DNA of 64,000 bases from positions 2,112,001-2,176,000 of the forward strand of contig OZ241322.1 of NCBI GenBank assembly GCA_965199715.1, read 5' to 3'. Below, piece by piece: positions 1 through 64,000 of this stretch. A program made the position numbers and the translations under genes. Position 1 is the stretch's first letter. The number at the start of each line of letters is the position of its first letter. Below the pieces are notes generated by a model. It did no database searches. It saw only the letters and a list, made by a program, of their open reading frames with translations, and was not told where the DNA came from. This DNA comes from Vicinamibacteria bacterium (GTDB lineage Bacteria > Acidobacteriota > Vicinamibacteria > Marinacidobacterales > Marinacidobacteraceae).

Positions 1-927
1 CAGCGTCTTGTGGGGATCGAGCACGACCGAGTCGGAGTCCTCGATTCCCTCGAACAGGTCGCGGCGCGCCGGGACCAGCAGGTAGAACCCGCCGTAGGCC
101 GCGTCCACGTGGTGCCACAGCCCGGCGGAGCGGGCGATCTCGCCCACCTCGCGAATCGGATCCACGACCCCGGTGTTCGTCGTTCCGCCGGTGGTGACGA
201 CGAGCCACGGCCGCAGCCCGGCCCGCTGGTCGTCGCGGATCAGGCCGGCGAGCGACTCGGGGACCATCCGGTGGCGCTCGTCGGCGGCGACGATCCGGCA
301 CTGCGCCTCGCCGGCGCCGGCCAGATGCACCGCCTTTCGCACCGAGTAGTGCTCCTCGTTCGACACATAGACGACAGCGTTCTCGAAGTCGCGGCCCTTC
401 AGCCCCTTGGCTTCCCGCGCCGCGATGATCGCGGTCAGCCCGGCGACGCTCCCGCCGGACGTGAGCGTGCCGCCCGAGGTCTTCGGATACCCGACCAGCT
501 CGGCGATCCATTCCACCATCCGGTTCTCGAGGAGCGCCGCTCCCGAGCTCGCGGGAAAGTAGCCGGCGAAGGCGTTCCCGATCGCGGCCAGCCAGTCGCC
601 CAGCGCCGACGTGAACACGCCGCCGCCGGGAACCCAGCCGAAGTCCCGGGGCGAGGCGGGATTGAGGCCCTGTTCCTCGATCTCTCGCCGGACCAGGTCC
701 AGCACCTCGCCGATGCTGCGGCCCTCCTCCCCGATCTCCAGTGTCGCGATCTCCGACGCGCCGGACGGGTTCCGCCACCCCGGCCCGGTCTCGAGCGCCT
801 CGAGGAACCGTTCCGTGTGCGCGCGCGTGGCGTCCTGCAGCGTCTCGCGTTCGGCGGCGTCCGGTTCCAGCCGCTCGCCCCGCCGGCGCAGCCGCTCGGC
901 CCTTCGTCTCAGTTCCTTCGCGTCCAC
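1..927 (-). CDS. Group II PLP-dependent (aromatic amino acid/glutamate-type) decarboxylase, 3' end truncated by the window
   Basis: Not in the ORF track. Manual translation from GTG at 927 gives GTLTSGGS, TTGGTTNTGVVDPI, WHHVDAAYGG and SVVLDPHK (PLP lysine) at the window edge. Confidence 0.88.
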   Translation of the reverse strand, partial: MDAKELRRRAERLRRRGERLEPDAAERETLQDATRAHTERFLEALETGPGWRNPSGASEIATLEIGEEGRSIGEVLDLVRREIEEQGLNPASPRDFGWVPGGGVFTSALGDWLAAIGNAFAGYFPASSGAALLENRMVEWIAELVGYPKTSGGTLTSGGSVAGLTAIIAAREAKGLKGRDFENAVVYVSNEEHYSVRKAVHLAGAGEAQCRIVAADERHRMVPESLAGLIRDDQRAGLRPWLVVTTGGTTNTGVVDPIREVGEIARSAGLWHHVDAAYGGFYLLVPARRDLFEGIEDSDSVVLDPHKTL

Positions 928-2291
928 GACGGAATCCTACGCATTCCGAGCCCGTAGCCGAGCGCGCTCAGGGCGGTCAGCCCGAACGCCGTCGGCAGCG
1001 GCGTCTGGAGGAATCCGTCCCAGCCGAGCGCGACGTGGAGCAGCCACCCGCCGGTTCCGAACGCCATCGAAGCGAGCGCCGCGGTCTCGCCCCCGCGCTG
1101 CCCGAAGAGCCCGAGCGTGAGCGGCACGAAGAGCCCGACGAGGGTCAGCTCGTAGGCGTCCGCCAGCAGCGACCGCGCGCTCGCCCCGGAAAGGCCCTGG
1201 GCGAGGCTCGCGCCGCCGACGACGAGCACCGCGACCCGGGTGAGCCGGAGCGCGCCGGTCTTCGGGAAAACGTGCCGCATCAGGTTCCAGCCGAGCACCG
1301 AGGCCGCCGACATGAGCGCGCTGTCCACCGTCGAGAGCAGCGCCGAGACGACGAGCACCGTGACGACGAGCGTCGCGAGCGGGCTGAGGATCACGTCCAG
1401 CAGCGCCGCGCCTTCGGGGAGCGTCCGCGCGGCGATGAGGCCGGACAGCGCCGGCAGCGCTCCCAGCAGGCAGTAGAGGATCCCGGCGAGCACGCACGAC
1501 CGCCGCGCCTGGGCTCCGGTCCGGCAGGACAGCACCCGCTGCATCACGTCCTGCCCGGGAACGTTCCCGAGCGCGCCGGCGGCGAGAAGCCCGGCCCACA
1601 TGAGCAGCGGCTCGCCTCCGGCGGGGAAGGGGCGCAGCATCTGCGGCGGGGTCTCCGCGCCGAGGCGCGCGAGCCCGGCGAGGACCGAGCCGTCCCCGAA
1701 GCCGGCCAGCGCCGTGACCGCGACCGCGCCGAGTCCGATCGCCACGAGCGCCATCTGGCCGGCGTCGGTGAGCGTGACCGACCACATGCCGCCCGCCATG
1801 GTGCAGCCCACGGCGAGCGCGGTCACCACGAGCAGCGAGCCAAGTTCCGGCGTTCCGAGCGCGTCCGCGACGAGCGAGCCGAGGACGGTGAGCTGGGCGG
1901 CGATCCACCCGAGGAAACTCGCGACCATGACGACCGCGGCGAGGACTTCGGCGCGGCGCCCGAAGCGCTCCGCGAAGAAGTCGCCGAGCGTCAGGAGACC
2001 GGCGCGGCGGAGCGGGACCGCGTAGAACAGGCCCACGAGCACGAGGCAGATTCCCGGGCCGATGGGCTCGAGCGCGGCGGCCTCGATCCCGCGACGGCGC
2101 ACTTCCTCCGCCGAGGTCAGCAGCGTTCCGGCCCCGAACCAGGTCGCGAGCAGGCCGAGCGTGGCGAGCGGGGTTCCGAGCCGCCGCCCGGCCACGGTGA
2201 AGTCGGCGAAGGAGCCGACCCGCCGCCACGCCAGCGCCGCGACCGCGATCAGCCCGGCGGCGTAGAGGCCGAGCGCGACCGCCGCGATCAG
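909..2291 (-). CDS. Sodium:solute symporter (SSS/SLC5, choline-transporter-like)
   Basis: Multi-TM ORF with DF.VAGR, ATWFGAGT, GGMWSVTLTD, QDVMQR and SALLSTVDS motifs. The frame extends upstream of GTG 2195 through a first TM helix to a CTG at 2291. Confidence 0.85.
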   Translation of the reverse strand: MIAAVALGLYAAGLIAVAALAWRRVGSFADFTVAGRRLGTPLATLGLLATWFGAGTLLTSAEEVRRRGIEAAALEPIGPGICLVLVGLFYAVPLRRAGLLTLGDFFAERFGRRAEVLAAVVMVASFLGWIAAQLTVLGSLVADALGTPELGSLLVVTALAVGCTMAGGMWSVTLTDAGQMALVAIGLGAVAVTALAGFGDGSVLAGLARLGAETPPQMLRPFPAGGEPLLMWAGLLAAGALGNVPGQDVMQRVLSCRTGAQARRSCVLAGILYCLLGALPALSGLIAARTLPEGAALLDVILSPLATLVVTVLVVSALLSTVDSALMSAASVLGWNLMRHVFPKTGALRLTRVAVLVVGGASLAQGLSGASARSLLADAYELTLVGLFVPLTLGLFGQRGGETAALASMAFGTGGWLLHVALGWDGFLQTPLPTAFGLTALSALGYGLGMRRIPSWTRRN

Positions 2292-2476
2292 GGCTTTTTC
2301 CGCAGGAGAAGCGCGAGTTGGACCAGCGGCGCGCCGAGCAGCAGCGCCGCCATCAACCAGCCGAACGTCGCGACTCCGAGGAACGCGCCGCCGCCCCAGA
2401 TCGGCAGGAACGCGACGACCGAGAAGCCGACGAGGCCCAGCAGCATGGCGCGGTCCCGCGCCGCCATCGGGAACAT
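2288..2476 (-). CDS. Small 2-TM membrane protein, probable SSS accessory subunit
   Basis: 62 aa, MFPMAARDRAMLLGLVGFSVVAFLPIW...LRKKP. TGATG-coupled to the upstream SSS gene. Confidence 0.7.
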   Translation of the reverse strand: MFPMAARDRAMLLGLVGFSVVAFLPIWGGGAFLGVATFGWLMAALLLGAPLVQLALLLRKKP

Positions 2477-3891
2477 CAGGCGTGCAGCCTCGCCACCGCG
2501 TCGAGGCGGTCCGGCGGATCGCTCCGGCCGAGCCGGGCCCCGAGGATCATCGCGAGGAGGCTGAGCGGGAGCGCGACCACGATGGGCGGGAGCGCGGTTC
2601 CCGCGAAGAGCGCCGCCGCGTAGGCGACGACGCCGACGACGAGCGCCGCGACGCCTCCCGCGAGGTTGGCCCGCTTCCACCACAACCCGAGGACCACCGG
2701 GACGAAGAGCCCGGCGGACAGCAGGCCGACGCCGGCGGTGTAGAACTGGGAGAGCACCTCCGGCGGCGACCACGCCCAGTAGAGCGCCGCCGCCCCCACC
2801 ATCCAAGTGGCGCCCATCCGCGCTGCGTTCTGGACGAGCTGCGACCGACCCCGCAGCCATCCGCCGAGAAGGTCGTGGGCGATCGCCGAGCTCACCGCGA
2901 GCAGGAAGGCGTCGGTCGTGGACATGACCGCGGCCAGCACCCCCGCCGCCGCGAGGCCCCGGAACAGCGGCGGGAAGTGCCCGCCGATCACCTGGAGGAA
3001 CACTTGATCGGGATCCGTCAGGCCCGGGTACAGGAGGACGCCGACCGGGGCGATCACGAGCACCGCGAGGAAGATCATGAAGCTGTAGCCGACCATGGCG
3101 AGGTTCAGCGAGAGCCGCGCGCTTTCGGGGTTCTTCGCGGTCGCGACGCGCATCACGATGTGCGGGATCACCGGGATCGCGGTGGCCCAGATCACGAAGA
3201 AGCCGAGATGGCCGAGACCGCTTTCGGGCAGCGCGCCGAACTCGGGCAGGGCGCGGGTCGCACCATCGACGAGCGCGAGCGGCGATCCGTGGGCCCAGAC
3301 CAGCGCCACGGCGGCCCCGACCATCACGAGGAACATGACCGCCCCTTGGATGAGGTCGGTCTGCGTGACCGCGACCATGCCGCCGAAGGAGACGTAGAGC
3401 ACGAACACCACGGTGGCGACGGCGATGGCGGTGTCGTACGGCACGCCGAGGAACACTTCGGCGGTGATCCCGGCCGCCTTCATCTGGGCGACCATGTACA
3501 CGGTCAGCGCGACCACGATCACGACCGGGACGAGCGTCCGCACGACCGGATGCGGGAACCGGAAGGCCATGAAGTCGGTGATCGTGAACTTCCCGAACCG
3601 CCGCAGCGGCCCCGCGACCAGCACCGTGGCCAGCGGGAACCCCACGACCGCGCCGGTGAATAGCGCGAGCGTCGCCGGGATCCCGCCCTCGTAGGCGAGC
3701 CCGAGCACGCCCACGAGCGAGCCGCCGCTCGCGATCGCGGCCATGATCGCGAAGGCGTTGGTCCACGTGCCGATCCGCCGCCCGGCCACCCAGTACTCGG
3801 ACTCCGAGCCGAGCACCCGGCGGGTCGCGAGCGCCCCGACCCCGAGGCAGACGCCGAGGTAGCCGAGAACCAGCCAGTGCTCGAGCGTCAC
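2476..3891 (-). CDS. Sodium:solute symporter (PutP/PanF/ActP-like)
   Basis: EYWVAGR, ASGGSLVG, GGMVAVTQTD, PHIVMR and AAVMSTTD motifs. GTG 3891 overlaps the halogenase stop (GTGA). Confidence 0.88.
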   Translation of the reverse strand: MTLEHWLVLGYLGVCLGVGALATRRVLGSESEYWVAGRRIGTWTNAFAIMAAIASGGSLVGVLGLAYEGGIPATLALFTGAVVGFPLATVLVAGPLRRFGKFTITDFMAFRFPHPVVRTLVPVVIVVALTVYMVAQMKAAGITAEVFLGVPYDTAIAVATVVFVLYVSFGGMVAVTQTDLIQGAVMFLVMVGAAVALVWAHGSPLALVDGATRALPEFGALPESGLGHLGFFVIWATAIPVIPHIVMRVATAKNPESARLSLNLAMVGYSFMIFLAVLVIAPVGVLLYPGLTDPDQVFLQVIGGHFPPLFRGLAAAGVLAAVMSTTDAFLLAVSSAIAHDLLGGWLRGRSQLVQNAARMGATWMVGAAALYWAWSPPEVLSQFYTAGVGLLSAGLFVPVVLGLWWKRANLAGGVAALVVGVVAYAAALFAGTALPPIVVALPLSLLAMILGARLGRSDPPDRLDAVARLHA

Positions 3892-5120
3892 GCGGTCGCC
3901 GGCGCCCCGTAGGGTAGGTCGGGCGGCGTGCGGGCGAACTCGGCGAGGGCGCGCTGGAGCGCGGTGAAGTCGCGGGTCAGGTTCCCGATCAGGCAGTCGG
4001 TGAGGTCGCTCCGCAGATCCGGATGCGCCTCCAGCAGGTCGGCGAACCGGAACCCCTCGTCGTAGAACGCGTACACCAGCTTGCGCATCGCCTCGAGGCT
4101 CGCCGTCAGCTCGCGCCCGTACTCCGCGAACCGCTCGGCTCCGAAGTCCCCGTCGCGGATGGCCGAAACCGCCGCGTCCGCCGCCATCTCGCCGCTGCGC
4201 AGCGCGAGGAAGACCCCCGACGAGAAGACCGGGTCGAGGAAGGCGAAGGCGTCGCCGGCGAGGAGGAGACCCTCGGTCGCGCAATGCCGGGAGCGGTAGG
4301 AGTAGTCCCCGGTGACGCGCACCGGGCCGACCCGGGTGGCCGGGCGAAGGCGCTCCCGGATCCACGGGTTGGACTCGGTCTCGCGCGCGAACGCGCGCTC
4401 GGGGTCGCGGCCCTCCCGGTAGAGCCATGAGGCCTCCGCCGTGGCCCCGACGCTCGTGAGCCCGCCGGGCAGGGGGATGTGCCAGATCCAGCCCTTCTCC
4501 GGGAGCATGGCGACGGTGGTTGCCCCGGCGTCGAAGGCCCGCGCCTTGAGGCCCCGGCGGAAGTAGGACCACAGCGAGACCTTCTTCAGCTTTGGGTCCA
4601 CCACCCGCCAGCCGAACGCGCGGGCGGCGAGCGCGTCGCGCCCCGTGCAGTCGATCGTCACCGGCGCCCTGAACACGGATCCGCCGGCGGCCTGGACTCC
4701 CTCGACTCGCCGTTCGTCGCCGAGAAGGTCCCGCGCCTGCGTGTCCTCGAAGACGGTCGCGCCCGACTTCCGGGCGTGGTCCAGCAGGATGCGGTCGAAG
4801 TCGGCGCGCGGCACCTGCCACGTCCGGGCGGCCTCGTGGTCGAGGCACTCGAAGAAATAGAACGGCCGCGACATCCGCCCCGAGGCCGAGGCGAACTGGA
4901 CGCTGTACTTGTTCACGAACCCCGCGTCCCGCACCGCGTCGGCCGCGCCGATCCGCTGGAGCGGGAAGAAGCACCACGGAAGGAGCGACTCGCCGACCTT
5001 GTAACGCGGGAAGCGGCGCTTCTCCAGCACCGCCGTCCGCATCCCCGCCTGCGCGAGGACGGACGCCGCCGTAGCCCCCGCCGGGCCGCCGCCGATGACG
5101 ACCGCGTCCCAGTCAGACAT
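3888..5120 (-). CDS. Flavin-dependent halogenase-family oxidoreductase
   Basis: GGGPAG FAD motif, FPRYKVGESL, a lysine in FVNKYS, the WxWxIP motif (GWIWHIP) and GDAFAFLDPVFSSGV. Confidence 0.8.
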   Translation of the reverse strand: MSDWDAVVIGGGPAGATAASVLAQAGMRTAVLEKRRFPRYKVGESLLPWCFFPLQRIGAADAVRDAGFVNKYSVQFASASGRMSRPFYFFECLDHEAARTWQVPRADFDRILLDHARKSGATVFEDTQARDLLGDERRVEGVQAAGGSVFRAPVTIDCTGRDALAARAFGWRVVDPKLKKVSLWSYFRRGLKARAFDAGATTVAMLPEKGWIWHIPLPGGLTSVGATAEASWLYREGRDPERAFARETESNPWIRERLRPATRVGPVRVTGDYSYRSRHCATEGLLLAGDAFAFLDPVFSSGVFLALRSGEMAADAAVSAIRDGDFGAERFAEYGRELTASLEAMRKLVYAFYDEGFRFADLLEAHPDLRSDLTDCLIGNLTRDFTALQRALAEFARTPPDLPYGAPATA

Positions 5121-6450
5121 AGGCGATCTCGCGGTGCTCCGGCAGGAAGAACATCGGCAGCACCCGGTCCACCCGCAGGATCCCGCGATCGCTCAGCACC
5201 GGCCCCGAATCGTTGATCTCCAGGTAGCCGGCGCCCTCCAGCAGCTTCAGTTGCTCGCCGAAGCGCTCCAGCACGTCGGTCCCGAAGTCGTCGAGGAATC
5301 GCCGGCGGGAGACCCGGCCCAGCTTCATCTGCAGGACGAACTGGCGGACGAGGCGCTCCTCGTCGGAGATGGGGAGCGCCCGCAGCGCTGGGAGCTCGCC
5401 CCGGCGCACCCGCTCCACGTAGGGGCCGATGGACGTCTCGTTCTGGTAGTGGCAGCCCGAGGCGTGGCCGAACGACGAGACCCCGATCGCCAGCATGTCG
5501 GCGCCTCGCCACAGCGCGTCCCGGTACACGAAGCCGCCCCGACCCGGATCGCGCACCGCCGTGTAGGCGCTCGACCGGGAGTAGCCGGCGGCCTCCAGCG
5601 CCGCGAACGCCTCGGCGGTCCAGCGCCGCTTCGTCTCCCAGTCGGGCAGCTCGAGCGTCTCCTCGCCGTCCTCGCGGATCCGCCGGGCGATGGTGGTGTT
5701 CCGGGGCACTTCCATCTGGTAGATCGTGACCGCGTCGGGGGCGAGCCGGATGGTTTCGCGAACCGCTTCCGTCCAGCGGGCGTCGTCGTCGCCGAGCATC
5801 CCCGCGATCAGGTCGATGTTGATCTGCGGAAAGCCGACCTCGCGCGCCCGGTCGAAGGCGTTCTCGATCTCCGCCGACCGGTGCGCGCGGTTGTTCGCCT
5901 CGAGGACGCCGTCGTGGAAGTGCTCCACGCCGAGGCTCAGCCGGGTGACGCCGAGCTCCCGGATGCGATCGAGCTTCCCCGGCGTGAGCGTGCCCGGCTC
6001 GCACTCGAAGGCGAACTCCTCTAGCTGCGAGAGATCCAGCGCCGCGTCGAGGCCCTCCATCAGGCCGTCTAGCTGCGCGACCGAGAGATACGACGGGGTG
6101 CCGCCGCCGAAGTAGAGGAACTGCAGCGGGCGCCGTCCGAAGGGCGCGCGCCCGAGCCGCCGCGCCTCGGCGACCACCGCGTCGAGGTACTCCCGCACGG
6201 CCGAAGCGTTCTTGTCGGTATAGACGCGGAAGTAGCAGAAATGGCAGCGCTTGCGGCAGAAGGGGATGTGGACGTAGGCGCCGAACGGGACCCCGGCGCG
6301 GCCGGGCCGGGCGATCCGGTCGAGCAGCGCCGGCACGTGGTCCGGCGACCAGAGCGAGAACGGCGGGTAGTTCGCGACGAAGTAGTTCCCGAGGCTCCCC
6401 TCGTCGTCGTCGGAGAGCAACGTCTCGGCGATTCTCTGGACCTCGGGCAC
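5113..6450 (-). CDS. HemN-like (class C) radical SAM protein
   Basis: YVHIPFCRKRCHFC (CxxxCxxC), YFGGGTPS, RLSLGVE and NIDLIAG. Lacks the PRYTSYP motif and the fourth Cys of true HemN. Confidence 0.88.
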   Translation of the reverse strand: MPEVQRIAETLLSDDDEGSLGNYFVANYPPFSLWSPDHVPALLDRIARPGRAGVPFGAYVHIPFCRKRCHFCYFRVYTDKNASAVREYLDAVVAEARRLGRAPFGRRPLQFLYFGGGTPSYLSVAQLDGLMEGLDAALDLSQLEEFAFECEPGTLTPGKLDRIRELGVTRLSLGVEHFHDGVLEANNRAHRSAEIENAFDRAREVGFPQINIDLIAGMLGDDDARWTEAVRETIRLAPDAVTIYQMEVPRNTTIARRIREDGEETLELPDWETKRRWTAEAFAALEAAGYSRSSAYTAVRDPGRGGFVYRDALWRGADMLAIGVSSFGHASGCHYQNETSIGPYVERVRRGELPALRALPISDEERLVRQFVLQMKLGRVSRRRFLDDFGTDVLERFGEQLKLLEGAGYLEINDSGPVLSDRGILRVDRVLPMFFLPEHREIAYV

Positions 6451-6459
6451 GGCGGCCCA

Positions 6460-6475
6460 AGTCTAGGCGTAGCAT
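6460..6475. promoter_or_regulatory. Back-to-back -10 hexamers for divergent, probably leaderless transcripts
   Basis: TAGACT on the minus strand (6465-6460) 9 nt before GTG 6450. TAGCAT on the plus strand (6470-6475) 7 nt before GTG 6483. No Shine-Dalgarno in the 32-bp gap. Confidence 0.5.
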
Positions 6476-6482
6476 CCCCCGC

Positions 6483-7274
6483 GTGCGCATCATCACGTGG
6501 AACCTGAACTCGATCCGCACCCGCCGCGCCCGGCTGCTGCGCCTGCTGCGGCGGCACCGGCCGGACTTCCTCTGCTTGCAGGAGCTGCGCGCCGAGCCGG
6601 AGGCGTTCCCGTGGATGGAGGTCCGGGCCGCCGGATACGCCGGCGCGGTCGAGTCGCAGGCGGCCCGCAACGGCGTCGCGGTGCTGTCCCGGGCGCCGGT
6701 CGAGACGCGGTCGCGCCGCCTCGCCGTCGGGGGTCGCGCCGAATCGCGTTTTCTCGACGTGGCGCAGGGTCCGCTGCGGGTGATGTCGGCGTACGTGCCG
6801 AACGGCAAGGCGGTAGCGCACGACGACTGGGGGTACAAGCTCGAGTGGCTCGGCGCGCTCCGGAATCATCTCGACGCGACCGCCCGGACCGACGAGCCGC
6901 TCGCGCTGTGCGGCGACTTCAACGTGGCGCCCGCCGACCGGGACGCCGCGGTCGCCAACCCGAACGGGGTCCTCTGCCACCCCTCGGGACGCGAGGCGCT
7001 CGCCGGCGTGGCCGAGTGGGGGCTCCAGGACGCCTACCGGCTCCGCCACCGGGAGGGCGAGGAGCCGGAGAAGGGGATCTACACGTGGTGGGACTACACC
7101 CGGCTCTCCTTCGCCCGGAACGTGGGAGCGCGCATCGACCACATCTACGTCACCGCGCCGCTCGCCGCCCGCCTCGTGGACGTCCGAGTGGACCGGGACG
7201 AGCGCCGCCAGCGCAAGGGCGAGGACATCCCCTCCGACCACGCTCCCGTGATCGCGGATTTCCGGGACGCGTGA
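6483..7274 (+). CDS. xth: Exodeoxyribonuclease III / AP endonuclease
   Basis: TWNLNSIR, LCLQE, YVPNG, CGDFNVAP, YTWWDY, RIDHI and SDHAPV. Confidence 0.95.
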   Translation: MRIITWNLNSIRTRRARLLRLLRRHRPDFLCLQELRAEPEAFPWMEVRAAGYAGAVESQAARNGVAVLSRAPVETRSRRLAVGGRAESRFLDVAQGPLRVMSAYVPNGKAVAHDDWGYKLEWLGALRNHLDATARTDEPLALCGDFNVAPADRDAAVANPNGVLCHPSGREALAGVAEWGLQDAYRLRHREGEEPEKGIYTWWDYTRLSFARNVGARIDHIYVTAPLAARLVDVRVDRDERRQRKGEDIPSDHAPVIADFRDA

Positions 7275-7362
7275 GGCTGCGTCGCTTCGAATCACCGACG
7301 TGCCGGATCCCGCGCCGTCCCGAGGCCGCTCGGCCCGCGCCGGAGGGAGCGGAATGGCTCCC

Positions 7363-7458
7363 AGCCTTGCACATGAGCCGCTGGGCCGATTTTGTTGAAG
7401 GTAGCCTTGCATGAATCGCGCTCCATCGCGTCCAACGCAAGGAACCTTGCATATGAGG
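7363..7458 (+). repeat. Three direct repeats (core CCTTGCA) with an exact 40-bp period; putative operator array
   Basis: agccttgcacatgag at 7363, agccttgcatgaat at 7403 and aaccttgcatatgag at 7443, in a locally AT-richer patch. Confidence 0.6.
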
Positions 7459-7650
7459 GACCGATCCGCTGGTCGGCTGCGCGCCGGACGCCACGTGCGT
7501 CAGCCGACTGGCCACAGAGCCTTCCTGCCCGAGCCGCTTCCGCCCGACCCGCCCGTCCGGATCGAGGGGGAGCTGCTGGACCCGCTCTCCCAAGCTGACC
7601 TGGCGCTGGGGCGCCTCGACGGCTCCGTGAGCACGTTGCCCAACCGCGCC
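7453..7650 (+). pseudogene. Fic-family protein, N-terminal remnant
   Basis: AGRHVRQPTGHRAFLPEPLPPDPP...LSQADLALGRLDGSVSTLPN resembles the N-terminus of Fic proteins. The resemblance stops abruptly and there is no HPFxDGNGR motif. Confidence 0.7.
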
Positions 7651-8043
7651 AAGCGGCGGCGATCTCCGCCACGGACATGGAGCCGCTCGTCGAGCAGGGC
7701 CGGGAGCGGCTGGACGCGGTGATCCACCGATGGCGCGCCGCCGGGGTCTCCGACGAGGCCATCGGGGAGTGGCGCGAGCGGGCGGAGGCTCTTTTTCGCC
7801 GAGGCGATCGCTCAAGGTTGTTCGCCGGACCCGAACACGGCGGAGGAGCGCTTCGAGGTCTCCGCCGGGCGACCCGAAGGGCCGTCGAGCCGGGCCGCAC
7901 CACCGAGGAGCGGGCGGCCTCGCTGATCGCGCAGTACGAGGAGCACGCGCCGATAGCGAACGCCCGGCCAGCCGTTGCGGGGCCCCCCGCGCTCCCCTAA
8001 AATGAGCGGTGCGGCTTTGCCCGGTTCTCGGCTGCCGCCCCCC

Positions 8044-10503
8044 ATGCTGACGCGCTCATTCCGAGTCCTGCCGGTCGCGCTCGCGGCGCTCGCCCTTGCC
8101 GGGATCGCGTCCGCCGAGGAGCCCTCGATTCGGGCGGCGCGGGAGTGGTCGCCGAACGAGGCGACCGCCGCCGAGCACAACCAGGTGCTCCGCCGCTACT
8201 GCATGACCTGTCACAACGACCGGATGCAGACGGGCAACCTCTCGCTGACCGGGTTCGACGCCGGCGCCGCCGAGAGCCATCCCGACGTGGCCGAGAAGGT
8301 GATCCGCAAGCTGCGGCTCGGGATGATGCCGCCGCCGGGGGCCCGCCGCCCCGAAGAAACCGTTCTCGCCGACATCGCCCTCAGCCTCGAGGCGCGGATG
8401 GACCAGGCCGCCGCCGACCAGCCGAACCCGGGCCGCCGTTCCTTCCAGCGCCTGAACCGGGCCGAGTACAGCGCCGCCGTGCGCGATCTCCTCGCGCTCC
8501 CGGTGGACGGCGCCGACTACCTGCCGCAGGACACGATCAGCGCCAACTTCGACAACATCGCCGACGTCCAGCTCCTGTCGGCGACGCTCATGGACTCGTA
8601 CCTGCGGGCCGCGAGCGACATCAGCCGGCTGGCCGTCGGCGACCCCCGGGCCAGCGCCGCCGAGACCGGCTACCACGTGTCCCGCTGGTCCTCTCAGCTC
8701 GAGCGGGTCGAGGGCGCGCCCCACGGCACCCGCGGCGGGATCTCGGTGGAGCACATCTTCCCGGCGGACGGCGAGTACCGGTTCCGGATCGCCTTCCACC
8801 ACGAGACCACCGGCGCCATCGTGGGTTCGGGATCCAGCTCGATCCACACCTACGGCGAACCGGAGCAGGTCGAGATCTCCATCGACGGCGAGCGCGTCGC
8901 GCTCCTCGACGTGGGCCGCTGGATGCATGTCTCCGACCCGGACGGCGTGAACCTGCGCACCGAGCCGGTCTTCGTCCGCGCCGGCGCCCGCCGCCTCGCC
9001 GCTGCCTTCCTGCGCCGGTTCGAGGGGCCGGTGCTGGACCTGATCTCGCCGCACAAGTGGTCGCTCGCGAGCACCGCGACCTCGCGCACCTACGGCATCC
9101 ACGGGATGCCCCACCTGCGCGACCTCTTCGTCACCGGCCCCTTCGACGCGACCGGCGTGGCCGAAACGCGCAGCCGGGCGCGCGTCTTCAGTTGCCGCCC
9201 GCTCGCGCCCGAGGAGGCGCGTCCCTGCGCCGAGTCGATCATCGACCGCCTCGGGCGCCTCGCCTACCGCCGCTCGCTCGACGCCGCGGATCGCTCCCGC
9301 CTGCTGGAACTCTATGAACGGGGCGCCGCGGAGTCCGGGTTCGAGGAAGGCGTCCGGATGGCCGTCGAGGGGATGCTCGCGAGCCCCAACTTCGTCTTCC
9401 GCCTCGAGGAGCCGCTCGATCCGAGGGAAGCGGAGTTCGGCTACCGCATCACCGAGACCGATCTGGCATCCCGGCTGTCCTTCTTCCTGTGGGGGACGAT
9501 CCCCGACGAGCAGCTTCTGGACGCCGCCGAATCCGGCGAGCTGGCCGAACCCGAGGTCTTCGACGCGCAGGTGCTGCGGATGCTCCGCGACCCGCGCTCC
9601 GATGCGCTCGCGCGGCGGTTCGCGGCGCAGTGGTTCCGGCTCCAGGACCTCAAGAAGATCAACCCGAACGTCCGCCTCTACCCCGACTTCCACCAGCAGC
9701 TCAAGGCCGCGATGGCGAAGGAGACCGAGCTCTTCTTCCACCACCTCGTCGCCGAGGATCTCAGCCTGCTCGACCTGTTCACCGCCGACTACACGTTCGT
9801 GAACGAGCGCCTCGCCGACCACTACGGCTTCTCGGGCGTGGTCGGCCCCGAGCACCGGATGGTGCGGTACCCGGACGACACGCGCCGCGGGGTCTTCGGG
9901 CACGGCAGCATGCTGACCCTGACCTCGCACCCGTACCGCACCTCGGCGGTGCTGCGGGGCAAGTGGATCATGGAGGTGCTGCTCGGCAGCCCGCCGCCGC
10001 CCCCGCCGCCCGACGTGCCCGACCTCGACGCGGTCGCCTCGGACGTGCCCGGACGCGAGTTGACGGCCCGGGAGCAGCTCGAGATCCACCGGGACAACCC
10101 GGCCTGCCGGTCGTGCCACCGGATGATGGACCCGATCGGCCTCGCGCTCGAGCACTTCGACGTGACCGGTCGGGCGCGGGTCAAGGACCAGGGCCAGCCG
10201 ATCGACGCTTCGGGCGAGTTCTACGACGGCACCCCGATCCGCGACGCGGCGGACCTGCGGGAAGCCCTGCTGAAGCGCCCGGAGCCGCTGCTTCGGACCT
10301 TCACCGAGAACCTGATGGCCTACGCCCTGGGCCGCCGGGTGGAGCACTTCGACCAGCCGCATGTCCGCGCCATCGTGCGCGCCGCGGCGGAATCCGACTA
10401 CCGGATGTCGGCCTTCGTGCTTGGAGTCACGAGGAGCGCGGCGTTCCAGATGAAGGGCAGCGCCCCGCCGGTCGCGACGGACGACGTCGCCGGCGAGCAC
10501 TGA
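8044..10503 (+). CDS. DUF1592/1595/1588/1587/1585 (PSD/PSCyt) exported c-type cytochrome-like protein, copy 1
   Basis: Signal peptide, two CxxCH motifs (CMTCH, CRSCH), RLNRAEY, LASRLSFFLW, RTSAVLRGKWI, PPPPPP and MAYALGR. The start could instead be ATG 8002. Confidence 0.88.
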   Translation: MLTRSFRVLPVALAALALAGIASAEEPSIRAAREWSPNEATAAEHNQVLRRYCMTCHNDRMQTGNLSLTGFDAGAAESHPDVAEKVIRKLRLGMMPPPGARRPEETVLADIALSLEARMDQAAADQPNPGRRSFQRLNRAEYSAAVRDLLALPVDGADYLPQDTISANFDNIADVQLLSATLMDSYLRAASDISRLAVGDPRASAAETGYHVSRWSSQLERVEGAPHGTRGGISVEHIFPADGEYRFRIAFHHETTGAIVGSGSSSIHTYGEPEQVEISIDGERVALLDVGRWMHVSDPDGVNLRTEPVFVRAGARRLAAAFLRRFEGPVLDLISPHKWSLASTATSRTYGIHGMPHLRDLFVTGPFDATGVAETRSRARVFSCRPLAPEEARPCAESIIDRLGRLAYRRSLDAADRSRLLELYERGAAESGFEEGVRMAVEGMLASPNFVFRLEEPLDPREAEFGYRITETDLASRLSFFLWGTIPDEQLLDAAESGELAEPEVFDAQVLRMLRDPRSDALARRFAAQWFRLQDLKKINPNVRLYPDFHQQLKAAMAKETELFFHHLVAEDLSLLDLFTADYTFVNERLADHYGFSGVVGPEHRMVRYPDDTRRGVFGHGSMLTLTSHPYRTSAVLRGKWIMEVLLGSPPPPPPPDVPDLDAVASDVPGRELTAREQLEIHRDNPACRSCHRMMDPIGLALEHFDVTGRARVKDQGQPIDASGEFYDGTPIRDAADLREALLKRPEPLLRTFTENLMAYALGRRVEHFDQPHVRAIVRAAAESDYRMSAFVLGVTRSAAFQMKGSAPPVATDDVAGEH

Positions 10504-10505
10504 TC

Positions 10506-11911
10506 CGGGAGAAAGAGATGAACTACCTGACGGGCAAGAGCATTCCTCGGCGGACGTTCCTGCGTGGGGCTGGGGCGACGGTGGCGGTTCCGTTCCTCGA
10601 CGCGATGGTTCCGGCGAGCGTCCTGGGGCGGACGACGGCGGACCGCGAGGCGGACCCGACGCGGCTGGTGGCGATCGAGATCGTGCACGGGGCGGCGGGG
10701 AGCAACAAGTACGGTCGTGAGCGGAACCTGTGGTCTCCGGCGGCGGAGGGGCGCGGGTTCGACCTGTCGGCGGGGGCGCTGGCGCCGCTGGAGCCGGTGC
10801 GGGACTACGTGACGATCGTGAGCGACGCGGACGTGGAGCCGGCGGAGGCGCGGACGGCGCGCGAGATCGGGGGGGACCACTTCCGTTCGAGCGCGGCGTT
10901 CCTGACGCAGTCGTACCCGAAGCAGACGGAGAGTTCGGACGTGTACGCGGGGACGTCGATGGACCAGTTGTACGCGCAGCGCTACGGGCAGAACACGCCG
11001 ATCCCGTCGATGCAGTTGTGCATCGAGACGGTGGACCAGGCGGGGGGCTGCGCGTACGGGTACGCCTGCGTGTACACGGACACGATCAGTTGGGCGTCGC
11101 CGACGGAGCCGCTGCCGATGACGCGGGATCCGCGGATCGTGTTCGACCAGTTGTTCGGTGCGGGGGGGACGCCGGAGGGCCGGATCGCGCGGCAGCGGGC
11201 GCGCCAGAGCGTGCTGGACTTCATCGGCTCGGAGGTGACGGACCTGCTGCTGCGGCTGGACCCGGAGGACGTGCGGCGGATGGACCGGTACATGACGGAC
11301 ATCCGGGAGATGGAGCGTCGGATCGAGCGGATCGTGGAGCGGAACACGAGCGGTGAGCTGCGGGAGCTTCCGGACGCGCCGGCGGGGGTTCCGGACTCGT
11401 TCGACGAGCACGTGAAGATCATGTTCGACCTTCAGGCGCTGGCGTTCCAGTCGGACATGACGCGGGTGTTCAGCTTCAAGCTGGGGCGGGACGCTTCGAG
11501 CCGGGTGTACCCGGAGAGCGGTGAGGCGACGGCGTTCCATCCGGCGTCGCATCACGGGAACGACGAGGAGCGGGTGGAGGTTCTGGGCCGGATCAACCGG
11601 TACCACGTGGGCCTGGTTCCGTACTTCATGGAGAAGCTGCGGAGCGTCGAGGAGGAGGGTCAGTCGCTGCTGGACAAGACGATGATCCTGTACGGGTCGC
11701 CGATGGGCGACCCGAACATCCACAACCACAAGCGGGTTCCGTTCTTCGTGGCGGGAGGCGCGAACGGGACGCTGGAGCACGACCTGCATCTGCGCGCTGC
11801 GCCGGGGACGCCGCTGGCGAACGTGATGCTGACGCTGCTGCGGAAGCTGGGCCTCGAGGACCTCGAGAGCTTCGGGAACAGCACCGGCGACTTCTCGCTC
11901 TCCGCATGACC
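10506..11911 (+). repeat. 1406-bp direct repeat, copy A (matches 16424-17829)
   Basis: Offset 5918. The listed alternative-frame ORF translations are identical in both copies and no mismatch was seen by eye. Confidence 0.9.
10518..11909 (+). CDS. DUF1552 family protein with Tat-like signal, copy 1
   Basis: RRTFLRG Tat motif, PFLDAM, GCAYGYACVY..TISW, DPRIVFDQLFG, HPASHH and HNH. GGGAG RBS. Confidence 0.88.
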   Translation: MNYLTGKSIPRRTFLRGAGATVAVPFLDAMVPASVLGRTTADREADPTRLVAIEIVHGAAGSNKYGRERNLWSPAAEGRGFDLSAGALAPLEPVRDYVTIVSDADVEPAEARTAREIGGDHFRSSAAFLTQSYPKQTESSDVYAGTSMDQLYAQRYGQNTPIPSMQLCIETVDQAGGCAYGYACVYTDTISWASPTEPLPMTRDPRIVFDQLFGAGGTPEGRIARQRARQSVLDFIGSEVTDLLLRLDPEDVRRMDRYMTDIREMERRIERIVERNTSGELRELPDAPAGVPDSFDEHVKIMFDLQALAFQSDMTRVFSFKLGRDASSRVYPESGEATAFHPASHHGNDEERVEVLGRINRYHVGLVPYFMEKLRSVEEEGQSLLDKTMILYGSPMGDPNIHNHKRVPFFVAGGANGTLEHDLHLRAAPGTPLANVMLTLLRKLGLEDLESFGNSTGDFSLSA

Positions 11912-13861
11912 GGGAGAACCATCATGAGAAAAGCGACCATCCTGCTTTCGGCCCTTCTGCTCGTCACCGTCGCGTGGGCCGCGAACGCCCGCCTCTCGCC
12001 GGTCCTCGACGCGGCGAAGACCGGCGACGTTTCCGCGCTCAAGGACGAGCTGCGCTCGGGCGGCGACGTGAACGCGGCGCAGGGCGACGGGTTCACCGCG
12101 CTGCACTGGGCGGCGAAGCTCGGGAACGAGGAGATCGCCCGGGTGCTGATCGCGGCGGGGGCGGACGTGCGGGCGACGACCCGGATCGGCAACCACATGC
12201 CGCTCCACGTCGCTTCGGCCGCGGGCCAGCCCCTCGTCGTCGAGGCGCTTCTCGTCGGCGGCGCGCCGGTCGGGGCCCTGACGGCCACCGGAACCCGGCC
12301 GATCCACTACGCGGCGGCCTCGGGCAGCGGCGCGACGGTCGCGTCCCTCGCGGCCGGCGGCGCCGACGTGGACGCGGTCGAGCCGCAGTGGGGCCAGACC
12401 CCGCTCATGTTCGCCGCCGGCGGCGGCCGGTCGGAGTCGGTGCAGGCGCTTCTGGACGCCGGGGCCGATCCCTCGATCACCGCGAAGGTGCTGGACGTGG
12501 CGTCCCGCGCCGAGGCCGACCTCGTGGCGCGCCGCGCCCGCCAGCGGCGGATCGCCGAGGCGCGGGGCGGCGGCGCCGCCAACGTGATCTTCGATCCGCG
12601 GGAGCGCGAGCGGCGGCGGCGCGAGGCGGCCGCGAAAGCCGCGGCCGAGAAGGCCGAGCGCGAGAAGGGGCGCACCGCCCCCGAGACGGCCGACGTCGAG
12701 GCGGACAAGGCCGAGGAGGCCGAAGAGGAGGAGCACGCCCGCGCCCACGGCCATCCCGAGGACGAGCTGAAGAAGCTCGAGGACGAGGAGAAGGCCAAGG
12801 AGGAAGAGGACGCGAAACAGCAGGCCGAGCGCGAGCAGCGCGCCCGCGAGCCGCAGTTCCTCGGCTACGCCGAGCTCGTCGGAACCCACGGCGGGCTGAC
12901 CCCGCTGCTGCTGGCGGCGCGCGACGGCTACCGGGAGACCGCACTGACGCTCATGGACGGCGGCGCCGACGTGAACCAGCGCGCCGAGGGGCACCTCACG
13001 ACGCCGCTCATGATGGCCTCGCTCAACGGTCATTACGACATCGGCATGGACATGCTCGAGCGCGGGGCCGACCCGAACCTGCGGAACATCTCCGGCGGCG
13101 CGCCGCTCTACGCGGCGATCAACGCCCGCTGGATCTCCCAGCCGTTCCACCCACAGCCGGCGGACCACCTCCGGCAGAGCACGTCGCACGTCGAGTTCAT
13201 GGAGGCGCTGCTCGACGCGGGCGCGGACGTGAACGCCCGGCTCCACCGCAAGCAGTGGTACAGCACCTACAACACCGACCAGTTGGGCGTGGACCGCGCC
13301 GGCGCCACCGCGTTCTGGCGCGCCGCCTACGCGCTCGACGTCCCGGCGATGAAGCTGCTCGTCGAGCGCGGGGCCGACCCGCACATCCCGACGATCAAGG
13401 TCGCCCAGCGGCGCTACCGCGGGTCGATCCTCGAGGACGAGTTCGGCGGGGAGGATCCCTCCGGGCTTCCGCCCGCGCCCTTCGGCGGACCGGCGGTCTA
13501 TCCGATCCACGCGGCCGCGGGAGTCGGCTACGGCCTCGGCCTCGCCGCCAACTCGCACCGCCACGCCCCGGACGCCTGGATGCCGGCGGTGCGGTACCTG
13601 GTCGAGGAGCTCGGAGCCGACGTGAGCTCGCGCGACCACGACGGGTACAGCGTGATCCACCACGCGGCCTCGCGCGGCGACAACGAGATGATCGAGTACC
13701 TCGTCGATAAGGGCGCCGACCCGCTGGTGATCGCCCGCACCGGGCAGACGACGATCGACCTCGCGAACGGACCCGTCCAGCGGATCAGCCCGTTCCCCGA
13801 CACGATCGAGCTCCTCGCGGGCTATGGCGTCAAGAACAACAACCGCTGCGTCGGCTGCTGA
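11906..13861 (+). CDS. Exported ankyrin-repeat protein ending in CVGC, copy 1
   Basis: Signal peptide, repeated GxTxLH/TPLM..A..G ankyrin motifs, a charged insertion, and a C-terminal NNRCVGC. ATGA-coupled to DUF1552; alternative ATG at 11924. Confidence 0.88.
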   Translation: MTGRTIMRKATILLSALLLVTVAWAANARLSPVLDAAKTGDVSALKDELRSGGDVNAAQGDGFTALHWAAKLGNEEIARVLIAAGADVRATTRIGNHMPLHVASAAGQPLVVEALLVGGAPVGALTATGTRPIHYAAASGSGATVASLAAGGADVDAVEPQWGQTPLMFAAGGGRSESVQALLDAGADPSITAKVLDVASRAEADLVARRARQRRIAEARGGGAANVIFDPRERERRRREAAAKAAAEKAEREKGRTAPETADVEADKAEEAEEEEHARAHGHPEDELKKLEDEEKAKEEEDAKQQAEREQRAREPQFLGYAELVGTHGGLTPLLLAARDGYRETALTLMDGGADVNQRAEGHLTTPLMMASLNGHYDIGMDMLERGADPNLRNISGGAPLYAAINARWISQPFHPQPADHLRQSTSHVEFMEALLDAGADVNARLHRKQWYSTYNTDQLGVDRAGATAFWRAAYALDVPAMKLLVERGADPHIPTIKVAQRRYRGSILEDEFGGEDPSGLPPAPFGGPAVYPIHAAAGVGYGLGLAANSHRHAPDAWMPAVRYLVEELGADVSSRDHDGYSVIHHAASRGDNEMIEYLVDKGADPLVIARTGQTTIDLANGPVQRISPFPDTIELLAGYGVKNNNRCVGC

Positions 13862-13868
13862 CACGACC

Positions 13869-16319
13869 ATGACCCGCATCCTGCTCGCCTCCCTGCTTCT
13901 CGCCGGTCCGGTCGCGGCCGAGACCGAGCCGACCGTCGCGCGGGCGCTCGCCTGGGAGCCGGCCGGGACGGCGGCGGAGACGGCCGCCGAGCACAACCAG
14001 GTCATGCGCCGCTACTGCATGACCTGCCACAACGACCGGATGCGGACGGGCAACCTGTCGCTCACCGGATTCGACGCCGGGGCCGCGGCGGCCCATCCGG
14101 ACGTCGCCGAGAAGGTCGTCTCCAAGCTCCATTTGGGCATGATGCCGCCGCCGGGCGCGCGGCGGCCCGACGAGGAGACGCTCGTCGAGATCGCCGGCGC
14201 GCTCGAGGACCAGTTGGACGAGTCGGCGACGCTCCAGCCGAACCCGGGCCGGCGCTCGTTCCAGCGGCTGAACCGGGCCGAGTACACCGCGGCGATCCGG
14301 GATCTGCTGGATCTCGACGTGGACGCCGCCGAGTACCTGCCGCAGGACACCATCAGCGCCAACTTCGACAACATCGCCGACGTCCAGCTCCTGTCGGCGA
14401 CGCTCATGGACTCGTACCTGCGGGCGGCCGGCGAGATCAGCCGGGTCGCGGTCGGGGATCCCGACACCGCGCCGGCGGAGACCAGCTACTTCGTCTCGCG
14501 CTGGGCCTCGCAGCGGATGCAGGTCGAGGGCGCTCCCTACGGCACCCGCGGTGGGATTGCGGTCGAGCACACCTTTCCGGCGGACGGCCACTACGTCTTC
14601 CGGGTCTCGCTCCACCACGAGGTCTGCGGCCCGATCGTGGGGACCGCCGCCGGCGCGCTGAACGACGCGAGCACCCCCGAGCAGCTCGAGGTGTCCATCG
14701 ACGGGCAGCGGGTCGCGCTCCTGCCGGTGGACCCGTGGATGCACACCTCGGATCCCGACGGCGCGACGATGCGCACCGAGCCTATCTTCGTCCGCGCCGG
14801 GCCCCGCATGGTGGCCGCCGCGTTCCTGCGCACCTTCGACGGCCCGACGCTGGACCTGGTCTCGCCGCATGAATGGTCGCTCGCAAGCACGAACATCGCG
14901 CTGACCTACGGCATCCACAGCCTCCCGCACCTGCGCGACGTGCTGATCCGGGGGCCGTTCGAGGCGACCGGCGTCTCCGACACGCCGAGCCGCCAGCGCA
15001 TCTTCTCCTGCCGCCCGCTCTCGCCCGAAGAGGCGCGTCCGTGCGCCGAGGAGATCGTGGACCGGCTCGGGCGCCTCGCCTACCGGCGCTCGCTCGAGGA
15101 CCAAAACCGGAACGCGCTGCTCGCGCTCTACGACGCCGGCTACGAGGCCGAGGGGTTCGAGGCGGGGATCCGGATGGCGCTGGAAGGGGTTCTCGCGAGC
15201 CCCAACTTCGTGTTCCGGATCGAGGAGCCGCTCGATCCGAGGGAAGCGGAGTTCGGCTACCGCATCACCGACACGGACCTCGCGTCCCGGCTGTCCTTCT
15301 TCCTGTGGGGGACGATCCCCGACGACGAGCTTCTGGACGCCGCCGAATCCGGCGAGCTCTCCGAACCCCAGACGCTGCGCGCCCAGGTCCTGCGCATGCT
15401 GCGGGACGACCGCGCCCGCGCGCTGTCGCGGCGATTCGCCCACCAGTGGTTCCGTCTCCAGGATCTCAAGAAGATCAACCCGAACGTCCGCATCTACCCC
15501 GACTTCCACCAACAGCTCAAGACGGCCATGGTGAAGGAGACGGAGATGTTCTTCGACCACCTCGTGGCCGAGGACCGGAGCGTCTTCGATCTCTACGCGG
15601 CGGACTACACGTTCCTGAACGAGCGGCTCGCGAAGCACTACGGGATTCCCGGGGTGGTCGGCCCCGAGCACCGGATGGTGCGGTACCCGGACGACACGCG
15701 CCGCGGGGTCTTCGGGCACGGCAGCATGCTGACCCTGACCTCGCACCCGTACCGCACCTCGGCGGTGCTGCGGGGCAAGTGGATCATGGAGGTGCTGCTC
15801 GGCAGCCCGCCGCCGCCCCCGCCGCCCGACGTGCCCGACCTCGACGCCGTGGAGTCCGGCGAGCCGGGCCGGCAGCTCACCGCCCGGGAGCAGCTCGAGA
15901 TCCACCGGGACAACCCGGCCTGCCGATCCTGCCACCGGATGATGGACCCGATCGGCCTCGCGCTCGAGCACTTCGACGTGACCGGACGGACCCGTGTCAA
16001 GGACCAGGGCCAGCCGGTGGACGCTTCGGGCGAGTTCTACGACGGCACCCCGATCCAGGACGTGAAGGACCTGCGGGAAGCCCTGCTGAAGCGCCCGATC
16101 CCGCTGCTTCGGACCTTCACCGAGAACCTGATGGCCTACGCCCTGGGCCGCCGGATCGAGTACTTCGACCAGCCGCGGATCCGCGAGATCGTGGCCGCCG
16201 CCGAGGCCGAGGACCACCGCTTCTCGGCCTTCGTTCTGGGCGTGGTCACGAGCCCCGCGTTCCAGGAGAAGGGCGAGGCCATGGAAGTCGCGACGGACGC
16301 GGTCGCGGGAGAGCAGTAA
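13869..16319 (+). CDS. DUF1592-family cytochrome c-like protein, copy 2
   Basis: Paralog of 8044-10503 with the same CMTCH and CRSCH motifs. Confidence 0.88.
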   Translation: MTRILLASLLLAGPVAAETEPTVARALAWEPAGTAAETAAEHNQVMRRYCMTCHNDRMRTGNLSLTGFDAGAAAAHPDVAEKVVSKLHLGMMPPPGARRPDEETLVEIAGALEDQLDESATLQPNPGRRSFQRLNRAEYTAAIRDLLDLDVDAAEYLPQDTISANFDNIADVQLLSATLMDSYLRAAGEISRVAVGDPDTAPAETSYFVSRWASQRMQVEGAPYGTRGGIAVEHTFPADGHYVFRVSLHHEVCGPIVGTAAGALNDASTPEQLEVSIDGQRVALLPVDPWMHTSDPDGATMRTEPIFVRAGPRMVAAAFLRTFDGPTLDLVSPHEWSLASTNIALTYGIHSLPHLRDVLIRGPFEATGVSDTPSRQRIFSCRPLSPEEARPCAEEIVDRLGRLAYRRSLEDQNRNALLALYDAGYEAEGFEAGIRMALEGVLASPNFVFRIEEPLDPREAEFGYRITDTDLASRLSFFLWGTIPDDELLDAAESGELSEPQTLRAQVLRMLRDDRARALSRRFAHQWFRLQDLKKINPNVRIYPDFHQQLKTAMVKETEMFFDHLVAEDRSVFDLYAADYTFLNERLAKHYGIPGVVGPEHRMVRYPDDTRRGVFGHGSMLTLTSHPYRTSAVLRGKWIMEVLLGSPPPPPPPDVPDLDAVESGEPGRQLTAREQLEIHRDNPACRSCHRMMDPIGLALEHFDVTGRTRVKDQGQPVDASGEFYDGTPIQDVKDLREALLKRPIPLLRTFTENLMAYALGRRIEYFDQPRIREIVAAAEAEDHRFSAFVLGVVTSPAFQEKGEAMEVATDAVAGEQ

Positions 16320-16334
16320 CCCGCAAGCGTTCAA

Positions 16335-16373
16335 CGACTTGTGCCCGCAGGCCTTCGCTGCGGGCGCGAGTTG
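16335..16373 (+). other. Intergenic stem-loop (16-bp stem, 7-nt loop)
   Basis: cgacttgtgcccgcag-gccttcg-ctgcgggcgcgagttg, with three G-U pairs on the plus strand and no U-tract. Confidence 0.6.
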
Positions 16374-16423
16374 CGGCGGACCGGCGGCCGCCATATCCTA
16401 GACGGCCGGATTCCACCTCCACA

Positions 16424-17829
16424 CGGGAGAAAGAGATGAACTACCTGACGGGCAAGAGCATTCCTCGGCGGACGTTCCTGCGTGGGGCTGGGGCGACGGT
16501 GGCGGTTCCGTTCCTCGACGCGATGGTTCCGGCGAGCGTCCTGGGGCGGACGACGGCGGACCGCGAGGCGGACCCGACGCGGCTGGTGGCGATCGAGATC
16601 GTGCACGGGGCGGCGGGGAGCAACAAGTACGGTCGTGAGCGGAACCTGTGGTCTCCGGCGGCGGAGGGGCGCGGGTTCGACCTGTCGGCGGGGGCGCTGG
16701 CGCCGCTGGAGCCGGTGCGGGACTACGTGACGATCGTGAGCGACGCGGACGTGGAGCCGGCGGAGGCGCGGACGGCGCGCGAGATCGGGGGGGACCACTT
16801 CCGTTCGAGCGCGGCGTTCCTGACGCAGTCGTACCCGAAGCAGACGGAGAGTTCGGACGTGTACGCGGGGACGTCGATGGACCAGTTGTACGCGCAGCGC
16901 TACGGGCAGAACACGCCGATCCCGTCGATGCAGTTGTGCATCGAGACGGTGGACCAGGCGGGGGGCTGCGCGTACGGGTACGCCTGCGTGTACACGGACA
17001 CGATCAGTTGGGCGTCGCCGACGGAGCCGCTGCCGATGACGCGGGATCCGCGGATCGTGTTCGACCAGTTGTTCGGTGCGGGGGGGACGCCGGAGGGCCG
17101 GATCGCGCGGCAGCGGGCGCGCCAGAGCGTGCTGGACTTCATCGGCTCGGAGGTGACGGACCTGCTGCTGCGGCTGGACCCGGAGGACGTGCGGCGGATG
17201 GACCGGTACATGACGGACATCCGGGAGATGGAGCGTCGGATCGAGCGGATCGTGGAGCGGAACACGAGCGGTGAGCTGCGGGAGCTTCCGGACGCGCCGG
17301 CGGGGGTTCCGGACTCGTTCGACGAGCACGTGAAGATCATGTTCGACCTTCAGGCGCTGGCGTTCCAGTCGGACATGACGCGGGTGTTCAGCTTCAAGCT
17401 GGGGCGGGACGCTTCGAGCCGGGTGTACCCGGAGAGCGGTGAGGCGACGGCGTTCCATCCGGCGTCGCATCACGGGAACGACGAGGAGCGGGTGGAGGTT
17501 CTGGGCCGGATCAACCGGTACCACGTGGGCCTGGTTCCGTACTTCATGGAGAAGCTGCGGAGCGTCGAGGAGGAGGGTCAGTCGCTGCTGGACAAGACGA
17601 TGATCCTGTACGGGTCGCCGATGGGCGACCCGAACATCCACAACCACAAGCGGGTTCCGTTCTTCGTGGCGGGAGGCGCGAACGGGACGCTGGAGCACGA
17701 CCTGCATCTGCGCGCTGCGCCGGGGACGCCGCTGGCGAACGTGATGCTGACGCTGCTGCGGAAGCTGGGCCTCGAGGACCTCGAGAGCTTCGGGAACAGC
17801 ACCGGCGACTTCTCGCTCTCCGCATGACC
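16424..17829 (+). repeat. 1406-bp direct repeat, copy B
   Basis: Matches 10506-11911, from cgggagaaagagatg to cgcatgacc. Confidence 0.9.
16436..17827 (+). CDS. DUF1552 family protein, copy 2 (identical to copy 1)
   Basis: Identical translation, 463 aa. Confidence 0.88.
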   Translation: MNYLTGKSIPRRTFLRGAGATVAVPFLDAMVPASVLGRTTADREADPTRLVAIEIVHGAAGSNKYGRERNLWSPAAEGRGFDLSAGALAPLEPVRDYVTIVSDADVEPAEARTAREIGGDHFRSSAAFLTQSYPKQTESSDVYAGTSMDQLYAQRYGQNTPIPSMQLCIETVDQAGGCAYGYACVYTDTISWASPTEPLPMTRDPRIVFDQLFGAGGTPEGRIARQRARQSVLDFIGSEVTDLLLRLDPEDVRRMDRYMTDIREMERRIERIVERNTSGELRELPDAPAGVPDSFDEHVKIMFDLQALAFQSDMTRVFSFKLGRDASSRVYPESGEATAFHPASHHGNDEERVEVLGRINRYHVGLVPYFMEKLRSVEEEGQSLLDKTMILYGSPMGDPNIHNHKRVPFFVAGGANGTLEHDLHLRAAPGTPLANVMLTLLRKLGLEDLESFGNSTGDFSLSA

Positions 17830-19587
17830 TTTCGCCTCCTGCTGGTCGCGATCCTCGCGGTGGCGTGGCAGGCGCTCGCCCAGTCGTCCGTGCTGGACGC
17901 CGCCATGCGCGGCGATCTCGCGGCGCTCAAGGAGCGCGTGCGCTCGGGCGGCGACGTGAACGCGGCGCAGGGCGACGGGTTCACCGCGCTGCACTGGGCG
18001 GCGAAGCTCGGGAACGAGGAGATCGCCCGGGTGCTGATCGCGGCGGGGGCGGACGTGCGGGCGACGACCCGGATCGGCAACCACATGCCGCTCCACGTCG
18101 CGGCGGCGGCCGGTCAGGCCGGAGTCGCCGAGGCGCTGCTCGGGGGCGGGGCTCCGATCGCCCCGGCCACCGCCACCGGCGCCCTGCCGATCCACTTCGC
18201 CGCCGCCGCCGGCGATCCGAAGACCGTCCGGGCGCTTCTCGCGGCGGGCGCCGATCCCGGAGCGACCGAGGAGCATTGGGGCATGACGCCCCTCATGTTC
18301 GCCTCGGTGCGCGACCGGACGACGGTGATTCCCGTGCTGCTCGGGGCGGGCGCCGACGCGGACGCGGCCGCGAACGTCCTCGACGTGGTGGAGCGCGCCC
18401 GGCTCGACGCCGAGGAGCGCCGGGCGTGGCAGGAGCAGCTCGCCGCCGAGCGCGGGGAGTCCGGCGTGCTCCGCGCCGAACGGCCGCTCACGGCCACCGG
18501 CTCCGATCCGACGCGCGGAACCGGCGGGACCGGCGGCGGCGCGCCCCCCGAGCCCGAGGCGCGCGAGCGCGACCCGGACGAGCCCCGCCCGCTCAGCTAC
18601 GAGGAGCGGGTGCGCTCCCACGGCGGCCTCACCGCGCTGCTCCTCGCCGCGCGCGAGGGACAGGTCGCGTCCGCGCTCGCGCTTCTCGACGCCGGGGCCG
18701 ACGTGAACCGGCCTGCCGAGGGGACCGGCACCACGCCGCTGCTCATGGCGGTCATCAACGGGCACTTCGACCTCGCGATGACGCTGCTCGGACGGGGCGC
18801 CGACCCCACGATCGCCGACGTCCAGGGCGCGACGCCGCTCTACGGAGCCGTCAACACCTATTGGATCCCGAAGGCCCGTCACCCGCAGCCCGCCGACTAC
18901 CTGCGCCAGGAGACTTCGCACCTCGATCTCATGCAGGCGCTCATCGACGCGGGAGCCGACGTGGACGCGCGGATCGACCACTCGCTCTGGTACACGGTCT
19001 TCAACGTGGACCAGCTCGGCGTGGACCGCAGCGGCGCCACCGCGTTCTGGCGCGCCGCCTACGCGCTCGACGTCCCGGCGATGAAACTGCTCGTCGAAAA
19101 CGGCGCGAACCCCCACCTTCCCACGGTGAAGGTTCCGGAACGGCGACGGCTTCCGAACCTGCTCGAGGAGGGCGAGGCCGATCCGTCCGGCCTGCCTCCG
19201 TCCGAGCTCGGGGATCCCGCCGTCTATCCGATCCACGCCGCCGCCGGAGTCGGCTACGGCCTCGGCCTCGCCGCCAACTCGCATCGCCACGCCCCGGACG
19301 CATGGATGCCCGCCGTCCGGTACCTGGTGGAGGAGGCGGGCGCCGACGTGAGCGTGCGCGACCACAACGGATACACCACCATCCACCATGCGGCCTCGCG
19401 CGGCCACACCGAGATGGTCCAGTACTTGATCGACCACGGCGCCGACCCGCTCGCGGTCGCCCGGACCGGCCAGACGACGATCGATCTCGCGAACGGCCCG
19501 GTGCAGCGGATCAACCCGTTCCCGGAAACCATCGCGCTGCTCGAGACGTACGGAGCGAAGAACAACCACGCATGCGTCGGTTGTTGA
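17824..19587 (+). CDS. Exported ankyrin-repeat protein ending in CVGC, copy 2
   Basis: Paralog of 11906-13861; ends NNHACVGC. Confidence 0.88.
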   Translation: MTFRLLLVAILAVAWQALAQSSVLDAAMRGDLAALKERVRSGGDVNAAQGDGFTALHWAAKLGNEEIARVLIAAGADVRATTRIGNHMPLHVAAAAGQAGVAEALLGGGAPIAPATATGALPIHFAAAAGDPKTVRALLAAGADPGATEEHWGMTPLMFASVRDRTTVIPVLLGAGADADAAANVLDVVERARLDAEERRAWQEQLAAERGESGVLRAERPLTATGSDPTRGTGGTGGGAPPEPEARERDPDEPRPLSYEERVRSHGGLTALLLAAREGQVASALALLDAGADVNRPAEGTGTTPLLMAVINGHFDLAMTLLGRGADPTIADVQGATPLYGAVNTYWIPKARHPQPADYLRQETSHLDLMQALIDAGADVDARIDHSLWYTVFNVDQLGVDRSGATAFWRAAYALDVPAMKLLVENGANPHLPTVKVPERRRLPNLLEEGEADPSGLPPSELGDPAVYPIHAAAGVGYGLGLAANSHRHAPDAWMPAVRYLVEEAGADVSVRDHNGYTTIHHAASRGHTEMVQYLIDHGADPLAVARTGQTTIDLANGPVQRINPFPETIALLETYGAKNNHACVGC

Positions 19588-19616
19588 TCCGCTCCGCTCT
19601 CTCGCGAGGAATCCCG

Positions 19617-20531
19617 ATGCGCCCGCTCCTTCTCTCCGCTCTCGCGCTGCTGCTCGCCGCGCCCGCCCTCGCGCAGGATCCCGACTGGGACGCCGTCGAG
19701 ATCACCTCCGAGGATCTCGGGAACGGCGTCCACGTGCTGTTCGGCCGGGGCGGCAACATCGGCGTCAGCGCCGGAGCCGACGGGGCGCTGCTCGTCGATG
19801 ACCAGTACGCGCCGCTCACCGACAAGATCCTCGCCGCCGTCGGCGGGATCACCGACGAGCCGGTCCGGTTCGTCGTGAACACGCACTGGCACGGCGACCA
19901 CACCGGCGGCAACGAGAACCTCGGGAAGGCCGGCAGCCTCATCGTGGCGCACGAGAACGTCCGCCGCCGGATGAACCCCGCCGACTTCGCCGACCTCGTC
20001 GGCCGCAGCGACCAGGCGGCCCCCGAAGCGCTCCCGGTGGTCACCTTCGAGCACGGCGTCACCCTGCACTGGAACGGTCTCGCCATCGAGGCCGTCCACG
20101 CCCCGAGCGCCCACACCGACGGCGATTCGATCATCTTCTTCGAGGGCGCCGACGTCGTCCACATGGGCGACCTCTTCTTCAACGGCGCCTTCCCGTTCAT
20201 CGACGTGGACTCGGGCGGCCACATCGACGGCCTGATCGCCGCCGCCGCGCTCGTCGCCGACCGCACCGACGCCCAGACCCAGATCATTCCCGGACACGGT
20301 CCGATGGCCGACCGGGCGCGGCTGCTGCGCTACCAAGCGGCGCTCGAGGCGGCGAAGGAGCGCATCGGCGCCCGGGTCGAGGCGGGCCAGTCGGAGGACG
20401 AGGCCGCGGCGGACTACGCGGCGCTCGTCACCGGGATCGGGACCGACGTCGGCTGGTCCCCCGACGCCGCCGGCTTCGTGAACGCGGAGCGGTTCGTCCG
20501 GCTCGTCCACCGGAGCCTCAGCTCGAACTAG
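19617..20531 (+). CDS. MBL-fold metallo-hydrolase (cyclase-like), exported
   Basis: Signal peptide, NTHWHGDHTGGN, AHTDGD, HMGD and IIPGHG. Confidence 0.88.
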   Translation: MRPLLLSALALLLAAPALAQDPDWDAVEITSEDLGNGVHVLFGRGGNIGVSAGADGALLVDDQYAPLTDKILAAVGGITDEPVRFVVNTHWHGDHTGGNENLGKAGSLIVAHENVRRRMNPADFADLVGRSDQAAPEALPVVTFEHGVTLHWNGLAIEAVHAPSAHTDGDSIIFFEGADVVHMGDLFFNGAFPFIDVDSGGHIDGLIAAAALVADRTDAQTQIIPGHGPMADRARLLRYQAALEAAKERIGARVEAGQSEDEAAADYAALVTGIGTDVGWSPDAAGFVNAERFVRLVHRSLSSN

Positions 20532-22030
20532 CGCGAGACCGGCTCCAGCGTCAGCGGGTCGCGCTCCGGCAGGTGCGTGATCTTCCCGCCGAACAGCGCG
20601 TCGAGGCTACTGCGCCCTTCCGGATCGCCGGGCGCCACGTCCCCGAACACGCCCACGACCAGCATCACCATCTCCTCGGGGCGGAGGTACTTCCGCGCGG
20701 CTTCGCGGACGGCTTCGGCGGTGACCGCCTCCACCTGCTCGCGCCAGCGCGCCCAGTAGGCGTGATCGCGGGCGTAGAGCACGTCGGCGGCGAAGATGCC
20801 GCTGCGGGCTGAAGCGCTCTCGAACCGGCGCGGGAAGCTGTCCACGAGCGCCCGCTTCGCGACCGCGAGCTCCTCGTCGGGAACCAGGTCGTCGCGCATC
20901 CGGTTCACTTCCTCGAGGCAGATGGCCGCGGCCAGCGCGACCGTGGGGCTTTGCGACTGGAACCCGAGCGAGTAGTCGCTCGCGCCGAGCGGGTTCAGGT
21001 TGTAGCGGCCGCCCGCGCCGTAGGCGAGGCCCTCGTCGGACCGCACGCGCTGCATGATCCGGGACGTGAAGCCGCTCGCGCCGAGCACGTGATCCATGAC
21101 CTGGATGGCGGCGCGGTCCGGGTTCTCCCAGTCGGTCCAGCGCGGCCCGAGGTGGCCGATGCGCACCTTGCCCTGCGGAATGTCCTTCTCCACGAAGTAG
21201 ATCCCCGCCGCGGGCGACGCGGTCTCCTCCTCGGGCGGCCACGCGACGGCCGCGTCGGACTCCGGCTCCGGCCACTGCGCGAGCCGGTCGCCCAGCTCGG
21301 CGAGGATCGCCTCCGCGTCCACGTCGCCCGACACCGAGATCACCATGTGCTCGGGCCGCCAGTACTTCCGGTGGAACGCGCGGAGGTCGTCGGTTCCGAC
21401 CGCCTCCACGTGCGCCGCGGCGCGCTTGCGGCCCCGGTGATGCGCCTCGCCGTACAGCAGCATGTCCCACTCCCGGCGCAGGAGCGCGTCCCCGTCATCG
21501 TTGCGCTGCTTCATGTCCTCGAGGAGGTTCCCCTTGCGCACTTCGAGCCGCGCCTCGTCGAAGCGGGGCCGCCGGAGCACGTCGAAGAAGAGGTCGAGGC
21601 TCTCGTCGAGCACCGGCGTGATCGTCCGCAGCGAGGCGCTCGACTGGACGCCCGAGGACGAGGTGCTGATCGAGGCGGCGAGGAACTCGATCCGCTCGTC
21701 CAGTTCGTCGGGGGATCGCTCGCCGGCCCCGCCGGTGCGCATCATCCCCGCGGTCATCGAAGCCAGGCCCACTTGGTCCGCCGGATCGAGGAACGAGCCG
21801 ATCCGCAGCGTGATCGACACGCGCACGAGCGGCAGCGCGTGGTCCTCGACGACGACCGCCGGGACCCCGTCCGGCGCCCCCGGATGCGGAATCCGGTGCA
21901 CGGACTCGGCGCCGTCGGGCACCGTGAAGTCGAAGTCGGGGAACGTCAGGTCTTCCGGACGGTCCGGGATCTCCACCTGCGCCGCCGCCGGCGCGGCCAG
22001 AAGCAGCGCGGTCGCGAGGAACGTTCTCAT
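20528..22030 (-). CDS. M16 (pitrilysin) peptidase, non-catalytic subunit
   Basis: Signal peptide, VEDHALPLV, RVRSDEGLAY (R/Y pair); no HxxEH motif. Confidence 0.85.
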   Translation of the reverse strand: MRTFLATALLLAAPAAAQVEIPDRPEDLTFPDFDFTVPDGAESVHRIPHPGAPDGVPAVVVEDHALPLVRVSITLRIGSFLDPADQVGLASMTAGMMRTGGAGERSPDELDERIEFLAASISTSSSGVQSSASLRTITPVLDESLDLFFDVLRRPRFDEARLEVRKGNLLEDMKQRNDDGDALLRREWDMLLYGEAHHRGRKRAAAHVEAVGTDDLRAFHRKYWRPEHMVISVSGDVDAEAILAELGDRLAQWPEPESDAAVAWPPEEETASPAAGIYFVEKDIPQGKVRIGHLGPRWTDWENPDRAAIQVMDHVLGASGFTSRIMQRVRSDEGLAYGAGGRYNLNPLGASDYSLGFQSQSPTVALAAAICLEEVNRMRDDLVPDEELAVAKRALVDSFPRRFESASARSGIFAADVLYARDHAYWARWREQVEAVTAEAVREAARKYLRPEEMVMLVVGVFGDVAPGDPEGRSSLDALFGGKITHLPERDPLTLEPVSR

Positions 22031-23775
22031 TGCAGGCCTCCCGGTTCCAGTTCGGCGAGCCGTTCCCGGATCACCCCGACGACGTACTCGAGCGCCGGAC
22101 GCATCGGCGGCGGCGCCTGTCCCATCCCCTGCTCGAACTGGGCGAGCGCCCCCTCGAGCGCGGTCCGGTCCTCGCTGGCGCGGATCTCCCGGGTCTGCGC
22201 CATCACCTGGCTGCGAACCTCCGCCGGAAGGCCCTCGAGTTCGGGGGGCACCTCCTCGGCGACCGAACCTTCCGTCCGGAAGTAGTGCGCCACCGAGCGC
22301 TTGTCGGGGACGAGGTACTCCCCGGCGACCCGCCGGAGGTCCTCGGCGGTCACCGCGAGCGAGTCCTCGGTCCACGTGTTCAGGTACTCCCACTCGCCGA
22401 GCGAGTCGTACACGAGAAGCTGGACCAGCAGGAAGAACGGACTCTCGAGCCGCTCGTAGGCGGCGGCGGTGATCTGGTTCTGGACTTTCTGGATCTCCTC
22501 GGCGGGAATCTCTTCCTCGACCAGCTTCCGGATCTCCTCGCCGATCGCCGCCTCCAGTTCGGCGGGGCTCGTCTCGCCCCGCGCCTCGGCGTTGAACTCG
22601 AAGTACCCGCCGTACTTCATGTTGTTCTGGAAGGCGCCCGCCGAGCTCGCGATCTCGCTCCCGAGCACCATGGACCGGTAGAGCCGCCCGGTGCGGCCGT
22701 TGAGGAGGCCCGCCAGCACGTCGAGCGCGTACATGTCCTTGTGGCGGAAGGGGACCGAGTGGTAGCGCAGCTTCACCTGCGGCTGGCAGTCGCAGCTTGC
22801 GGCCATGCGCTTCTCGGCGTTCTGCTCCATCTCGAGCGTGACCACGTCGGGAGGCCGGTCGCCCGCCGGGAGCCGCCCGAAGTACGCCGTCGCGAGCCGC
22901 TTCGCCTCCTCGGGATCGAAGTTGCCCACGAGCGCGGCGATCAGGTTGCCGGGCGCGTACCACGTCTCGTAGTACTCGTTCGCCTGTTCGAGGGTGTAGG
23001 AACGCAGGTCGGACGGCCAGCCGATCACCGGCCACGAATACGGGTGCGACTGCCAGAACATGGCGTTGAACGCCTCGTCGAACTCGCCGGTGGGGGTGGA
23101 CTCGGTCCGCAGCCGCCGCTCCTCGTGGACCACGTCGCGCTCGGTGTAGAACTCGCGGAACACCGGCCGCAGCAGCCGCTCGGACTCCATCCAGAACCAC
23201 AGCTCCAGCCGGTTCTGGGGCACGGTGATGAAGTACACGGTGTTGTCCTGCGAGGTGAAGGCGTTCATCCCGGTGCCTCCCGCCTCGGTGTAGATGCGGT
23301 CGAACTCGTCCTTCACGACGAGCTCGCGCTGCTCGTCGGCGAGCCGCTGGAACTCCGCCTCCAGCCGCGCCATCTCCTCGGACTTGTCCTCCTCGCCGAA
23401 GGGATCGTCGATCTCGCCGAGGCGGTGCCGCTCCCGGCGCTCCCGGTGGATCTCGCGGATCGCCTCCTGGACGGCCTCCTGCTCCTCGATGACCGCCGCG
23501 TCCCGCTCGGGATCGTTCGTCCCGACCCGCGGCGATCCCTTGAACATCATGTGCTCGAAGAAGTGGCTGATCCCGGTGATCCCGGGCCGCTCGTTCACCG
23601 AGCCCACCTTGGCGACCCAGCCGCCGCTGACGGTGGTCATGTCGTCGCGGGACACGAGCAGAAAACGCATGCCGTTGTCGAGCTGGAACTCCTCGACCGG
23701 CACGCGGGCCTGCGCTCCGGCCAGCGTCGGCGCGACCGCCAGCGCCGCGAGCGGAGCGATGCGAATTCGTCTCAT
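22027..23775 (-). CDS. M16 zinc peptidase, catalytic subunit
   Basis: LDNGM, VGSVNE..GITGISHFFEHMMFKGS (HxxEH), NAFTS and EERR. Confidence 0.92.
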   Translation of the reverse strand: MRRIRIAPLAALAVAPTLAGAQARVPVEEFQLDNGMRFLLVSRDDMTTVSGGWVAKVGSVNERPGITGISHFFEHMMFKGSPRVGTNDPERDAAVIEEQEAVQEAIREIHRERRERHRLGEIDDPFGEEDKSEEMARLEAEFQRLADEQRELVVKDEFDRIYTEAGGTGMNAFTSQDNTVYFITVPQNRLELWFWMESERLLRPVFREFYTERDVVHEERRLRTESTPTGEFDEAFNAMFWQSHPYSWPVIGWPSDLRSYTLEQANEYYETWYAPGNLIAALVGNFDPEEAKRLATAYFGRLPAGDRPPDVVTLEMEQNAEKRMAASCDCQPQVKLRYHSVPFRHKDMYALDVLAGLLNGRTGRLYRSMVLGSEIASSAGAFQNNMKYGGYFEFNAEARGETSPAELEAAIGEEIRKLVEEEIPAEEIQKVQNQITAAAYERLESPFFLLVQLLVYDSLGEWEYLNTWTEDSLAVTAEDLRRVAGEYLVPDKRSVAHYFRTEGSVAEEVPPELEGLPAEVRSQVMAQTREIRASEDRTALEGALAQFEQGMGQAPPPMRPALEYVVGVIRERLAELEPGGLQ

Positions 23776-23829
23776 GCCGGCACCATAGCAGCGCACTGCT
23801 AGCATCCTGAATCCTTGGAGGGCCGACCG

Positions 23830-25557
23830 ATGTTCCACTCGCTCGCCGGCGCGGCGCGCCGGTTCGCACCCGCCGTCCTCGCGCTCGCGGTGGGATCCCA
23901 GGTCGACGCCCGCAGCGTCGCCGTCCGCGCCCGCCAGGGCATGGTCATCTCCCAGAACGCGGTGGCTTCCGAGGTCGGCGCGGCCGTCCTGCGCGAGGGC
24001 GGGAACGCCGTGGACGCGGCCGTCGCCACCGCCTTCGCGCTCGCGGTCACGCACCCGACCGCCGGAAACATCGGCGGCGGCGGGTTCCTCGTCTGGAGGC
24101 CGGCCGACGGCGGCGACCCGCTCGCCTACGACTTCCGCGAGATGGCCCCGGCGGCGGCGACTCCCGACATGTGGCTCGACGAGAACGGCGAGTACAGCTT
24201 CCAGATCCACCACCTGAGCCACAAGGCGGTCGGCGTTCCGGGAACGGTGGCCGGCCTGCGGCTCGCGTGGGAGCAGCAGGGCACGCTCCCGTGGGAGCGG
24301 CTCGTGCGCCCGGCGGTGGAGATGGCGCGCGACGGGTTCGAGGTCACCCACGGGCTCGCCGGTTCGCTCGCGCGGGTGCTCGACCGGATGGCGGCCTACC
24401 CGGCGTCGACGGCCCAGTTCTCGCGCGACGGGACTCCCTACGAGGCCGGCGAAACCCTGCGCCAGCCCGACCTCGCGGCGAGCCTCGAGCGCATCCTCGA
24501 GAACGGCGTGGCCGGCTTCTACGAGGGCGCGACGGCCGAGATGCTGGTGAAGGAGATGGAGGAGAACGGCGGCCTCATCACGCTGGAGGACCTCAAGAAC
24601 TACAAGGCGCACGTGCGCGAGCCGATCCGGGGCACCTACCGGGGCCACGAGATCATCTCGATGCCGCCCCCGAGCTCGGGCGGCGTGGCGCTCGTCCAGA
24701 TGCTCAACATCCTCGAGGCGCGCGACCTCGCCGGCGCCGGGTTCGGCTCGGCGGAGAACGTCCACCACATGGTCGAGGCGATGCGCCGGGCGTACGCGGA
24801 CCGGGCGCGCTTCCTCGGCGACCCCGACTTCAACCCGGACATCCCGATCGAGCGCCTCACCTCGAAGGAGTACGCCGCCGAGCTTCGCCGGACCATCGAG
24901 GACCGGCGCGCCTCGGTGTCCAGCCCGACGAGCTTCGAGTGGACGACCGAGAGCGAGGAGACCACCCATCTTTCGGTCGTGGACGCGGACCGCAACGCGG
25001 TCTCGCTCACCTACACGCTCGAGTTCGGCTACGGCTCGGGGATCGTCGCGCCGGGCACCGGCTTCCTGCTCAACAACGAGATGGGCGACTTCAACGGCGC
25101 TCCCGGGCTCACCAACGAGCGCGGGCTGATCGGGACCGGTCCCAACCTCGCGGCGCCCGGCAAGCGCATGCTCTCCAGCATGACCCCGACGATCGTGGCG
25201 AAGGACGGCGAGCTCTTCATGGTCACCGGCACCCCCGGCGGGCGCACCATCATCAACACCGTGATGCAGACGATCCTGAACGTCGTGGATCACGGGATGA
25301 ACGCGCAGGAGGCGGTGGACGCCGGACGCATCCACCACCAGTGGCTCCCGGACACGATCATCTACGAGGAGCAGAAGTTCTCGCCCGACACGGTGACGAT
25401 GCTCGAGTCGTGGGGGCACGCGCTGACCTCGAGGGAGGCGCAGGGAGCCGCCGAGGTGATCCTGAACCTCGTGGACGAGGGCGTCCTCGAGGGCGGCGTG
25501 GACCAGCGGGCCCCCGACGGGGGCGCCGGCGTCCATGACGAGCGGAGCCAGCAGTGA
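23830..25557 (+). CDS. ggt: Gamma-glutamyltransferase
   Basis: GGNAVDAAVA, GNIGGGGF, DFRE.AP, PPPSSGG, ETTHLS (Thr nucleophile), LNNEMGDF, SSMTPT and GTPGG. Confidence 0.93.
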   Translation: MFHSLAGAARRFAPAVLALAVGSQVDARSVAVRARQGMVISQNAVASEVGAAVLREGGNAVDAAVATAFALAVTHPTAGNIGGGGFLVWRPADGGDPLAYDFREMAPAAATPDMWLDENGEYSFQIHHLSHKAVGVPGTVAGLRLAWEQQGTLPWERLVRPAVEMARDGFEVTHGLAGSLARVLDRMAAYPASTAQFSRDGTPYEAGETLRQPDLAASLERILENGVAGFYEGATAEMLVKEMEENGGLITLEDLKNYKAHVREPIRGTYRGHEIISMPPPSSGGVALVQMLNILEARDLAGAGFGSAENVHHMVEAMRRAYADRARFLGDPDFNPDIPIERLTSKEYAAELRRTIEDRRASVSSPTSFEWTTESEETTHLSVVDADRNAVSLTYTLEFGYGSGIVAPGTGFLLNNEMGDFNGAPGLTNERGLIGTGPNLAAPGKRMLSSMTPTIVAKDGELFMVTGTPGGRTIINTVMQTILNVVDHGMNAQEAVDAGRIHHQWLPDTIIYEEQKFSPDTVTMLESWGHALTSREAQGAAEVILNLVDEGVLEGGVDQRAPDGGAGVHDERSQQ

Positions 25558-26063
25558 GGCTCGCGCTTCTCCTCGCGTTCCTCGCCGGGGCGCAGGACCA
25601 GGGCCTCGGCGACATCCACAACTTCGTGCGGATCTCCGACCGGCTCTCGACCTCCGGCCAGATTGACGACGCCGAGATCGCCCGCATCGGCGACGCCGGC
25701 TTCGACGTGGTGGTGAACCTCGCGCCGGCGCGGCGCGAGCGCAACCTCGAGGAGGGGTTCCGGGTGACCGACGCCGGGATGGCCTACTTCCAGATCCCGG
25801 TGGACTGGCAGGATCCGGCGCTCGACGACCTCGACCTCTTCTTCCAGGTCATGGACGTCACGAGCGACCGCTCGGTGTACGTCCACTGCTTCGCCAACAT
25901 GCGGGTGTCGGTGTTCGTGTACCTCTACCGGACGCTGCGCGAGGGCGCATCCGAGGCCGAGGCGCGGACGGACCTGCTCAAGGTCTGGGATCCGGCCGAG
26001 GATCCGGAGTACGCCCAGTGGCCCCGGTTCATCGAGGCGGCGCGGGAGCGGTTCGGGAGTTGA
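25554..26063 (+). CDS. Protein-tyrosine-phosphatase-like (DUF442/BLH-type) protein
   Basis: TSGQ, IPVDW and VHCFANMR (Cx4R variant of the P-loop). GTGA-coupled to ggt. Confidence 0.75.
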   Translation: MRLALLLAFLAGAQDQGLGDIHNFVRISDRLSTSGQIDDAEIARIGDAGFDVVVNLAPARRERNLEEGFRVTDAGMAYFQIPVDWQDPALDDLDLFFQVMDVTSDRSVYVHCFANMRVSVFVYLYRTLREGASEAEARTDLLKVWDPAEDPEYAQWPRFIEAARERFGS

Positions 26064-26988
26064 CGCTCGTCCGCAGGGCGCGTTCCTGCGGTGAGAGGTC
26101 GTCGAGGTCCGGCACGACCAGCGTGCCGATTCCCTCGGGGGTGAAGATTTCGAGCAGGAGGCTGTCCGGCACGTCCACCGGAATCAGGTGGGCGCGGGCC
26201 ACGCCGCCCCGCAGCGCCTGAGTGACGCACCGCGCCTTCGGGCGCATGCCGGTCCGGACCGCGCCCGACCCGGTCAGCCGGTTCAGCTCCTTCAGGTCGA
26301 GGAAGGAGATCACGCTGGACGGGTCCGCCGGATCGCGCAGCAGCCCGGGAGCCGCGCCCAGCAGGATCAGCTTCTCGGCGCGCAGCGCCCCGGCGAGCGC
26401 CGCCGCGACCGTGTCGGCGTTGATGTTCAGCAGCGTCCCCGACTCGTCGGCGGAGAGCGGGCTCACCACCGGGACGTTCCCGAGCCGGAGCTGCTCGGTG
26501 AGCACCTCGGCCCGCACGCCGTGGACGTCCCCGACGAGGCCGTAGTCCACTATCTCACCGTCCACTTCCACCGGACGGCGGCGGCGCGCGGCGATGAGGC
26601 CGCCGGACACCCCGGAGAAGCCGATCGCCGGAAGGTCCCACGCCCGGCACGCGGCGAGGATGCGGGTGTTGATCTCGCCGTTCATCGCCATGGCCATGAC
26701 GCGGATCCCGCTCTCGTCGGTGACCCGCCGCCCGGCGACGAAGCGCGTCTCGACTCCGAGCGCGCCGGCGAGCTCGGTCCCCTGCGGACCGCCGCCGTGG
26801 ACGAACACCACCTGGATCCCGAGCCGGTGGAGCAGCGCGACCTGCTCCACGACGGCGGCGATCCCCGACTCGCTGGCCATCGTGGCGCCGCCCGCCTTGA
26901 TGAGGAGCGTGCGCCCCCGGTAGCGCTTGAGGTACGGCGCGGCGTGCTTGAGGGCGCGCACCCGCGTCGCCCGCTCCTGCGGGTCCAT
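26029..26988 (-). CDS. argB: Acetylglutamate kinase
   Basis: IKAGG, VHGGGPQ, GRRVTD, NINADTVA and GMRPK; arg operon context. Confidence 0.92.
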   Translation of the reverse strand: MDPQERATRVRALKHAAPYLKRYRGRTLLIKAGGATMASESGIAAVVEQVALLHRLGIQVVFVHGGGPQGTELAGALGVETRFVAGRRVTDESGIRVMAMAMNGEINTRILAACRAWDLPAIGFSGVSGGLIAARRRRPVEVDGEIVDYGLVGDVHGVRAEVLTEQLRLGNVPVVSPLSADESGTLLNINADTVAAALAGALRAEKLILLGAAPGLLRDPADPSSVISFLDLKELNRLTGSGAVRTGMRPKARCVTQALRGGVARAHLIPVDVPDSLLLEIFTPEGIGTLVVPDLDDLSPQERALRTSVNSRTAPAPPR

Positions 26989-27977
26989 CAGCACAGCATC
27001 CGGTGGAGAACCGCCTGCTGCGCCCACATCCGGTTCTCGGCCTGCGGCACGACCCGCGAGCGCGGCCCCTCGAGCACCTCGCGGGAGACCACGACGCCGC
27101 GGCGCACCGGCAGGCAGTGGAGGAAGGAGCACGCCTCCCGCGCGTTCTCGAACCAGCTCTCCTCGACGGTCCAGCCGGAGAGCCGACGCCGCAGTTCGAG
27201 GTCCGCCTCGGGGTCGCCGTAGCAGGCGGTCGAGGCCCACGACTTCGCGTACAGCACGCGCGCGCCGTCCATCGCGTCCCGCCGGTCGTCGGTCTCGCGG
27301 ACCGACCCGCCCGACGCCGCCGCGAGCCCCCGCGCCGTCTCCATGATGGACTCGGGCAGCGCGTATCCCTCGGGACGCAGCACCGTGACCTCCATGCCGC
27401 GCATCGCCGCCATGCGAAGCGCGTCCGCCGCGACCGCAAGCGGGAGCGGCCTCGGATGGGTCGCCCAACTGAGCGTGAACTTGTCCCCGACCCCCAGGTC
27501 GTCGAGCGTGAGCCAGTCGGCGACCGCCTGGCACGGATGCCGCGTCGCCGACTCCATGTTCAGGAAGGGCTTCCCTGCGAGCTCCCGGATGCGCTCGAAA
27601 GACGGGTCGGCCAGGTCCTCCTTCAGATCGCGCTGCGCGGCGAAGGCGCGGACGCCGAGCGCGTCGGCGTAGCTGGCCAGCACCGGAATCGCCTCGGCGA
27701 GGTTCTCGGACGGGCCGCCGTCCATGATCGCCGCCGGGTCCATCTCGAGCGGGTGAATGGACCGGTCCGGCGAGAGCACGAAGCACCCGCCGCCGAGCCG
27801 CGCCATGGCCGCCTGGAAGGACGCCTGCGTCCGCAGCGACGGACTCAGGAAGAGGAGTCCGAGCACGCGGCCGCGCAGCGCCTCCGGTTCCGGACGTTCG
27901 CGGAGCCGGCGGGCGAGCGCGGCGATCGCGCGCATCCCCTCGGGGCCCAGGTGCTCCAGCCGGTGGAGTTCCCTCAC
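26988..27977 (-). CDS. argF': N-acyl-ornithine carbamoyltransferase (ArgF'; predicted N-succinyl type)
   Basis: PSLRT, NMES..HPCQ, WATHPRPLP.AV, YAKSW and HCLPVRR are AOTCase/SOTCase signatures. GTG 27977 overlaps the argD stop. Confidence 0.85.
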   Translation of the reverse strand: MRELHRLEHLGPEGMRAIAALARRLRERPEPEALRGRVLGLLFLSPSLRTQASFQAAMARLGGGCFVLSPDRSIHPLEMDPAAIMDGGPSENLAEAIPVLASYADALGVRAFAAQRDLKEDLADPSFERIRELAGKPFLNMESATRHPCQAVADWLTLDDLGVGDKFTLSWATHPRPLPLAVAADALRMAAMRGMEVTVLRPEGYALPESIMETARGLAAASGGSVRETDDRRDAMDGARVLYAKSWASTACYGDPEADLELRRRLSGWTVEESWFENAREACSFLHCLPVRRGVVVSREVLEGPRSRVVPQAENRMWAQQAVLHRMLC

Positions 27978-29110
27978 CGGGCCAGCTCCTCGAGCAGCCG
28001 GTCCACGTGCTCGTCCCGCAGCACGAGCGGCGGGAGCAGCCGCAGCACCGCCGGATCCGTCGAGGTTCCCGCGAAGATCCCCCGCTCGAGCAGCCGGTCG
28101 CGCACCTCGCGCGCCGGGCGGGAGCAGCGGAGCCCGAGCAGGAAGCCCCGCCCCCGCACCGACTCCACGACCCCGCCGGGAGCCTCCGCCCGGATGCGCG
28201 CCGAGAGCCGGTTCACCTCGTCGAGAAGGCCCTCGCGGCGGATGGTCTCGATGACGGCGGAAATGAGCGCGGCGGCGACCGGACCGCCGCCGAACGTCGT
28301 GCCGAGCGATCCGACGGGCAGATCCCCGGCGACCGCCTCGGTCGCGATCACCGCGCCCGCCGGGTACCCCGCCGCGATGGCCTTGGCGGTCGTCAGCAGG
28401 TCGGGCCGCACGTCCGGCCACTCGCAGGCGAACGGCTTGCCAGTGCGGCCCATCCCGCACTGCACCTCGTCGAGGATCAGGAGCGCGCCGGTCCGGTCGC
28501 AGGCGGCGCGCGCCGCGCGGAGGAACTCGTCGGAGAGGACGACCGCGCCGGCCATGCCCTGCACCGGCTCCAGCAGGACCGCGGCGACCCGTTCGTCCAC
28601 CGCGTTCGCGAACGCGTCGGGGTCGTCGCGCGGCACGGTTCGGGTCTCGAAGGGGGTTCGGGGGAACCCGTACCAGCGGTCCGAGCCGGCGGTCGCGGCC
28701 GCAGCTGCCGCCGTTCGCCCGTGGAAGCCGCCGCTCGCGACCGCGACCGCGTCGCGCCCCGGATGGAGGCGGAACGCGAGCCGCAGCGCGTTCTCGTTGG
28801 CCTCCGCGCCGCTGTTCACGAAGAAGACCCGGTCGAGGCCGTCGGGCGCGAAGTCCGCGAGCGCGGCGGCGGCCGCCGCCCGCTCGTCGCTCGGAACCGC
28901 GTTCGTCTGGAAGAAGAGCCGTTCCGCGGCTTCGCGCAACGCGCCCACGACCGCCGGATGCCCGTAGCCGAGCCCGGCCACCGCGTGCCCGCCGTAGAAG
29001 TCGAGGAGCGTCCGCCCGTCGTCGGTCGTGAGCGTGACCCCGTCGCCGCGGACGATCCGAACCGGAAGCTGGGCGTACACCGGGAAGAGATGCGGAGATT
29101 CAGCGGTCAT
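27974..29110 (-). CDS. argD: Acetyl/succinyl-ornithine aminotransferase
   Basis: NSGAEANE, FHGRT, LEPVQG, DEVQCGMGRTG, TAK and GTTFGG. Confidence 0.92.
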   Translation of the reverse strand: MTAESPHLFPVYAQLPVRIVRGDGVTLTTDDGRTLLDFYGGHAVAGLGYGHPAVVGALREAAERLFFQTNAVPSDERAAAAAALADFAPDGLDRVFFVNSGAEANENALRLAFRLHPGRDAVAVASGGFHGRTAAAAAATAGSDRWYGFPRTPFETRTVPRDDPDAFANAVDERVAAVLLEPVQGMAGAVVLSDEFLRAARAACDRTGALLILDEVQCGMGRTGKPFACEWPDVRPDLLTTAKAIAAGYPAGAVIATEAVAGDLPVGSLGTTFGGGPVAAALISAVIETIRREGLLDEVNRLSARIRAEAPGGVVESVRGRGFLLGLRCSRPAREVRDRLLERGIFAGTSTDPAVLRLLPPLVLRDEHVDRLLEELAR

Positions 29111-29111
29111 G

Positions 29112-30149
29112 TCACATCCAGGAGGGGGGCGGCGCGGTCAGGCCCGCGTCGTCGGGGAGGCCGAGGATGCGGTTCATCCACTGCATGCCGCCGCTGGCGG
29201 CCCCCTTGCCGAGGTTGTCCAGAACCGCGAATGCGACCGCCGTGTCCCCCTCGGCGCAAGCGCCGACGACCGCCCCGGCCGCGCCGACGACCTCCTTGAG
29301 CCGCGGGACGGCGGTCGCGCGCACGAGCGGCTTGTCGGCGTAGAACTCGGCGAGGACCGCGCCGGGGTCGGCGCCGTCGCGGCGCCGTGCGAACACGGTG
29401 GCGTGGATGCCCCGCGCGAACGGTCCGGAGTGCGGAACGAAGTGCGTCTTTGCGCCGACGAGGAAGTCCATCTCGGGGGCGTGGCGGTGCGCGAGCGGCT
29501 TGTAGGCGAACAGGTTCGCGTGGCGCTCGGGGTGGTGCGCGTTCGGCTTCGGGGAGCCGCCCGAGCCGGTGCTGCCGGTGATCGCGGCGACCTGGATCGA
29601 GGGGACGATCGCGCCGGCCCCTACGAGCGGACGCGCGGCCAGCGCGACCGCGGTGGCGAAGCAGCCCGGATGGGCGATGCGCTGCGACGGAACGCCCGGG
29701 GCGTGCTCGGGAAGCCCGCAGAAGACCTCGGGGAGAAGCTCCGGGGCGGGGTGGGGGACGCCGTAGATCGCGGCGTAGTCCGCGGCGTCGCGATGCCGGA
29801 AGTCCGCGGAGAGGTCCACGACGGGAACGTCGATCCCGAGCCTCGCCGCGGTCTCGAGGAGGCGCGCGAGCTGCGGCGCCGAGCGGGTGTGCGGGGCCGC
29901 CGAGAAGGCGACGACCCGGTCCGCCTCGCCCGCCGCCCGCCGCAACTCGTCCTCGAGCGCGCCGGCTCCGGCGAAGCGCGTCTCGGCGAACGCGGAGTGA
30001 AGCGTCGGGAACGAAGCGGCGACCGGCTCGCCGGCGTGGCTCGCCGAGACCGCCGCGCCGAGCTCGATCTCGGGGTGCAGCGCGATCCAGCGCAGAAGCT
30101 CCCCGGCCACGTATCCGGACGCGCCGAGCACCACTGCGCGAGCGCTCAT
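29112..30149 (-). CDS. argC: N-acetyl-gamma-glutamyl-phosphate reductase
   Basis: GASGY, DLSADFR, PGCFATA, HRHAPE and DNLGKGA. Confidence 0.94.
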   Translation of the reverse strand: MSARAVVLGASGYVAGELLRWIALHPEIELGAAVSASHAGEPVAASFPTLHSAFAETRFAGAGALEDELRRAAGEADRVVAFSAAPHTRSAPQLARLLETAARLGIDVPVVDLSADFRHRDAADYAAIYGVPHPAPELLPEVFCGLPEHAPGVPSQRIAHPGCFATAVALAARPLVGAGAIVPSIQVAAITGSTGSGGSPKPNAHHPERHANLFAYKPLAHRHAPEMDFLVGAKTHFVPHSGPFARGIHATVFARRRDGADPGAVLAEFYADKPLVRATAVPRLKEVVGAAGAVVGACAEGDTAVAFAVLDNLGKGAASGGMQWMNRILGLPDDAGLTAPPPSWM

Positions 30150-30577
30150 GACCCGCCTACGGCCAGCGCCGTCCGCAGCCGCTTCACGAGGCGCGCCTGC
30201 GCGTCCGCGCTCTCGCTCGCGACGAACACGGTGTCGTCCCCGGCGACCGTGCCGGCGATCTCCGGCCAGCCGGCGCTGTCGAAGGCGTGGCCCGCCCGCT
30301 GCGCCCCGCCGGGAACGGTCCGCACGACGAGGATGTTCGGCCCCGCGGGCACGAAGGAATCCATGAGCGCGGCGAGGTCGTTGAACCGCGGATCGGTCGG
30401 TTCCATGCGGTAGCGGCCCTCGACCTTCCGCGCGCCCAGATCCCGCAGGTCCCGGCTCACGCCCGACTGGGTCGCCGCGAACCCCGCCTCCCGTAACGCC
30501 GCCGCGACCGCCGCCTGGGTCGTCATGCGGCGCTCGGCGAGGAGCGTCCGCAGCGCCTCCCGCCGGGAACCGTTCAT
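30146..30577 (-). CDS. argR: Arginine repressor
   Basis: TQ....L...GF.ATQSGVSRDLRDLG, VVRT.PG.AQ and GTVAGDDT. Confidence 0.92.
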   Translation of the reverse strand: MNGSRREALRTLLAERRMTTQAAVAAALREAGFAATQSGVSRDLRDLGARKVEGRYRMEPTDPRFNDLAALMDSFVPAGPNILVVRTVPGGAQRAGHAFDSAGWPEIAGTVAGDDTVFVASESADAQARLVKRLRTALAVGGS

Positions 30578-31025
30578 TGATTGCATACTATGATGAATAG
30601 TAGCACCCTCCGTGCGCCGGAGGGTCGGCCTGCGAACATGGTTCGGAGACGGCGTTCCCACTCCTCCTGATCCACGACCTCGTAGCGCATGGCTGTGCCC
30701 TTCATCGCCGGCACGAACTCGGCCCAGTCCTTCTTCTTCGCGTGTTCGGAGCAGATGTCGAAGACCGACCGCTTGTAGGTCGTGTCCTCGGACTGCTTCA
30801 GGTGGAGGCCCTTGGTCTCGATCACGAACACCCTGTGGAAGGCGTCCTCGGTATCGGGCTCGTTCGGTCGCAGGGTCGCGATGAAGTCGGCGTAGATGCG
30901 CCCGCGCTTCCAGCCCTGCACGAAGTAGTCCTTGCGCGGCCGGTTTCGGTGTCAGAAGAAGAGCCGCTCCTGTTGATCCAGGTAGGTCGCGACCTTCCGC
31001 TCCAACGAGTTGAGCGCGTCCTCGG
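30574..31025 (-). pseudogene. Type III restriction enzyme Res subunit, C-terminal nuclease remnant
   Basis: LNSLERKVATYLDQQERLFF*HRNR...YFVQGWKRGRIYADFI...VIETKGLHL. In-frame TGA at 30952-30954 where Trp is expected; helicase part absent. Confidence 0.75.
30578..30605 (-). promoter_or_regulatory. AT-rich arg operon promoter patch (-10 TAGTAT; ARG-box-like half sites)
   Basis: TAGTAT lies 7 nt before ATG 30577. ATTCA and ATGCA half-sites are present but without canonical spacing. Confidence 0.4.
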
Positions 31026-31169
31026 GCGTGCCTCGGAAGCCGTCGGCGCGCTGTCCGCGATCGGCGCGTGCCGGTCGCTTCAGGACGCGCTTGGGGGGTC
31101 GTCGCCGGTGCGCGGCCTTCCGCTGGAGGCGTTCGCGCTTCCGGCGGGGGGACTTCCCGAGTTGTTCGA

Positions 31170-31982
31170 ACGGTCGGAAGTCCGCTTCACCCTCGAAGCC
31201 GACCTCGTGGTGGACCGCGAGCGCTACCGCTACCGCGTCGAGCCGAGCATCGAACCGCGGTCGGGAAGGCTCGGCGTGGCCGACGAGTGCGTCGCTCGTT
31301 CCGGCGAGGCCGTGATCGAGCGGTTGGGCGACCGGCTGCGCTTGCGTCCCGGGGGGATCCGCGTTTCTCCGCGCGTGCTGGAACTCGGCCTCGGACACAC
31401 GGTGTTGTCCGACCTGAGTCACTCCGGGAGGGGATACCGCTCCCTTGAGATCGTCAAGAAGGAGCTTGGGGGATGGCGCTCCCACGACCTTGTTCCCGGA
31501 CCGGCCATGCGCAATCCGAGCGGACCCGGCGACGCTTCCGACGTCGGGGCTCATGGGGAGCTTCTCGCGCCGTTCCGGTACCGGCTGCGCGCGGCGGAGC
31601 CCGAGCGCTTCCGGGCCATGCTCCGGACGCTGCGGACCATCGTTCCCGGGGTCGAGTCGGTGGATGTGACGTTGGACGGACGGTCGAGGGCGCGATGCGC
31701 GCGCTCGCGCCGTGCGCGATCGTCGCGAACCCGTGGGGCGGATCCCCGGTCGCTGTCGAGGAGCCGGAGAACGGCGTGCATCCGGGGCGACTCGAAGTGG
31801 TCGTCCAACCGCTCGCTTCGCTCGTGACTCACGCCAACCGCCAGGTGATCGTCACCACCCATTCCCCGCGATTCTGCGAGCTGGCGCTCCGGACCGCGCC
31901 CGACGACGCGGGCGCGTTCCATGTGCAGCGCGTCGGGAGCGCCACGGAAGTGACGTCGGGCGAGGCGAAGGCGAATCGCTGA
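31170..31982 (+). pseudogene. Degenerate AAA_21/ABC-type ATPase remnant
   Basis: Fragments in different frames: FTLEADL..YRYRV, LRTIVPGVESVDV, (S)EGAMRALA, AVEEPENGVHP and QVIVTTHSP. No intact Walker A. Confidence 0.7.
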
Positions 31983-32040
31983 TCGCGGCTCGCAACGCCG
32001 TAGCACCGGCTACCATCGCCCCGACCGGAAGGGGAACAGC

Positions 32041-33144
32041 GTGAAGGACGGCGATGCCGCGTGGGTGGAATTCGAGGGCGTCAGCAAGACGTGGGACGGC
32101 CGGACCATGGTCGTGGACGGCCTCGACCTCGAGGTGCGGCAGGGCGAATTCCTGACCCTGCTCGGTCCGTCGGGCTCCGGCAAGACGACCTGCCTGAACA
32201 TGCTCGCGGGCTTCGAAGCCCCGACGGCGGGCGCGATCCGCATCCGGGGCGTTCCGGTCGAGAACGCCCCGCCCCGGAAGCGCGGCATCGGCATGGTGTT
32301 CCAGAACTACGCGCTCTTCCCCCACCTGACCGTGGGGCAGAACCTCGCCTTCCCGCTGGAGATCCGCAGGGTGGACGCGGCCGACCGGCGCCGACGGGTG
32401 GCGCGGGCGCTGGATCTGGTTCGCCTCGTCGGCTACGAGGACCGCCGGGTCACCCAGCTTTCGGGGGGACAGCAGCAGCGGGTCGCGATCGCCCGGGCGC
32501 TCGTGTTCGAGCCGGACCTCGTGCTCATGGACGAGCCGCTCGGCGCGCTCGACCGTCGCCTCCGGGAGGAGCTCCAGTACGAGATCCGCCGCATCCAGCG
32601 GGCGCTCGGCGTGACCTTCATCTACGTGACCCACGACCAGCAGGAGGCCATGGTCCTCTCCGACCGCGTGGCCGTCTTCGAGGGCGGGCGGCTCCGGCAG
32701 GTGGCCTCGCCGGAGGGCCTCTACGAGGAGCCGACGTGCAGCTTCGTGGCCCGGTTCGTCGGGGAGAACAACCGCATCCCCGGCGTGGTCGAGGGAATCG
32801 ACGGAGCGATCGTCGAGGTGCTGTCCGGCGAGAGCCGCATCCGGGCGCTTCTGGTCGCCCCGCTCGAGGTCGGCGACCGCACCACGCTGTCGATTCGCCC
32901 CGAGCGGATCCGCCTCGCCCCCGAACCGGACCAATTCGCCAACGACTTCAAGGCGGAAGTGCTGGACCTCGCCTTCCTCGGCGATCACCTGCGCGTGCGG
33001 ATGCGCCTCCTCGAATCGGGAGACTTCATCGTCAAGATCCCGAACACGGTCGGGCACGGCGGCGTGGTCCCGGGCGACCGCGTCCGCGTCGGCTGGACCG
33101 CGACCGACTGCCGCGCCCTCGACTTCGAGCCCGAACCGGCGTGA
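32041..33144 (+). CDS. potA: Polyamine-type ABC transporter ATP-binding protein
   Basis: GPSGSGKT, MVFQNYALFPH, LSGGQQQR, LMDEP and a TOBE-like tail. Confidence 0.9.
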   Translation: MKDGDAAWVEFEGVSKTWDGRTMVVDGLDLEVRQGEFLTLLGPSGSGKTTCLNMLAGFEAPTAGAIRIRGVPVENAPPRKRGIGMVFQNYALFPHLTVGQNLAFPLEIRRVDAADRRRRVARALDLVRLVGYEDRRVTQLSGGQQQRVAIARALVFEPDLVLMDEPLGALDRRLREELQYEIRRIQRALGVTFIYVTHDQQEAMVLSDRVAVFEGGRLRQVASPEGLYEEPTCSFVARFVGENNRIPGVVEGIDGAIVEVLSGESRIRALLVAPLEVGDRTTLSIRPERIRLAPEPDQFANDFKAEVLDLAFLGDHLRVRMRLLESGDFIVKIPNTVGHGGVVPGDRVRVGWTATDCRALDFEPEPA

Positions 33145-34184
33145 GGCCCGTTCTCCTTCTCGCCGTCGCGCTCGGCGGCTGCGGCCCCGGCCCCGACCTC
33201 ACCGCCGTCTCGTGGGGCGGCTCCTACGCCCGCGCCGTGAACCGGGCGGTGTACGAGCCGTTCGAGGCCGAGAAGGGCGTCACGCTCGGGCGCGAGGACT
33301 ACAACGGCGGGCTCGCCGAGATCCGCATCCAGGTGGACACCGGCAACATCCACTGGGACGTGATCTCGCTCGAGGCGTTCGACGTCCTGCGCGGCTGCGA
33401 CGAGGGCCTGCTGGAGCCGATCCCGCCCGACCTGCTCGACGACCCCGACGACTTCCTCCCCGGCGCGCTGAAGGAGTGCGCGGTCGGGACCGTCGTGTTC
33501 TCCACGATCTACGCCTTCCACCCGGACGCCTTTTCCGGCGAAAAGCCCTCGACCATCGAGGACTTCTTCGATCTCGAGCGGTTTCCCGGGCGGCGCGGCA
33601 TGCGCCGGACCCCGTCCGTGAACCTCGAGTTCGCGCTCATGGCCGACGGCGCTGCCCCGGAACGGGTGTACGAGGTCCTCGCGACGCCGCAAGGGCGGGA
33701 TCGCGCCTTCGCGAAACTCGACACGATCCGCGACGAGGTGGTCTGGTGGGAGGCCGGCGCCCAGCCGCCGCAGCTTCTCGCCGACGCCGAGGTGGTCATG
33801 TCCACCGCCTACAACGGGCGCATCTTCAACGCCCAGGCGCTCGAGGGCCAGCCCTTCGTCATCGTCTGGGACGGGCAGGTGCTGGACGTGGGGCAGGCGG
33901 GGATCGTCGCCGGCACTCCCAACCTCGAACTCGCCCTCGAGTACCTGCGCTTCGTCACCGATCCCGAGCGGCTCGCCGGGATCTCCGCGCTCATCGCCTA
34001 CGCCCCGTCGCGGCGCTCGGCCACCTCGCTCGTCGGGGACCACGCCGACCTCGGGATCGACATGCTCCCCCACATGCCGACGAACCCGGCGCACCTCGAG
34101 CGCGCCCTGACCTCGGACACGCTCTGGTGGGCGGACAACCTCGACGAACTGAACGAGCGCTTCGCCGCCTGGCTGAACCGATGA
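33141..34184 (+). CDS. ABC substrate-binding lipoprotein (PotD/PotF-like)
   Basis: Lipobox LGGC, VSWGGSY, DFFDLERFPGRRG and AYNGR. Confidence 0.87.
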   Translation: MRPVLLLAVALGGCGPGPDLTAVSWGGSYARAVNRAVYEPFEAEKGVTLGREDYNGGLAEIRIQVDTGNIHWDVISLEAFDVLRGCDEGLLEPIPPDLLDDPDDFLPGALKECAVGTVVFSTIYAFHPDAFSGEKPSTIEDFFDLERFPGRRGMRRTPSVNLEFALMADGAAPERVYEVLATPQGRDRAFAKLDTIRDEVVWWEAGAQPPQLLADAEVVMSTAYNGRIFNAQALEGQPFVIVWDGQVLDVGQAGIVAGTPNLELALEYLRFVTDPERLAGISALIAYAPSRRSATSLVGDHADLGIDMLPHMPTNPAHLERALTSDTLWWADNLDELNERFAAWLNR

Positions 34185-35353
34185 ACCGCGCCCGGCTGCG
34201 GGCCTTCGGGCTCACGCTGCCGCTCCTCGCGTTCATCGGGGTCAGCTTCCTCATGCCGCTCGCGACCATGGTCGCGCGCAGCGTGTACGACCCGGTCGTG
34301 GCCGACGCGCTGCCCGAGACCCTCGCCGCGCTCCGGGAATGGGACGGGAGCGGCGTTCCCGGCGACGCCGCCTTCGCCGCGGCGCTCGCCGAGCTTCGCC
34401 GCGCCCGCTCCGAGCGGACCATCGGCCGGGTCGCCGGGCGGGTCAACCGGGTCGAGAGCGGATCGCGCAGCGTGGTCATCGCCGGCTCCCGCGCCGAGGG
34501 CGGGGACCCGAGAGCCGCGCTTCTCGCCGCCGATCCGACGTGGGGCGAGTCGGCCCACTGGCGCGCGATCCGCGGCGCCGGCGAGCGGTTCACCGTCCGC
34601 AACTACCTGCGCGCGCTGGACCTCGAGCGCCTTCCCGACGGAACCCTCGGCCGCCAGCCGGAGGACCTTCGCATCTACGTCCCGCTGCTGCTGCGCACGC
34701 TGTGGGTGAGCGCGGTCGTCACGCTGCTCTGTCTCGTCCTCGGCTACCCGATCGCCCACCTGATCGCCCACGCCCGGCCGCGCAACGCCCGCATCCTGCT
34801 GTTGCTCGTGCTGGTGCCGTTCTGGACCTCGCTCCTCGTGCGCACCACCGCGTGGATCGTGCTGCTCCAGTCCAACGGGGTCCTGAACGACCTCCTCGTG
34901 CGGTTCGGGATCGTCGGCGACGCGGAGCGGATCGCGATGATCTACAACATGACCGGCACGCTGGTCGCGATGACCCACGTGCTGCTGCCGTTCATGGTGC
35001 TCCCGATGTACTCGGTCATGCGGGGGGTGCCGCCGCACGCGATGCGCGCCGCCCGCTCGCTCGGGGCGACCGGGCTCCAGGCGTTCGTCCGGATCTACTG
35101 GCCGCTGACGCTGCCGGGCGCCGCCGCGGGCGGCCTGCTCGTCTTCATCCTCGCCATCGGCTACTACATCACGCCGGCGCTCGTCGGCGGCAGCAGCGGC
35201 CAGCTCATCTCCAACCTGATCGCCTTCCACATGCAGACCTCGCTCAACTGGGGGCTCGCCGCCGCGCTCGGCGGGATCCTGCTGATCGCGGTGGGAGCGC
35301 TCTACGTCGCATACGACCGCTTCGTCGGCGTCACGAGCCTGCGCCTCGGATAG
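34181..35353 (+). CDS. ABC permease (PotB-like)
   Basis: LVPFWTSLLVR, LPFMVLP, AARSLGA and GYYITPALVGG. Confidence 0.9.
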   Translation: MNRARLRAFGLTLPLLAFIGVSFLMPLATMVARSVYDPVVADALPETLAALREWDGSGVPGDAAFAAALAELRRARSERTIGRVAGRVNRVESGSRSVVIAGSRAEGGDPRAALLAADPTWGESAHWRAIRGAGERFTVRNYLRALDLERLPDGTLGRQPEDLRIYVPLLLRTLWVSAVVTLLCLVLGYPIAHLIAHARPRNARILLLLVLVPFWTSLLVRTTAWIVLLQSNGVLNDLLVRFGIVGDAERIAMIYNMTGTLVAMTHVLLPFMVLPMYSVMRGVPPHAMRAARSLGATGLQAFVRIYWPLTLPGAAAGGLLVFILAIGYYITPALVGGSSGQLISNLIAFHMQTSLNWGLAAALGGILLIAVGALYVAYDRFVGVTSLRLG

Positions 35354-36151
35354 ATGGGACGCCTCCTCTACCTCGGCTGGTGCGCCCTGGTCTTCGTCTT
35401 CCTCGTCGCGCCGATCCTCGTGATCGTGCCGCTCAGCTTCAACGCCGAGCCCTACTTCACGTTCACCCCCGGCATGCTGCGCCTCGACCCGGACGCGTTC
35501 TCGCTCCAGTGGTACCGTGCCCTGTTCGACGGCGGGGAGTGGACCCGCGCGCTCGGAAACAGCCTGCTCATCGGGACGCTCAGCGCGCTCCTCGCCACCG
35601 TCCTCGGAACGCTCGCCGCGCTCGGGCTGAACAGCCCGGCGATGCCCGCCCGCCGCATCGTGGCCGCGCTGCTCATCTCGCCGATGGTGATCCCGGTGAT
35701 CATCGCCGCCGCCGGGATGTTCTTCTTCTACTCGGACGTCGGGCTGACCCAGACCCATCTCGGCCTCGTGCTCGCCCACGCCGCGCTCGGAACCCCCTTC
35801 GTGGTCATCACCGTGACCGCGACGCTGTCGGGATTCGACCGCAACCTGATCCGCGCCGCCGAGAGCCTCGGGGCGGGGCCGGTGGAGGCGTTCCGGCGGG
35901 TGCGGCTGCCGCTGATCGCCCCCGGCGTGCTCTCGGGCGCGTTCTTCGCGTTCGCCGCGTCCTTCGACGAGGTCGTGATCGTGCTGTTCATGGGCGGGCT
36001 CCGCCAGCGGACGATTCCGCGCCAGATGTGGTCGGGCATCCGCGAGGAGATCAACCCGACGATCCTCGCCGCCGCGACCTTCCTGATCGCGTTCGCGCTG
36101 CTCCTGCTCTTCACGGTCGAGTGGCTGCGGGCGCGGACCCGGGAAGCCTGA
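35354..36151 (+). CDS. ABC permease (PotC-like)
   Basis: FSLQWY, AAESLGA and SFDEVV. Confidence 0.9.
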   Translation: MGRLLYLGWCALVFVFLVAPILVIVPLSFNAEPYFTFTPGMLRLDPDAFSLQWYRALFDGGEWTRALGNSLLIGTLSALLATVLGTLAALGLNSPAMPARRIVAALLISPMVIPVIIAAAGMFFFYSDVGLTQTHLGLVLAHAALGTPFVVITVTATLSGFDRNLIRAAESLGAGPVEAFRRVRLPLIAPGVLSGAFFAFAASFDEVVIVLFMGGLRQRTIPRQMWSGIREEINPTILAAATFLIAFALLLLFTVEWLRARTREA

Positions 36152-36916
36152 TCAGCGCAAGTAGATCCGGTCCGGGTCCAGCTCCTCGCGCAGCAGGCGC
36201 AGCGCCTCGGGATCGGGCTGAGCGGTCGCGCCCGGCGAAGCGACGGTCCTGAGCTCCCAGCCGGTCGCGGCGCGGATCTCGCTCAGGGTCACGCCCGGGT
36301 GGATCGACTCGAGGACCATCTCCCGCGACTCGACATCGAATCCGTACACCCCGAGGTCGGTGATGACCCGGCTCGGGCCTCCGCCGGGAATCCCGAGCGC
36401 GGCGCGGCTGGTCCCGCCCTCGGCCCACCCGACGGTCGTGCGGAAGTCCAGCCGGGAAACGAACTTGCGGCGGTCCTGCCGGGCGATCACGACCGTCCGC
36501 CGGGCGTGCCGGGCGATGTCCGGGGCGCCGCCGGCTCCGGGGAGCCGCACCTTCGGCCGAGCGTAGTCGGCTCCCACGACCGTCGTGTTCAGGTTGCCGA
36601 ACCGGTCGATCTGCGCCGCCCCGAGAAAGCCGAGATCGGTGCGTCCGCCCTGGAGGAAGTAGAGGAACGTCTCGGCCATCGGCGTCGTCTGCGCGGCGCC
36701 GGTCACGAGGCAGGGATCGCCGATCGAAATCGGCAGCCGCGCGGGGCGCGCCCCGACCACTCCCGATTCGTAGATCAGGTGCGCGTCCGGCGCGTGCAGG
36801 CGGCGGGCGAGCTGCGCGGCGAGGTTCGGCAGCCCGATCCCCACGAAGACCGCGTCGCCGTCGCGGACCTCGCGGCTCGCGGCGAGGACCATGAGCTCCG
36901 AGCGGGTCGGCTTCAT
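36152..36916 (-). CDS. Family I CoA-transferase beta subunit (GctB/PcaJ-like)
   Basis: VGIGLP, IYESG (catalytic Glu), GAAQIDRFGNLN and RLPGAGG. Confidence 0.88.
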   Translation of the reverse strand: MKPTRSELMVLAASREVRDGDAVFVGIGLPNLAAQLARRLHAPDAHLIYESGVVGARPARLPISIGDPCLVTGAAQTTPMAETFLYFLQGGRTDLGFLGAAQIDRFGNLNTTVVGADYARPKVRLPGAGGAPDIARHARRTVVIARQDRRKFVSRLDFRTTVGWAEGGTSRAALGIPGGGPSRVITDLGVYGFDVESREMVLESIHPGVTLSEIRAATGWELRTVASPGATAQPDPEALRLLREELDPDRIYLR

Positions 36917-37818
36917 CGATACGCCCCGTAGTCCACCGGCCCCGCGAGCGCCGGTCCGGGGCGAAGCCGCTCGAGCCGCTCGGATCCCAGCTTCGCCACG
37001 TACTCGGCCCGATCCGCGACCCCGCGCACCCACTCGTCGAGATACCGCTCGAGCCGCACCGGGTCGCGGGTGATCCGGTCCCAGGCGACGTAGGCGGCGT
37101 TGTCCCGGTCGTAGTAGCCCTGCGCGAAGCTCGGATGGGCGCCCCACGGAGCCTCCACCACCGCGTCCACGATCAGGCTCGGGATCGCGGTGCGGTCGGG
37201 GTCGGCGCGGACTGCGCTCTCGGGGACGATCTCCTCGACCACGACGATCACCCGCCGCGCCGCGAAGGCGACCTCCTTCTGGGCCCCGCCCAGCCCCCAG
37301 ATCTGCGCGTTCCCGTGTTCGTCGGCCCGCTGCGCGTTCACGATCGTCACGTCGGGCCGCAGCGCGGGAACCGCGTCGAGCGTCTCGCCGGTGAAGGGGC
37401 AGACGACTTCGCGGACGTTCGGGTTCACCCGCGGCAGGTCGGTGCCGCGATAGCTCCGCAGCGGCAGGAACGGCAGCCCGGAAGCCCCCGCCCGATAACG
37501 GCGGAGCAGGCCGAAGTGCGAGTGCTCCTCGATCTCGAGCGCGCCCGACTCCACCGCCCGGCGCACCGCGTGGAGCGAGCCGACTCCGGGGTTGCCGAGC
37601 CAGCCGAAGACCAGCTTTCGCGCCGTTCCCGCCGCGACCATCTGGTCCATGAGGAGGTCCGGGGTGAGGCGGACGAGCGTCAGGTCGCGGCGGCGCTGGC
37701 GGATGATCTCGTGCCCGGCGGCGAAGGGGATGAGGTGCGTGAATCCCTCGAGCGCGACCGTGTCGCCGTCGCGCACCAGCGCCGCGACGGCGTCCCGCAT
37801 CGAGCGAACCCGGGACAT
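36913..37818 (-). CDS. Family I CoA-transferase alpha subunit (GctA/PcaI-like)
   Basis: DGDTVALEGFTH, AGASGLPF, CPFTGE, QRADEHGNAQ and GAHPS. Confidence 0.88.
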   Translation of the reverse strand: MSRVRSMRDAVAALVRDGDTVALEGFTHLIPFAAGHEIIRQRRRDLTLVRLTPDLLMDQMVAAGTARKLVFGWLGNPGVGSLHAVRRAVESGALEIEEHSHFGLLRRYRAGASGLPFLPLRSYRGTDLPRVNPNVREVVCPFTGETLDAVPALRPDVTIVNAQRADEHGNAQIWGLGGAQKEVAFAARRVIVVVEEIVPESAVRADPDRTAIPSLIVDAVVEAPWGAHPSFAQGYYDRDNAAYVAWDRITRDPVRLERYLDEWVRGVADRAEYVAKLGSERLERLRPGPALAGPVDYGAYR

Positions 37819-37820
37819 CG

Positions 37821-38819
37821 CTATGCGTCGAAGCGATCGAGCCAGTCCCGGAGGCGGGCGACCTCCTCCGCTCCGTCCGGCTCCAGTTCCGCCTGGTAGA
37901 GGCGGCTGCGGACCGCGAACCGCTCGAGGTCGTCGGGGTCGTCGCGCTCGAAGATCTCCCCGACGCGGCGGCGGAAGAAGGCGCCCCAGTCGGGCCGCCG
38001 GCCGTCCACGTCCGTGAATCCGTACTCCCGGGCGAGCGCCCAGCTCGAGAACAGGCCGCCGTTCTTCCTGCGGACGTCGGGATCGGCGGCGAGCGCCGCG
38101 ACCGCCCGGCCCACGAAGCACGGCGTCTCGGACTCGGCGAACCACGGATCCTTCTCGATCGCGTCCCGCCAGTTCGCCTCCGAGACCCCGAAGTGGTCCA
38201 GCATCGACTCCGAGCGCAGGAACCCCGGGGTCAGCGCCAGCGCGGTCACCCGATGCGCGCGGAGGTCGCGCGCCATGGCGCCGGCGAGGCGGATCGCGGC
38301 GTTCTTGGCGAGGTCGTAGAAGAGGTTCCCGCGGTAGCCGAGGGTGTCGCCGTCGGTGACCTCCACGATCAGCCCGCAGTCGCGCTCGACCATCAGCGGA
38401 GCGGCGTGGCGGCTCGTCACGATGTGGGTGTGGACGGCCCGCTCCAGCATCGTGAAGCCCTTTTCGACCGAAAGCTCCCAGAAGCGCGAGCCCCACTCGG
38501 TGAGCGCGTCGCCGCCCCAGACGTCGTTGACGAGGACGTCGAGGCGTCCGTGGTCCTTCCGGACCCGCGCGAACAGGTCGCGGACCTCTTCCTCGCGGGT
38601 GTGGTCCACCCGGACCGCGAGGCCGCGTCCGCCCTCCTTCGCGACGAGTTCGGCGGTCTCCTCGAGCGTCTCCGGGCGGCCCTCGGTCGCGGGCCGGCCC
38701 CGGACGCTGCGCCCGGTGCAGATCACGGTCGCCCCCGCCTCGCCCAGCATCCGGGCGATCCCCCGCCCGGCGCCGCGGGTGGCGCCCGCGACCACGGCGA
38801 CCTGCCCGCCGACGCTCAT
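37821..38819 (-). CDS. SDR family oxidoreductase
   Basis: VAGATRGAGRG, LDVLVND and YDLAK (YxxxK). Confidence 0.88.
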   Translation of the reverse strand: MSVGGQVAVVAGATRGAGRGIARMLGEAGATVICTGRSVRGRPATEGRPETLEETAELVAKEGGRGLAVRVDHTREEEVRDLFARVRKDHGRLDVLVNDVWGGDALTEWGSRFWELSVEKGFTMLERAVHTHIVTSRHAAPLMVERDCGLIVEVTDGDTLGYRGNLFYDLAKNAAIRLAGAMARDLRAHRVTALALTPGFLRSESMLDHFGVSEANWRDAIEKDPWFAESETPCFVGRAVAALAADPDVRRKNGGLFSSWALAREYGFTDVDGRRPDWGAFFRRRVGEIFERDDPDDLERFAVRSRLYQAELEPDGAEEVARLRDWLDRFDA

Positions 38820-40030
38820 GCGAGGCGGCGGCCGATCTCGGCGATCTCCTCGCGGGTGATCGTGAGCGGCGGGGCGACGAGCGCGAGGTCCGGCGCGACC
38901 GGATAGACGAGCAGTCCCCGCTCGAAGGCGCGGTCCGCGAAGCGTCGCGCCGGGACTCCGGCGGTTCCGGCGAGAAGGCCGCGCGCCCACCAGTCCCCTG
39001 ACGGCGCGAGCGCTCGCCGCAGATCCTCCTCGAGCGCGGCGGCCCGTTCGACGAGCCTCTCGTCGCGGATGATGGTCAGCACCTCGCGGACGACCGCGGC
39101 GACCACCGGATGATGGGAGAACGTGAAGCCGTGGCGGAAGTCCGGGGCTGCCGCCTCGACGACCCCGGGCTTCGCGACCACGGCTCCGCCGGGAACGTAT
39201 CCGGAGGTCAGGCCCTTGCCGAGCGCGAGGACGTCGGGTTCCACCCCCGAATGTTCGCATGCGAGGAACCGCCCGGTGCGGCCGCATCCGGTGAGGACCT
39301 CGTCGGCGACGAGGAGCACGCCGCGTTCCTTCGCCGCACGGGCGACCCGGCGCAGGTAGTCCTCCGGCGGCGCGTACCCGCCCGCCGACGCGCCGAGCAC
39401 CGGCTCCACGAGGACCGCGGCGACGGTCTCGTCGATGCCGTTCGCGAGCTCGTCCGCGCAGGCGACCCCGCAATCCGGCCACGCGAGGTCGAGCGGGCAG
39501 CGCGGACACCACGGCGCCGGGACGAGGGGCATGTCGGCGAGCATGGCCTCGTAGGGAGCGCGCAGCGCGTCCCGCCCCGAAACCGCGAGCGCGCCGAGCG
39601 TGTTCCCGTGGTAGCCGGGACGCTGGGAAACGACCCGCCAGCGCTCCGGGCGGCCGGCGGCGACCGCGTGGGCGCGGGCCAGCTTGATCGCGGTCTCGAC
39701 TGCTTCGGCCCCGCCCGGAGTCAGATAGACGCTCGCGTCGCGATAGCCGGGCGGCAGCGAGGCCACGAGCAGCGCGGCGGCCTCCTCCATGGAGTCCGTC
39801 GTGAACTGGCCTCCGTGGACGTACCCGACCCGCTCCATCTGGCGGGCGGCGGCGCGGACGACGCGCTCGCGGCCGTGGCCCACGCTCACGGTCAGCGCGC
39901 CGCCGCAGGCGTCGAGCCACCGCCGGCCGTCCTTTCCCTCGATCCAGACGCCCGACGCCCGCGCCGCTATGTCGTAGGCGCGCTCGAGGTCCCGATAGAA
40001 GACCGCGCCCTTCGGATGCCCGAGCTTCAC
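38816..40030 (-). CDS. Class III PLP aminotransferase
   Basis: GGAEAVETAIKLAR, YHGNTLGAL, VEPV, ADEVLTGCGRTG, LGKG and HGFTF. Confidence 0.9.
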   Translation of the reverse strand: MKLGHPKGAVFYRDLERAYDIAARASGVWIEGKDGRRWLDACGGALTVSVGHGRERVVRAAARQMERVGYVHGGQFTTDSMEEAAALLVASLPPGYRDASVYLTPGGAEAVETAIKLARAHAVAAGRPERWRVVSQRPGYHGNTLGALAVSGRDALRAPYEAMLADMPLVPAPWCPRCPLDLAWPDCGVACADELANGIDETVAAVLVEPVLGASAGGYAPPEDYLRRVARAAKERGVLLVADEVLTGCGRTGRFLACEHSGVEPDVLALGKGLTSGYVPGGAVVAKPGVVEAAAPDFRHGFTFSHHPVVAAVVREVLTIIRDERLVERAAALEEDLRRALAPSGDWWARGLLAGTAGVPARRFADRAFERGLLVYPVAPDLALVAPPLTITREEIAEIGRRLA

Positions 40031-40615
40031 GACCACACGCCGTCCGCGACGAGCCGGCGCGTCCGCCCGAGCGCCCGGGCGAGGCTCGGGGAGTTCGCCG
40101 CCGCCTCGGGATCCCGGGTCGCGCGTGCGAAGTTCTCGATGCGCAGGGCGCGTTCCGGTCCTGCCGCGCGCTCGCTCCCCTGACCTGGAGTCATCGCCCG
40201 CCGCACTTCCCTTTGGCGCGAGGTTTCGAAGATCCTGACCGAGCGGCGTTTCGGATGTTCCAGTTCGTCGGGTCTGAGTGGGATGCGACCGGGCTGGATG
40301 GAAAATTCCCGGGAGAGCCCTTCGTGGTCGGCCATGAACCAGCTTTCGAGCGCGCGAACGGGAATCCGGACGCACACGCGTGGGTTCACGTGATTCCCGC
40401 GCATGCGGCGCAGCAGTTCGGGAGCGCATTCGCGTCGATCGAGATCGCGCAAGACGAGCCAGTTCATGGGGGATCGGGACAGTTCGCGCACTTTCCGGTC
40501 AAGTCTGGACGAGGTTGCGATGAAGGGTACGGCCAGGATCCCCAAGCGCTCCAGAATGCGCGCCGCCGCGACGTCGGTGCGGCCCTCTACGGCGAGGAGG
40601 ACGCGGATCCAGGCC
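40027..40615 (-). pseudogene. DUF4276-like (TOPRIM-fold) partner of the AAA ATPase; start codon not evident
   Basis: LAVEGRTD, WLVLRDLD..CAP, RIPVRALESWFMAD and SPSL.R. Confidence 0.62.
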
Positions 40616-41760
40616 CGGCGACGCGCCTGCCGAGGAATGAGACCTCCCGGGGCTCCACGACCGAACGAAGAATCTCCGGGATGGACAGGCCGCGTTCGAG
40701 CAGCGAGGGCGCGTCGCGCAGTTCGCGCGCCAGCCGGGCGCTTGTTCCTTCCGCTCCCGGGATCAGGGCGATCACCTCGTCCGCGCCGACCCCGCCGGGG
40801 TCCTTGAGGATGTCGGTCGAGTGCGTCGTCGCGATCACCTGGACGCCCCGAGCGACGCCCGAGCTGTGGAAGAGGGGCGCCAACTGCCGTACGACTGCGG
40901 CGTGCAGCGAGAGCTCCGGCTCTTCCAGCAGGATCACGCCGCCCCGAGGGGTGTCGGAAAGCGCCCACAGCATTCCGACAAGCCGCAGGGCGCCGTCCGA
41001 GAAAGAGCGCTCGTCCTGGGCCGAGCCCCGGCGCCAGTGCTCGTGTTGCGCCAGCAGACGCCAGCTCCCATTGGCGTCCCGACTCGGCTGAAGCGCGCTG
41101 AGCTGGGGCGCGGCCAGCTTGAGGGCCTCTCGGATGCGAGCCGGAAGCCGTCGCCGTTTGTGGTCGGGAGTTCGGGCGATGGGGGCGAGGAAGTCGGAAC
41201 CGTGGGGATCTTCCGTGCGCAGATGCGCGAATTCCGGCTCGCGCACGAGTTGAGGGACGAGGTGGAAGTACCGGACGCGGTCGAGGAATCCGACGATGTC
41301 CCGCAACTCCTCGTTCGCATTCGTCTGTTCGAGATGAGTCTGGGTCAGTCGCGCCGGATCGGACTCGTCTTCGGCCGTCGGCCGCTCGAGGATCGTCTTC
41401 GCGCCCCGCTTCACGATCTCGCTCGTGAGCCGCGGACGCCGGCCCCGCGTCCCCCCAACGAGAGCGACCACGTCCACTGGCCCGGTCGGGCGTCGTCGCC
41501 GAGCCGGACTTCGAGCGTGACCAGCCCCTCGTTGAAGCCACGAGCGGCGAGGCAGCGGACCCGCGAGACCCCGCCCCGGATGGCCAGCGCGTCCTGAAAC
41601 CCCCGCCCGGCGCGGCGACGTCCCGCAGGAACCGGATCGCGTCGAGTAAGTTCGACTTGCCCGAAGCGTTGGCCCCCACCCCGAACATCCGCCCCGCCGC
41701 GTCACAGCGCAACTCCGTGAAGTTCCGCCACTTCCTCAGCGTGATCCCGGTGATTCGCAC
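40587..41760 (-). pseudogene. AAA_21/ABC-type ATPase, frameshifted
   Basis: N-terminal LRKWRNF..GANASGKSNLLDAIRFL is in one frame; FSDGALRL, LLEEPELSLH and IATTHS are in another. Frame changes near 41600 and about 41460. Confidence 0.8.
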
Positions 41761-42389
41761 GGCGGCGGGATTCTACGGCGGCGGTTCCAGACTGCCGGCA
41801 TGACCAGGGAAGCCGCTATGGACCATCCGATCCACGAACTCGTCGCCCGCCGCTGGAGCCCCTACGGCTTCGCCTCGCGCCCGGTTCCGCCTGCGGATCT
41901 CCGCTCGCTCTTCGAGGCCGCGCGGTGGGCGGCGTCCTCCTTCAACGAGCAGCCGTGGCGCTTCCTGGTGGCCATCAGGGAGGACGAGGCCGCGTTCGCC
42001 CGCGTCCTCGAGTGCCTCATGGAGGGCAACCGCACCTGGGCCGCCGACGCGCCGGCCCTCGCGCTCGGTTGCGTGCGGACGACGTTCGCCCGTGACGGCC
42101 GCGAGAACTCGGTCGCCCGGCACGACCTCGGCCTCGCGGTCGGCAACCTCACCCTCGAGGCGACGGCGCGTGGGCTCTTCGTCCATCAGATGGCCGGCGT
42201 GCTTCCCGAGCGAGCCCGCGACCTCTTCGCCATCCCGGCGGAATTCGAGATGGTCACCGGGATTGCGATCGGCTACCGGGCCGAGGCGAAGGACCCGAAC
42301 CTGCGCCGTCGCGACGAGGGGCCCCGAACCCGGCGCCCGCTCGCCGAGTTCGTCTTCGGCGACAGGGGCGGCCGGGCCTTTCCTGACCC

Positions 42390-43790
<1,401 letters not shown>

Positions 43791-43800
43791 GGGGCCGATT

Positions 43801-44256
43801 CTAGGGTTTGAGGACGACCCACAGGGCGCCCTCGCCGCCGTGCCTGCGGTCCGTCGCCTCCCACGTCTCGACGAGATCGCTCCACTCGCCGAGCCACTCG
43901 GGGACCCGTTCGCGGAGAACGGCCCGGCCCCCGGGAGAGTTGCGGCCCTTGCCGTGGATCACCTTGACCACCCGGCGTCCCCGCCGGCGGCAGTCGCGCA
44001 GGAACGACTCGAGCTTGCCTCGCGCCTTGGCCTGGGTCATCTGGCGCACCGAGACGTCGGGAACGTCCTCGCCGGCGCGGGCGTCGCGGAGCAGCTTCCT
44101 CCTGGGCCGGGGTCGTGGTTGCGGCTCGACCCGACCGATGTCGGGCAACGTCTCGAACGTCCGGCGGAACTGGTCCGCGTCGTCCGGCTCGGCGGCGCGC
44201 TCGCCGTCAACGTATCTGCGGAACTCGGCCCGCTCGGCTTCGGTGATGCGCCCCAT
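43801..44256 (-). CDS. Smr/MutS2-domain protein
   Basis: VKVIHGKGRNS, V.EWL and HGGEGALWV. Confidence 0.85.
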   Translation of the reverse strand: MGRITEAERAEFRRYVDGERAAEPDDADQFRRTFETLPDIGRVEPQPRPRPRRKLLRDARAGEDVPDVSVRQMTQAKARGKLESFLRDCRRRGRRVVKVIHGKGRNSPGGRAVLRERVPEWLGEWSDLVETWEATDRRHGGEGALWVVLKP

Positions 44257-44302
44257 GGCCCCCGAATTATTCCTGCTAGCATCCGGGAACGGCCCGATTC
44301 GC

Positions 44303-45589
44303 ATGCTCCGAGCGCTCGTTCTGTCCCTCCTCGTCGCGGCCCCGGCGGCCGCCCAGTACGGCTACTTTCCCGAGGCGCCCGAGGCGGTCTCGGTGGACGA
44401 CCTCGCCCGCACCCCCGGCCGGTTCCACGAACGCGCGGTCCTCGTGCGCGGACGGCTCGGGTTCGGCTTCAGCAACGACGTCCGGGTGCACGTGCTGGAG
44501 GATCCCGACCGTTTCGCCAGCGAGATCATGATGGCCGAGCCCTACATGGCCGGCAACCAGCTCCAGTTCATGGCCGCGTCGGAGCTGGAGGTGGAGGGGT
44601 GGTTCTTCTCCACCCGGATGCTCGACGAGTACACGCTCCGCTCCCACCCGATCCTGCGCAACTACCCGTTCGATCCCTCGTGGCTCAACGGCATGGACAT
44701 GCGCACCGAGGGGTTCCTCGCCGTGGTTTCGGTCTCGACGATCGCGGAGACGAAGGACATCGCCGACGAGCGGGCGAAGGAGGCCCGCGCCGAGATGGAG
44801 ATCGGCGACGCGGTCAAGATCGAGCCCGGAAGCGTCGCCGCGGTCTCGCTGGACGACCTGCTCGCCACGCCGGCCCCGTACCTCGGCCACCGGATCGAGG
44901 TCGTCGGCAAGTTCCGCGGGAACAACCTGTTCGGCGATCTCTCGATCCAGGACAAACGGACGCCCCGCGACTTCGTCATCAAGGTCGCCGACGACGCGAT
45001 CTGGGTCACCGGGATGCGCCCGGCGGGGAGCGGGTTCCGCCTCGATCCGAAGCGCCGCCGCGACACCGGCGAGTGGATGCGGGTGTTCGGCCGGCCGTGG
45101 ATGGCCGACGGCATGGTGTACCTGCGCGCCGAACGGCTCGAGCTCGCCGACGACCCCGGGGATCCCGAGCTGGAGCCGGTCGATCTCCGGGTCGCCGAGG
45201 ACAAGGCCCGCGAGGAAATCGTCGAGCCGCTGCGGGTGGTGTTCTCGCTCCCGCTCGACGGCGAGCGCGCGATCCCGCTGGACAGCCAGTTCCGGATCCA
45301 GTTCTCGAACCGCATGGATCCCGCTTCCTTCAACGCCTCGGTAGACCTTCTCTACGAGAACGACTGGGACGCGAACCCGTTTCCCGACCTCGAGGTGACC
45401 TACGACCCGGCGAGCCGCTCGATGCTGGTCACGCCGAACGCCGTCCTCGAGCCGGACCGGGACATCCATCTCCTGCTGTACCGCGAGATCCGCGACGAGC
45501 ACGGCCAGACGCTGCCCGAAGACGGAATGGCCTCCGATTGGGACGAGCAGGCGGTGCGCGTGTTGACCTTCCGGACCGCTTCGTCTTGA
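44303..45589 (+). CDS. Exported protein with two OB-like repeats and a C-terminal Ig-like (Big_5/SbsA-like) domain
   Basis: Signal peptide and two repeats of VS.DDL..TP....r...v.G. C-terminal VVFSLPLDGE..IPLD..FRIQFSNRMDPASF. Confidence 0.6.
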   Translation: MLRALVLSLLVAAPAAAQYGYFPEAPEAVSVDDLARTPGRFHERAVLVRGRLGFGFSNDVRVHVLEDPDRFASEIMMAEPYMAGNQLQFMAASELEVEGWFFSTRMLDEYTLRSHPILRNYPFDPSWLNGMDMRTEGFLAVVSVSTIAETKDIADERAKEARAEMEIGDAVKIEPGSVAAVSLDDLLATPAPYLGHRIEVVGKFRGNNLFGDLSIQDKRTPRDFVIKVADDAIWVTGMRPAGSGFRLDPKRRRDTGEWMRVFGRPWMADGMVYLRAERLELADDPGDPELEPVDLRVAEDKAREEIVEPLRVVFSLPLDGERAIPLDSQFRIQFSNRMDPASFNASVDLLYENDWDANPFPDLEVTYDPASRSMLVTPNAVLEPDRDIHLLLYREIRDEHGQTLPEDGMASDWDEQAVRVLTFRTASS

Positions 45590-46365
45590 GTCGGGCGCCG
45601 GTCGCGCTCACCGTCGCCGGGTCGGACTCCGGCGGCGGCGCCGGGGTGCAGGGCGACCTGAAGACCTTCGCCGCGCACCGCGTCTACGGCGTGACGGCGA
45701 TCACCGCGGTCACGGCCCAGAACACGGTCGCCGTCACCGGTGTCGCCGAGATCGATCCCGACCTCGTCCGCGAGCAGATCCGGGCGGTCCGCGAGGATTT
45801 CCCGATCGCGGCGGCGAAGACCGGCATGCTGGGTTCGGCGGCCATCGTCGAGGCCGTGGCGGAATCGGTCGCCGGGCTCCCGCTGGTCGTGGACCCGGTC
45901 ATGGTGGCGAAGAGCGGCGACCGGCTCCTGCGCCGGGACGCCGTCGAGGCGCTGCGGGAACGGCTCGTGCCGGGGGCCGCGCTGCTTACCCCCAACCTGC
46001 CCGAAGCCGAGGACCTGGTCGGCTTCCCCGTGCGCGACGAGGCCGCGATGCGCCGCGCCGGGAGCCGGCTTCTCGAAATGGGGCCGTCCGCGGTGCTCGT
46101 CAAGGGCGGGCACCTCCCCGGCGACGACGTGACGGACATGCTGTTTGACGGGAGCGACGCGACGGTCTTCCGTTCGCCCCGGATCCGCACCCGCTCGACC
46201 CACGGGACCGGCTGCGCGCTCTCGGCGGCGATCGCGGCGAATCTCGCCGCCGGCCTCGGCCTTCCCGAAGCGGTCGCCCGGGGCCGCGAGTACCTGCGCG
46301 AGGCCATGCGCCGCGCGGTCCCGCTCGGACGCGGCCACGGCCCGCTCGCCCACCTTCCCGGCTGA
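45586..46365 (+). CDS. thiD: Hydroxymethylpyrimidine/phosphomethylpyrimidine kinase
   Basis: LTVAGSDSGGGAGVQGDLKTF, TAQNT, KTGML, DPVM, TPNLPEA, KGGH and HGTGC. Confidence 0.94.
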   Translation: MSRAPVALTVAGSDSGGGAGVQGDLKTFAAHRVYGVTAITAVTAQNTVAVTGVAEIDPDLVREQIRAVREDFPIAAAKTGMLGSAAIVEAVAESVAGLPLVVDPVMVAKSGDRLLRRDAVEALRERLVPGAALLTPNLPEAEDLVGFPVRDEAAMRRAGSRLLEMGPSAVLVKGGHLPGDDVTDMLFDGSDATVFRSPRIRTRSTHGTGCALSAAIAANLAAGLGLPEAVARGREYLREAMRRAVPLGRGHGPLAHLPG

Positions 46366-46366
46366 C

Positions 46367-46798
46367 GTGGACGCCTTCCTCCTCACCGAGCGCCCGCTCG
46401 ACGCGCAAGCGGTCAGCGACGGTCTCGTCACCCCGGCGGACGGGGCGCTCGTCGTGTTCTCCGGCGTCGTCCGGGAGCGGAACCGGGGCCGGAACGTGCT
46501 CTTCCTCGAGTACGAGGCGTTCCCCGAGATGGCGGTTCCGGTGCTGGAGCAGGTAGCCCGCGAGATCGCCGAGCGTTTCGAGGTGACCCGCCTGCGCGTC
46601 CACCACCGGATCGGCCGGGTCGAGATCCGCGAGACCAGCGTCGTGGTCGCGGCCGCCTCCCGGCACCGGGGCCACGCCTTCCGGGCGGCGCAGCACATGA
46701 TGAACGAGCTCAAGCGCGTCGTCCCGATCTGGAAGCGCGAGCACTTCGAGGGGGGCGACGTCTGGGTCGAGGGGCCGAAGGCGCCGATCACCGAGTGA
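46367..46798 (+). CDS. moaE: Molybdopterin synthase catalytic subunit
   Basis: GALVVFSGVVR, LEYEA, HRIG, HR..AF and PIWKRE. Confidence 0.92.
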   Translation: MDAFLLTERPLDAQAVSDGLVTPADGALVVFSGVVRERNRGRNVLFLEYEAFPEMAVPVLEQVAREIAERFEVTRLRVHHRIGRVEIRETSVVVAAASRHRGHAFRAAQHMMNELKRVVPIWKREHFEGGDVWVEGPKAPITE

Positions 46799-47037
46799 TC
46801 GAGGTCCGGTTCTTCGCCGCCGCCCGCGAGGCCGCGGGCGCTTCGCGGCTCGAGCTCCCCTGGCGGGACAGCGTGACCGCGCTCGAGGTCTGGTCCGGGC
46901 TGATGCGCGACCGCCCGGCGCTGCGGGCGCTCGACGCCTCGGTGAGCATGGCGGTGAACCGCCGCCACGTTCCCCGGGAGACGCCGCTCAAGGACGGCGA
47001 CGAGCTCGCGTTCCTGCCGCCGGTCAGCGGCGGCTGA
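46795..47037 (+). CDS. moaD: Molybdopterin synthase sulfur carrier
   Basis: VRFFAAARE, AVN and DGDELAFLPPVSGG. Confidence 0.93.
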   Translation: MIEVRFFAAAREAAGASRLELPWRDSVTALEVWSGLMRDRPALRALDASVSMAVNRRHVPRETPLKDGDELAFLPPVSGG

Positions 47038-48265
47038 GCCGCTCGACCAGCCGCTCCCGCCGCGCCCGGAACCGCTCCCGGAAGTCCGCCGGCAGGCGGG
47101 GAACCCGGTCGAGGCGCTCCTCGGCGTCCTCGACATGCAGCAGCGCGCGGGCGAAGTCGCAGTATTGGTGCTCCTCGATCTTCGCGAGCTCCTCGAGCGC
47201 CTCGATCTGCTCCCGGTGGTCGCCGGGAACGATCTCGGCGAGCCGGGCGGTGGCCGCTTCGATCTCTCCGGCCCGGCGGCGGATGCGCCCCAGCTCCAGC
47301 AGGCAGCGGTTGCGGTGCGTCCCGCCGAGCCCCATGGCGAGCGCCGCCTCGAAGCGCGGGACCGCCCGCTCCGGCTCGCGCCGGTTCAGGAAGTGCCGGC
47401 CCACCCGGAAGAGCTCCTCGGAGTCCTCGCCGCGCCAGTCGTCCCGGCAGAGCTCGACGGCCCCGAGCGAGAGCGCGGCGAGCGTGCGGATGTCGTGGCG
47501 GTTGTGCGAGAGCACGAGGCCCATCGCCGGGTGCCCTCCGGTTCGCAGCGCCTCGAAGAACACCCCCGGAATCTGCGCCCCGGGGATGTCCTCGTCGCGC
47601 TCGACCCCGACGACCTCCCGCTCCAGCGTGGTCAGTTTCGCCCCGTCGTCGCGCCGGAAGATGCGCCTCGCGGTGTGGTACATGTCGAGGTGTCGCATCC
47701 CGGCGAACGGATCGGGCAGCCGGTGCATCGCGAAGCGGGTCTCCAGCAGCGGCATGTCGAAGGCGCGTCCGTTGTAGGTGACGAGGCAGTCGCGATCGCC
47801 CGCCAGCGCCGCGATCGCGTCCAGCATCGCGCGCTCGCCGGCCATCGTCCGCATCAGGAACTGGGTGACCCGGAACGAGTTCCCGCGGATCCGGCCCACG
47901 CCGACGAGAAACGCGTAGGTGCCGGTCCCGCCCGAGAGGCCGGTGGTCTCGGTGTCGAGGAAGAGCGCCCGGCGGAGATCCACCGGCTCCCGGTCCGGAA
48001 CGACGTGCAGCAGCCCCGACTCCGCCTCGCTCACCCCGGCGAGGCCGGCGAGCGTCGAGCGGCCGTAGGGAACCTCGAGCGGAAAGTCGTGGTCGCTCCG
48101 CACCCACGGGTCGCCGGCCGGCGGGCGCGGCGCCGGGCGCTTCCAGCCGGCCTCGGTCCGCTGGACCAGCTTCCGGAGCCGGGCGATGCGGTCGTCGGGC
48201 GGGGACGGCGAAACGACGCGGGGGCGCATGCTCTCGAGGCGCTCCCGCAGCGACTGCTTCGTCAT
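47024..48265 (-). CDS. YprB/MrfB-like RNase H-fold exonuclease with TPR-like C-terminus
   Basis: FLDTETTGL, TYNGRAFD, HLDM, DIPG..IP, HNRHD and ELAK..EH. Confidence 0.85.
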   Translation of the reverse strand: MTKQSLRERLESMRPRVVSPSPPDDRIARLRKLVQRTEAGWKRPAPRPPAGDPWVRSDHDFPLEVPYGRSTLAGLAGVSEAESGLLHVVPDREPVDLRRALFLDTETTGLSGGTGTYAFLVGVGRIRGNSFRVTQFLMRTMAGERAMLDAIAALAGDRDCLVTYNGRAFDMPLLETRFAMHRLPDPFAGMRHLDMYHTARRIFRRDDGAKLTTLEREVVGVERDEDIPGAQIPGVFFEALRTGGHPAMGLVLSHNRHDIRTLAALSLGAVELCRDDWRGEDSEELFRVGRHFLNRREPERAVPRFEAALAMGLGGTHRNRCLLELGRIRRRAGEIEAATARLAEIVPGDHREQIEALEELAKIEEHQYCDFARALLHVEDAEERLDRVPRLPADFRERFRARRERLVERLSRR

Positions 48266-50526
48266 GCGCCGCCGAGGATGGCGAGCGCGGCCGCCTTGCC
48301 GTTCATCCCGATCTCCTCGGTCGGGCCGACGCACGACGGGCACCCTGAGCGGCACTCGCACCGCTCGATCAGCGCCCTCGTCTCGGCGAGCAGGCGCTCG
48401 CGTTCCTCGAAGATCGGCTCCGAGAACCCGACCCCGCCCGGGTAGTTGTCGTAGATGAAGATGCGCGGCGCGGCGGCGAGCGCGTCCGCCTCCTCGTCGG
48501 TCGAACCCACCGCGACCCCGACGTCGTGGATCTCGCTCATGACGAGCGTGGCGGCCACCGCCCGCATCGCGTTGCGGATCCCGATGATCCCGTCGCGCCG
48601 GTCCTCGGGCCCGAACCCGGTCGCGAGCAGCAGCTCGGACCCCGGATCCAGCCAGAACGCCGTCGTGTGCATCTCGACCGCCGGCATCTCCAGCTCGCCC
48701 GAACCCACGTTCTCGCCGGTGCCGAACTTGATCTTCTTGAAGCCCACCGTCTGCTTCACCACGTGCACCTCGCCGTGGGCGGCGGGGACTCCGGGGCCTT
48801 CGGCGCTCTCCTCCGTGTCCAGCACCGTGACCTTCGTGTTCGTGATCGCGTCGGTGTAGTAGTCGCTCTCGATCGGGCGCACTTCGGCGCGGCGGTTGCG
48901 ATGGTCGAGCCGCTCCACGACGTGGGTCTCGCTCTCGACCATGTGGATGGCCTTCTCGTGGAGCGCGGTGTGGGCGCTCACGAAGTCCACCTCGCCGATG
49001 ATCTGGCCGGTCCGGAGGTTGTGCACGACGAAGTTGTCGGAGCTCACCGATCGCAGGCTGACGCTGCTCGCCGGGTACGAGTCGGCGGTCCAGTGCCACT
49101 GGTCGCCGGACCGGTGAAGCAGCCCCTCCTCCTCGAGCAGCCCGAGGAGTTCGCCCGGATCGTTCCCGAACGCCTCGCCGTCCCGAAACGGCAGCTCGAA
49201 CGCCGCGCACTTGACGTGATCCACGAGGATCGCGAGGTTGTCCGGGTTCACGAGGCCCTGCTCCGGCGCGCCCTCGAAGAACCAGTCGGGGTGCTGGATC
49301 ACGAACTGGTTCGTCGGCGACGAGTTCGCGACGAGCACCGCCGCCGTGGTTCCGCCCCGTCGTCCGGCGCGGCCCGCCTGCTGCCAGGTCGAGGCGATGG
49401 TGCCCGGATACCCGGCCATGACCACCACGTCGAGCCCGCCGATGTCGACGCCGAGCTCCAGCGCGTTCGTGGACACGACGCCCCGCACCTCCCCGCTCTT
49501 GATCCCCCGTTCGATCTCGCGGCGCGTCTTCGGCAGATAGCCGCCGCGGTAGCTGCGGATGCGGCCCTTCTGGTCCGGCTTTCGTTCGAAGTCGTCCTTC
49601 AGGTAGCGGACCAGCACCTCGGCCGCGTTCCGGGAGCGGGCGAACACGATGGACTGGAGGTTCCTTCGCAGGAACTCCCGCGCGATCCGGCGGGTCTCGC
49701 TCCGGTACGAGCGGCGGATTCCCAGTTCGGGGTTGACCACCGGCGGGTTGTAGAAGACGAAGAACCGCTCGGGCCGGGGCGCGCCGCTGCGCGTGACCAG
49801 CTCGACTGGCCGGCCGATGAGGCGCGCGGCCAGGTCGCCCGGGTTCCCGATGGTCGCCGAGCTCAGGATGAACTGCGGTTCGGAGCCGTGGTGGCGGCAG
49901 ACGCGGCGCAACCGGCGGAAGACGTTCGCGAGATGGCTCCCGAACACGCCGCGGTAGGTGTGCATCTCGTCGAGCACGACGTACCGGAGGTTCTCGAAGA
50001 GCTTCGCCCACTTGGTGTGGTGGGGAAGGATCCCGGAGTGGAGCATGTCCGGGTTGGTGAGGGCGACATGGGCGCGGGTGCGGATGGCCCGGCGGGCGTC
50101 GCCCGGCGTGTCGCCGTCGTACACGTCCGCCCGCACGTCGGGGCCGAGCGCGCGGGCGAGCGCGAGGAACGCGCCGCGCTGGTCTCGCGAGAGCGCCTTG
50201 GTGGGGAACAGGTAGAGCGCCCGGGCGTCGGGTTCGCGCAGGATGCGATTGAGGACCGGCAGGTTGTAGCAAAGGGTCTTGCCCGACGCGGTCGGCGTGG
50301 CCGACGCCACGTCCGCCCCGGCCTCCACTCGGTCCACGACCTCGCGCTGATGCGAGTAGAGCCGCTTGACGCCCCGCTCCGCCAGCGCCGACGCGAGCCT
50401 CGGATCGAGCCAGCCGGGAAGGTCGGCGTACTCCGCCGGCTGCGGCGGGAAGTGGGCGATGCGGGTCACCGCCTCCAGCCTGCCCAAGTTCCGAATCGTC
50501 CGGCGGATGCGCTCCTCGGGGGTCAC
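48262..50526 (-). CDS. DEAH-box helicase with DUF1998 (YprA/MrfA/Hrq1-like)
   Basis: TPTASGKT, FPTKAL, DEMH, SAT, QQAGRAGR, IYDNYPGGVG and CECRSGCPSC. Confidence 0.92.
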   Translation of the reverse strand: MTPEERIRRTIRNLGRLEAVTRIAHFPPQPAEYADLPGWLDPRLASALAERGVKRLYSHQREVVDRVEAGADVASATPTASGKTLCYNLPVLNRILREPDARALYLFPTKALSRDQRGAFLALARALGPDVRADVYDGDTPGDARRAIRTRAHVALTNPDMLHSGILPHHTKWAKLFENLRYVVLDEMHTYRGVFGSHLANVFRRLRRVCRHHGSEPQFILSSATIGNPGDLAARLIGRPVELVTRSGAPRPERFFVFYNPPVVNPELGIRRSYRSETRRIAREFLRRNLQSIVFARSRNAAEVLVRYLKDDFERKPDQKGRIRSYRGGYLPKTRREIERGIKSGEVRGVVSTNALELGVDIGGLDVVVMAGYPGTIASTWQQAGRAGRRGGTTAAVLVANSSPTNQFVIQHPDWFFEGAPEQGLVNPDNLAILVDHVKCAAFELPFRDGEAFGNDPGELLGLLEEEGLLHRSGDQWHWTADSYPASSVSLRSVSSDNFVVHNLRTGQIIGEVDFVSAHTALHEKAIHMVESETHVVERLDHRNRRAEVRPIESDYYTDAITNTKVTVLDTEESAEGPGVPAAHGEVHVVKQTVGFKKIKFGTGENVGSGELEMPAVEMHTTAFWLDPGSELLLATGFGPEDRRDGIIGIRNAMRAVAATLVMSEIHDVGVAVGSTDEEADALAAAPRIFIYDNYPGGVGFSEPIFEERERLLAETRALIERCECRSGCPSCVGPTEEIGMNGKAAALAILGGA

Positions 50527-50562
50527 GCCTGAATTATCCCGCCGCGCAACGCCGGAAGCGGG

Positions 50563-50657
50563 CGGAAGCGTGTGGGAATCGAACCCACCATCCCGGGGGC
50601 TAGCCCGGAATCAACGGATTTGAAGTCCGCGGAGGCCGCCAGACCCCATGCGCTTCC
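50563..50657 (-). tRNA. selC: tRNA-Sec (anticodon UCA)
   Basis: GGAAGCGC...GGACTTCAAATCCG...GGTTCGATTCC...ACGCTTCCG. Extended acceptor stem, 6-bp D-stem with 4-nt loop, long variable arm and G73. CCA not encoded. Confidence 0.92.
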
Positions 50658-50667
50658 AGGAGGCCGG

Positions 50668-50740
50668 TGGAGCTGACGGGGATCGAACCCGTGACCTCGT
50701 GAATGCCATTCACGCGCGCTCCCAGTTGCGCCACAGCCCC
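50668..50740 (-). tRNA. tRNA-Ala (anticodon GGC)
   Basis: GGGGCTGTGGCGCAACTGGGAGCGCGCGTGAATGGCATTCACGAGGTCACGGGTTCGATCCCCGTCAGCTCCA, with G3:U70. CCA not encoded. Confidence 0.95.
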
Positions 50741-50754
50741 AGTCCGGCGCCCCA

Positions 50755-50760
50755 ATTGTA
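50755..50760 (-). promoter_or_regulatory. -10 element (TACAAT) for the tRNA pair
   Basis: TACAAT 14 nt upstream of the tRNA-Ala 5' end, followed by a GC-rich stretch. Confidence 0.5.
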
Positions 50761-50763
50761 GCG

Positions 50764-51945
50764 TCAGCTCCAGCGCCGCCGGTGGTAGCTGAGCAGATCC
50801 GGCCCGGCGAGTTCCCGAGTGGAGTTGCTGTGGCGAACGTAGAACACGCGCTTGCCTTCCTTCGTCAGCCACACCGGATCGGGGGAGGCCTCCACCTCGA
50901 GCACGCACAGCACGACTCCCTTGTAGGACTCGAGGCCGATCGTCGTGTTCGCGGCCGCGGCCGGACTGAGCGCCCGGGCGATCTGGGTGGTCAGGTGCTG
51001 CACGTACTTGTCCGCGTCCCAGTTCTTCCGGTCCAGGTCGGCCTGGATGCCGAGCGGCTTGCCGTCGTCGGCGACTCCGAGGATCAGGGTGCCGCCGCGG
51101 GCGTTCAGGAATCCCGCGACCGGCTTCAGGACGCTGGTCTCTAGGAGCGCCTTCTCCGGAAGCTCCTTGCCGTAGCTGTGGATGGCGGAGCTCTTGTACT
51201 CCCGGCGGTGGTCCTCGGGTCCCTCGAGGAGCTCGTCCCGGGCGCGTTGGGCGCTCATCACCTCCGAGGCGACGATCGCGACCGAGAGCGCGATCACCGC
51301 GTATCCGGCCACCGCGAGCGTCGCGTTCAGGAAGTGTCCGGCGGCCGTCGCCGGGGCGAGCGTCGCGTGCCCGGCGGCGGTCATCGTCATGACCGCCCAG
51401 TACATCCCGGTCAGGATGCTGTCGAAGCCGCTGTCGGGGCCCTCGATGAGGTGGATGAGCGTCCCGGCGACCAGCGCCGCGAGCGCCACCGCGACCAGGA
51501 ACGCGAAGATGCGGTAGCGGGCGGCCTCCAGCGCGGTCGTGATCGTCCGGGCGGCCCGGGAGAACCGCCCCAGCGAGAAGACCCGGACGACCCGCAGCAG
51601 GCGCATGCCGCGCAGCACCGCCGACGCCTCCGCTCCGGGGACGAGGAACGCGAGCCACGTCGGCGCGATCGACAGGAGATCGATGAGGCCGAACGCGCTG
51701 AGCGCGTAGCGTCCGGGCTGGCGGTGGCAGACGAGCCGGAGGACGTACTCGACGCTGAAGAGGATCGTGAATCCGATCTCCACGGCCCGCAGCGTCCGGA
51801 CGGCGCCGGGATCGAGTCCGGGAACCGACGCCGCGACCACGACGCCGACGGTCGTCACGATGGCCCCCGCGAGGGCCATGTCGAATCGCTTCGCCGCGCG
51901 GGTGGATTGCCCGAACATCACCGAAAACAGGCGGTCGCGCATCAT
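50764..51945 (-). CDS. 6-TM voltage-gated K+-channel-like protein (degenerate filter) fused to a Schlafen/AlbA_2 domain
   Basis: S2 FSVEYVLR, S3 LIDLLSIAP, S4 LRGMRLLRVVRVFSLGR and pore YWAVMTMTAAGHATLAP. C-terminal EDHRREYKSS, AGFLNARGGTLILGVADDG and FYVRHSNST. Confidence 0.85.
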   Translation of the reverse strand: MMRDRLFSVMFGQSTRAAKRFDMALAGAIVTTVGVVVAASVPGLDPGAVRTLRAVEIGFTILFSVEYVLRLVCHRQPGRYALSAFGLIDLLSIAPTWLAFLVPGAEASAVLRGMRLLRVVRVFSLGRFSRAARTITTALEAARYRIFAFLVAVALAALVAGTLIHLIEGPDSGFDSILTGMYWAVMTMTAAGHATLAPATAAGHFLNATLAVAGYAVIALSVAIVASEVMSAQRARDELLEGPEDHRREYKSSAIHSYGKELPEKALLETSVLKPVAGFLNARGGTLILGVADDGKPLGIQADLDRKNWDADKYVQHLTTQIARALSPAAAANTTIGLESYKGVVLCVLEVEASPDPVWLTKEGKRVFYVRHSNSTRELAGPDLLSYHRRRWS

Positions 51946-53228
51946 CGAGCTCCCAGCAGCCAGTCCGGCAGGAAGAGGCTCGTCCACGGGAGGAACGTGA
52001 CGAGCGCCAGCACCACGAGCAGCGCGCCGATGAAGAACACGTTGACGCGCATCACCTCCGAGATCGTGGTCTTCGCGATCGAGCAGGTCGTGATGAGCAC
52101 CGACGCCACCGGCGGCGTCTGCTGGCCGACCGCGAGGCTGACCGTGACCATCATCCCGAAGTGTACCGGCCCGATGCCGGCGCTCTCGGCGAGCGGAAGC
52201 AGGATCGGGACGAGCAGCACCACCGCGGCGGCGCTGTGGAGGATCGTCCCCGCGAGAAGCAGGATCGCGTCGAGGAAGATCGCGACCTGCCAGTCGGCGG
52301 TCACGTGCGAAAGCACCCAGCCGGTGAGCCGCTCGGGGGCCTGCTGGTTCGCCAGATACCAGCCCAGCACGGCCGATCCGGCGACCAGCACCATGACGAC
52401 GGCGGTCTGCCGGGCCGACTCGGTGAGCGCTTCGGCGAGGTCGCCCCGGGTGAGCGCCCGGTAGAGGATCGCGCCCATCAGCAGCGCGAGGAGCGCGGCC
52501 ACGGCGGCGGCTTCGGTGGCGGTGAACCAGCCGAGGAAGATGCCGCCGAGGATCAGGATCGGGATCACGAGCGGCCACGCCGCCTGGCGCAGCGCGCGGG
52601 CGGCGCGCCCGCCGTCGAACGGGACCGACTCGCCGAAGCCGCCCCGGGTCGCGAGCGCCCGGCTGACCAGCATGATGAGGACGCCGGCGAGGACGCCGGG
52701 CACGAATCCGGCGAGGAAGAGCCGGGCGATGGAGGCGCCGGTGACCGCGCCGTAGAGGATCATCGGGATCGACGGCGGGATCAGGATGGCGATGGTCGCC
52801 GACGAGGACAGCACCGCGGCGGCGAACGGCGACGGGTAGCCGCGCTCCTTCATCGCCGGGATGAGCACGCTCCCGAGCGCCGCCGCGTCCGCGACCGCCG
52901 ACCCGGACATCTCCGAGAACAGCATGCTGGAGGTCGTCGTGGTCATCGCCAGCCCGCCCCGCAGCCAGCCCACGATCGAGCTCGCGAACTCGGTGAGGCG
53001 GTGCGAGATCCCCGCCCGGTTCATGAGCGTCCCGGCGAGGATGAACAGCGGCACCGCGACCAGCGGGAACGAGTCGGTGCCGTTGAACAGGCGCAGCGGC
53101 ACGACGATCAGCGGCGTGTCGGTGGTGCACGCGATCGCGAGCAGCGACGCTCCGATGAGGACGTAGCCGATGGGCATGCCGGTGAGCAGCAGCCCGGCGG
53201 CGGCGAACGCCGCGATCAGAATTTCCAC
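51942..53228 (-). CDS. dctM: TRAP transporter large permease
   Basis: AVPLFILAG, SGSAVADAAA, LIPPSI, FTATEAA and GQQTPPV. Confidence 0.92.
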   Translation of the reverse strand: MEILIAAFAAAGLLLTGMPIGYVLIGASLLAIACTTDTPLIVVPLRLFNGTDSFPLVAVPLFILAGTLMNRAGISHRLTEFASSIVGWLRGGLAMTTTTSSMLFSEMSGSAVADAAALGSVLIPAMKERGYPSPFAAAVLSSSATIAILIPPSIPMILYGAVTGASIARLFLAGFVPGVLAGVLIMLVSRALATRGGFGESVPFDGGRAARALRQAAWPLVIPILILGGIFLGWFTATEAAAVAALLALLMGAILYRALTRGDLAEALTESARQTAVVMVLVAGSAVLGWYLANQQAPERLTGWVLSHVTADWQVAIFLDAILLLAGTILHSAAAVVLLVPILLPLAESAGIGPVHFGMMVTVSLAVGQQTPPVASVLITTCSIAKTTISEVMRVNVFFIGALLVVLALVTFLPWTSLFLPDWLLGAR

Positions 53229-53680
53229 GGCCGCTCCCGCAGCGCCGCGCCGAGGCGGCGGACCTCGATGGCCGCGGTCAGGATCGCCGACAGCGGCAAG
53301 ACGAGGTAGAAGACCCCCATCGGGACCGGCATCGTGATCGCCCGTTCGCCGAGGAACCGCAGCGCCAGCGCCGCCCCGTACCAGGCGAGCGCGAGCTGCA
53401 GGGCGAGCATCGCCGCGTGCTCGGCGATCCGGCCGATCCGCCGGGCGCGCGAAGAGGCGCGGTCCAGCAGCTCGCGGATGCCGATGTGGGCGCGGTCGCG
53501 CCGGGCCAGCACCGCGCCGAGGAAGGTGAGCCACACGAGCAGGAAGCCCGCGAGCTCGTCGTAGAAGCCGACCCCGCCGCCGAACCCGTAGCGCAGCGCC
53601 ACCTCGATGAGGCAGACGACGAGGATCGCCGCGAGAATCAGCGAGCAGGCGCCGGCGAGGACATCCCGCCGGCCGCTCAC
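53216..53680 (-). CDS. dctQ: TRAP transporter small permease
   Basis: 4 TM helices; V.LRY, ELA.FLLVWLTFLGA and HI. Confidence 0.88.
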   Translation of the reverse strand: MSGRRDVLAGACSLILAAILVVCLIEVALRYGFGGGVGFYDELAGFLLVWLTFLGAVLARRDRAHIGIRELLDRASSRARRIGRIAEHAAMLALQLALAWYGAALALRFLGERAITMPVPMGVFYLVLPLSAILTAAIEVRRLGAALRERPWKF

Positions 53681-54645
53681 TCGGCCAGCCTCCGGATCTC
53701 GTCGATCCACCGGGCGCCGAACCGCTCGCGGTAGTGGGCGAACACCGGCTCGGACGCCGTCCGGAACGCGGCCCGATCCACCTCGTTCACTTCAAGCTGG
53801 CCCGACAGTTCGTCCAGCAGGCGCGCGTCCTCCCCCTCGAGAAACTCGCGCATCCAGATCCCGGTCTCCTCGGCGGCTTCGAACAGCCCGCCGCGAACGT
53901 CGTCGGGCAATCCCCGGAGGAACGCGGTGCGCATCACCGGGTACGTCGGCGTGTACACGTGGTTCGAAAGCGACAGATAGCGCTGCACCTCGTGGAACCG
54001 GGCCGCCGTGAGCTGCGCCAGCGGATTCTCCTGGCCGTCCACGACCCCCTGCCGCAGCGCCGAGAACACTTCGCCGAAGCTCATCGAGGCCGGGCTCGCG
54101 CCGAGCGTGGAGAACAGCCGCACGCGCTCCGGATCCTTCGGCGTGCGCAGCCGGACGCCCGCGAGATCCGCGGGCGCCACCACCGGGCGCACGTTGTTCG
54201 TGATGACCCGGAACCCGTTCTCCCAATACGCCAGCAGCGTGATCCCGTGCGCCTCCTCCAGCCCCGACGCGAGCGTCCGGCCGATCTCGCTGTCGATCAC
54301 CCGCTCGAAGTGCTCCCGGTCGCGAATCAGGAACGGCAGGTCGAACACGCCGAACTCGGGCGCGACCGAGTGGAGCACCGACGAGGGCAGGTGCATCTCC
54401 AGCGTGCCGAGCCGGAGCCCCTCCAGCATCTCCTTGTCCTCGCCGAGCTGCGCGGTTCCGAAGACGCGGATCTCGACCCGCCCGGGGAAGCGCGCCTCGA
54501 CCAGTTCCTTGAAGCGGTTCGCGCCGTGGTCGAAGGGCGATCCGGGGAAGCCGATGTGCCCGAGCCGGATGACCGTGGGCCCCTCGTCGCCGGCGGGGCC
54601 GCATCCGAGGACCGCGGCGAGCAGCAGGGCGGCGGCGAGCCTCAT
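53677..54645 (-). CDS. dctP: TRAP substrate-binding lipoprotein
   Basis: Lipobox VLGC, QLG, FDLPF, WENGFR and ALRQGVVDGQENP. Confidence 0.9.
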   Translation of the reverse strand: MRLAAALLLAAVLGCGPAGDEGPTVIRLGHIGFPGSPFDHGANRFKELVEARFPGRVEIRVFGTAQLGEDKEMLEGLRLGTLEMHLPSSVLHSVAPEFGVFDLPFLIRDREHFERVIDSEIGRTLASGLEEAHGITLLAYWENGFRVITNNVRPVVAPADLAGVRLRTPKDPERVRLFSTLGASPASMSFGEVFSALRQGVVDGQENPLAQLTAARFHEVQRYLSLSNHVYTPTYPVMRTAFLRGLPDDVRGGLFEAAEETGIWMREFLEGEDARLLDELSGQLEVNEVDRAAFRTASEPVFAHYRERFGARWIDEIRRLAE

Positions 54646-54695
54646 GGGGGCGGATTGAACCACGGATGGGCGGCCTACAATCGTCCCGCCTCACG

Positions 54696-55574
54696 ATGCA
54701 ACTGGCTCTCGACGTTTCGGGCAGGGCGCCGCCGCCGTACACGCGCCAACTGCTCAAGTGGATCGGCAACAAGCAGCGATTCGCGCCGGAGATCATTTCC
54801 TGCTTCCCGACCCGGTTCGGCACGTACCACGAGCCGTTTCTCGGCGCGGGCGGCGTGCTTGCGGTGCTTGCGCCGCGCCGGGCCGAGGCGGCCGACAGCT
54901 TCGAGCCGCTCGTGGGCGTCTGGCGCGCGCTCAAGGACGATCCGGAGAGGCTCAAGCGGTGGTACCGGGAGCGCTGGGAAGGGGCGCAGCGCACGGACCG
55001 GGTCGCGCAGTACGAACGCATCCGGGCGCGCTACAACGCGTCGCCGAACTCGGCGGACCTTCTCTTCCTGAGCCGCTCCGCCTACGGCGGCGTGATGCGG
55101 TTCCGCCAAGGCGACGGCCACATGTCCACGCCCTGCGGCGTCCACGCGCCGATGCACCCCCGCAAGTTCGACCTGCGCGTGGACGAATGGCGGGGCCGGG
55201 TGCGGGGGACCGCCTTCTTCCACCGTGAGTACGAGGAGTCCATCGACCGGGCGCGCCCCGGCGACGTCGTCTATTGCGATCCCCCGTACTCGCACAGCCA
55301 GGCGATCCTCTACGGCGCCCAGTCGTTCCAGGTGGAACATCTGCTCCGGGTGATCGAGCGCGCCAAGCGGCGCGGCGCGTTCGTGGCGCTGAGCCTCAAC
55401 GGGTGGACGAAATCCGGCGACCGGACGTGCGCCTACTCGATCCCGAAACGGCTGTTCGACCGGGAGGTTCCGGTGCGGTGCGGCAGATCGATGCTGAGGC
55501 GCTTCCAGATGCCGGGTCAGTCGCTCGAGGGCGAGGTCGTCTCGGATCGCCTGCTGTTGACGCACGCCGCCTGA
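54696..55574 (+). CDS. Dam/D12-class N6-adenine DNA methyltransferase
   Basis: LKWIGNK, YHEPFLGAG and VYCDPPY. Confidence 0.9.
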   Translation: MQLALDVSGRAPPPYTRQLLKWIGNKQRFAPEIISCFPTRFGTYHEPFLGAGGVLAVLAPRRAEAADSFEPLVGVWRALKDDPERLKRWYRERWEGAQRTDRVAQYERIRARYNASPNSADLLFLSRSAYGGVMRFRQGDGHMSTPCGVHAPMHPRKFDLRVDEWRGRVRGTAFFHREYEESIDRARPGDVVYCDPPYSHSQAILYGAQSFQVEHLLRVIERAKRRGAFVALSLNGWTKSGDRTCAYSIPKRLFDREVPVRCGRSMLRRFQMPGQSLEGEVVSDRLLLTHAA

Positions 55575-56386
55575 CCACTGCCTCGCGTCCGGTACTCGTC
55601 CGCCCATTCGCCGGCGAGCCTTGGGATTTCCGCGACGACCCGCCGTCCGACGAGGACTTCGTCCACGTATCCCATGTGCAGCGCGTCGCACAGTCGGCAC
55701 AGGTGCGGCTTCCCCTGCTTCCACCACGTTTCGTACCCGTCCACCATGAAGTAGTGGCGGACCCGGACGCCCTCGTTCCGCCGCAGTTCGTCGATCTCCA
55801 TCCCGTCGAGCAGCGTCTCGAAGACGCCGCCGGACACCCGGCTTCCGAACGTGGTCGTGAAGTAGTGCTCCTTGATCTCCCAGATCGCGATCGGATCGAC
55901 CCCGGAGGGGAAGGCGCCGTCAGCGCGTCTCGAGAACGTGCGCAGCGGCTTTCCGCGGCGCGTGATCCGGGTCAGCCTTCGGGGGTCGAAGTCGCACGGC
56001 AGGTCGCCGATCGTTCGCTCGATCGTCATGTTGACGAACGCGGTCAGGCACGCGACGACCCGCTTCTCCCCGCGCTGCTTGTTGAGGGGGATCGGGCAGG
56101 TCGGCTGGAACGTCCCGCGCACTTCCTCGAAGAGATGCCGGGCCTCGCTTGCCGTCATGAGGTTCGGAGCGGCCTCCTCCGTCAGAAGGCGGGCGCGCTG
56201 CCAGAGGTAATCCAGAACGTCCTCACTCGCCTCGCCCGGCTTCAGATTCAGGCGCTGGAACGCGGCTGCGACGTCGCCCGGCGAAGGAACGACGATCGAG
56301 TCGCCGGAGCCGACCGTTTCGCTGAGCGTCCGGACCGTCGCCCAGAAGGAGCCCGGCCGGTTGCGAAAGCGCTCGACGGGCCTCAT
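55517..56386 (-). CDS. Putative type II restriction endonuclease (PD-(D/E)xK)
   Basis: RADGAFP...IWEIKEHY motif; convergent on, and overlapping, the methyltransferase. Confidence 0.6.
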   Translation of the reverse strand: MRPVERFRNRPGSFWATVRTLSETVGSGDSIVVPSPGDVAAAFQRLNLKPGEASEDVLDYLWQRARLLTEEAAPNLMTASEARHLFEEVRGTFQPTCPIPLNKQRGEKRVVACLTAFVNMTIERTIGDLPCDFDPRRLTRITRRGKPLRTFSRRADGAFPSGVDPIAIWEIKEHYFTTTFGSRVSGGVFETLLDGMEIDELRRNEGVRVRHYFMVDGYETWWKQGKPHLCRLCDALHMGYVDEVLVGRRVVAEIPRLAGEWADEYRTRGSGQAACVNSRRSETTSPSSD

Positions 56387-56393
56387 CCAGCGG

Positions 56394-58394
56394 CTACTCG
56401 GTCGCGTACTCCCAGAGCCGGAGCGCGTGCCGGGTCAGCGCCGGCAGGTCCTCGCCGAGGAGATAGCCCTCGTCGATGAGCCGCAGCGCCGCCTCGGTGA
56501 ACCGCCCGAGATAGTCCTCCCGGCTCGCGTACCGCTCGGCGATGGACCGGCGGGGATCGCCGGCCGCTTCCCGTTCGGCCGCGTCCTTCGGGAACGGGAC
56601 GAACGAGCCGACCATGCTGGAGAGCTCGTCCGGGGGGCCCGACTCCTCGTTGAAGAGGTTCCACCCGGTGTAGGTCGCGAGCGGAACCTCGATCTCCGGG
56701 AGCCGGACGCCCGAGGTCTCGTTTCCGTCGGCGTCCACCGCCGAGACGCGGATCGGGAACCGCCGTCCGATCTTGGGCGGCTCCTCGGTCACGATCCCCC
56801 GGGTCAGGAAGTCGGGGCCGTAGTCGGCCCGGTAGGCGTAGTGGACCCGATCCGACGTGCTCACTCCCGGGATTTCGGGGAAGCCGAGTTCCTCGGCGGC
56901 GACCGCCGTTCCCTCCTCCACGCTCGGATACCGGCTCTCGGGAGGCATGCCGCCGCCCCGCGCCCAATCGTCGAGCGCCAGCAGCAGCGCCCGCTGGCCC
57001 CAGCGGAAGTTGTTCGGGTTCGCGAGCTGCTGGCCGAGCGTGACCCCCGGCGGGAACCCGGACGGCCCGTGCTGGGTGCCGGCGTACATGTACACCCGCA
57101 CGTGATCCGGGATCCGGGCGTCCTCGCCGGCGTCGATCGTGGTGTGGACGAGGCTCGCGGCCCGGCCCCAGTACTCGTAGGACGAGTTCGTGTAGAAGAC
57201 CCGCGGGTAGAAGCGTTCCTCCTGCCGGGTGAGCAAGCCGGCGGTCATCCCGGTGTCGGGGTCGGTCTGCTCGACGTCGGTGAACGGGAAGATGTCCGTC
57301 GGGTGGAACTGGTTGAGGTAGGGGTGGGCGTCCCGAGAGGCTTGGGCGAACCGATGGTTGAAGCTGCCGCGCCCGCCCCCGGCCACGTCCGAGAGCACGC
57401 CGTCGAACACGCGGCGGTCGCGCTCGTCCCGGTTGAACCCGTAGAAGAGGAAGGTCCGGAGGAAGCGCCCGCTCTGCGAGATGCCGAACCCGAGCGAGGC
57501 GTCGATGTCTCCCGCGCCGATACCGAGCTCCTCCGATCCGTCGTGGCGCAGCAGCGTCACGAAGTCGCGGATCCCCGCCGGGCCGAGCCCCACGAGCGGC
57601 GGATCGGCGGACCGATAGACCACTTCGTAGATGCGGTGCGGCTGGAACCCGCCCTCGATCCAGACCGATCCGCCGTCCTCGCCGAACCCCCACTGATCCC
57701 TCGGGATCACCTCGCGCTCGTCCTCCACGCGCCGCCGGACGGTCAGCACGTGCGCCGGATCGTCCGGGTCATGCACCTTGTAGGGACGGTGGTTGCGGTC
57801 GGCGAGCGTATGGCTCGGAGTCTCGCGGGTCACGACGAAGTCGGCCCGCATGGGGCCGGTGATGGACGACCCGTCCGGGTTCCTCGCGATCGGCGTCGTC
57901 ATCCGCATCCGCAGCGGGTCGTCGTCGGGGACGTCCCACTGCCAGCCCAGCCACAGCAGGGTGAAGCCGTGCCGCATCAGGAAGCCGTCCCCGAAGTGCT
58001 CCTCGGAGGCCGGCGCGAGGCTTCCCGCCGCCATGTTGAAGTAAGAGAGCAGCCCCTTGCGCCCCCGGTTGTTCACCTCCAGCAGCAGCGTGCCCCGGCC
58101 CTTCTCCATGACCAGCGGACGCAGCAGGTGGAAGTCGGCGGACATCTCGACCCGTCCGTCCGCCCCGGTCGGGGCGAGGTCGATGTCCGCGATGATCCGG
58201 TTCGCCGGATTCGCCGGGTCGAACGCGAAGTGGACCGTGCCCACGATGCGTTCGTAGCCGCCAGCGAGTCCGAAGGCCCGCCCGCCGAGCACTTCCGAGC
58301 GCTCGGCGATCTCGAAACGGACGACCTCCGCGGCCGCGGGAGCGGCGAGCAGCGCGAGCGCCAGCGCGATCCTGATTCTTGTGAGCGTCATCAT
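56394..58394 (-). CDS. Exported alpha/beta-hydrolase-domain protein
   Basis: Signal peptide, EVNNRG, GWQWD, GISQSGRFLR (GxSxSG), EYWGR and GTQH. Confidence 0.8.
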   Translation of the reverse strand: MMTLTRIRIALALALLAAPAAAEVVRFEIAERSEVLGGRAFGLAGGYERIVGTVHFAFDPANPANRIIADIDLAPTGADGRVEMSADFHLLRPLVMEKGRGTLLLEVNNRGRKGLLSYFNMAAGSLAPASEEHFGDGFLMRHGFTLLWLGWQWDVPDDDPLRMRMTTPIARNPDGSSITGPMRADFVVTRETPSHTLADRNHRPYKVHDPDDPAHVLTVRRRVEDEREVIPRDQWGFGEDGGSVWIEGGFQPHRIYEVVYRSADPPLVGLGPAGIRDFVTLLRHDGSEELGIGAGDIDASLGFGISQSGRFLRTFLFYGFNRDERDRRVFDGVLSDVAGGGRGSFNHRFAQASRDAHPYLNQFHPTDIFPFTDVEQTDPDTGMTAGLLTRQEERFYPRVFYTNSSYEYWGRAASLVHTTIDAGEDARIPDHVRVYMYAGTQHGPSGFPPGVTLGQQLANPNNFRWGQRALLLALDDWARGGGMPPESRYPSVEEGTAVAAEELGFPEIPGVSTSDRVHYAYRADYGPDFLTRGIVTEEPPKIGRRFPIRVSAVDADGNETSGVRLPEIEVPLATYTGWNLFNEESGPPDELSSMVGSFVPFPKDAAEREAAGDPRRSIAERYASREDYLGRFTEAALRLIDEGYLLGEDLPALTRHALRLWEYATE

Positions 58395-58984
58395 GCCTCC
58401 CCGCCGTGCGCCAGCGCCGCGGTCGCCCGAGTGCGGATGTTTCCGCCGGGGCGTTTTGACAGGAAGACCTTGGACTCCCTGTTCTCGATTGGATTCGCCT
58501 CGTACTTGATCACGTCGAAGCGCAGACGGGTGAGCGTCGCCCGCATTTCGTAGTAGCGGTTCTTGGTCTTGACCACGATCTCCCGGAAGCCCTTCTCGAC
58601 CGCCCAGTCCTCGACGTGCTCGGAAAGCGCCCGGAAGTGGCCCTGCCCGCGCCAGTCGCTGCGGGTGCCGCCAAGCCAGGCGTACAGGATGCGCTGCCCG
58701 GCGAAGCGCACCGCCCCGTCGAGGCCGTCCACCAGCTCGGCGAGCTTCGGGTCTTCCTCGCGGGCTTCGATCTCGTGGACGACCCGGTAGGAGACCGGGA
58801 CCAGCTGGCTCGGATCCTCGGGCAGCGGCGCCTCGACCATGAAGATGCCGTGCTCGCGTCCGGCGAGCCGGCTGCGGATCTCCCAGGCGTCCTTCTTCCG
58901 GTCGAACTCGCCGAAGAACTCCTCGATGAACTGGATCTCGAGGGCGCCGCGCTCCAGCGGGTACTGGCGAATCCGGTGCTCCAC
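58391..58984 (-). CDS. GNAT-family N-acetyltransferase
   Basis: YAWLGGTRSDWRGQG (motif A) and VKTKNRYYEM. Confidence 0.75.
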   Translation of the reverse strand: MEHRIRQYPLERGALEIQFIEEFFGEFDRKKDAWEIRSRLAGREHGIFMVEAPLPEDPSQLVPVSYRVVHEIEAREEDPKLAELVDGLDGAVRFAGQRILYAWLGGTRSDWRGQGHFRALSEHVEDWAVEKGFREIVVKTKNRYYEMRATLTRLRFDVIKYEANPIENRESKVFLSKRPGGNIRTRATAALAHGGEA

Positions 58985-58988
58985 CGGG

Positions 58989-60257
58989 TCAGCTTCCGAA
59001 CGGCCGGAGGCGGGCGCGGGCGCCGAGATCCTCCTCGATGCGCAGCAGCTCGTTGTACTTCGCGACCCGCTCGCCCCGGCACGGAGCGCCCGACTTGATC
59101 TGCCCCGCGCCGGTCGCGACCGCGAGGTGCGCGATCGTCGCGTCGCCGGTGTCTCCCGAGCGGTGGCTGAGCATCGCCCCGAAGCCCGCGGCCGCCGCCC
59201 GGCGGACGACCGCGAGCGTCTCGCTGAGGGTGCCCACCTGGTTCGGCTTCACGAGCACTGCGTTCGCCGCCCGTTCCTGGATCCCCCGCTCCAGCCGGTC
59301 GAGCTGGGTCACGAAGAGGTCGTCGCCGACGAGCTGCGCCTCGCCGCCGAGCGCCGCCGAGAGCTGCGTCCACCCCTCCCAGTCGTCCTGGTCGAGCCCG
59401 TCCTCGATCGACAGGATCGGCCAGCGCCCGACCCAGTCGCGATAGAGGTCGATCATGTCCGACGCGCTCCGCTCGGACCCGCCGTAGCGGTACGCGCCGT
59501 CCCGGTGGAACTCGCTCGCCGCGACGTCCAGTGCGAGCCCGACGTCCTCGCCGGGCCGCAGTCCGGCGGCCTCGACCGCCTCGACCAGCAGGTCGAGCGC
59601 CGCCTCCGCCGAATCGATCCGCGGCGCGAAGCCCCCCTCGTCGCCGACCCCGGTCCCCAGACCCCGATCCCGGAGCCGGTCGCCGAGCGCGTGGTGGACC
59701 CGGACTCCCGCCTCGAGCGCGTCCGAAAAGCGCGAGAACCCGAGCGGCGCGACCATGAATTCCTGCACCTCGAGGCCGTTGTCGGCGTGCGCCCCGCCGT
59801 TCAGCACGTTCAGGAACGGGATCGGGAGCGCGTCGGCCACGACCCCGCCGAGCCAGCGGTACAGCGGAACGTCCGCCGCGTCCGCCGCGGCGCGCGCGTT
59901 CGCGAGCGAGACTGCGAGGATCGCGTTCGCGCCGAGGCCCGACCGGTCCGGCGTTCCGTCCAGCTCGACGAGCAGCGCGTCGATCACGTCCTGGTCGCCG
60001 GCGTCCTCCCCGACGAGCTCCGCCGCGATCCGGTCCCGCACCGACTCCACCGCGCTCCGGACCCCGCGCCCCCGGTAGCGGTCGGGGTCGCGATCGCGCC
60101 GTTCGACCGCCTCGTGCCGCCCGGTCGAGGCCCCGGCGGGGGCCGCCGCCCGTCCGACGGCGCCGCCGACGAGGCGCACCTCGGCCTCGATCGTCGGGTT
60201 CCCCCGCGAATCCAGAATCTCGCGCGCGAGCACGTCGTCGATGAACCGCTCCTGCAT
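58989..60257 (-). CDS. eno: Enolase
   Basis: AREILDSRGNPT, GASTG, NGGAH, QEFM, GDEGGFAP, DVAASEF, VGDDL, KPNQ, SHRSG and RVAKYN. Confidence 0.95.
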   Translation of the reverse strand: MQERFIDDVLAREILDSRGNPTIEAEVRLVGGAVGRAAAPAGASTGRHEAVERRDRDPDRYRGRGVRSAVESVRDRIAAELVGEDAGDQDVIDALLVELDGTPDRSGLGANAILAVSLANARAAADAADVPLYRWLGGVVADALPIPFLNVLNGGAHADNGLEVQEFMVAPLGFSRFSDALEAGVRVHHALGDRLRDRGLGTGVGDEGGFAPRIDSAEAALDLLVEAVEAAGLRPGEDVGLALDVAASEFHRDGAYRYGGSERSASDMIDLYRDWVGRWPILSIEDGLDQDDWEGWTQLSAALGGEAQLVGDDLFVTQLDRLERGIQERAANAVLVKPNQVGTLSETLAVVRRAAAAGFGAMLSHRSGDTGDATIAHLAVATGAGQIKSGAPCRGERVAKYNELLRIEEDLGARARLRPFGS

Positions 60258-60290
60258 GCCGCCGGGCGCAAACGGTATCGCGGGTTGCGG

Positions 60291-60319
60291 TTGACAGGGA
60301 GCCGCCGGCGCGATTCACT
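60291..60319 (+). promoter_or_regulatory. Sigma70-type promoter TTGACA-N17-TTCACT
   Basis: Perfect -35 at 60291, 17-nt spacer, and a -10-like hexamer 9 nt before GTG 60329. Confidence 0.5.
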
Positions 60320-60328
60320 TCCTGTGCT

Positions 60329-62158
60329 GTGGGACGTTTCTCCGCTGGCCTTGGCGCGCTCGGTCTCCTGCTCGCGCCCGCCGCCTCCGCCGAGGAGGAG
60401 AAGCCCGTCCTGATGGCCCGCGCCGCGCTCGCGGGCGACGGCTCCCCGACCGCGCTGCCGGTCTCGTCGAACGTGCCGGTGCTCGCCGAAATCGCCGGCG
60501 TCGTGGCCACCGAGTCCGGCCAGCCGCTTCCGGGCGCGCTCGTCGCCGTGGCCGGCGAGGACGACGGGGTCTCCCACTTCGCCGTGACCGACGCCGAGGG
60601 CCGCTTCCGCATCCAGGAATCCGCCCCCGGCCGGTACAGCCTGCGCGCCTACCTCGCCGGCTTCCTGCCCTCGCCCGAGGCGCTGGTGCGCGTCGGCTCC
60701 GGCGTGGCCGCCGCGAACACGCTGCTGCTGCGGATGGCCGCAGTCGCCGCGCAACCCTCCGCCGGGTCGCTCTCCGAGCTTCGCTGGCTGCTCCAGCGCG
60801 GCCGCCGGCACGTCCTGAAGGAGCGCGAGGCGGCGCTGCGGCTCGACGACGACCCGTTCGACCTCGGCTGGAACGCGGGCCGCTCGCCGACCCCCGACGC
60901 GCTCGGCGGCGAGTTCGGGTTCTTCGCCGCTTCGGGCAGCACGCTCGGATTCTCCGAGGGCGCGGCCGTGGACTCCGGCGTCGCCTACACCCGCTTCGAG
61001 CTGCCCTCGACCGCGCGCGGCGACTGGGAAGCGGAAGTACGGCTCATGGAGTCGGCGATGGCCTCGTGGGCCGTGAACCTCTCCTACGCGATGGACGAGT
61101 TCGACAACCACGCGCCGTCGGCGGGCATCGGCTACCAGCGTCACACCTACCGCGACGCCGGCGGCTTCCGGCCCCCGGAGGCGCCGATCCTCGACGCCGA
61201 CCTCCTCCACGCCGAGGAGGCCGAGTGGGACGGCGCGGCGTTCGTGGCCGACGAGTTCACGATGGGCCGCACCACGGTGAGCACCGGGCTCACCTACCGC
61301 CGCTTCTCCTTCCTCGGCGGCCGCAGCGGCCTCGCGCCCCGGGCGGTCGTCGAGTACTGGCCCACCGACCGCTGGACGATTCTCTCCGGCATGGCGGTGC
61401 GGGTGGACGCGCCGCTCGGCGACGATCCGGCGCTGCTGTCCAGGGTCGCGCGGGCGGATCTCCTCGCGGTGGATCCGGAGCAGATCCGGCGCTCGGAGGC
61501 GCAGCGCAGCGCCCGTTGGCAGGCCGGCGTGAACCGCGTCCTCGACGAGGGGACCACGCTCGGCGTGCGGGTCTTCCGCGAGAACACCACCGACCAGTTG
61601 ATGCGGACCTTCGAGTCGCGGCCGTACGGCGGCGGGCGGTTCCACATCCGGGACGCGGGCGACTTCGCCGCCGAGGGCTTCGCGGTCGATCTGATCCGGG
61701 AGGCGTCGCCGGTGAACCGCCGGCTCGAGGTCGGCGGGCGCATCTCGTGGGTCATGGCCGTCGTGCGGGAGACCGGCGCCGGCGCCGCCGAGTCCTTCGG
61801 CGGGATGCGCGCTCCGGTCGGCCTTCTGATCCCGGTGGACGGCGCCCGCATCCACGACCTCTCCGCCGAGTTCGACGCCCGGGTCCGGCCCACCGGAACC
61901 CGGCTCCACGCCGCGTACCGGCTGATGAGCCACCCCGGCCTCATCGTGGGGTCGCAGGGCGACGCATCCAGCGCCCGGTTCGAGCTGGAGCTGGTGCAGC
62001 TCATCCCGTTCGCGGACTGGAGCGGCACGGAATGGGAGCTGTCGGTCGCGGTGCGCGACCTCTTCTTCCAGGACCTGATGGGTCGCTCCCTGCTGGACGA
62101 GCTTGCGGTCGCCAACGCGCCGCGCCGGGTCGTGGGCGGCCTCGCCGTCCGCTTCTAG
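60329..62158 (+). CDS. Carboxypeptidase-regulatory-like domain plus outer-membrane beta-barrel protein
   Basis: Signal peptide, IAGVV..ESGQPLPGALV...TDAEGRF...PGRYSLRAYLAGF, amphipathic strands and a C-terminal VRF. Confidence 0.72.
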   Translation: MGRFSAGLGALGLLLAPAASAEEEKPVLMARAALAGDGSPTALPVSSNVPVLAEIAGVVATESGQPLPGALVAVAGEDDGVSHFAVTDAEGRFRIQESAPGRYSLRAYLAGFLPSPEALVRVGSGVAAANTLLLRMAAVAAQPSAGSLSELRWLLQRGRRHVLKEREAALRLDDDPFDLGWNAGRSPTPDALGGEFGFFAASGSTLGFSEGAAVDSGVAYTRFELPSTARGDWEAEVRLMESAMASWAVNLSYAMDEFDNHAPSAGIGYQRHTYRDAGGFRPPEAPILDADLLHAEEAEWDGAAFVADEFTMGRTTVSTGLTYRRFSFLGGRSGLAPRAVVEYWPTDRWTILSGMAVRVDAPLGDDPALLSRVARADLLAVDPEQIRRSEAQRSARWQAGVNRVLDEGTTLGVRVFRENTTDQLMRTFESRPYGGGRFHIRDAGDFAAEGFAVDLIREASPVNRRLEVGGRISWVMAVVRETGAGAAESFGGMRAPVGLLIPVDGARIHDLSAEFDARVRPTGTRLHAAYRLMSHPGLIVGSQGDASSARFELELVQLIPFADWSGTEWELSVAVRDLFFQDLMGRSLLDELAVANAPRRVVGGLAVRF

Positions 62159-62159
62159 C

Positions 62160-62184
62160 GGAACCCTTCGGCTTCCCCGACGTT
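62160..62184 (+). promoter_or_regulatory. Possible ECF-sigma promoter GGAAC-N16-CGTT
   Basis: GGAAC at 62160-62164 and CGTT at 62181-62184, upstream of the sensor gene. Confidence 0.3.
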
Positions 62185-62255
62185 CTCGTCAAGGGGGGGC
62201 TTCGCGTGCGCCGTCGCCGATCCGATAGACTGCATCGCTTCGAGAATTTGGATTG

Positions 62256-64000
62256 ATGCGCCGTCTTCGCTCGCTCCTCCCCGGCGGCGGCGTCCGGTCG
62301 CTGCTGGCGCTTTCGGCCACCGCGGCGCTGCTGGCGCTCGTCGCCGCCAACGTCGTCCGCCAGACCCGCGCCGAGGTCATGGACGACGGGGTCTTCTGGG
62401 GCGTCGAGCGGGGTTCGGTCGTCGCGCTCCGGGTCGAGGAGGGCGGAGCCGGCGCGGGAGCCGGCGTGCGGCCCGGCGACGCGCTGAGGGCGATCACCGA
62501 CGAGGCGGCCGGCGCCGTCATCATGGTCGAGTCCCCGGCGGACGTGCGCCGGGTGCTCGACCAGGCCGCCTCGGGCGCGCGTCTCCAGTACGTCCTGATG
62601 CGCGAGGGCGTGCGCCAGGGCCTGATGCTGCCGGTCGCCCCGCTGCCCCGGCAGAACCCGACGCTCTACTTCTTCCTCGTGCTGGTGGGGGTGTTCGCCG
62701 GCGGGGTGGGCACCTTCGTGTACGCCTTCCGCCGGGGCGCCTCGGCGGCCGCGCATTTCTACGGCCTGTGCGTGCTGTGGATGATGGCGTTCGCGTTCTC
62801 GTTCACCGGCGAGCTCGACTTCCTCGACCACTCGTTCTTCTGGCTGGACCGGATCGGGGTGCTGCTCTTCCCGCCGGTCTTCTTGCATCTGGCGCTCGCG
62901 TTCCCGAACCCGAGCCGCTTCCTCGCCGGACGGCCGCGCCTGCTCCGCTGGCTCTACTTGCCGTCGCTCGCGCTCCTCGTCGTCTCGCTGGCGTCGCGTC
63001 TCCTCTACTTCTCGCCGTTCGGGTGGGGGCCCGAGGTCATCACCGGCAGCGAGCGCCTGCTGGGACTCCTCGAGCCGGTGCTGTGGGCGATCTACTCGGT
63101 GGCCGCCTTCGCCGCATTCGTGGACGCCTGGACGCATTCCGAGAGCGTCACCGTCCGCAAGCAGCTCAAGTGGATCGTCTGGGGCACCGGCTGCGGCGCG
63201 CTGCCGTTCGCGGTGATCTACGCGCTCCCGTGGGCGACGGGACTGCCGACGACCCCGGAGATGGAGCTGTCGCTCATGCCGATGGCGCTCGTCCCGCTGT
63301 CGTTCGCGTACGCCATCGTCAAGTACCGGCTGATGGACGTGGAGATCCTGTTCAAGCGGGGTCTGCTCATCGCGTCGCTCATGGGGATCATCGCCGCCGT
63401 CTATCTGGCGGCCTACTTCCTCGGGACGAGCTACCTCGGCAGCGACGAGCACTCGCTGCTCATCGCGGTGCTCTCGGCGATCCTCGCAGCCCTGGTCGTG
63501 CCCGCGTTCCGCGATCGGGCGGAGCGGTTCATGGACCGCATGTTCTATCGGGAGAAGTACGACTTCCGCCGGGCGCTCGTCCACCTCGCCTCCGAGGTGA
63601 ACTCCCAGCTCGACCTCGAATCGCTCGGGCGGCGCCTCGTCGAGCGGATCGCCGAGACCTTCCGGTTGGACCGGGTGGCGCTGCTCACCGCTTCGGGCGC
63701 GTCCGCCCGCGACCTGCGCCTCCTTTCCGCCCACGGCGGCGACGGGGCCGACGCGGCCGCGCTCGAGGAGCTCGCCGGGACCGAGGTCGTCGCCCGGCGC
63801 CTGCGCTCCGACCGGGTCGCGTGGGTCGCCGACGTTCCGCCCGAAGGCGCGCAGTGGGTGCGCTGCGCGGTCCCGTGCGTCTCGCGGCGCGAGGTCGTGG
63901 GGGTGATCCTGCTGGGCGCGGCGCGAAGCGGGGAGGATCTCAGCACCGAGGATCTCGACCTCGTGCGGACCGTGGCGGCGCAGGCGGCGACCGCGCTCGC
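62256..64000 (+). CDS. PDZ + multi-TM + GAF membrane sensor (probable histidine kinase or phosphatase), 3' truncated
   Basis: Manual translation: MRRLRSLLPGGG..., DDGVFW, AGVRPGD.LRAI (PDZ), FLHLALAFP, RKQLKWIVWG, FAYAIVKYRLMDV, DRMFYREKYD and GAF-like GVILLG...LSTEDLDL. Confidence 0.82.
   Translation, partial: MRRLRSLLPGGGVRSLLALSATAALLALVAANVVRQTRAEVMDDGVFWGVERGSVVALRVEEGGAGAGAGVRPGDALRAITDEAAGAVIMVESPADVRRVLDQAASGARLQYVLMREGVRQGLMLPVAPLPRQNPTLYFFLVLVGVFAGGVGTFVYAFRRGASAAAHFYGLCVLWMMAFAFSFTGELDFLDHSFFWLDRIGVLLFPPVFLHLALAFPNPSRFLAGRPRLLRWLYLPSLALLVVSLASRLLYFSPFGWGPEVITGSERLLGLLEPVLWAIYSVAAFAAFVDAWTHSESVTVRKQLKWIVWGTGCGALPFAVIYALPWATGLPTTPEMELSLMPMALVPLSFAYAIVKYRLMDVEILFKRGLLIASLMGIIAAVYLAAYFLGTSYLGSDEHSLLIAVLSAILAALVVPAFRDRAERFMDRMFYREKYDFRRALVHLASEVNSQLDLESLGRRLVERIAETFRLDRVALLTASGASARDLRLLSAHGGDGADAAALEELAGTEVVARRLRSDRVAWVADVPPEGAQWVRCAVPCVSRREVVGVILLGAARSGEDLSTEDLDLVRTVAAQAATAL

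Follow-up and report, generated by a model that had tools for sequence, protein, structure and literature searches.

The locus described here raises the question of whether a voltage-sensing ion channel and a Schlafen-type nuclease domain can be parts of one bacterial protein and, if so, what such a protein might do. The gene lies in a stretch of 64,000 nucleotides, which is called the window below. A single uninterrupted reading frame (50764 to 51945, on the minus strand, as is every feature for which coordinates are given here) encodes 393 amino acids plus a stop codon. Its first ATG overlaps the stop codon of dctM in the sequence ATGA, and a second ATG (51940 to 51942) has GGGAG 7 nt before it.

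A Kv-type channel joined to a Schlafen domain

An earlier sequence-only reading had described this protein as a Kv-type channel followed by an AlbA_2 domain, and the reading frame, the S4 motif and the catalytic motifs that it quoted were all located in the translation. Both domains that it expected from Pfam score above their cut-offs. Ion_trans (PF00520) covers residues 21 to 234 (E 2.8e-23; 82.8 bits against a cut-off of 25) and is the sole N-terminal domain that Pfam assigns to the window protein, GmrSD_N/DUF262 being absent from that end, and SLFN_AlbA_2 (PF04326) covers residues 244 to 379 (E 7.5e-14; 52.7 bits against 25.3). The only NCBIfam models to match were Kv equivalogs, with scores well short of the cut-offs (21.7 against 425), and no PADLOC model matched the protein.

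The channel half has the six-transmembrane layout of a Kv channel, complete with the arginine repeat of S4 and the counter-charges of S2 and S3. Its voltage-sensor domain, S1 to S4 (residues 21 to 140; 51526 to 51885), carries E56, F63, E66 and R70 in S2 and D89 in S3. All 57 full-length family members used for the conservation analysis, a set that includes the window copy, share these five residues and the S4 arginines without exception. In the S4 helix (residues 109 to 130; 51556 to 51621) arginine stands at positions 112, 115, 118, 121, 127 and 130, in the sequence R112-GM-R115-LL-R118-VV-R121-VF-S124-LG-R127-FS-R130. The S4-S5 linker and the pore domain S5-P-S6 follow at residues 141 to 232 (51250 to 51525). 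Profile comparison matched the channel half to structures of Kv4.2, Kv2.1 and Kv1.x with E of about 1e-36, and Kv structures also ranked at the top of the Foldseek matches (E 8e-10).

The Schlafen/AlbA_2 nuclease-fold domain (residues 244 to 393; 50767 to 51216) begins directly after the S6 helix. Its E-x4-E-x-K motif (E244, E249 and K251; 51193 to 51216) reads EDHRREYK at residues 244 to 251, and the segment FLNARGGTLILGVADDG at residues 279 to 295 contains D293 (51067 to 51069), the invariant Asp of the GVxDD loop, which the profile alignment places on the GVDD loop of SLFN14. This catalytic set of four residues is invariant in 57 of 57 members. The family model score, the fold and the presence of an Ex4(E/D)xK motif with a downstream Asp all assign the domain to PF04326; the motif definition is that given in excerpts of PMC13056530. 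A model of the domain reached a pLDDT of 93.7 and a pTM of 0.90, and its best 36 Foldseek matches are all 3lmm, 2kyy, SAMD9 tRNase or SLFN5/11/12/13/14 structures. A profile of 72 Schlafen domains matches SLFN14 (2.8e-07), Slfn13, SLFN12, SLFN11, SLFN5 and CbCash. In the full-length AF2 model (pLDDT 84.8) a single helix runs from residue 201 to residue 241, followed by the strand 248 to 251 that bears E249 and K251. A predicted complex of four copies of residues 145 to 393 scored 0.34 against a mark of 0.42 and favours no arrangement either way.

Distribution and surroundings of the fusion gene

The channel-Schlafen fusion is real and no assembly artefact, because the architecture recurs in 66 other protein clusters (at 90% identity) and because a 6,495-nt contig from the runs of a separate study spans tRNA-Ala, the entire reading frame and dctM with 0 differences. 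The concern that the fusion might be unique to this assembly or unsupported by reads can thus be set aside. Contigs from two RNA libraries, for which DNA carry-over is a possible source, also span the whole reading frame and reach into the 3′ end of dctM, again showing 0 differences.

Full-length fusions were found at 22 loci in Acidobacteriota, Verrucomicrobiota, Gammaproteobacteria and Rhodothermales, and one family member (L012) carries an in-frame stop. Among viral contigs, the patterns used found no full-length fusion and two loci that were both channel-only. The family is small and has spread by gene transfer through several bacterial phyla. Its Schlafen domains group in a single clade (99/94 support; recovered in 100% of bootstrap trees) that nests in a clade of 41 rows (100/98) together with GmrSD_N(DUF262)-Schlafen proteins, and the sister proteins of the fusion's Schlafen domain carry GmrSD_N. 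The gene tree of the fusion is incongruent with taxonomy. Unfused bacterial channels are 37-47% identical to the window protein over residues 3 to 235.

The fusion gene is clearly accessory. Of 41 related genomes, only the one that contains the window yielded a full-length fusion; none was found in three genomes of the same genus or in 37 further relatives. The gene forms an exact 1.19-kb insertion between the stop codon of dctM, which encodes a TRAP transporter large permease (51942 to 53534) and is the upstream boundary, and tRNA-Ala(GGC) (50666 to 50740), which is the downstream boundary, lies 23 bp from the reading frame and is conserved in the three congeners. The corresponding gap between dctM and tRNA-Ala in those genomes measures 22 to 74 bp. 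Together with tRNA-SeC(TCA) (50561 to 50657), tRNA-Ala marks a variable hotspot. The sequence-only reading had attached meaning to these adjoining tRNA genes, and that part of it has to be given up: a tRNA gene lies within 3.5 kb at none of the 22 related loci, and the closest ones there lie at 3.7 and 4.9 kb (tRNA-Asn) and at 5.1 and 6.6 kb (tmRNA). A tie to the MrfA-like helicase, the MrfB-like exonuclease or the TRAP transporter was also rejected, since tblastn of the window's eight neighbour proteins against 80 loci showed no conserved neighbour, an alpha/beta hydrolase in L038 being the only match. All-against-all clustering of the flanks found common neighbours only between closely related genomes. 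As there is no conserved partner gene, the genomic context tells little about the trigger.

Matches to defence families lie within 5.5 kb at 8 of the 18 loci checked protein by protein, a raw count that is uncorrected for background. They are a Type II R-M system in the window, PDC-S60 (L001), a DrmD/DpdE-like helicase (L004), SspC (L008), Dsr1 (L011 and L020), ZacABC (L007) and a Type I REase-like protein (L018). The individually scanned proteins of the remaining 10 loci gave no strong defence match, and several neighbours at other loci have housekeeping functions (PGK, citrate synthase and transhydrogenase). A consensus scan for promoters and terminators between 50400 and 54900 returned 0 sites, a result that is uninformative at the organism's 71% G+C, and no promoter-like site was found between dctM and the fusion gene. 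The RNA-library contigs break at 50454-50607 and near 52380-52450.

The TTVGH filter and the pore of the window copy

The selectivity filter had been called degenerate. This description holds for the window copy, in which five residues are changed, but not for the family, whose filter is a conserved TTVGH. At the filter position (residues 187 to 196; 51358 to 51387) the window copy reads TMTAAGHATL and the family consensus is TMTTVGHGSL; the nine residues TMTAAGHAT occupy residues 187 to 195 (51361 to 51387). The K+ selectivity signature T-V-G-Y/F-G-D is accordingly absent from the window copy, which has TAAGHAT in its place. Across the family the filter is T(M/L)TTVGH(G/A/S/E/P/T)x, with the His present in 56 of 57 fusions, and one member carries TTVGD. 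Both outer-filter anchors, the Tyr of GYG and the Asp of GYGD, are altered in 57 of 57 members. The proposal that filter loss co-varies with the fusion was borne out, as G[YF]G occurs in none of the 57 fusions versus 38 of the 43 nearest unfused channels, and the 270 proteins collected included no unfused channel with the His. Judged from these alignments, TTVGH is a conserved substitute filter and the loss of the K+ signature is non-random. We know of no characterised channel with His at the position of the filter Tyr. A literature text search for TVGHG, TTVGHG and 'GHG motif' gave no channel among the matches listed, which were microRNA papers only.

Mean pairwise identity among the 56 members other than the window copy is 0.78 in the pore, 0.71 in the Schlafen domain and 0.70 in the voltage sensor. 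Conservation is thus highest in the pore, and this, with the conserved filter, makes it unlikely that the family in general consists of non-conducting scaffolds, which was one of the two options in the earlier reading (the other being a non-selective sensor). The TTVGH pore of most members probably conducts cations without K+ selectivity. NaK, CNG and HCN are non-selective channels of the same superfamily, and the filter of NaK is TVGDG. The fusions resemble them in keeping the lower T-V-G of the filter with its upper half altered, and the one TTVGD member resembles NaK, but the His at the Tyr position sets the fusion filter apart. Kv channels (KvAP, Kv1-Kv4) and the unfused bacterial relatives have in common with the fusions the Ion_trans fold, the S4 ladder, the Phe and Glu of S2 and the Asp of S3. 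They differ in that Kv channels have TVGYGD where the fusions have TTVGH(x)(x), and in that the unfused relatives, of ~275 aa, end in a C-terminal Zn-ribbon whereas the fusions have the nuclease-fold domain there instead.

The window copy departs from this conserved pore by the changes T190A, V191A, P178L, P221S, T226A, I225V, S208A and I212V, each at an alignment column whose conservation among the 56 remaining members reaches 95% or more. It deviates at 8 of 34 such columns in the pore versus 5 of 84 elsewhere (Fisher p = 0.0097), the latter being 2 of 38 in the voltage sensor and 3 of 46, all conservative, in the Schlafen domain. All catalytic and gating-charge residues are retained, and the branch of the window copy is the longest in the fusion clade (0.38). 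Further decay of the pore appears only in the window's copy, which, having lost several conserved pore residues, probably works mainly as a sensor plus nuclease.

Candidate roles of the fusion

The explanation that we tentatively favour is that one horizontally mobile gene encodes a complete 'chanzyme' for defence or stress response, with a tRNase under the control of the channel module. In its favour count the domain and fold matches, the invariant catalytic and voltage-sensor residues, the kinship with GmrSD_N(DUF262)-Schlafen proteins, the mobile and accessory status of the gene, the defence matches near some loci and the concentration of the window copy's deviations in the pore. The protein would be located in the inner membrane and, by analogy with related Kv channels, presumably be tetrameric, and each S6 gate helix would continue into the cytoplasm as one long helix whose end lies three residues short of the active-site strand of the Schlafen domain. 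Entry of phage DNA or the action of pore-forming proteins, for example, would change the voltage or the ion flux and so move S4; the shift of S4 would shift S6, and the Schlafen domains would be re-positioned or unlocked. Once freed, they may cut tRNA or other RNA, with the result that translation stops. Because the TTVGH pore is probably non-K+-selective, its opening would add depolarisation. Several points weaken this reading: the motif Ex4ExK with its Asp is conserved across AlbA_2 domains generally, including ones without shown nuclease activity, no PADLOC model matches the protein, 10 of the 18 loci gave no strong defence match, and the window copy has a long branch. The sequence-only reading had linked prokaryotic Schlafen fusions to anti-phage defence, and excerpts of PMC13056530 (Perez Taboada et al., Nat Microbiol 2026) show that they act as anti-phage tRNases and that EcoSlfn7 (DUF262-Slfn) protected E. 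coli from phages. In work of 2025-2026 the sensor domains that steer these nucleases are soluble.

Two other accounts of the family deserve weighing against this one. A physiological stress device, in which a de-energised membrane leads to trimming of tRNA or rRNA and to slowed translation or dormancy, or in which AlbA_2 regulates a cation channel of ion homeostasis, is on balance unlikely. The window gene is translationally coupled to the TRAP operon through the ATGA overlap and lacks a detected promoter-like site of its own, the RNA-library contigs joining it to dctM are a weak hint of constitutive co-transcription if they are not DNA carry-over, and housekeeping genes are common among the neighbours at other loci. 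According to the excerpts of PMC13056530, 30.4% of pSlfn genes lie away from defence genes and non-immune roles are allowed. However, the patchy distribution (1 of 41 relatives and 0 of 3 congeners), the insertion of a single gene at a hotspot where an R-M system was gained as well, the incongruent gene tree, the Dsr1, ZacABC or SspC genes that adjoin several copies, and the sister relationship of the Schlafen domain to a defence-proven architecture are together typical of genes for defence or of accessory genes rather than of core physiology.

Less probable still is the converse arrangement, in which the Schlafen domain is the sensor: it would bind an infection-derived nucleic acid or nucleotide, S6 would open a non-selective cation pore, and the potential would collapse in abortive infection. 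Such a protein would resemble RCK- or CNBD-gated channels and the CARF-gated Cam1 and Chp1. The position right after S6 is the classical site of gating domains, and the model puts the cytoplasmic domain of the fusion there. The pore is the most conserved module, and the replacement of the K+ signature by a specific motif looks like selection for altered conduction and not like loss. The conservation of the pore and of its new His argues, as far as alignments go, that ion conduction itself matters, and to that extent a pore that acts as the effector fits at least as well as a controlled tRNase. Tetrameric pores that a ligand opens and that depolarise the membrane are an established kind of defence effector in the excerpt of 10.64898/2026.08.05.743128. 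Against this, a pure binding domain would have no need of invariant E244, E249, K251 and D293 (mammalian SLFNs without catalytic residues exist, according to an excerpt of PMC13462974), a purely ligand-gated pore would have no need of a complete and invariant voltage sensor, and in the window copy conserved residues of the filter and of S6 are gone whereas sensor and nuclease are retained. In the characterised pSlfns, moreover, the effector is the Schlafen domain (excerpts of PMC13056530). The least probable account concerns the window copy itself, which might be a decaying or inactive passenger whose pore function is lost in a family that may otherwise function. Its eight pore changes, its long branch and the in-frame stop already present in L012 would fit. 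The intact reading frame, the few deviations outside the pore, the retained catalytic and gating-charge residues, and an identical sequence in the runs of two studies and in the RNA-library contigs speak against it.

The defence chanzyme has a bolder form, possible if rather doubtful, in which the protein would be the first voltage-gated nuclease, a Kv-derived tetramer that combines a regenerative non-selective TTVGH pore with four Schlafen tRNases that S6 would switch on to arrest translation. If this is true, depolarisation would be regenerative and all-or-none, membrane potential would be a signal of infection or damage, and electrical excitability would be an innate-immune trigger in bacteria, with the protein a natural compact voltage-to-RNase transducer. 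Zorya is the main studied case of how membrane events are sensed in infection, and the fusion family makes it testable whether membrane depolarisation is itself an immune trigger. Channel biology would gain a scaffold of natural origin, derived from Kv channels, that has a conserved and so far unseen His filter, and an enzyme output coupled to S6, and the window copy, as a natural 'pore-relaxed' variant, may separate sensing from conduction.

Precedents exist for the general concept. Ci-VSP lacks a pore domain, its enzyme being linked straight to S4, and the TRPM2/6/7 'chanzymes' carry kinase or Nudix enzyme domains. Common to these and to the fusion is the covalent coupling of a voltage sensor or channel to a cytoplasmic enzyme, with homology limited to the channel superfamily. 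To our knowledge none of them is a nuclease and none is bacterial.

The channel-Schlafen fusion would be a further architecture, probably a new one, among the prokaryotic Schlafen defence proteins. Literature searches returned no paper pairing AlbA_2 with an ion channel or Schlafen with Ion_trans, and the fusion was absent among the matches listed. The words 'channel', 'membrane', 'transmembrane' and 'voltage' are absent from the main text of PMC13056530, whose Supplementary Table 2 (55 architectures) may include the fusion. The excerpts of that paper show that the pSlfns RorSlfn5 (Ig-like-Slfn) and EcoSlfn7 have the same Schlafen/AlbA_2 domain with Ex4(E/D)xK, the same single-gene layout of a variable module plus Slfn, and an accessory distribution in common with the fusion, perhaps with partly defence-island contexts; the Slfn domain of the fusion also nests with GmrSD_N(DUF262)-Slfn in the phylogeny. 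In contrast, the pSlfn module is a soluble sensor and that of the fusion is a membrane-embedded voltage-sensing channel, with the Slfn domain C-terminal to a gate helix. The fusion's partner module is as conserved as its nuclease, whereas the pSlfn5 sensor is fast-evolving and more variable than the nuclease. A sensor that is not fast-evolving fits the detection of a physical signal better than that of a phage protein.

Other defence systems tie ion-conducting membrane modules to infection, either in sensing, as in Zorya, where the ion-driven membrane complex ZorAB works with the nuclease effectors ZorC/ZorD (excerpt of PMC11946911), or in effector depolarisation, as in the membrane CARF effectors Cam1 and Chp1 (excerpt of 10.64898/2026.08.05.743128). 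Their MotAB-like and CARF-TM folds are unrelated to the fusion. They are multi-gene or driven by second messengers, whereas the fusion carries sensor, pore and nuclease in one polypeptide.

The channel-Schlafen fusion and its family

The ORF at 50764-51945 (minus strand) translates without a stop into 393 residues, in which Ion_trans covers residues 21-234 (82.8 bits, Pfam cut-off 25) and SLFN_AlbA_2 residues 244-379 (52.7 bits, cut-off 25.3). The sequence-only reading had named both domains, and the minus-strand motifs that it quoted were all recovered in the ORF translation: the S4 ladder R112/R115/R118/R121/(S124)/R127/R130, the filter TMTAAGHAT (51361-51387), EDHRREYK (residues 244-251) and FLNARGGTLILGVADDG (residues 279-295). 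The ATG start, preceded by GGGAG, overlaps the dctM stop (ATGA), with dctQ and dctP further upstream; tRNA-Ala(GGC) and tRNA-SeC lie closely downstream on the same strand. By model score, fold and catalytic motif the protein belongs with the Schlafen/AlbA_2 domains, and it has the Ion_trans voltage-sensor architecture. The K+ signature is absent, so the protein should not be named a K+ channel.

In the AF2 full-length model (mean pLDDT 84.8) S6 is a single helix, 201-241; a few residues on comes a strand, 248-251, with E249 and K251. The pTM of 0.54 makes the relative placement of the domains uncertain. The channel part matches Kv4.2, Kv2.1, Kv1.x and KCNQ structures (Foldseek, E down to 8e-10), with profile matches of about 1e-36 to Kv structures and 8e-22 to KvAP. 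The Schlafen domain modelled alone from 72 sequences (pLDDT 93.7, pTM 0.90) retrieved, in Foldseek ranks to 36, only AlbA_2 (3lmm, 2kyy), SAMD9 DNA-binding/tRNase and SLFN5/11/12/13/14 structures; its profile matches are SLFN14, Slfn13, SLFN12, SLFN11, SLFN5 and CbCash, a CRISPR-associated Schlafen that cuts tRNA upon cA4 activation (PMC13462974).

The prospect, raised in the sequence-only reading, that the fusion is peculiar to this assembly falls away. Contigs from a second study span tRNA-Ala, the whole ORF and dctM (50695-52600) with 0 differences, and among 5.8 billion clusters 67 rows carry both PF00520 and PF04326, one being the window's own protein and the other 66 sharing 49-57% identity at mostly ~399 aa, so that the architecture is recurrent. 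The family is compact, since few representatives (P0122-P0124) span both domains in an exhaustive 50%-representative search. The 22 full-length loci (one genome per species) come from Acidobacteriota (Bryobacterales, Terriglobia and others), Opitutales, Rhodothermales and several Gammaproteobacteria (Pseudohongiella, Ca. Azophilus, Pseudomonadales). Two metatranscriptomic libraries also yielded contigs over the ORF (50695-52374 and 50695-52393), again with 0 differences; as DNA carry-over is possible, they hint only weakly at transcription. As a family the fusion is computationally well supported, with a predicted function. In one Bryobacterales copy (L012:9992-11281), probably a pseudogene, a stop codon interrupts the reading frame near residue 48.

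Conservation and the TTVGH filter

Across the 57 full-length members E56, F63, E66, R70, D89, R118, R121 and R127 of the voltage sensor and E244, E249, K251 and D293 of the Schlafen domain are invariant. The fusion has a canonical, strongly conserved voltage sensor, a pore that is itself conserved but has a new filter, and a gate helix leading directly into a Schlafen domain whose catalytic residues are intact and invariant. The filter had been described as degenerate, which holds for the window's copy and not for the family, where it is a conserved T(M/L)TTVGH followed by G/A/S/E/P/T and then S/E/D/T/G; the Tyr of GYG is His in 56 of 57 fusions and Asp in the other. The nearest unfused channels (P0070-P0112, n=43) have GYGD in 34 cases and GFGD in 4, with 5 outside the search pattern, and no Schlafen-less channel among the 270 proteins gathered has His at this position. 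Two apparent unfused His channels, P0032 and P0124, proved by Pfam to be fusions. The predicted association of filter change with fusion is accordingly complete in this sample. In K+ channels two residues anchor the outer filter to the pore helix; TTVGH changes both, which suggests that the family's pore passes cations without K+ selectivity.

Among the 56 other members, pairwise identity averages 0.78 in the S4-S5 linker and pore, 0.71 in the Schlafen domain and 0.70 in the voltage sensor, and on these values the pore is constrained at least as strongly as the enzyme domain. The window's copy is the exception: it departs at 8 of 34 pore columns that are ≥95% conserved in the 56 (P178L, T190A, V191A, S208A, I212V, P221S, I225V, T226A), against 2 of 38 such columns for the sensor and 3 of 46 for the Schlafen domain (pore versus rest, Fisher p = 0.0097, indicative only for a single lineage).

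In the nearest unfused channels (~270-300 aa, TVGYGD) a short zinc-ribbon-like CxxC...CxxCG tail directly follows S6 (columns ~330-410 of protein alignment A1, P0070-P0104), just where the fusions have their Schlafen domain.

Origin and genomic setting

Outside the family, the nearest Schlafen domains (46-50% identity) are C-terminal in ~760-aa proteins carrying GmrSD_N (formerly DUF262). A maximum-likelihood tree built from 72 domains groups the 21 fusion domains in a single clade (support 99/94, present in 100% of bootstrap trees), which is nested in a 41-row clade (100/98) that also includes these GmrSD_N-Schlafen proteins. Taxonomy is scrambled within the fusion clade, Opitutales falling inside Acidobacteriota and Rhodothermales pairing with an acidobacterium, and this indicates, as judged from the tree, a single origin followed by horizontal spread. 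The third-position GC of the fusion ORF is 0.47-0.49 in two Pseudohongiella loci (L018, L019) of GC 0.60-0.61, consistent with recent acquisition. Two copies sit on separate contigs (L003, L022) of a single MAG and share identical ORF sets over ~3 kb upstream and 1.4 kb downstream, suggesting that a block of ~6 kb was recently duplicated. The same Schlafen subfamily, at 50% identity to residues 236-393, also follows an MrfA Zn-binding (MZB) domain (P0219, 402 aa; P0185), probably as the C-terminal part of a longer helicase-MZB-Schlafen fusion truncated at a contig end.

Of 41 related genomes, that of the window alone yielded the full-length fusion. Three congeners (93-95% complete, one contig each) contain no match whatever to it, and same-order genomes have only unfused ~276-aa channels (41-44% identity) or unrelated large AlbA_2 proteins. 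DNA comparison showed that the three congeners keep dctPQM (51949-54675) and both tRNAs (50561-50763), with a dctM-tRNA gap of 22-74 bp against 1.19 kb in the window, exactly the ORF, which ends 2 nt before a string conserved upstream of tRNA-Ala (CTACAAT here and in G001, CTACAGT in G003). At its two edges the ORF has short strings that resemble each other, GGGAGCTCGATGA where dctM ends and the ORF starts (51940-51955) and TGGAGCTGA at the ORF end (50762-50772), which may be insertion microhomology or chance. Among the four congeners the segment 54584-58403 occurs only in the window genome; it holds a D12-class adenine methyltransferase gene (54666-55574, plus strand) convergent with a DUF7687/DUF7690 gene (55517-56386, minus) that matches the PADLOC type II restriction enzyme model, and an Abhydrolase_10 hydrolase gene (56394-58394, minus). 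In G002 the R-M part has partial matches elsewhere in the genome. On the tRNA side lie translationally coupled genes (ATGA overlap; 47024-50526, minus) for an MrfA-like helicase (754 aa, DEAD/Helicase_C/WHD_HRQ1/MZB, with PADLOC matches to BrxHI, DruE and SngC helicase models) and an MrfB-like exonuclease (413 aa, RNase_H_2 + TPR). In the congener comparison (window 47042-50560) G003 has the pair, G001 lacks it and G002 retains only a remnant, which makes it variable cargo at the same tRNA hotspot. An MrfA-like helicase beside the window's fusion gene makes the MZB-Schlafen arrangement curious, but the loci compared show no conserved linkage. Nor is the link to adjacent tRNA genes, which the sequence-only reading had pointed out, conserved: none of 22 loci has a tRNA gene within 3.5 kb.

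We found no gene conserved beside the fusion across taxa, which indicates that the protein works alone. The neighbour scan covered 118 of 142 ORFs called within 5.5 kb at 17 non-redundant loci, the other 24 being the 9 from L022, which nearly duplicates L003, and 15 short ones (9 with high second-position GC), and it returned the defence or mobile families Dsr1, AbiEi/AbiEii, mad3/mad8, ZacC, HNH, transposases and integrases. Protein-by-protein scans of 20 large neighbours and alignment member 1 gave strong matches to PDC-S60 (L001), a DrmD/DpdE-like helicase (L004), SspC (L008), Dsr1 (L011 and L020), ZacA, ZacB and ZacC (L007) and a type I REase-like protein (L018). Defence matches occur in 8 of 18 loci, the window's type II R-M included, as a raw count; for pSlfn, the prokaryotic Schlafen defence proteins, PMC13056530 gives 69.6% of genes within 10 kb of a defence gene. 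The fusion behaves as a single-gene, horizontally mobile, accessory element and seems partly associated with defence genes. The defence-associated sirtuin Dsr1 lies directly upstream of it in two unrelated phyla (L020:4327-8154, L011:6896-9529; Rhodothermales, a gammaproteobacterium), and a full ZacA/ZacB/ZacC set 347 bp downstream in a Terriglobia locus (L007:11538-17897).

Proposed working and alternatives

Our tentative reading, to which we give a little under an even chance, is a voltage-sensing channel that controls a Schlafen nuclease in a defence-type role. Assembled as a tetramer like its Kv relatives, it would respond to a change in membrane potential, or to the ion flux of phage genome entry or membrane damage, by movement of S4 and hence S6; as S6 shifts, the Schlafen domains joined to it would rearrange and become active, cutting tRNA or other RNA and halting translation. 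Opening of the TTVGH pore would depolarise the cell, with possible positive feedback. The window's copy, its pore relaxed but its sensor and nuclease intact, suggests that coupling of sensor to nuclease could persist without normal conduction. Voltage-sensing phosphatases and TRPM chanzymes are conceptually similar. The fusion is akin to a defence-proven Schlafen architecture, that of the DUF262-Slfn protein EcoSlfn7, which protects E. coli from phage; so does RorSlfn5 (Ig-like-Slfn), a phage-activated tRNase (PMC13056530). An Enterococcus Schlafen protein also acts in anti-phage defence (PMC13552941). Like pSlfn the fusion joins a variable module to Slfn, but its module is a membrane channel, and one that is not fast-evolving, unlike the pSlfn5 sensor (PMC13056530); this is consistent with the sensing of a physical cue, from which mutation offers phages no escape. 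In concept the fusion also resembles Zorya and Cam1/Chp1, which tie a membrane ion pathway to immunity (PMC11946911; 10.64898/2026.08.05.743128).

We think it rather unlikely that the protein has a role outside immunity, whether as a device for membrane energetics or stress or as a regulated channel; metabolic genes (PGK, citrate synthase, transhydrogenase) are also found near fusions among the 118 ORFs. We consider it improbable that the Schlafen domain is the sensor and the pore the effector. That the copy in this genome is an inactive, decaying passenger is the least probable of these readings.

No description of a channel-Schlafen fusion was found in the literature searched; the supplementary architecture table of PMC13056530, outside that search, may list it. 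A second membrane-tethered Schlafen group (L047-L079, P0118; ~245-315 aa; for example L048:9677-10489, L047:9890-10693 and L063:9683-10501) has a hydrophobic ~100-aa N-terminus without a Pfam domain, its membrane segments called by eye, followed by SLFN_AlbA_2, and occurs in Bacteroidota (Prolixibacteraceae, Marinifilaceae, Saprospiraceae), Actinomycetota and some Proteobacteria.
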